From: a virus
IMG/VR virus record: IMGVR_UViG_3300045988_008819
Location: 1 to 5,887 of that record
DNA: 5,887 nt
Reading direction: 5' to 3' (one strand)
The notes beneath the pieces were generated by a model. It had not been told where the DNA came from, searched no databases, and was given only the letters and a program-made list of their open reading frames with translations. A program made the position numbers and the translations under genes. Every line of letters begins with the position of its first letter. Positions within the stretch are counted from its first letter, which is position 1. This document shows, one piece after another, positions 1 through 5,887 of the stretch.

Positions 1-55
1 GATATTGCACATTCGTGCGAAGGTTTCGTCGCTCTTGCTTTCACCAATGTAGCAG
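1..55. repeat. Terminal direct repeat, identical to 5833..5887; assembly overlap of a circular genome (unit length 5832 nt)
   Basis: Exact 55/55 nt identity between 1..55 and 5833..5887, checked by hand. Confidence 0.9.
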
Positions 56-102
56 TAGCTTTTTGCTACGCTGTCGTAGATGCCGTAGTAATTGTGAATC
101 AT
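1..102 (-). CDS. N-terminal 34 codons of an 80-aa wrap-around ORF (hypothetical protein with a GIY...YIG-like motif); the C-terminal part is at 5692..5832
   Basis: ATG at 102..100 on the minus strand. An in-frame TAA at 117..115 bounds the ORF upstream. SD AAAGGAG sits 8 nt upstream of the ATG. The reading frame runs through position 1 into 5832 with no stop. Translation: MIHNYYGIYDSVAKSYCYIGESKSDETFARMCNIM... Confidence 0.6.
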   Translation of the reverse strand, partial: MIHNYYGIYDSVAKSYCYIGESKSDETFARMCNI

Positions 103-223
103 GTTTTTTCTCCTTTACAGTCGGATGCCGCCCCGCATGGGTTTCTGGCTCAGGTTGATACTCTTCGTTTTTCGTGCCGTCACATTGAACATGCGTTTGT
201 CGGTTTTCATCGGCATTTTCTTT

Positions 224-445
224 CTATGCTTCATTGTTGTACTCCTTTCGCATTAGCTCTAACTGGATGTCGTTTGCCCATTTTTTCATTATCCAGATTC
301 GGTCAATGATTTTATGAGCTTCCTCTTTGTCTGAAATTTTCTTGATTATTTTGTATTCGGCTTCGATTTCGCGGTATAACTTATCCGCTTCCAGCCTTAA
401 ATCTTCTTCGGTCTGGTCTCTTACATTCCATGTTTTGTGTAGCAT
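224..445 (-). CDS. Hypothetical highly charged helical protein, 73 aa
   Basis: ATG 445..443 with SD AAGGAG 6 nt upstream. Same strand and operon context as the neighbours. Charged, coiled-coil-like composition; no TM segment and no recognisable motif. Confidence 0.55.
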   Translation of the reverse strand: MLHKTWNVRDQTEEDLRLEADKLYREIEAEYKIIKKISDKEEAHKIIDRIWIMKKWANDIQLELMRKEYNNEA

Positions 446-447
446 GT

Positions 448-552
448 TTACTCCTTTTCCTTCAGGATGTGGTAAATCTCATCCAGCTTTTCAAGGACTG
501 TCTTAATCAGCTGGATTGCTTCTCGCAGATCCTTGACCTTAATCAATGCCAT
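448..552 (-). CDS. Possible 34-aa amphipathic-helix micro-ORF (MALIKVKDLREAIQLIKTVLEKLDEIYHILKEKE)
   Basis: ATG at 552..550 comes 2 nt after the peptidase stop, with SD AAAGGGGGT 8 nt upstream. Its stop TAA (450..448) lies 2 nt before the next ATG (445). It fills an otherwise unexplained 109-nt gap in a tightly packed operon. It is below the track's length cutoff. Confidence 0.3.
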   Translation of the reverse strand: MALIKVKDLREAIQLIKTVLEKLDEIYHILKEKE

Positions 553-554
553 TT

Positions 555-938
555 TTATACCCCCTTTCTGTATCTCTCTTCACGTACGTCAATATGTGTG
601 AAATTTGTGTATCTGATTACGCCGCCTTGTTCCATGATGCCGTCTGCATATTTTGCGACTTCTTGACTGCTGTGTCCTTTTACTACGATATCGGCTGCCA
701 TCCCTTTGCAGTGGTATGAGTTTGGTGCTCCGTTTACTTTGCTGTTCCAGCTTGGTGTTCTGTATCCGCTGTTTATGATGACCGGTGCATTAAAGTGGTT
801 TCTGATTTTTTCCAGTGTTTCAAGTAGTTCTCTTGCTACCAGCAGTCCTTTCGTTTTGTCTTTGCACTGAAATTCTCTTGCTTTGAAGTGTTCGCTTACT
901 TTTCCGAAGTCTGCTTTTACATAGTTCACGTGCTTCAT
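555..938 (-). CDS. Zn-dependent peptidoglycan peptidase, peptidase M15 (M15_3/VanY-like) family; putative endolysin, 127 aa
   Basis: Family signature in the translation: ...NSGYRTPSWN..., SYHCKGMAADIVV (SxHxxGxAxD zinc ligands), and a distal His in FTHIDV. SD GAGAGGAAA lies upstream of ATG 938..936. A consensus promoter is directly upstream. Stop TAA at 557..555. Confidence 0.85.
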   Translation of the reverse strand: MKHVNYVKADFGKVSEHFKAREFQCKDKTKGLLVARELLETLEKIRNHFNAPVIINSGYRTPSWNSKVNGAPNSYHCKGMAADIVVKGHSSQEVAKYADGIMEQGGVIRYTNFTHIDVREERYRKGV

Positions 939-971
939 GCGGTTTCCTCTCTGCTGCGCGAAGCGCGGCGA

Positions 972-982
972 TTTTTTTTTTT
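972..982. repeat. Homopolymer T11 (A11 on the coding strand) between the -10 hexamer and the peptidase RBS
   Basis: Counted directly: 11 consecutive T. Confidence 0.9.
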
Positions 983-1011
983 ATTATAACAACAAAACCC
1001 GGAGCTGTCAA
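976..1011 (-). promoter_or_regulatory. Perfect-consensus sigma70 promoter: -35 TTGACA (1011..1006), 17-nt spacer, -10 TATAAT (988..983); predicted TSS inside the A11 run
   Basis: Minus strand: AAACCCGGAG-TTGACAG-CTCCGGGTTTTGTTGT-TATAAT-AAAAAAAAAAATCGCC...GAGAGGAAACCGCATG (peptidase). The -35 hexamer sits in the loop of the upstream terminator hairpin. Confidence 0.7.
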
Positions 1012-1021
1012 CTCCGGGTTT
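983..1021 (-). terminator. Rho-independent terminator after the 60-aa ORF: 10-bp stem AAACCCGGAG/CTCCGGGTTT (995..1004 / 1012..1021), 7-nt loop, followed by UUUUGUUGUU
   Basis: Perfect inverted repeat followed by a U-rich tract on the minus-strand transcript, starting 3 nt after the stop codon. Also T-rich on the plus side, so possibly bidirectional. Confidence 0.7.
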
Positions 1022-1024
1022 GGT

Positions 1025-1207
1025 TTATTCTTTTTCGGTGAAATACATTTTTACTGTTTCTACTTTTTGTAGGCTGTACAGCCCCGGGTGCCTGTTTGCG
1101 TAGTCTTCTGCTCTTTGTTTTGCGTATTTTGGTTCTGCGTTTAGTACCAGTACCGTGGTTATGCTGTCGTCAGCTTCAAGTTTTCTGAGTTCGTATGTGT
1201 GTTTCAT
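1025..1207 (-). CDS. Hypothetical small protein, 60 aa from ATG at 1207 (the track shows 63 aa from a GTG at 1216)
   Basis: SD AAGGAAGGTG lies 8 nt upstream of ATG 1207..1205. A near-consensus sigma70 promoter is immediately upstream. A strong intrinsic terminator hairpin sits 3 nt after the TAA stop (1027..1025). No TM segment and no recognisable domain. Confidence 0.6.
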   Translation of the reverse strand: MKHTYELRKLEADDSITTVLVLNAEPKYAKQRAEDYANRHPGLYSLQKVETVKMYFTEKE

Positions 1208-1227
1208 TTTTGGCACCTTCCTTTCTC

Positions 1228-1263
1228 TGATTATATTTTATCATATTTTTCTGATTTTGTCAA
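1228..1263 (-). promoter_or_regulatory. Sigma70-type promoter: -35 TTGACA (1263..1258), 17-nt spacer, extended -10 TGaTAAAAT (1243..1235); predicted TSS near 1228
   Basis: Read off the minus strand: ...AAAAAACTTGACAAAATCAGAAAAATATGATAAAATATAATCAGAGAAAGGAAGG...ATG. An A-tract (UP-like) lies upstream of the -35. Confidence 0.7.
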
Positions 1264-1291
1264 GTTTTTTTTGAAGAATTTTTCATTATAT

Positions 1292-1338
1292 GGCCGCTGT
1301 TGCGCGCTACGCGGCGCAACTTCCAGCGAAGCGCGGCC
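1292..1338. repeat. GC-rich nested inverted repeats: outer ggccgc (1292..1297)/gcggcc (1333..1338); inner 7-bp stem gttgcgc/gcgcaac (1299..1320); contains the 12-mer gcgaagcgcggc also found at 958..969
   Basis: Read directly. The 12-bp direct repeat gcgaagcgcggc occurs at 958..969 and 1326..1337. Each copy lies just upstream of a promoter-gene unit on the minus strand. Confidence 0.7.
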
Positions 1339-1376
1339 GTGGCTTTCCCGTTCGATTCCGGATTGCTTCTATTAGG

Positions 1377-1540
1377 TTTTCAACATTTTCAACATAGTTT
1401 TCAACTTTTCAACATTGTTAAACTTTAACACAATAGAGTGTTTCAACAATTCAACAAGTTTTCAACAAATCTTTCAACTAGTAATTATTTCTACTTTTCA
1501 CGTGATAACGTAGAATTATTCCTGTTTTCAACTTTTCCAC
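1377..1540. repeat. Iteron-like array: nine copies of TTCAAC, mostly as TTTTCAAC(A), plus degenerate copies, spaced about 8-12 bp apart
   Basis: TTCAAC occurs at 1379, 1388, 1400, 1408, 1442, 1450, 1461, 1473 and 1527. Variants TTTTCAC (1495) and TTTTCCAC (1533). The 9-mer caacaagtt is also repeated, at 1452 and 1561. Confidence 0.8.
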
Positions 1541-1545
1541 ATACC

Positions 1546-1561
1546 CTACTACTACTACTAC
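1546..1561. repeat. Trinucleotide microsatellite (CTA/TAC) x5
   Basis: ctactactactactac, read directly. Confidence 0.9.
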
Positions 1562-1577
1562 AACAAGTTATATTATA

Positions 1578-1628
1578 ATACGTGCGCACGCGTGCGCGTG
1601 TGGCTTTTCGCGTGCACGTGTGTGCGCG
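1578..1628. repeat. GC-rich block of two perfectly alternating purine-pyrimidine tracts (25 nt and 20 nt), including the 14-bp perfect palindrome gcgcacgcgtgcgc (1584..1597)
   Basis: 1578..1602 atacgtgcgcacgcgtgcgcgtgtg and 1609..1628 cgcgtgcacgtgtgtgcgcg both alternate Pu/Py without a break. They contain palindromes acgcgt, gtgcac and cacgtg. Confidence 0.8.
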
Positions 1629-1642
1629 ATTAGAATAATAAT

Positions 1643-1672
1643 GCCCAGTACCTTACTTGATAGGTACTGGGC
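1643..1672. other. Perfect 11-bp stem / 8-nt loop hairpin 29 nt downstream of the rep (VP4) stop codon; candidate terminator or replication-origin element
   Basis: gcccagtacct (1643..1653) pairs with aggtactgggc (1662..1672); loop tacttgat (1654..1661). Confidence 0.6.
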
Positions 1673-1685
1673 TAGGTGACACCGA

Positions 1686-2705
1686 TTATAAAATACCGCT
1701 CTTCTTCGTTTGTTTTTTCGTGACACGCTCTTTGGTCTCTAAGACGGTTTTATAATCTTGATTCTCTAACTGTAGTCTCTTCTGCTGCATTGCGTTTTTT
1801 TGTCGGTTCTGTTTAATTCTCCACAATCTTTGTGGGTTTTCTGCTTCCATTTGTTTTTCATAGTATCTTGGTATTTGTGCTCTTTTTCCGTTGGTACACT
1901 GAATGTAGCCTTGTCGCCAGATTTCTGCCTTGTGTTCTTGATAGTATTTATCTCCTAGACCCGGTTTTAAGCTCATGCAAGCAAATGGTTTTGTTTGCCC
2001 TAGCTCGTAGTATACGTTAGCTTTTTTACCGTCTATTTCGTACATTTTTTTTGTAACGTATCCTGCAACATATCTATATGTTTCTGGAACTGCTTGCGCT
2101 ATCTGTATTTGTCCCATTCCCCACAGACCTTTTAGCCATTCACTGGTATAGTATCCGTTGTGTTGAATCTTGTATAGATTTTCTAGGTCTGTTGGTTTCC
2201 ATCCGTATAGAATCATGTGGTAATGTGGTCTCGCTGTCTGTTCTCCGTACTCACCCGCTACAAAATAGCGTAATTTGCCCTTGTAAGCCTTTCTGAGGCG
2301 TTTTAGAAACTTTTGAATATCCTCATATAGTAAAATCTGAACGCTGCTAGGGCGCTTCTCTCCCGGCTTCCACGTGTATTGTACTTTTCGCATGATTTCA
2401 CCTGTTTTTACTATCATGCCCGGCACGTGGTCATCATCATACGTTAGCGTTATAAACCAAACTTCTTCTTTCGGATAGTCTCGTGCTTCCAGCTCTATGC
2501 GTGTTGTCCAGTCCTCCCTTTGTCTGATTCTGCATCCTATACATTGTCCGCATGGAATTAACATGATCTTTGGATTATACATTAAATCTTCATATTTTAG
2601 CTGTTTCCCGCTCAACTGAGAAAAGCGGGCGAGTGAATATACTCGCCCGCTCTGTTCTCTATCATTCGGGTTGTACAGTCGTATTAACGGCTTGTAGCAA
2701 CTCAT
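1686..2705 (-). CDS. VP4: Replication initiation protein VP4 (rolling-circle Rep, gene A homologue), 339 aa
   Basis: RCR motif I WFITLTYDD; motif II (HUH) RPHYHMILYG; motif III with two tyrosines YVAGYVTKK; Cys cluster CGQCIGCR. SD GGAGG lies upstream. ATGA overlap with VP2. Confidence 0.93.
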   Translation of the reverse strand: MSCYKPLIRLYNPNDREQSGRVYSLARFSQLSGKQLKYEDLMYNPKIMLIPCGQCIGCRIRQREDWTTRIELEARDYPKEEVWFITLTYDDDHVPGMIVKTGEIMRKVQYTWKPGEKRPSSVQILLYEDIQKFLKRLRKAYKGKLRYFVAGEYGEQTARPHYHMILYGWKPTDLENLYKIQHNGYYTSEWLKGLWGMGQIQIAQAVPETYRYVAGYVTKKMYEIDGKKANVYYELGQTKPFACMSLKPGLGDKYYQEHKAEIWRQGYIQCTNGKRAQIPRYYEKQMEAENPQRLWRIKQNRQKNAMQQKRLQLENQDYKTVLETKERVTKKQTKKSGIL

Positions 2706-3523
2706 TTATTTCTTTTTCCTCCTCTATTTTTGCTGAATTTTCCTCCTCCTGATTCAAACGGCACTGTTTTGTCTGTCTTTTCTAGCTGTTTCCATGTTTT
2801 CAGCAAATCTTCAGTTAGTTGGTATGGACTGCTGTAGCTTGTGCTCATCTGATTTCCTACGGCTTCTGCCAACTGATACCATTGTGATTTACTTTCGCTG
2901 CGGTTGTAGTAACTGTTTGGTACGTTGCCGTTTAGTGCTGATACTCCCAGTGCGCTTGATGCTGGCATTCCCATACTTGCGCCTGTGATTGTTGCGCCTG
3001 AGCCGCCCGGTGTGCTTGCTCCGCCTTGCGCGTATGCTAAGATGGGATTGATTCCTGCTTTTCGCATATCTTGAACGGTTCTTTGATATGCTGTATTGCT
3101 CATACGTTCCTGGAACTCTCTGTTTGCTAATGCTTCGGCGCTGTTATATTCCATAGCGGCGTTTTGCTCGATGTGGTTATAAATACCCTGTTGAATTGCT
3201 CCTAATGTGTTATAGCCCATCTGCATTAACATATTTTGACGGTTTGTTTTACTTTGAAAAGCGTTTTGTCCTCCTTGCCATTGATAGTATTTGTTGAGGT
3301 AGTCCATGATTTGCTTGTCGTTTGTGCCGCCCGCGCTCATGGATGTACTTTGCCCTCCGCCTTGGCTCTGGCTCATGTTATTGCCTTGGCTCTGGCTTTG
3401 ACTTTTCTGTCCGTAGAAACTTGATAGTCCGTTTCCAAGAAGTGACATTCCTGTCGTTACGACTTCTGGATGGCTTGCTAGCCATGTTCCTGCACTTGCT
3501 AGCATTGCTCCTAATCCTGCCAT
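2702..3523 (-). CDS. VP2: Minor capsid / DNA pilot protein VP2 (H-protein homologue), 273 aa
   Basis: Gly/Gln/Ser-rich low-complexity N-half (SQSQSQGNNMSQSQGGGQS). Conserved block EFQERMSNTAYQRTVQDMRKAGINPILAY, typical of Microviridae VP2. Sits directly after VP1. Its stop TGA overlaps the VP4 start as ATGA. Confidence 0.85.
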   Translation of the reverse strand: MAGLGAMLASAGTWLASHPEVVTTGMSLLGNGLSSFYGQKSQSQSQGNNMSQSQGGGQSTSMSAGGTNDKQIMDYLNKYYQWQGGQNAFQSKTNRQNMLMQMGYNTLGAIQQGIYNHIEQNAAMEYNSAEALANREFQERMSNTAYQRTVQDMRKAGINPILAYAQGGASTPGGSGATITGASMGMPASSALGVSALNGNVPNSYYNRSESKSQWYQLAEAVGNQMSTSYSSPYQLTEDLLKTWKQLEKTDKTVPFESGGGKFSKNRGGKRNK

Positions 3524-3551
3524 TATAAAATGGCCCGGATTTCTCCGGGCT
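3524..3551 (-). promoter_or_regulatory. Intercistronic hairpin between VP1 and VP2: 7-bp GC stem GCCCGGA/TCCGGGC with GAAA tetraloop, then CAUUUUAUA before the VP2 AUG
   Basis: Minus strand: TAA-AGAAAGGAGGAA-GCCCGGA-GAAA-TCCGGGC-CATTTTATA-ATG. The only SD-like sequence (AAGGAGG) is about 30 nt from the AUG, on the far side of the hairpin. Confidence 0.6.
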
Positions 3552-3562
3552 TCCTCCTTTCT

Positions 3563-5317
3563 TTATAGTTTTTCCAGACCCGGCACGCTATACAGTGGCA
3601 TGCATCGAGTTGTTTTGTTCATTACTCGGATTGCTCCAAAGAATTGCGGTTCATTTTGTACGATTAGTGTCCGTGCGATTTCGGTTTTTCCCTCTTTCAT
3701 CCACTCTTGGCTGAGTGTCGGCACTTCGTTGTAGTTGTCCGCGTAGTGCCAGAAGTCTAGTGTTCCGTCTGCATTGCTTCGCATTTTGCCGCTAACACGG
3801 TTCGGTTTCATGCGGTAGTCTGCCCAAGCTTCCTGATAGCCGAAAGTTTCTTCATCTGTGCTTGTGCCTGTCAGCATGATTTCTTTCTTTTTTACGGGCT
3901 GCTCGCCGATGTTTGCGAACTGCGGGAAATAGTAGTCCAATCTGTCGCTTCGGCTCCAGAATCGTTCAAGTCCCTGTTGATAGCTGTGGTCGTGACGCAC
4001 ACACATAACACCAATTACAAAGCCGTGCTCTTCAAAGCTTTTTGTAAAGGAACTTTCATTGATAGGAGTTACTGACATTGCGCCTGTTTCACCGATTGGT
4101 GTTCCGTTGTTTGCTTCCTGACCGCTTGTCTGTACGATCTGGTTCATGTTGACGTGATAGCGTCCACCGCCTAAATATTCCGGAATCTGAACGGTTTTGT
4201 CGCTGATGCTTACTCCAAACAGTGCTCTTACCTGTTCGCGGTAGCGACTGCCGCCACGTGCCAGCGCTTCATAATAGTGCTGAACTGCAAAGGCCTGGCG
4301 TAACTGGTTGATTGTTGCTGCTTCGATGTTGCTTAGATCTGTTCCTAACCATGCGTCAAAGAAGTTTGCATCATCTCGGCTCATTGTCTGGACGTATTGT
4401 CCATCGATTACTGGTGCTGTGTTTCCGTTGTTGTTTTTGTTTAGGCCGAATTTTGTTCCTTCGTTTGTGAATGAGATGCTTGTGTGATTTACTATTCCGG
4501 TGTTATATTCGTTGTTGAAATATCCTGTTCCTACTTTTCTGTCGGTCAGTTCTTTTTCTGTGTAGGCTCTTAACGGTGCGTTTCCTGTTAGTGCAATTGT
4601 CACTTCCGGCCCGCGCTGAGGATACGGCAGACACGATGAAAAATAATCATGGAAGCGGTTTACAGGTAAACAGTATCCGCCATTTTGTGCGTTCTTTAGA
4701 ATTGTTTCTTCAGAGATTTCGTCTTCTATTGGTCCGCCTGATGCGTATTCTGTACTTTCATCTCCTGTGTTCAGTACTGCTGGGTTTCCTACGTTTTGAT
4801 CTCTAAAAAATTCGTTCCAGATTTTCACATAAGCTCTGACCGGTAGTGCATTGATACTGTATTCTGCTTCTTTGTCTATTTTGATGCTTTTTGCCGGGAT
4901 TCCCATATAGTCCAGAATTGTCCCTTCGTCTGGGTATGCTCTGTCTGGATTAGGCCATATACTTTTGTTTCCTACTATGATTTGTGGTACTGTGTACGTT
5001 TTTGACGGCATCCACGGCTTATCGTCTGCTTCACCCATGAACTGTTTGAAATTGTCCCACAAAATCCGGTTCGGACAGAAGAAGTAATAGAAGTCTATAT
5101 ATGCGTCGTCCATTACAGGATATTTCGGCGTTGTCATTCGAATGATTGCTGCCGTATCTACGCTGAATGTATCACCCGGAAGAACCTCATCAACATAAAA
5201 TGGGATGAGTTTACCTGCATCGAAGGTTGTCAGGATGTTCTGGTCTCGTTTGAATCGTGTTCGGCTTACGTGCGTTTCTGGTACTTGGTTGAAGTGCCTC
5301 TCATTATTCCTGTTCAT
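3563..5317 (-). CDS. VP1: Microviridae major capsid protein VP1 (F-protein homologue), 584 aa
   Basis: The N-terminus carries the conserved gokusho-type motif TTFDAGKLIPFYVDEVLPGDTF. Size and composition are typical of VP1. SD AAGAGGAAAA precedes the ATG. The stop is TAA at 3565..3563. Confidence 0.95.
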   Translation of the reverse strand: MNRNNERHFNQVPETHVSRTRFKRDQNILTTFDAGKLIPFYVDEVLPGDTFSVDTAAIIRMTTPKYPVMDDAYIDFYYFFCPNRILWDNFKQFMGEADDKPWMPSKTYTVPQIIVGNKSIWPNPDRAYPDEGTILDYMGIPAKSIKIDKEAEYSINALPVRAYVKIWNEFFRDQNVGNPAVLNTGDESTEYASGGPIEDEISEETILKNAQNGGYCLPVNRFHDYFSSCLPYPQRGPEVTIALTGNAPLRAYTEKELTDRKVGTGYFNNEYNTGIVNHTSISFTNEGTKFGLNKNNNGNTAPVIDGQYVQTMSRDDANFFDAWLGTDLSNIEAATINQLRQAFAVQHYYEALARGGSRYREQVRALFGVSISDKTVQIPEYLGGGRYHVNMNQIVQTSGQEANNGTPIGETGAMSVTPINESSFTKSFEEHGFVIGVMCVRHDHSYQQGLERFWSRSDRLDYYFPQFANIGEQPVKKKEIMLTGTSTDEETFGYQEAWADYRMKPNRVSGKMRSNADGTLDFWHYADNYNEVPTLSQEWMKEGKTEIARTLIVQNEPQFFGAIRVMNKTTRCMPLYSVPGLEKL

Positions 5318-5699
5318 TGTTTTCCTCTTGTTTCTTTGGTTTGTTTTTTGTGTTTTCCTGCATCTGCTGCAGTTTCATTGCGTTGGCCTGTGCTGTTGCC
5401 ATCATTGCGTGATACTCGTGAATGTCGGTTGGCCACTCCGTGATGTCCAGGATTTCGTCTGTTTTTGTGCTGTCCATCAGACTTTTAGCAAACTGTGGGT
5501 CGAAACTTGCTTTGCGGACGATGTTTTTGATGTCACATTCATCTGCATAGCTTTCGATTTCTGCCTGAATGTCAATCGGTTCAGTTTCGATTAATTTTTC
5601 GTTGCCTTTTTCGTCTTTGCCCCAGACATACTGTTTTCTCATTTTTTCGCCTGGATTTGAAAAGAAGGGCTTGCGCCCTTCCTCGTATCGTTTATTCAT
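5304..5699 (-). CDS. 131-aa acidic protein immediately upstream of and overlapping VP1; putative internal scaffolding protein (VP3-like)
   Basis: ATG at 5699..5697 (MNKRYEEGRKPFF...) lies inside the CATGAATAA that carries the upstream ORF's stop. The ORF ends at TAA 5306..5304 and overlaps the VP1 start by 14 nt. The first 60 codons of the track's 191-aa ORF (TTG start at 5879) are the out-of-frame read of the wrap-around ORF. The protein is small, acidic and helix-prone, and precedes the capsid gene as scaffolding genes do in Microviridae. The product call is positional inference, not recognised homology. Confidence 0.5.
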   Translation of the reverse strand: MNKRYEEGRKPFFSNPGEKMRKQYVWGKDEKGNEKLIETEPIDIQAEIESYADECDIKNIVRKASFDPQFAKSLMDSTKTDEILDITEWPTDIHEYHAMMATAQANAMKLQQMQENTKNKPKKQEENNEQE

Positions 5700-5832
5700 G
5701 CGGTTTGCCCTCCCACACCTTGTCCGGCTCGATGCTCTTAAACTCGCCGGTCTCATCGTTGAAGTTTGCGACATGGTAGCCCTTGTAGTCCTCAGGCGAC
5801 TGCCCAAGGAAGGTCTTTTCGTCCTTTGCCAT
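5692..5832 (-). CDS. C-terminal 46 codons plus stop of the wrap-around 80-aa ORF (continues from 1..102)
   Basis: In-frame continuation AKDEKTFLGQSPEDYKGYHVANFNDETGEFKSIEPDKVWEGKPHE, ending at TAA (5694..5692). The stop lies in CATGAATAA, which contains the ATG of the next gene. This frame is G/C-rich at third positions. The other frame over the same DNA gives an R/S/T-rich junk peptide. The ORF is absent from the track because the window end splits it. Confidence 0.6.
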   Translation of the reverse strand: MAKDEKTFLGQSPEDYKGYHVANFNDETGEFKSIEPDKVWEGKPHE

Positions 5833-5887
5833 GATATTGCACATTCGTGCGAAGGTTTCGTCGCTCTTGCTTTCACCAATGTAGCAG
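5833..5887. repeat. Second copy of the terminal redundancy (same as 1..55)
   Basis: Same as above. Coordinates 5833 onward are equivalent to 1 onward. Confidence 0.9.

Follow-up and report, generated by a model that had tools for sequence, protein, structure and literature searches.

An M15_3 peptidase gene of the phage-endolysin kind in a gut-type gokushovirus genome that encodes no canonical holin

The 127-aa protein encoded at 555..938 (−) of the window (the whole stretch of 5,887 nt of viral DNA that was analysed) is, by Pfam, PHROG, motif and profile searches, a peptidoglycan-peptidase-type protein of the M15 (LAS) group and of the phage-endolysin kind. On balance we favour the explanation that it is a horizontally acquired accessory endolysin, produced from the first cistron of the structural operon, which has no dedicated holin and would need a release function supplied by the viral backbone. 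No canonical holin, that is, a small membrane protein with 1–4 transmembrane (TM) segments, is encoded with the peptidase in this genome. Peptidases of this family have been known in such phages since 2012, and this one is an ordinary accessory gene; what is new is the observation that sister genomes carry a small membrane peptide as an alternative to it.

The genome and its peptidase

The window covers a complete, circular genome of a gokushovirus. Its positions 1-55 repeat 5833-5887, so that the true circle is 5832 nt, with a 55-nt assembly overlap, and not 5,887 nt. All genes lie on the minus strand. The gene set used to define Gokushovirinae (VP1 to VP5, all on the same strand, in a circular genome of ~4.5–6 kb) was found in full: VP1 (Phage_F) matched at 1e-134, the VP2 pilot protein matched phrog_8742 at 9e-102, VP3 matched PF09675 (Chlamy_scaf) and the VP4 Rep protein PF23343. 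The 5' part of a VP5-like ORF of 80 aa lies at 1..102 (−) and continues over the circle junction to 5692; its homologues carry PF20577 (Phage_ORF5). Nucleotide identity to GenBank gokushoviruses is 78–81%, and the virus is of the human/animal-gut type. An Rfam scan of the window gave no significant match.

No close copy of the phage was found in 185,579 species genomes, the best match being a Christensenellaceae MAG contig at 38% identity. An 11.7-kb contig with a close homologue was considered as a host-integrated copy and rejected, as it is a head-to-tail dimer. TG-extended −10 boxes, together with strong Shine-Dalgarno (SD) sites on nearly all genes, hint weakly at a bacterial host whose expression signals resemble those of Firmicutes.

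A sequence-only reading of this DNA had assigned the 127-aa protein to the M15 zinc peptidases from its motifs and had proposed a profile search as the check. That search agreed with the assignment, placing the protein in the M15_3 family, among LAS peptidases of the phage-endolysin kind, and not in a non-peptidase family. The match to PF08291 (Peptidase_M15_3) had an E-value of 1.6e-24 and a score of 86.5 bits (cut-off 23.2) over profile positions 2-108 of 108; phrog_894 ('endolysin') was matched at 2.9e-37, and PF05951 was a second Pfam match at 28.9 bits against a cut-off of 27, so that the protein fits both M15_3 and DUF882/MepK-type models. No match to the VanX, VanY or Peptidase_M15 families of Pfam and NCBIfam was reported at E ≤ 0.1, and VanY-type PDB chains matched the peptidase profile weakly (E ~3e-3). 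A search with this profile retrieved LAS enzymes, 1LBU at 1e-8 followed by VanY-type, ChiX and T5-type peptidases, and also hedgehog N-domains; the best PDB match is a muramoyl-pentapeptide carboxypeptidase.

All of the motifs named in the earlier reading are present, namely SGYR (57-60), S74-x-H76-x-x-G79-x-A81-x-D83 and a distal H115 within THID. The predicted zinc ligands are H76, D83 and H115 (H76-x6-D83 ... H115), with D117 of the H-x-D motif as the catalytic acidic residue, and the stretch of residues 42-87, in which H76 and D83 lie, can be aligned to the equivalent motif in 1LBU, a Zn DD-carboxypeptidase. Residues H76, D83, H115, D117, R46, R60 and S57 are invariant among 17 diverse microvirus and tailed-phage homologues. 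The fold assignment rests on the sequence profiles; an AlphaFold2 model from a shallow alignment of 27 sequences had a mean pLDDT of 60.3. Purifying selection (dN/dS 0.20) and the many homologous clusters (more than 640 at 90% identity, the ~120 listed being almost all on contigs of ~6 kb or less) argue that the peptidase is a real gene.

M15_3 peptidases were described in human-gut Gokushovirinae, with a proposed endolysin role, by Roux et al. (2012, PLoS One, PMC3394797), and M15 peptidases are common in Occultatumvirinae. Those of human-gut Gokushovirinae and Alpavirinae (PMC3394797; for example KX513877 and KT264792, 'peptidase M15') share Pfam family and virus subfamily with the window peptidase, and have in common with it the position downstream of VP4, a presumed horizontal acquisition and a putative endolysin role. 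The protein of KT264792 is 75% identical to that of the window, and IMG/VR genomes reach up to 91%. That study did not deal with three subjects treated here, namely the lack of a holin, the place of the gene in the operon and the alternative membrane peptide of sister genomes.

Outside the microviruses, the closest homologues (46–48% identical) are annotated endolysins adjoining holins, those of Vibrio phage D478 and of BigMira, a Proteus phage. These tailed-phage M15_3 endolysins, including that of Proteus phage Myduc, have the same catalytic residues and, like the window peptidase, are soluble and without a signal peptide. Close to their N-terminus they have a cysteine cluster, C-x-C-G-C-G, which is absent from the microvirus enzymes, and holin/TM and spanin-like genes lie beside them, whereas the microvirus has none in any frame. 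Of three further homologues, one (L047) is flanked by TM proteins and an o-spanin-like lipoprotein, one (L136) has a 3-TM holin-like neighbor, and one from a tailed phage (L050) has its own N-terminal anchor.

Promoters and operon position

Two consensus promoters and a terminator-like hairpin lie directly upstream of the peptidase gene, as the earlier reading had noted. Promoter P1 (1235..1263, −; TTGACA-17-TAAAAT, 11/12 match, TG-extended −10) is upstream of the 60-aa ORF, and promoter P2 (983..1011, −; TTGACA-17-TATAAT, TG-extended −10) is a perfect 12/12 match. The hairpin (995..1021, −), a 12-bp stem followed by TTTTGTTGTT, recurs in six other genomes and holds the −35 box of P2 in its loop. 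A GC-rich hairpin (952..970, −; also listed for the + strand) precedes the SD GAGAGGAAA in the peptidase transcript's 5' leader, and its RNA fold of −8.2 kcal/mol leaves the SD unpaired. Promoter-like sites are not in excess in the genome (11 versus 8.8 in shuffles), and P1 and P2 are the only near-perfect ones. Most relatives again have a site of at least 10/12 within ~20–45 nt before the peptidase gene, several others have one 76–114 nt before it, and strong promoters are kept in the same VP4-to-ORF34 gap in peptidase-less relatives.

From these elements the earlier reading had concluded that peptidase and tiny ORFs form a self-contained lysis module, with its own transcription unit timed apart from the structural genes. 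The two promoters and the hairpin are what speaks for such a module, but we consider it very improbable, and the sequence already speaks against a separately timed unit: the peptidase gene has no terminator behind it, and after P2 the genes for the peptidase, ORF34, ORF73, ORF39, VP5, VP3 and VP1 follow one another with gaps of 2 nt or with overlaps, with no terminator-like site until 3550..3533. The promoters are moreover the only strong ones of the genome and are arranged in the same way in peptidase-less relatives, while the flanking ORFs are backbone or variable accessory genes. What does look like a monocistronic unit of promoter, gene and terminator is the 60-aa ORF with P1 and the hairpin at 995..1021, not the peptidase. 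Since P1 and P2 are the only strong promoters, and peptidase-less relatives have theirs in the same gap, we infer that P2 is the main promoter of the phage, driving a peptidase-to-VP1 operon in which the peptidase is merely promoter-proximal, the first cistron of the structural operon. The first terminator-like hairpin downstream of P2, between VP1 and VP2 (3533..3550, −), is likely to be the end or an attenuation point of this operon.

An enzyme encoded at the head of its operon, directly behind a perfect promoter, can be expected early and in large amounts, and this fits poorly with a lysin that lacks timing. Early, strong expression is one point in favor of a non-lytic role, in which a virion-associated or early enzyme opens the wall locally at DNA entry, or remodels murein, and lysis is brought about otherwise. 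The peptidoglycan (PG) hydrolase of microvirus Ebor was found in virions in trace amounts (PMC11980548), ChiX of Serratia chitinase secretion is a small LAS peptidase with a non-lytic secretion role, and some genomes have neither the peptidase nor the membrane peptide. Such a role is nevertheless improbable in our judgement: peptidase-less sisters with very similar capsids infect without the enzyme, a T=1 gokushovirus capsid would offer little spare room, and the PHROG and GenBank tailed-phage homologues are endolysins of lysis cassettes, not virion proteins. The complementarity of the peptidase with a lysis-type membrane peptide, described below, also points to release and not to entry.

Flanking reading frames and membrane proteins

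The 60-, 34- and 73-aa ORFs of the earlier reading were all found at the positions it had given, and all are under purifying selection (median dN/dS 0.10–0.23 in 15–45 genomes). The 60-aa ORF (1025..1207, −; 63 aa if started from GTG 1216) has an SD, GGAAGGTG, 7 nt upstream of ATG 1207, a dN/dS of 0.23 and no Pfam, PHROG or NCBIfam match. It is a variable accessory gene, and was rejected as an obligatory partner of the peptidase because it is present in only 14/44 peptidase genomes and also in the peptidase-less genome L128. ORF34 (448..552, −), which starts 2 nt after the peptidase stop, encodes an amphipathic helix with an invariant L-D-x-I-Y-H core and is the most constrained of the small ORFs (dN/dS 0.10). 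ORF73 (224..445, −; dN/dS 0.19) encodes a helical protein with an invariant K-x-W-N-x-R-D-Q N-terminus. The highly basic 39-aa product of ORF39 (115..234, −; net charge +12, C-terminal PMRGGIRL, phrog_10695 at 6.5e-11) is probably a DNA-binding (J/ORF8-like) protein, and a positionally similar small basic ORF in a Dulem virus, there upstream of the peptidase, is annotated 'DNA binding protein'. A TTG ORF at 1011..820 (63 aa) was rejected as a gene, as its start lies within the −35 box, its reading frame runs over the beginning of the peptidase gene, and it was seen again in 6 genomes only.

ORF34, ORF73 and ORF39 belong to the backbone and occur in 17/17 peptidase-less relatives; ORF34 and ORF73 were rejected as peptidase-specific partners on this ground. 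With the 60-aa ORF variable, the proposal that a partner of the peptidase had gone unrecognised among the small ORFs was not supported. A broader form of it, in which a membrane-active protein without TM segments (the ORF34 helix or the VP2 pilot protein) serves as a non-canonical holin, also seems quite unlikely to us. In its favor, the constrained ORF34 is translationally coupled to the peptidase, and its hydrophobic moment (muH 0.67 at a mean H of 0.03) lies above the Eisenberg surface-seeking line; the Gly-rich N-terminus of VP2 is the most hydrophobic segment of any genuine protein in the genome (KD ~1.2–1.8 across relatives), and microvirus pilot proteins, such as H of phiX174, form trans-envelope conduits. 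However, ORF34 carries no net charge (0) and its heptad-like pattern would suit a coiled coil just as well, both ORF34 and VP2 occur in all peptidase-less relatives and hence are not peptidase-specific, and in L046 the peptidase sits on a backbone without ORF34 and ORF73.

The peptidase has neither a signal peptide nor a SAR segment (N-terminus MKHVNYVKADFGKVSEHFKAREFQCKDK, maximum KD(17) 0.29), in agreement with the earlier reading, and no upstream in-frame extension. No minus-strand ORF of at least 20 aa in the window reaches a Kyte-Doolittle mean of 1.8 over 17–19 aa, and a scan of all frames of the window revealed no small TM protein of the phiX174 E type. The statement that the small ORFs have no TM segments was therefore upheld for all three, and it could be extended to 120 related peptidase-bearing loci, among which no sense-strand frame held a conserved membrane protein. 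A 52-aa semi-hydrophobic GTG ORF (1726..1568) was rejected as a hidden holin: conservation is limited to the part encoded by the hairpin at 1672..1643, six relatives have a truncated hydrophobic tail, and the hairpin stem shows compensatory substitutions, the ORF being a translated conserved hairpin. A very hydrophobic antisense ORF of 129 aa (5205..5594, +) was rejected for its in-frame stops in 28/39 relatives, and antisense hydrophobic ORFs were discounted in general, as a + strand of 38% T yields them by itself.

Peptidase-less relatives usually carry a single-pass membrane peptide of 32–42 aa between ORF39 and VP5, where the window has a 12-nt spacer. On the same backbone, 86 genomes have the peptidase only, 14 the membrane peptide only, 3 neither and 0 both, and the membrane peptide is thus found in 0/86 peptidase genomes and 14/17 peptidase-less ones (Fisher p = 1e-14, uncorrected for phylogeny, with at least two switches on the VP1 tree). 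This exclusivity could largely be clade structure. The three genomes with neither device are metagenomic records marked UNVERIFIED.

Two devices that replace each other and are never found side by side would be expected if each were a self-sufficient single-gene lysis device. The peptidase could then be an enzymatic 'amurin', a stand-alone cytoplasmic enzyme that cleaves PG precursors (UDP-MurNAc-peptides, inner-leaflet lipid II, D-Ala-D-Ala), so that starved wall synthesis bursts the growing cell with no need of a holin; it would be the catalytic counterpart of phiX174 E, Q-beta A2 and M Lys. Microviruses by tradition lyse through a block of wall synthesis, ~86 distinct genomes have the peptidase without an export signal or a TM partner, and the enzyme shares its clan with cytoplasmic VanX and finds its best PDB match in a carboxypeptidase acting on muramoyl-pentapeptide. 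According to a review, soluble cytoplasmic VanX lyses E. coli without a holin by destroying D-Ala-D-Ala (PMC11514776, citing Sohya 2014). We still think this reading unlikely, as the 46–48% identity is to tailed-phage endolysins that sit with holins, implying no lysis from inside, and the family matches are of M15_3 and DUF882/MepK type with none to the VanX or VanY Pfam families. In addition, T5-type M15 endolysins are routinely over-produced in the cytoplasm of E. coli.

A holin-less endolysin and known lysis systems

We return to the accessory endolysin without a dedicated holin, the explanation that we favor. The 127-aa gene would have been acquired horizontally, as an LAS/M15_3 peptidase of the same subfamily as tailed-phage endolysins, into an accessory slot that has the main promoters, of sigma-70 type, on one side and the conserved block ORF34-ORF73-ORF39-VP5-VP3-VP1 on the other. 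Its product would accumulate as a soluble cytoplasmic enzyme and act as an accessory lysis effector; muralytic activity and a role in lysis are predicted from its family. That sister genomes hold the peptidase, or the membrane peptide, or neither suggests that the backbone itself may supply a basal release or membrane-lesion function, for which the three UNVERIFIED genomes with neither device are the evidence. Candidates for this basal lesion would be the hydrophobic VP2 N-terminus or an unrecognised soluble lysis factor. Peptidase and membrane peptide would then be alternative boosters, the peptidase reaching the murein only once the lesion exists.

Soluble endolysins are normally harmless without a membrane lesion, as is lambda R in S-minus mutants, and the step of reaching the wall therefore remains the weak point of an endolysin reading. 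No paper that addresses the exit route of holin-less microvirus lysins was found in the accessible literature, and the remark in the sequence-only reading that the way to the murein is unexplained stands.

Few ssDNA phages in mammals are as abundant as the gut gokushoviruses, and this clade is without a cultured host. If an endolysin without signal peptide and holin does act here, either the backbone encodes an unrecognised lesion or lysis function or the enzyme acts inside the cell on precursors; either would add a new way for phages to lyse their hosts and perhaps a new antibacterial principle. A precursor-destroying amurin, if real, would explain both the holin-less endolysin genes of dozens of independent microvirus genomes and their exclusivity with the membrane peptide. 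The practical value is narrower, as the peptidase is a known accessory gene and the idea of its own transcription unit has been corrected. A natural comparison set is available in the sister genomes, some of which have the peptidase, others a membrane peptide of 38 aa, as in KT264788, and others neither.

Among known systems, VanX, a cytoplasmic D-Ala-D-Ala dipeptidase (M15D), has the LAS/MD clan and the H-D-H zinc site in common with the window peptidase and belongs to another Pfam family. The amurins phiX174 E, Q-beta A2 and M Lys provide lysis to phages of small genome without a holin-endolysin pair, and the 32–42-aa membrane peptide of the sister genomes resembles them in size and topology. 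The window protein differs from them in being an enzyme of a known hydrolase family; it is neither a small TM protein nor an inhibitory one, and nothing implies that it blocks MraY, MurA or MurJ. In Dulem viruses a PG hydrolase comes together with a small membrane protein, which the window does not encode. In microvirus Ebor (Tainavirinae), whose Gp7 is an experimentally verified PG hydrolase (mBio 2025, PMC11980548), a tailed-phage-like PG hydrolase is likewise an accessory gene. Ebor belongs to another subfamily, infects Rhodobacter and also encodes a predicted membrane protein of 45 aa, Gp1, as an available holin-like partner; by analogy, the pairing in Ebor and the Dulem viruses may mean that a partner is normally needed.

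Genome content and the peptidase

The two ends of the window share 55 identical nucleotides (1–55 = 5833–5887), which represent a circular-assembly overlap, giving a true genome of 5832 nt. All recognizable genes lie on the minus strand, namely those for the VP3 scaffold (PF09675), the VP1 capsid (5317..3563; PF02305, E = 1e-134), the VP2 pilot (3523..2702; phrog_8742, 9e-102) and the VP4 Rep (2705..1686; PF23343). An 80-aa VP5-like ORF (102..1 then 5832..5692) spans the circle junction and for that reason was absent from the linear ORF listing. The nearest GenBank records were human and pig gut gokushoviruses, with 78–81% nucleotide identity over VP1, VP2, and VP4.

The 127-aa ORF at 938..555 had been read from its motifs as an M15 peptidase, and a Pfam search confirmed this (Peptidase_M15_3, 86.5 bits against a cut-off of 23.2). 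It also matched phrog_894 “endolysin” (2.9e-37) and, weakly, MepK. SGYR, S74-x-H76-x-x-G79-x-A81-x-D83 and H115 were all found, and H76, D83, H115, D117, R46, R60, and S57 were invariant in an alignment of microvirus and tailed-phage homologs. The active site is intact, and the gene is under selection. H76 and D83 fall within a stretch that aligns to the equivalent motif of 1LBU, a Zn DD-carboxypeptidase from Streptomyces. PDB matches of the family profile were LAS proteins: VanY-type enzymes, ChiX, T5-type L-Ala-D-Glu peptidases and hedgehog N-domains. An AlphaFold model from a shallow alignment (pLDDT 60) was left out of the analysis. Two divergent peptidase subtypes, ~43% identical (active-site strings SYHCKGMAAD and SYHMRGMAVD; seen on comparing L001, L002, and L126 with window 555–938), fill the same slot on related backbones, which suggests either rapid divergence or repeated replacement via horizontal transfer.

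In human samples, Roux et al. (2012; PMC3394797) described five Gokushovirinae and six Alpavirinae with M15_3 peptidases, argued for their horizontal acquisition and proposed an endolysin role. M15 peptidases are frequent in marine Occultatumvirinae, and Ebor Gp7 is a biochemically verified microvirus peptidoglycan hydrolase. The peptidase gene of the window therefore belongs to a known kind, published in 2012, and is ordinary in that respect. GenBank gokushoviruses carry a “peptidase M15” annotation at the equivalent position. A large protein database held more than 640 peptidase clusters; among the ~120 listed, nearly all were on contigs of at most ~6 kb, and some were named “MAG TPA: peptidase [Microviridae sp.]”.

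Operon position and neighboring elements

Consensus promoters were found at 1011..983 (P2, 12/12) and 1263..1235 (P1, 11/12), with a hairpin terminator at 1021..995, as the sequence-only reading had described. Its proposal that the peptidase forms its own, separately timed transcription unit did not hold. From P2, the order runs through the peptidase, ORF34 (2-nt gap), ORF73 (2-nt gap), ORF39 (overlapping), VP5, VP3, and VP1; the first terminator-like site on the way is at 3550..3533, and the one after it (1672..1643) lies past VP4. This genome has no strong promoters besides P1 and P2, and in peptidase-less relatives strong promoters are confined to the VP4-to-ORF34 gap. On this arrangement the peptidase is the first cistron of the structural operon, inserted between that operon and the phage’s main promoter. 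The sole monocistronic-looking unit consists of P1, the 60-aa ORF and the terminator. The -10 boxes are TG-extended and almost every gene has a strong Shine-Dalgarno site, a weak pointer to a Firmicutes-like host that agrees with Roux et al. A scan of 185,579 species genomes found no integrated copy. The longest contig with a close peptidase homolog (L142, an ENA scaffold of 11,727 nt) was rejected as a prophage, being an exact head-to-tail dimer of a ~5.8 kb microvirus genome; it is an assembly artifact or a replicative concatemer.

The three small ORFs noted earlier were all recovered: 60 aa (ATG 1207; 63 aa from GTG 1216), 34 aa (ORF34) and 73 aa (ORF73). Together with the basic 39-aa ORF39, they are under purifying selection (median dN/dS 0.10–0.23). 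We compared 44 IMG/VR genomes retrieved via the peptidase, 80 loci via ORF73, and GenBank relatives, which show the strict order peptidase-ORF34-ORF73-ORF39-VP5-VP3-VP1-VP2-VP4. Every genome of the lineage encodes ORF34 (invariant L-D-x-I-Y-H helix), ORF73 (invariant K-x-W-N-x-R-D-Q) and ORF39 (PMRGGIRL tail), with 17/17 distinct peptidase-less ones among them. All three were rejected as peptidase-specific partners since they are backbone genes, and the earlier candidacy of ORF34 and ORF73 falls with this. The 60-aa ORF is accessory and variable in occurrence: it is present in 14/44 peptidase genomes and in the peptidase-less L128; on the distant backbone L046 it also adjoins the peptidase. 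Although its promoters, terminator and small ORFs are present, a separate lysis module is thus very improbable, as the transcription-unit inference was wrong and the candidate partners belong to the backbone. A non-canonical partner, such as the amphipathic ORF34 or VP2, is doubtful.

ORF34 (448–552) is the best-conserved small ORF (dN/dS 0.10; 88–97% identity where the peptidase has 78–91%). Its frame (…ILAMLDKIYHAV…) is intact in seven relatives (L128, L129, L130, L135, L144, L147, and L148), yet after the preceding stop it offers no ATG, GTG or TTG start. This suggests that translation begins at a non-canonical codon or is coupled to that of the ORF upstream.

A hairpin (1643–1672) with a perfect 11-bp stem and an 8-nt loop lies shortly after the VP4 stop (1686). 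The stem covaries in relatives (GCCCAGTACC, GCCAAGTACC, GCCTAGTACC, GTCCAGTACC, GCCCAGTTCC; the 3' arm matches in every case), the loop, (T)ATCAAGTA, does not vary, and translation of the hairpin mimics a conserved 52-aa ORF. On the plus strand the loop reads ACTTGATA, the core sequence of the nick site in the phiX174 origin (~0.2 chance occurrences expected per genome); the hairpin may be a terminator or the origin used by Rep (VP4). In 155 nt of non-coding sequence (1377–1532, minus strand), GTTGAAAA occurs six times without a mismatch (0/200 shuffles reached six). This octamer occurs 2–7 times in the VP4-to-peptidase gap of 63/67 distinct relatives and hardly ever in other parts of their genomes; the copies are iteron-like repeats. 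The AT-rich intergenic region also holds a GC-rich alternating purine-pyrimidine tract at 1581–1626 (CGTGCGCACGCGTGCGCG ... CGCGTGCACGTGTGTGCG; repeat family D4) and a GC-rich palindromic stretch at 1290–1345 (GGCCGCTGTTGCGCGCTACGCGGCGCAAC...), part of which recurs upstream of the promoter in the related locus L004.

Peptidase and membrane peptide in sister genomes

Peptidase-less genomes of the same backbone usually encode a 32–42-aa single-pass membrane peptide (e.g., MNVIITVGAGATIIAMCSATFALIVMGIDIVKNWRKNK) between ORF39 and VP5, where the window has just a 12-nt spacer. The peptide is conserved, starts with GTG, has a basic C-terminus and is unannotated in GenBank (L127:2290-2391; L128:2265-2363; L129:4756-4872; L130:4545-4661; L132:5148-5264; L135:4769-4885; also L144–L151). 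Among distinct genomes, 86 had the peptidase only, 14 the membrane peptide only, three neither and none both; the peptide was thus present in 0/86 peptidase genomes vs. 14/17 peptidase-less genomes (Fisher p = 1e-14, uncorrected for phylogeny). The VP1 tree requires at least two state changes, with L041 (peptidase), L127 (peptide) and L133 (neither) as sisters. This complementary distribution is a new comparative observation. It fits the peptidase and the peptide being alternative accessory lysis devices, and the peptide is a candidate for a lysis protein of the single-gene type. That the peptidase serves in entry or is otherwise non-lytic is improbable.

The genomes with neither device, L131 (MG945381), L133 (MT135259) and L134 (MG945780), are complete-looking members of the same lineage. 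Because these three lack both, they suggest that release can be achieved by the backbone itself, or that the assemblies are incomplete or unverified. The peptidase, membrane peptide and neither series is a ready-made comparison set for experiments.

Access to the wall and comparison with known systems

As stated in the sequence-only reading, the peptidase has no signal peptide; its N-terminus is hydrophilic. No minus-strand ORF of ≥20 aa in the window has a TM-grade hydrophobic segment. A scan of 120 loci with the peptidase, covering the three sense frames, found no conserved hydrophobic ORF, nor was there any hydrophobic ORF in two further peptidase-bearing gokushovirus lineages (KX513864, KT264800). 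Two candidates were rejected. The semi-hydrophobic 52-aa GTG ORF at 1726..1568 is a translated conserved stem-loop, its hydrophobic tail truncated in six relatives. The extremely hydrophobic 129-aa antisense ORF at 5205..5594 (plus strand), over the VP3/VP1 junction, is interrupted by stops in 28/39 relatives and for this reason is no gene; it arises from the T-richness of the antisense strand.

We consider it somewhat better than an even chance that the peptidase is an accessory, horizontally acquired endolysin without a dedicated holin, reaching murein via a lesion made by another factor. The enzyme would accumulate in the cytoplasm and gain access to murein only through that lesion, most economically attributed to a basal backbone release function, such as the VP2 N-terminus or an unrecognized soluble factor. 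That it might instead act as an enzymatic “amurin”, destroying wall precursors in the cytoplasm, seems unlikely but has a precedent in VanX, an M15 enzyme of the cytoplasm that needs no holin to lyse E. coli, according to a review (PMC11514776).

Holins adjoin bacterial and prophage homologs of microvirus M15_3 peptidases (Roux et al., 2012; PMC3394797). Tailed-phage homologs of the enzyme have annotated holins alongside or come with other devices: in L047 an o-spanin-like lipoprotein and TM proteins beside the enzyme, in L136 a neighboring 3-TM holin-like protein, and in L050 an N-terminal anchor on the enzyme itself. The absence of a partner in the window’s clade is therefore both real and striking. 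Unlike the window, Ebor pairs its hydrolase with a small membrane protein. The Dulem viruses, lemur-gut microviruses, carry a 49%-identical M15 peptidase and a non-nested 35–58-aa membrane protein directly after VP2 (L155, PP511348, 2607–2783; L158, PP511414, 2621–2728), possibly a holin-endolysin-like pair in a microvirus.

Follow-up and report, generated by a model that had tools for sequence, protein, structure and literature searches.

Genome Organization and Gene Content

In the window, namely the whole 5,887-nt stretch of viral DNA analysed here, the first 55 nt are identical to the last 55 nt, so that the assembly is complete and circular, with a length of about 5832 nt. It is a gokushovirus, a single-stranded-DNA microvirus, and the closest relatives found in databases are other gokushoviruses, of human and pig faecal origin. 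All the credible genes are located on the minus strand (Table 1). At the junction between a small conserved gene, ORF60, and the gene of an M15 peptidase, a hairpin (hairpin 1), a promoter match (P2), a run of 11 A residues (A11), and a second hairpin (hairpin 2) are packed together, while another promoter match (P1) is found upstream of ORF60. The occurrence of M15 peptidases in Microviridae had already been reported by Roux in 2012, without regulatory signals (PMC3394797). A 34-codon ORF located 3' of the peptidase gene was considered as a candidate holin and ruled out, as hydrophobicity is absent.

Table 1. Position of the genes and signals of the window (predicted signals are labelled as such).
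Feature	Position	Strand	Remarks
73-aa ORF	224-445	-	
M15 peptidase, endolysin-like	555-938	-	ATG at 938; first gene after P2; Pfam Peptidase_M15_3, E = 1.6e-24; PHROG 894 endolysin, E = 2.9e-37
Shine-Dalgarno region, GAGAGGAAA	943-951	-	7 nt 5' of the peptidase ATG; read from the sequence
Hairpin 2	952-970	both	gene strand GCCGCGC TTC GCGCAGC, with a C.A mismatch; + strand GCTGCGC GAA GCGCGGC, with a U.G pair
A11 run	972-982	-	predicted P2 start at ~976; T11 after hairpin 2 on the + strand
P2 extended -10, TGTTATAAT	983-991	-	TATAAT 988-983, TG at 991-990
T/U-rich tract after the stem, TTTTGTTGTTATA	985-997	-	doubles as the 3' part of the P2 spacer
Hairpin 1 (putative terminator T1)	995-1021	-	arms AAACCCGGAG 1021-1012 and CTCCGGGTTT 1004-995; loop TTGACAG 1011-1005
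P2 -35, TTGACA	1006-1011	-	within the loop of hairpin 1
ORF60, conserved small protein	1025-1207	-	60 aa; listed as a 63-aa ORF from GTG 1216; stop TAA 1027-1025
P1, TTGACA-17-TAAAAT with TGn	1235-1263	-	from the scan; A-tract 5' of it; putative promoter of ORF60
Replication initiator VP4	1686-2705	-	
VP2	2702-3523	-	
Major capsid protein VP1	3563-5317	-	Phage_F, E = 1e-134
Scaffold protein, Chlamydia-phage-type	~5304-5879	-	

ORF60 has 94 homologues (aligned as A3), every one of them on a contig of at most ~9 kb, and the majority near 6 kb. Its structural model (pLDDT 94) displays a beta-beta-alpha-beta topology; searching with this model returned no PDB fold match (best E = 0.18), and neither Pfam nor PHROG gave a match to the protein. 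A role of ORF60 as a regulator of P1 or P2 was also considered, and found no support from the Pfam, PHROG, or PDB fold searches. P1, including its spacer, is nearly identical in loci L003, L010, L013, L017, L031, and L009.

Anatomy of the Junction

Read on the gene strand from 1030 to 930, the junction consists of the ORF60 stop codon, hairpin 1 (AAACCCGGAG-TTGACAG-CTCCGGGTTT), TGTTGT, TATAAT, A11, TC followed by hairpin 2 (GCCGCGC-TTC-GCGCAGC), AGAGAGGAAACCGC, and the ATG of the peptidase gene. The stop codon of ORF60 is only 3 nt 5' of hairpin 1, the stem of which comprises 10 pairs, including six G-C (or 11 pairs, closing a TGACA loop, if T.G is counted), with a folding energy of about -18 to -20 kcal/mol as RNA. 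Directly 3' of this stem is a U-rich tract, TTTTGTTGTT, at 997-988. The 17-nt spacer of P2 (1005-989) is made up of the 3' arm of the hairpin and of the T-tract. The TGT at the 3' end of this spacer also provides an extended -10, a feature absent from the earlier note on this DNA. The elements which that note did describe, i.e., TTGACA in the hairpin loop, an exact 17-nt spacer, TATAAT, and 11 A residues, are each borne out by the sequence. The interval it delimited (976-1021) does cover hairpin 1 and P2, but leaves out four of the 11 A residues and the whole of hairpin 2 (970-952). The latter is part of the same module as hairpin 1 and P2.

In a consensus-match scan, P2 scores 12/12 plus the TG, and hairpin 1 is scored terminator-like on both strands. 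The 111-nt region encompassing the junction has a z-score of -3.05 when folded as RNA. It has no covariance-model match in Rfam, the sole regional score being that of RUF6-5 (21.8 bits, versus a gathering threshold of 70; E = 0.85). This anatomy and the match statistics are direct observations, from which the activity of P2 and termination at hairpin 1 are predicted.

Could the junction simply be a functionless chance match to promoter motifs? Weak promoter-like matches are, indeed, about as common in the window as in shuffled sequences (11 versus 8.8 expected). Nevertheless, a 12/12 match is expected just 0.01 times per shuffled window (300 shuffles), and at least two matches of at least 11/12 occur in 1% of the shuffles, while the window has two, P2 and P1, which lie 252 nt from each other on the gene strand; with such figures, the observation is not attributable to chance. 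Besides, three independent assemblies carry the module in identical form, and the motif is kept in 15 diverged junctions, even though the adjacent stem bases vary (see below). A chance origin is, thus, hardly credible. This does not make such promoters exceptional in themselves: the statement that perfect promoters of this type are rare finds no support, as a closely similar pattern matched at least 120 rows among IMG/VR phage contigs.

In the scan of the window, no gene-strand promoter of at least 10/12 was found besides P1 and P2, and no terminator-like site was found between the peptidase start (938) and the hairpin located after VP1 (3550-3533). Given the circular genome and the lack of any further strong promoter on the gene strand, P2 probably heads the whole downstream operon: it would drive the genes of the peptidase, the VP5-like protein, small ORFs, VP3, and VP1, and, by read-through, those of VP2 and VP4. 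The suggestion that the junction controls the lysis gene is, therefore, right in that the peptidase gene comes first after P2, but too narrow, the downstream operon being probably included.

Conservation and Covariation in Related Genomes

The loci compared were peptidase-linked and ORF60-linked, and were collected from GenBank phages, IMG/VR, metagenomes, and assemblies encoding exact ORF60 homologues. They contain 15 distinct homologous junctions from related genomes, in which conservation and covariation can be observed directly. The -35 hexamer is found in the loop, in the same register, in 15/15 junctions (TTGACA in 14, TTGACG in one). The spacer is 17 nt long in 13 of them and deviates by one nucleotide in the other two (16 and 18 nt), and all 15 display TGnTAnnnT, with TATAAT (eight), TACAAT (six), or TAATCT (one) as the -10 hexamer; further relatives have TACAGT or TATAGT. 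The stem arm differs from one junction to another (AAACCCGGAG, AAACCCGGGG, AAGCCCGGGG, GCCCAGGG, AAAAACCGGAG, AAGACGGAG, AACCGGGG, AAATACCCGG).

Covariation was scored on an anchored alignment (A2). Stem pairing is retained in 91.5% of its cells, with both sides changed in 7 of the 11 pairs, and cells with a double change number 28, compared with 8.6 in shuffles, none of the 500 shuffles being as good. When the partner is slid by one to three columns as a control, pairing is limited to 30-59%. Since the stem covaries while the loop is kept, the hairpin appears to be selected as a structure and the loop as a sequence, which is the pattern that a terminator carrying a -35 hexamer should produce. 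The sequence following the stem contains 53% T in the 15 junctions, versus 18% for the sense strand as a whole, and the P1 spacer has only 3 T out of 17; such T-richness is needed by a terminator, not by a promoter. The claim that a terminator and a promoter share sequence at this locus is, thus, upheld by the joint conservation of the -35 in the loop, the TGn, the -10, and their spacing, together with a covarying stem and the T-rich stretch after it.

Not all lineages present an equally convincing terminator. Most of the 15 relatives have a T-rich tract after the stem, but that of L001, L009, and L046 is poor in U, and in L009, L046, L031, and L287 the antisense strand gives the better stem pairing. 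In some lineages, the hairpin may, hence, be inefficient as a terminator of the sense transcript.

The two components of the junction can also be considered separately. In L004, a deletion ending at most 3 nt from the -35 has taken away ORF60 together with the 5' hairpin arm, and left TTGACA-17-TATAGT and an A11 run in place; as the -35, spacer, and -10 persist in this locus without the 5' arm, the maintenance of the promoter does not depend on the hairpin. Conversely, a stem of at least 8 bp surrounds the -35 in only 3 of 129 unrelated phage promoters matching the same pattern, which indicates that the promoter sequence does not by itself entail the hairpin. This design, in which a terminator loop immediately following an ORF end contains the -35, was also encountered in two unrelated phage contigs, L102 and L150, the latter having four such terminator-loop sites and about 14 extended -10 promoters (TTGACA, 17 nt, TGnTATAAT). 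A search of IMG/VR for further copies of the window-type hairpin returned no new loci.

The junction is absent from most ORF60-bearing relatives, which have no intergenic module. Most ORF60 homologues are 65-aa forms overlapping the peptidase start, and several of the 60-aa forms lie within 5-10 nt of it; in such genomes, P1 must suffice. On this comparison, the junction is optional and dispensable, an insertion of about 85 nt that members of the clade have acquired or lost.

Regarding the host, no close relatives were found in GTDB (185,579 species genomes), where the best match is a Christensenellaceae MAG with 38% identity, and a host/prophage search gave no match between E. coli and the window. 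The recognition of P2 by the host polymerase is, hence, an assumption. The conserved TTGACA / TGnTATAAT pattern and the strong Shine-Dalgarno sites point to a host polymerase of the sigma70/sigmaA type. The promoter consensus of Bacteroidetes differs from this type, which argues against a Bacteroidetes host.

Possible Roles of the Hairpins as DNA Structures

Sequence composition complicates the analysis of strand preference. The sense strand is subject to a strong A-pressure (58% A at 4-fold sites), which confounds wobble asymmetry, and only hairpin 2 leans towards the antisense strand. For hairpin 1, wobble pairs favour the sense strand in eight cases, the antisense strand in four, and neither in four. 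The use of this asymmetry to deduce the acting strand was abandoned: an early antisense lean was lost with more sequences, leaving hairpin 1 mixed. The idea that the T-rich strand is the packaged one was also dropped, as the sense strand is A-rich in the isolated gokushovirus phiMH2K too.

The earlier note had proposed a control of P2 by supercoiling, through extrusion of the hairpin. The inverted repeat would extrude as a cruciform in supercoiled replicative-form DNA, making the -35 single-stranded and switching P2 off, and the promoter would respond to superhelical density. The -35 does lie within a perfect inverted repeat of 10 bp flanked by AT-rich DNA, and there are precedents for extrusion affecting promoters, as with the hairpin promoters of phage N4 or the engineered promoter that Horwitz and Loeb reportedly placed under cruciform regulation in 1988. 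The arms are, however, short (10-11 bp) and separated by a centre of 5-7 nt, and A.C mismatches, which read as G.U on the opposite strand, restrict pairing to that strand in several loci (antisense in L009, L046, L031, and L287; sense in L196 and L284). RNA termination, rather than a cruciform, accounts for the T-tract and for the location of the stem 3 nt 3' of a stop codon. Good pairing on both strands is found in the window, but is confined to one strand in at least 6 of the 15 relatives, which is more consistent with a single-stranded RNA hairpin than with a two-armed cruciform. No support was, thus, found for supercoiling control, and the cruciform reading is very improbable.

As the genome belongs to a single-stranded-DNA microvirus, both hairpins might rather be structures of the viral single-stranded DNA, such as a complementary-strand priming site or a packaging signal, the promoter match being secondary. 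The viral-sense strand does fold both of them as DNA (-18.4 kcal/mol and z = -3.2 for the 111-nt region), and a few related GC palindromes accompany hairpin 2 in this non-coding region, with which it shares 12/12 nt (1326-1337) and 16/20 nt (1297-1316). Still, most ORF60-bearing relatives, which must replicate too, do without the module, and the exact 17-nt coupling to a conserved TGnTAnnnT would be left unexplained. Comparison with the minus-strand origin of filamentous phages is instructive here. There too, promoter-like hexamers are associated with hairpins in an intergenic region of a single-stranded-DNA phage, and single-stranded-DNA hairpins are said to mimic a promoter (Higashitani et al., 1997). 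In the filamentous origin, the -35 and -10 form part of double-stranded hairpin stems and the RNA primer is made antisense to the viral strand, while the DNA fold of the junction leaves the -35 in the loop and the -10 unpaired, with a sense-directed promoter. With the -35 in the loop and this orientation, the junction cannot act like a filamentous-phage minus-strand origin. A primary role as a single-stranded-DNA structure is, on balance, improbable.

Start Region and Second Hairpin

The usual 7-nt rule places the predicted +1 of P2 at ~976, and A11 spans every plausible start position. The prediction that transcription starts inside the A-run, thus, follows from the promoter geometry. The A11 run itself is identical in the three independent assemblies. 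Nevertheless, it is not a general feature of the junction, as most homologous junctions have no homopolymer tract. Runs of A8 to A12 occur together with hairpin 2 in the window and in L001, L003, L004, L010, L013, L193, L272, L274, L282, and L284; relatives having hairpin 2 mostly present A9 to A11, with a displaced A8 in L003. Junctions devoid of hairpin 2 have a 27-nt leader with no long A-run, with the exceptions of L196 (a G, then A9) and the L019 family, a different promoter family (TATAAA, with more A). The divergent, low-coverage contig L273 also has an A12 without hairpin 2.

A homopolymer tract at the start site leads to reiterative initiation (PMC8812562), and genome-wide data from E. 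coli indicate that A/T start tracts slip, that longer tracts give more cycles, and, with some evidence, that slippage aids productive initiation (PMC12709180). The reiterative start suggested in the earlier note, thus, agrees with documented A/T-tract slippage and stays plausible in the lineage of the window, the A-run not being a conserved part of the junction. Initiation in the A-run with reiterative transcription would, hence, be a lineage-specific trait.

A different role can be envisaged for this region: A11 and hairpin 2 might mainly form an intrinsic terminator on the + strand, halting stray antisense transcripts travelling round the circle before they reach P2 and P1, rather than a slippage device. 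This reading is compatible with the terminator-promoter explanation of hairpin 1 and P2. It finds some backing in the scan of the + strand, which flags 952-970 plus T11 as a terminator, of textbook shape in its order of GC hairpin and T11, and in the co-occurrence of A-runs of at least 8 nt with hairpin 2 across the loci listed above. Hairpin 2 also favours the + strand in three lineages with different mismatch positions, the antisense and sense energies being -12.6/-8.2 (in the window), -9.7/-4.1, and -10.4/-5.2 kcal/mol. In addition, TGNTANNNT motifs are found 25 times, versus 14.9 expected, and 19 of the 25 are on the + strand. On the other hand, the strand asymmetry could stem from the strong A mutation pressure mentioned above, and A-runs are found after the -10 without hairpin 2 as well (L196, L019 family). 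In L001, the stem and the T-run are separated by 5 nt. Moreover, there is no convincing + strand promoter within 300 nt upstream, the best site (8/12) being in coding sequence, and the scan found no + strand promoter of at least 9/12 in 1-950. An antisense terminator function is, consequently, possible but rather unlikely. An antisense small-RNA promoter in the 5' end of the peptidase gene, with hairpin 2 and T11 as its terminator, was rejected, the best site being this same 8/12 match in coding sequence.

Proposed Working of the Junction

The junction is probably the intrinsic terminator of the P1-ORF60 unit fused to an extended -10 promoter of the sigma70/sigmaA type, functioning in the double-stranded replicative form of the gut gokushovirus. 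Transcripts initiated at P1 would pass through ORF60, form hairpin 1 as RNA, and end in the U-rich tract, at ~990-985. The same DNA would constitute P2, with the terminator loop as the -35, and the 3' arm and T-tract as the 17-nt spacer, the end of the T-tract giving the TGn of the extended -10 (TGTTATAAT). The host holoenzyme, presumably with a sigma factor of the sigma70/sigmaA type, would start at ~976, inside the A-run, to produce a transcript covering the peptidase gene and probably the whole downstream gene set. In the lineage of the window, where an A9 to A11 start region is followed by a GC hairpin, slippage would be expected to add extra A residues at the 5' end.

Such an overlap can work because the constrained part of each element falls in the unconstrained part of the other. 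A terminator is indifferent to the sequence of its loop, and a promoter nearly so to that of its spacer, which would explain the fixed register. As an arm of 10-11 nt and a T-tract of 6-7 nt add up to a 17-nt spacer, the overlap would be free for both elements and spare the 5.8-kb genome about 30 nt.

The arrangement makes a termination-dependent coupling from P1 to P2 possible. Polymerases coming from P1, whose RNA would be released inside the P2 spacer, might either exclude P2 or re-initiate there. The activity of the early P1-ORF60 unit could then set the timing or level of the peptidase/structural operon without any regulator protein, and slippage on the A-tract could help the polymerase to escape from an over-tight consensus promoter, the whole forming a portable cassette of about 85 nt. 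By analogy with the systems described below, this full scheme can be formulated, although it is unlikely to be correct as a whole.

Comparison with Known Systems

Overlaps between terminators and promoters have been described elsewhere. In Salmonella, interoperon terminator-promoter overlaps (e.g., between the terminator of tufB and the promoter of secE) are conserved in evolution, and there is evidence that initiation at the promoter decreases with the load of polymerases on the terminator it overlaps, a phenomenon called 'promoter exclusion' (PMC6735719). This is the published counterpart of the termination-dependent control suggested in the earlier note. The junction is similar in that the terminator of one unit shares nucleotides with the promoter of the next one, and in that the arrangement is conserved. 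The overlaps it describes are chromosomal and join operons of the translation and transcription machinery, whereas the overlap predicted here is found in a 5.8-kb phage, in a fixed register and in an optional insert.

Combined terminator-promoters have also been reported for class II (non-hairpin) T7 terminators, which act as E. coli promoters (bioRxiv 10.64898/2026.02.12.705533), and polymerase sliding after termination has been modelled over up to ~1 kb (bioRxiv 10.1101/2023.02.10.528045). In both works, re-initiation after termination was proposed to streamline compact viral genomes. These two systems resemble the junction in that one short sequence is used as terminator and promoter, or allows re-initiation nearby, but neither has a hairpin loop bearing the -35.

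With regard to the start region, pyrBI, codBA, upp, and pyrG (PMC8812562, PMC12709180) share a homopolymer at the start site with the situation predicted here. Their U or G tracts, however, sense UTP or CTP, in contrast to the lineage-specific A11 of the junction, which is not known to sense any nucleotide. Compared with the extended -10 promoters of phages and Gram-positive bacteria, P2 itself is the same, and is unusual only in being nested inside a terminator. No published work on gokushovirus promoters or terminators was found in the literature search.

The overlap is, thus, a well-conserved case of a known principle, its particularity residing in the fixed register and the microvirus setting, and no general concept is changed by it.

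Significance for Gokushovirus Biology

The fixed register, with the -35 in the loop and the arm and U-tract as the spacer, offers a natural example of two signals sharing the same sequence, and the junction could serve as a compact synthetic part. Gokushoviruses of the gut are abundant and uncultured; for their transcription signals, P1 and the junction provide a conserved map, consisting of two predicted promoters and one predicted terminator.

Genome ends and the small protein gene

The first and last 55 nt of the window (1-55 and 5833-5887) are identical. A circular genome was thus assembled with overlapping ends, and its actual length is about 5832 nt. Two coding features of this gokushovirus run across the junction (see the table). 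The small-protein gene ORF60 (1025-1207, minus strand) shows strong conservation: each of its 94 homologues lies on a small, microvirus-sized contig, in most cases near 6 kb long. Structure modelling predicts a beta-beta-alpha-beta fold for its product with a pLDDT of 94, and comparison of this model with the PDB gave no fold match.

Features located in the window and in two unrelated phage contigs (L102, L150); P1 is the promoter ahead of ORF60
Feature	Position	Strand	Placement
ORF of about 80 aa; start of VP3 (scaffold gene)			spanning the circular junction
Palindrome block, GC-rich	1290-1343		immediately upstream of P1
(G)TTGAAAA(C) repeats, at least 10 copies in three clusters	1376-1541	minus	upstream of P1
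GC-rich alternating purine-pyrimidine tract, CGCGCACACACGTGCACGCG ... CACGCGCACGCGTGCGCACG	1580-1630		
Hairpin, perfect 11-bp stem, 8-nt loop	1643-1672		immediately 3' of the VP4 stop
GC-rich hairpin, 12 bp	2624-2651	plus	inside the VP4 gene, in its 5' part
Shine-Dalgarno-like AAAGGAGG	within 3523-3560	minus	VP1 stop to VP2 ATG, about 28 nt from the ATG
Hairpin, 7 bp	3550-3533	minus	between AAAGGAGG and the VP2 ATG
Promoters with the -35 in a hairpin loop (n = 4)	L150, ~4376, 6999, 9980, 12543	minus	
Promoter with the -35 in a hairpin loop (n = 1)	L102, 4745-4790		

Repeats and GC-rich tracts upstream of P1

The most highly conserved non-coding DNA in the genome is the segment 1376-1450, which retains 85-95% identity across a dozen gokushovirus records from human, pig, and monkey. 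The repeat clusters of 1376-1541 look iteron-like. The purine-pyrimidine tract contains a direct repeat (copies at 1581-1598 and 1609-1626), and similar tracts occupy the equivalent position in MG945334 and MG945753. The palindrome block next to P1 has GCGAAGCGCGGC in common with hairpin 2, the GC hairpin adjoining the A11 run (12/12 nt), plus a further match of 16/20 nt; hairpin 2 may have originated by duplication or recombination from the block.

Hairpins at other genes

The hairpin following VP4, the replication initiator gene, is kept in the related loci L001 and L002. The complement of its loop region reads ACTTGATA, the core sequence around the nick site of the phiX174 origin, but the copy in the window lies on the antisense strand. 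This hairpin might serve either as an origin or as a terminator. Between the capsid gene VP1 and VP2, the 7-bp hairpin, together with its T-containing tail, scores in a terminator scan as a terminator 3' of VP1, and, if folded, it would also shorten the distance from AAAGGAGG to the VP2 start codon. The same scan gave the hairpin within VP4 a terminator-like score on the antisense strand; on the minus strand, this hairpin is overlapped by a weak Rfam match (E = 0.06, Termite-leu).

Promoters in hairpins elsewhere

Consensus TTGACA-17-TGnTATAAT promoters occur in arrays in L150 and L102. The five hairpins carrying a -35 in these contigs have energies of -11 to -16 kcal/mol, and three of the five promoters sit exactly where the upstream ORF ends.

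In the related locus L004 (IMGVR_UViG_3300045988_013077, around 1400-1500), a natural deletion has removed ORF60 as well as the 5' arm of hairpin 1, the probable terminator whose loop holds the -35 of the downstream promoter P2. The deletion leaves the GC-palindrome block at most 3 nt from this -35; P2, the A11 run, and hairpin 2 are all retained.

Base skew and antisense -10 motifs

Fourfold degenerate sites on the sense strand show an extreme excess of A over T (58% and 11%, respectively) across the window. The Bdellovibrio phage phiMH2K is likewise A-rich (46% A, 27% T), whereas SpV4 is the opposite, being T-rich (65% T). The extended -10 motif TGNTANNNT was observed 25 times in the whole window, against 14.9 expected, and 19 of these 25 copies fall on the antisense (plus) strand, where they might give rise to pervasive antisense transcription.

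Follow-up and report, generated by a model that had tools for sequence, protein, structure and literature searches.

The intergenic region downstream of VP4

The window, by which we mean the whole stretch of 5,887 nucleotides analysed here, represents a circular 5832-nt gokushovirus genome in which VP4/rep (2705-1686, - strand), the sole replication gene of the phage, codes for a HUH-type Rep. Between rep and the next promoter lies an array of short direct repeats. An earlier note on this DNA had described the region as gene-free, and, in fact, no recognisable gene was found in 1217-1685: three short ORFs (42-52 aa) overlap the region, with one weak, sub-threshold Pfam match for the 52-aa ORF only, and a search for known RNA families and tRNAs at positions 900-1800 gave nothing near threshold. 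The promoter that the note had placed at 1263 is likewise present (TTGACA-17-TAAAAT, 1263-1235, - strand); it is near-consensus and strong, serves the downstream genes, and is separated from the array by a GC-rich block (1290-1345), comparable blocks flanking the repeat-containing cassette in relatives. Among these relatives, the array region shows indels and inversions.

The sequence TTCAAC, reported in the note as nine exact cores in about 160 bp, occurs 14 times in the window, where 3.56 +/- 1.85 copies are expected and none of 200 dinucleotide-preserving shuffles reached 14. Nine copies are on the + strand, all within 1379-1532 (starting at 1379, 1388, 1400, 1408, 1442, 1450, 1461, 1473 and 1527). 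With their flanks, six TTCAAC copies are exact TTTTCAAC and two differ by one base, and we identified a tenth box copy, TTTTCCAC(A), at 1533-1541 on the + strand. Tandem Repeats Finder returned arrays with periods of 8, 9, 11 and 20, plus (CTA)5 at 1546-1561. The boxes are arranged in tandem pairs with offsets of 8-12 bp, and the ten box starts share one face of a 10.5-bp helix (R=0.78, versus 0.31 for 10.0 and 0.26 for 11.0 bp), a phasing reached by a fraction of 0.00075 of random placements and more exact than the roughly helical-turn spacing noted before.

Just downstream of the VP4 stop, on the + (non-coding) strand, a hairpin (1643-1672; -12.1 kcal/mol, z=-6.9) exposes the loop CTTGATA (1656-1662), a candidate Rep nick site. 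Among 136 genomes (133 of the cassette clade plus phiMH2K, SpV4 and Chp2, none of these three qualifying), 123 have CTTGATA together with a stem of 7 bp or more, in every case on the non-coding strand; five of the nine stem pairs show compensatory changes, and the loop is invariant. On this strand, the loop sequence TTACTTGATA is identical in 8 of 10 positions to CAACTTGATA, the recognition decamer of phiX174 on the nicked strand. The same hairpin was also flagged as terminator-like in a scan. Between array and hairpin there is a second GC-rich block (1581-1630) of alternating purines and pyrimidines, which as single-stranded DNA forms a 20-bp hairpin (-20 kcal/mol, z=-3.4) and is found in many relatives and missing from some. 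An AT-rich stretch followed by GTGCGCAC had suggested, by eye, a XerCD/dif site at 1561-1598; this reading was dropped because the GC block beside the AT-rich end varies between genomes.

Anatomy and conservation of the cassette

The array is part of a larger element, a cassette of ~212 bp (about 1372-1583; box array plus a predicted basal unwinding system, BUS, of the bacterial oriC type) that behaves as a single unit in either orientation; the end previously given to the array, 1540, cuts the last box and omits the spacer, the triplets and the AT-rich end that follow. With the unit TTTTC(A/C)ACA, the repeats are 8-9 bp variants of the DnaA box; the array adjoins a 4-nt spacer, DnaA-trios and AT-rich DNA, arranged and oriented as in bacterial oriC, and the repeats are best regarded as DnaA boxes. 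Position 6 is A instead of C in all but one of the ten boxes of the window, which places these nine outside the classical TTWTNCACA consensus.

All parts are described on the + strand. The distal group (1377-1414) comprises four DnaA-box-like repeats (TTTTCAACA at 1377, 1386 and 1406, and TTTTCAACT at 1398), which in related cassettes occupy conserved positions at -143 to -183 from the first CTA. It is followed by a clade-variable segment (1415-1439), in which the degenerate boxes TTGTTAAAC and TTTAACACA form a small palindrome, and by a middle group of four boxes (1440-1479; GTTTCAACA at 1440, AATTCAACA at 1448, TTTTCAACA at 1459 and CTTTCAACT at 1471), present at -109, -101, -90 and -78 in 95, 49, 108 and 81 of 129 cassettes, respectively. 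A spacer (1480-1524) holds the degenerate boxes ATTTCTAC and TTTTCACG and a semi-conserved T-run followed by ACG...AACGT motifs; degenerate copies, as had been claimed, thus accompany the exact ones. The proximal tandem DnaA boxes TTTTCAAC/TTTTCCACA (1525-1541), offset by 8 nt, form a pair shared with bacterial oriCs and are found at -24 in 109 and at -16 in 121 of the 129 cassettes; the downstream one, TTTTCCACA (1533-1541), agrees with the relaxed consensus TTWTNCACA and differs from TTATCCACA at one position, the upstream one, TTTTCAACT (1525-1533), at three. Next come the spacer TACC (1542-1545), whose length of 4 nt is fixed and whose sequence varies among cassettes, five CTA triplets (1546-1560), which are DnaA-trios (3'-GAT-5') on the complementary strand, and CAACAAGT with the AT-rich end TATATTATAATA (1561-1583), a putative DNA unwinding element at the right edge of the cassette. 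Positions 1562-1581 rank as the third least stable 20-mer in the genome, and the BUS portion has no structure as single-stranded DNA (z=0.6).

The earlier note had proposed a comparison with related Microviridae, and we found the cassette in more than 150 gut microvirus genomes of several deep clades, with Rep identities down to 36%; at least 119 of the sequences are contigs in IMG/VR, and 46 are records in GenBank. One further contig, from a dsDNA phage (L111), had a lone 24-mer match and no boxes and was treated as chance. Among genomes with VP4 only 36-47% identical to that of the window, the cassette is the best-conserved DNA, and in megablast of the window against distant relatives (H18-H22) it was the sole stretch detected. 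While VP4 identity ranges from 36 to 97%, the boxes stay unchanged, with an information content of 1.52 bits per position in their cores and 0.84 bits in the DNA between them; they point one way (median of 8 TTCAAC versus 0 GTTGAA across cassettes), and their 10.5-bp phasing was also observed in 123 cassettes (median R 0.77). Since the cassette is conserved despite the divergence of VP4, it fits recognition by a conserved host protein. Most comparison genomes were collected via a 24-mer from the right end of the cassette, and conservation of this end is therefore overstated, although the BLAST-ascertained genomes agree. The classical gokushoviruses phiMH2K, SpV4 and Chp2 have no cassette and no trios, and thus the cassette is not essential to the family.

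The cassette is inverted relative to the promoter in 12 of 129 genomes and was flipped in place several times: the exact segment is inverted between close relatives (L043 versus L096, L069 versus L114 and L018 versus L020), with breakpoints within 1561-1583, and flipped lineages persist and diversify. That the cassette occurs both ways round with respect to the genes suggests that it acts on double-stranded DNA. To see whether its orientation sets the packaged strand, we compared strand skew, which does not differ between standard and inverted genomes, and so the cassette does not determine strand asymmetry.

Resemblance to bacterial origins

We applied the published BUS and trio rules (PMC8287927, PMC6669920, PMC8235120, PMC7561715) to the cassette. 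The BUS program accepts a main box with at most two mismatches, 0-16 nt from the trios, and a weaker box with at most four (PMC8287927). In the phage, TTTTCCACA is within two mismatches of TTATCCACA and 4 nt from the trios, a second box of the same orientation (TTTTCAACT, 1525-1533) lies directly upstream, the spacer is short (TACC), CTA x5 exceeds the minimum of three DnaA-trios and has the correct polarity, and the AT-rich region (1562-1581) follows. Scanning both strands of the phage genome, we found a BUS-like site at 1533 only (TTTTCCACA, 4-nt spacer, five trios); in composition-matched shuffles, the number of BUS-like sites per genome is 0.30, or 0.003 if five or more trios are required. 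In oriC, the DUE-proximal box is succeeded by 4-5 bp of GC-rich DNA, and the trio complement is 5'-CTA-3' (PMC8235120); the trio of C. difficile is 5'-CACCTACTACTATTACTACTATGA-3' (PMC7561715), and in B. subtilis the three box-proximal trios are necessary and sufficient (bioRxiv 10.1101/2022.03.18.484894). Conservation of the phage cassette fits these rules, since the box cores are kept, the spacer length is fixed and trios 1-3 are invariant in all cassettes, trio 4 being free.

A search of 596 Gb with a pattern derived from the phage (proximal box, 4 nt, CTACTACTAC; full pattern TTWTCMACANNNNCTACTACTAC) matched at least 120 bacterial loci or genomes, where ~17 are calculated to occur by chance. 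Among the 120 matches listed, dnaN lies within 3.5 kb in 88, dnaA in 82 and either one in 101, the commonest gene order being dnaA, match, dnaN. For the proximal boxes that the phages themselves use, 55 of 64 TTTTCCACA and 11 of 14 TTTTCAACA matches listed are located at oriC. Of the 101 oriC matches listed, 48 have the tandem boxes in the 9-nt form and 20 in the 8-nt form (TTTTCCAC/TTTTCCACA or TTATCCAC/TTTTCCACA), and the phage trios are oriented to the box in the same way as those of these 101 dnaA/dnaN-linked bacterial sites. Mean GC of the spacer is 2.4/4 in phages versus 3.0/4 in bacterial oriCs, and the 25 nt after the trios are 75% AT in phages and 83% in bacteria; tandem pair, spacer length, trio number and AT-rich follow-on are all inside the bacterial range. 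The canonical-box version of the pattern (TTATCCACA + 4 nt + CTACTACTA) gave 17 matches in IMG/VR, on contigs of 8.8-162 kb, none of them microvirus-sized.

The box variant TTTTCAACA is the BUS-proximal box in oriCs of gut and rumen Clostridia (Ruminococcus, Acutalibacteraceae, Christensenella and Eubacteriales assemblies), and these origins also contain TTATCAACA and TTTTTAACA variants, like the phage arrays. An affinity of DnaA for TTTTCAACA is only implied, by this use in Clostridia origins. An exact-protein look-up for the host returned two metagenome scaffolds only; the box variant points to gut Clostridia hosts such as Ruminococcus, Acutalibacteraceae and Christensenellales.

Like the B. 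subtilis incC region between dnaA and dnaN (PMC6669920, PMC8287927), the cassette has boxes, a ~4-nt spacer, at least three trios and an AT-rich region; order and polarity are those of a bacterial BUS, with extra, helically phased boxes upstream, and the 23-nt core is identical to that of many real origins among the matches listed. Unlike a bacterial BUS, it belongs to the 5.8-kb genome of an ssDNA phage, where its neighbours are VP4 and a small ORF instead of dnaA/dnaN, and therefore it is not a chromosomal oriC. Its ten boxes all have the same direction and are mostly of the TTTTCAACA variant, its AT-rich part is shorter (~20 nt before the GC block), and the trios are followed by the phage-specific CAACAAGT, which has no counterpart in the bacterial origins among the matches listed. 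This sequence is near-invariant, also in BLAST-found genomes that were not collected via the cassette motif; the BUS model does not explain it, and it may be a Rep-related site. The candidate VP4 cleavage sites that we noticed are the hairpin loop and the CAACAAGTTATA site.

Possible functions of the cassette

We consider it probable that the TTTTCAAC repeats are DnaA boxes and that the cassette, built like the unwinding core of a bacterial origin, allows host DnaA to open the replicative form; in other words, it is built like a BUS and probably works like one. The earlier note had offered three readings of the array: with this DnaA-box anatomy, a host-factor binding site and an origin component are both supported, and a Rep site is not, the boxes being constant while VP4 diverges. 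The sequence data establish the anatomy of the cassette, its match to real bacterial origins, its conservation and its indifference to orientation; from these we infer DnaA binding, strand opening and all steps downstream of them, as follows. On the double-stranded replicative form, the boxes would be occupied by host DnaA-ATP, which would oligomerise from the proximal pair onto the trio strand and melt the AT-rich end. The opened region could then admit the host helicase-loading machinery, and replication of the replicative form would start, either independently of the phage Rep or in its support. As a side effect, the many-copy array may soak up host DnaA.

Rolling-circle replication driven by Rep has its textbook example in the Microviridae, and we know of no need for DnaA in rolling-circle phages and of no gokushovirus replication origin that has been mapped. 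A bolder version, which we regard as possible but tentative, is that the cassette is a working miniature chromosome origin: DnaA alone would start the double-stranded form without Rep, so that the phage could amplify in theta mode or persist like a plasmid, in a carrier state coupled to the host cell cycle, and the multicopy array would starve the host origin of DnaA.

Alternatively, the box cluster might bind DnaA and never fire, acting as a datA- or inc-like sink that blocks host initiation or as a DnaA-dependent switch for the 1263 promoter, which we find rather unlikely. With ten phased boxes per copy, a multicopy replicative form would titrate DnaA, and the array lies 115-280 nt upstream of the strong promoter; extra DnaA-box clusters are reported to affect initiation in B. 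subtilis (PMC3245932). The ten phage boxes resemble E. coli datA and the B. subtilis DBCs (PMC3245932) in being a cluster that could titrate the initiator, but these loci are not reported with a spacer-trio-AT module, and the phage conserves all three. A sink or operator needs no fixed 4-nt spacer, three invariant trios of correct polarity or AT-rich end, and flipping alters the geometry to the promoter, yet flipped lineages are maintained.

The repeats could also be VP4-binding iterons, the "bind" locus of a rolling-circle double-strand origin whose nick site would lie within or beside the cassette, in the manner of pMV158 or CRESS-DNA viruses; we judge this improbable. In its favour are the HUH-type Rep, the conserved CTTGATA-loop hairpin ~100 nt from the array, the invariant CAACAAGTTA at the right end of the cassette (7 of 10 positions identical to CAACTTGATA, the phiX174 decamer) and the location of the CTA strand and CTTGATA on the same strand in 117 of 124 genomes. 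Rep iterons, however, normally change along with their Rep, and here the boxes are constant while VP4 falls to 36-47% identity. Besides, unit, spacer and trios reproduce oriC in detail, for which there is no reason in a Rep site; the cassette is found flipped relative to the hairpin and 300-470 nt away from it in relatives, the hairpin keeping its orientation; and no similar iterons were found in 72,556 plasmids, only four 40-nt Acinetobacter matches. The combination that marks a Rep-specific bind locus, repeats next to the nick site that co-vary with Rep, was thus not observed, and the hairpin at 1643-1672 is a better candidate for the Rep nick site than the array.

Comparison with known replicons leads to the same distinctions. 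Rolling-circle double-strand origins include the 30-nt origin of phiX174 and the nic/bind loci of pC194 and pMV158; as in these, a HUH Rep gene adjoins non-coding direct repeats and a CTTG/ATA-type hairpin, but the phage repeats do not co-vary with Rep and copy the host oriC instead, and the nick-like hairpin is separate and of fixed orientation, whereas the cassette flips. The iterons of CRESS-DNA viruses (geminiviruses, circoviruses) lie beside the nick stem-loop and change with Rep specificity. The phage shares with these viruses short intergenic direct repeats, a small circular ssDNA genome and a HUH Rep; unlike CRESS iterons, its repeats are constant across deep Rep divergence and match the site of a host protein. 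At the origins of P1 (oriR), pSC101, F, RK2 and R6K, iterons of 17-22 bp bind the plasmid initiator, with DnaA as a helper. Like them, the phage is a mobile replicon in which predicted DnaA boxes adjoin AT-rich DNA and direct repeats, its recruitment of DnaA being putative; unlike them, its repeats are themselves the predicted DnaA boxes, and DnaA-trios are present. An iteron-type theta origin is also at odds with the 8-9 bp unit and with a genome in which no RepA-, pi- or TrfA-type gene was found.

Very unlikely, in our view, is the suggestion, made in the earlier note, of an upstream activating curvature element, in which phased T-tracts would form a bent, UP-like element activating the 1263 promoter with no specific protein partner. 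T4 runs are indeed phased at 10.5 bp upstream of this near-consensus promoter, but conservation is strongest in the CAAC/CCAC part and not in the T-tract alone, a GC-rich block intervenes between array and promoter, and trios and oriC match would be left unexplained; because the whole cassette is found flipped relative to the promoter, in the 12 genomes mentioned, curvature is doubtful as the selected function. Least credible of all is a functionless passenger, be it a fragment of host oriC that was captured recently or a low-complexity repeat that arose by chance: although the array resembles host origins and classical gokushoviruses do without it, its conservation is position-specific and extends over the contigs and records of several deep clades counted above, no bacterial oriC among the matches listed continues with the phage-specific CAACAAGT, and chance is excluded by the shuffle counts of TTCAAC and of BUS-like sites.

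Literature searches on Microviridae and gokushoviruses with DnaA or oriC-like elements found no prior description of the cassette, in agreement with the earlier statement that such repeats are not described for Microviridae origins; an oriC-like unwinding module in this family is thus new as far as these searches go. Gut ssDNA viromes are dominated by gokushoviruses, and the cassette offers a handle on their replication and persistence and on their hosts, as well as a simple sequence signature for recognising this phage group. As a naturally pared-down, orientation-free version of 212 bp, it also bears on the minimal sequence for DnaA-driven opening. If our reading is true, a conserved, portable DnaA unwinding module would mean that a minimal ssDNA virus is plugged directly into the chromosome-initiation machinery of its host. 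A Rep-free DnaA origin, if real, would be a strategy of replication and persistence new to the Microviridae, and might help to explain their long-term stability in the gut without an integrase.

The box array in its genomic setting

The 5887 bases of the window correspond to a circular genome of 5832 nt plus a 55-nt terminal redundancy (1–55 = 5833–5887); the same scaffold is present in ENA assembly ERZ28623970, and an over-circularised copy of 7290 nt in ERZ28662376. All recognisable genes are on the minus strand, namely those coding for the capsid protein VP1 (5317–3563; Phage_F, 1e-134), the pilot protein VP2 (3523–2702; PHROGs), the scaffold protein VP3 (5879–5304; Pfam, PHROGs), a VP5-like DNA-binding protein (5844–5692; Pfam, PHROGs), the Rep protein VP4 (2705–1686; PF23343; phrog_942, 2.5e-108) and an M15 peptidase (938–555; Pfam, PHROGs). 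The genome is that of a gokushovirus-type microvirus, whose nearest GenBank relatives come from faeces of humans, pigs, monkeys, dogs and mink. On the coding strand, four-fold degenerate sites are very A-rich and T-poor ((T-A)/(T+A) = -0.64 in the window, mean of -0.56 in the compared phage genomes and contigs, L001–L134), and the coding strand of phiMH2K similarly has 34.8% A and 19.1% T. A perfect 12/12 promoter (TTGACA-17-TATAAT with TG extension; 983–1025, minus strand), located upstream of the M15 peptidase gene, falls within a terminator-like hairpin (995–1021).

The box array is located in a 469-nt non-coding stretch (1217–1685), between the VP4 stop codon and a promoter (TTGACA-17-TAAAAT; 1263–1235, minus strand) at the end far from VP4. 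The nine exact TTCAAC cores described in the earlier note are indeed present, on the plus strand at 1379–1532, and the whole window contains 14, a number reached in none of 200 shuffles. Read with its flanks, the repeat unit is the 9-mer TTTTCAACA, and the sequence contains a tenth box, TTTTCCACA, at 1533–1541 (plus strand). The boxes are arranged as tandem pairs, 8–12 bp apart, and the helical-turn spacing then suggested was confirmed, the ten box starts all lying on the same side of a helix with 10.5 bp per turn (R = 0.78 at 10.5 bp vs ~0.3 at 10.0 or 11.0; chance fraction 0.00075). To the right of the last box follow, in order, TACC, five CTA triplets (1546–1560) and CAACAAGTTATATTATAATA. 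The array is one part of a larger cassette with sharp boundaries (~212 bp, about 1372–1583).

Correspondence with bacterial origins

The array probably consists of DnaA boxes that adjoin a basal unwinding system (BUS), the part of bacterial origins at which DnaA opens the duplex, and is predicted to bind DnaA and to support BUS-type opening. A BUS consists, in order, of DnaA box(es), a spacer of ~4 bp, frequently rich in GC, three or more DnaA-trios and AT-rich DNA (PMC8287927, PMC6669920, PMC8235120), the trio 3'-GAT-5' being complemented by 5'-CTA-3' (PMC8235120); in C. difficile it is given as 5'-CACCTACTACTATTACTACTATGA-3' (PMC7561715). In B. subtilis the three trios nearest the box are both required and sufficient (bioRxiv 10.1101/2022.03.18.484894), and in H. 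pylori spacer length counts more than spacer sequence and reversed trio polarity abolishes opening (PMC8235120). In the phage, TTTTCCACA conforms to the relaxed DnaA-box consensus TTWTNCACA, only two 20-mers are less stable than that of the AT-rich end, and neither strand of the window has a BUS-like site other than the cassette (0.30 per genome in shuffles; 0.003 with five trios). Every sequence-level feature of a BUS that could be tested is found in the cassette, with chromosomal location as the only exception, and we therefore call it BUS-like in its presumed function rather than an oriC.

The cassette has its equivalent in real origins. The phage-derived pattern TTWTCMACANNNNCTACTACTAC, scanned over 185,579 bacterial and archaeal species (one genome each), gave at least 120 matches, against a calculated ~17 expected by chance. 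Neighbouring ORFs were clustered and the clusters named by Pfam: among the 120 matches listed, dnaN is present at 88 loci and dnaA at 82, with RecF, gyrB and yidC also common, the usual order being dnaA, match, dnaN, and 101 are located at the chromosome origin. Circularity is avoided by counting only the phage's own proximal boxes, which, among the matches listed, are origin-linked in 55 of 64 cases for TTTTCCACA and in 11 of 14 for TTTTCAACA. A bacterial origin reading GTTATCCAC|TTTTCCACA|TCCC|CTACTACTAC may be compared with the phage GTTTTCAAC|TTTTCCACA|TACC|CTACTACTAC, and the 8-nt overlap of tandem boxes also occurs in bacteria (20 of the 101 origins among the matches listed). Among the bacterial origins examined here, the closest in layout to the phage cassette is that of an Eubacteriales MAG (L248), in which five boxes of TTCAAC type lie upstream of TTTTCCACA-GACA-CTACTACTAC and the AT-rich region is followed by a GGCGCGCGCGAG block.

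The classical DnaA-box consensus has C at position 6, unlike TTTTCAACA. In gut and rumen Clostridia assemblies, however, this variant is the origin box nearest the trios; the assemblies are assigned to Ruminococcus (L219, L222, L243), Acutalibacteraceae (L178, L197), Christensenella (L181), Eubacteriales (L149, L236) and Clostridia (L175, L200, L212). Since these origins also contain TTATCAACA and TTTTTAACA, minor variants found in phage arrays too, the shared boxes suggest such Clostridia as hosts; the phage's TTGACA/TATAAT promoters and strong Shine-Dalgarno sites are consistent with this.

Conservation of the cassette and a candidate Rep site

The motif is conserved in related Microviridae, the box array recurring in cassettes across relatives with its positions kept. 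An alignment of eleven related genomes gave the near-invariant core GTTTTCAAC-TTTTCCACA-NNNN-CTACTACTAC-NNC-TACAACAAGT-(AT-rich). An IMG/VR scan with the right-hand 24-mer of the cassette retrieved at least 119 contigs, all microvirus-sized except the concatemer-length L076 and one unrelated dsDNA-phage contig without boxes; cassette BLAST retrieved 46 GenBank records, every one a microvirus or unclassified gut phage. The unrelated contig (L111; 20 kb, encoding a DNA polymerase, a helicase and a primase) matches the 24-mer CTACTACNNNTACAACAAGTTATA exactly at a single place, 1536–1559, with no DnaA boxes nearby, which we take as chance. The cassette was not found in the classical gokushoviruses phiMH2K, SpV4 and Chp2, nor was a canonical-box version in microvirus-sized viral contigs.

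In 129 cassettes, from genomes mostly ascertained through part of the cassette itself, the median count is 8 for TTCAAC vs 0 for GTTGAA, and boxes keep their positions relative to the first CTA (-16, -24; -78, -90, -101, -109; -143 to -183). Cassette-bearing genomes share 36–97% VP4 and 40–93% VP1 identity with the window, and in distant relatives (megablast matches H18–H22) the cassette is the sole alignable stretch; a non-coding element that outlasts the proteins indicates a strongly constrained partner. Box cores hold 1.52 bits per position vs 0.84 bits in inter-box DNA, the spacer between box and trios is fixed in length and free in sequence, and trios 1–3 do not vary, unlike trio 4. This pattern obeys the BUS rules, which give no reason for the invariant CAACAAGT after the trios. 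A pure DnaA sink or operator, which we consider improbable, would have no need for a conserved spacer, trios and AT-rich end.

Directly 3' of the trios, CAACAAGTTA (1561–1570) is near-invariant in all clades, shares 7/10 identity with the phiX174 decamer CAACTTGATA and has no counterpart in the bacterial origins examined here; possibly the unwinding region holds, in this sequence, a second site related to Rep. In one clade (L043, 1610–1630, and L096, same cassette position), the palindrome CCGTCATAATGACGAAC fills the gap between box groups, and its TGACGAA resembles a Spo0A 0A-box (TGNCGAA); at this place the window carries another palindrome (1415–1432).

Just past the VP4 stop codon we identified a conserved hairpin, GCCCAGTACCT-TACTTGAT-AGGTACTGGGC (1643–1672, plus strand), far stabler than shuffles (-12.1 kcal/mol, z=-6.9). 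Of 136 genomes (133 of the cassette clade plus phiMH2K, SpV4 and Chp2), 123 have a CTTGATA(G) loop on a stem of 7 bp or more, always on the non-coding strand, and the last three named are not among them; 5 of 9 stem pairs have compensatory changes, and the loop does not vary. CTTG/ATA is the nick motif of phiX174 (CAACTTG^ATA) and pC194-type plasmids. Around the hairpin (1643–1683, plus strand), the loop reads TACTTGAT and an invariant TGACAC follows; ACTTGATA shares 8/10 bases with the phiX174 origin decamer, and SpV4 has AAACTTGATA on the coding strand. Being conserved, covarying, nick-like and unchanged in orientation where the cassette flips, the hairpin is probably a better assignment for Rep recognition than the array. 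The antisense position of the motif would mean either that the strand nicked and packaged in these phages is the antisense one or that the specificity of their Rep differs. The earlier note had left open a Rep or host-factor site or an origin component: the oriC-like anatomy favours a DnaA-type origin module, and a Rep site in the array is not sustained. That the repeats are Rep iterons seems quite unlikely, as this reading does not pass the test of co-variation and would leave the mimicry of oriC without explanation.

Cassette inversions and proposed role

Relative to the genes, 12 of the 129 genomes carry the cassette in reverse orientation; they belong to five or more separate lineages, one being an entire deep clade (L030, L063, L089, L132). 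Compared with the nearest standard relatives (pairs L043/L096, L069/L114, L018/L020), flanks are collinear and a single 212-bp segment, from first box to AT-rich end, is flipped in place. GC-rich alternating purine-pyrimidine blocks (CGCGCAC-type; 1290–1345, 1581–1630 and 951–970, the rest of the genome having 43.5% GC) flank the cassette, are quasi-palindromic, differ between genomes and coincide with inversion breakpoints; that at 1581–1630 gives a hairpin of 20 bp when folded (-20 kcal/mol). These blocks could mediate the flips; possible roles are as substrates for recombination, as clamps that focus supercoiling or as hairpins of a single-strand origin. The cassette is independent of orientation, the A-over-T skew at four-fold coding-strand sites is alike in standard and inverted genomes (-0.56 vs -0.59), and the BUS part is unstructured as single-stranded DNA (z=0.6), which together favour action on the double-stranded replicative form. 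The inversions, and the conserved CAAC part, contradict the curvature element formerly proposed and make a curvature or UP element very improbable; passenger DNA or chance, the least probable reading, is excluded by breadth and pattern of conservation.

In the mechanism that we propose for the DnaA-type module, host DnaA-ATP would fill the phased boxes, extend from the proximal box pair onto the trio strand and then open the AT-rich end of the replicative form. Less certainly, the host helicase-loading machinery might then start theta-type replication of the replicative form, which could serve amplification or plasmid-like carriage. The CTA strand is the motif strand in 117 of 124 genomes, the BUS facing the hairpin across a median of 138 nt (the two are opposed in 7 genomes, 300–470 nt apart), and in this common orientation opening may perhaps help to expose the nick hairpin on the strand left free by DnaA. 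The multicopy array would possibly also titrate DnaA away from the host origin. Among the possible consequences, origin firing has somewhat less than an even chance; assistance to Rep is rather unlikely, as is, to the same degree, titration or regulation only.

Known DnaA-assisted plasmid and phage origins differ from the cassette, whose repeats are the DnaA boxes themselves, and from this phage, which has no theta-type initiator gene. No report was found in full-text literature on Microviridae or gokushoviruses with DnaA, oriC-like elements or hairpin, a search outside which most subscription journals lie, so that an earlier description may exist. Such a BUS-like cassette is unexpected in a rolling-circle ssDNA phage and is amenable to standard DnaA assays.
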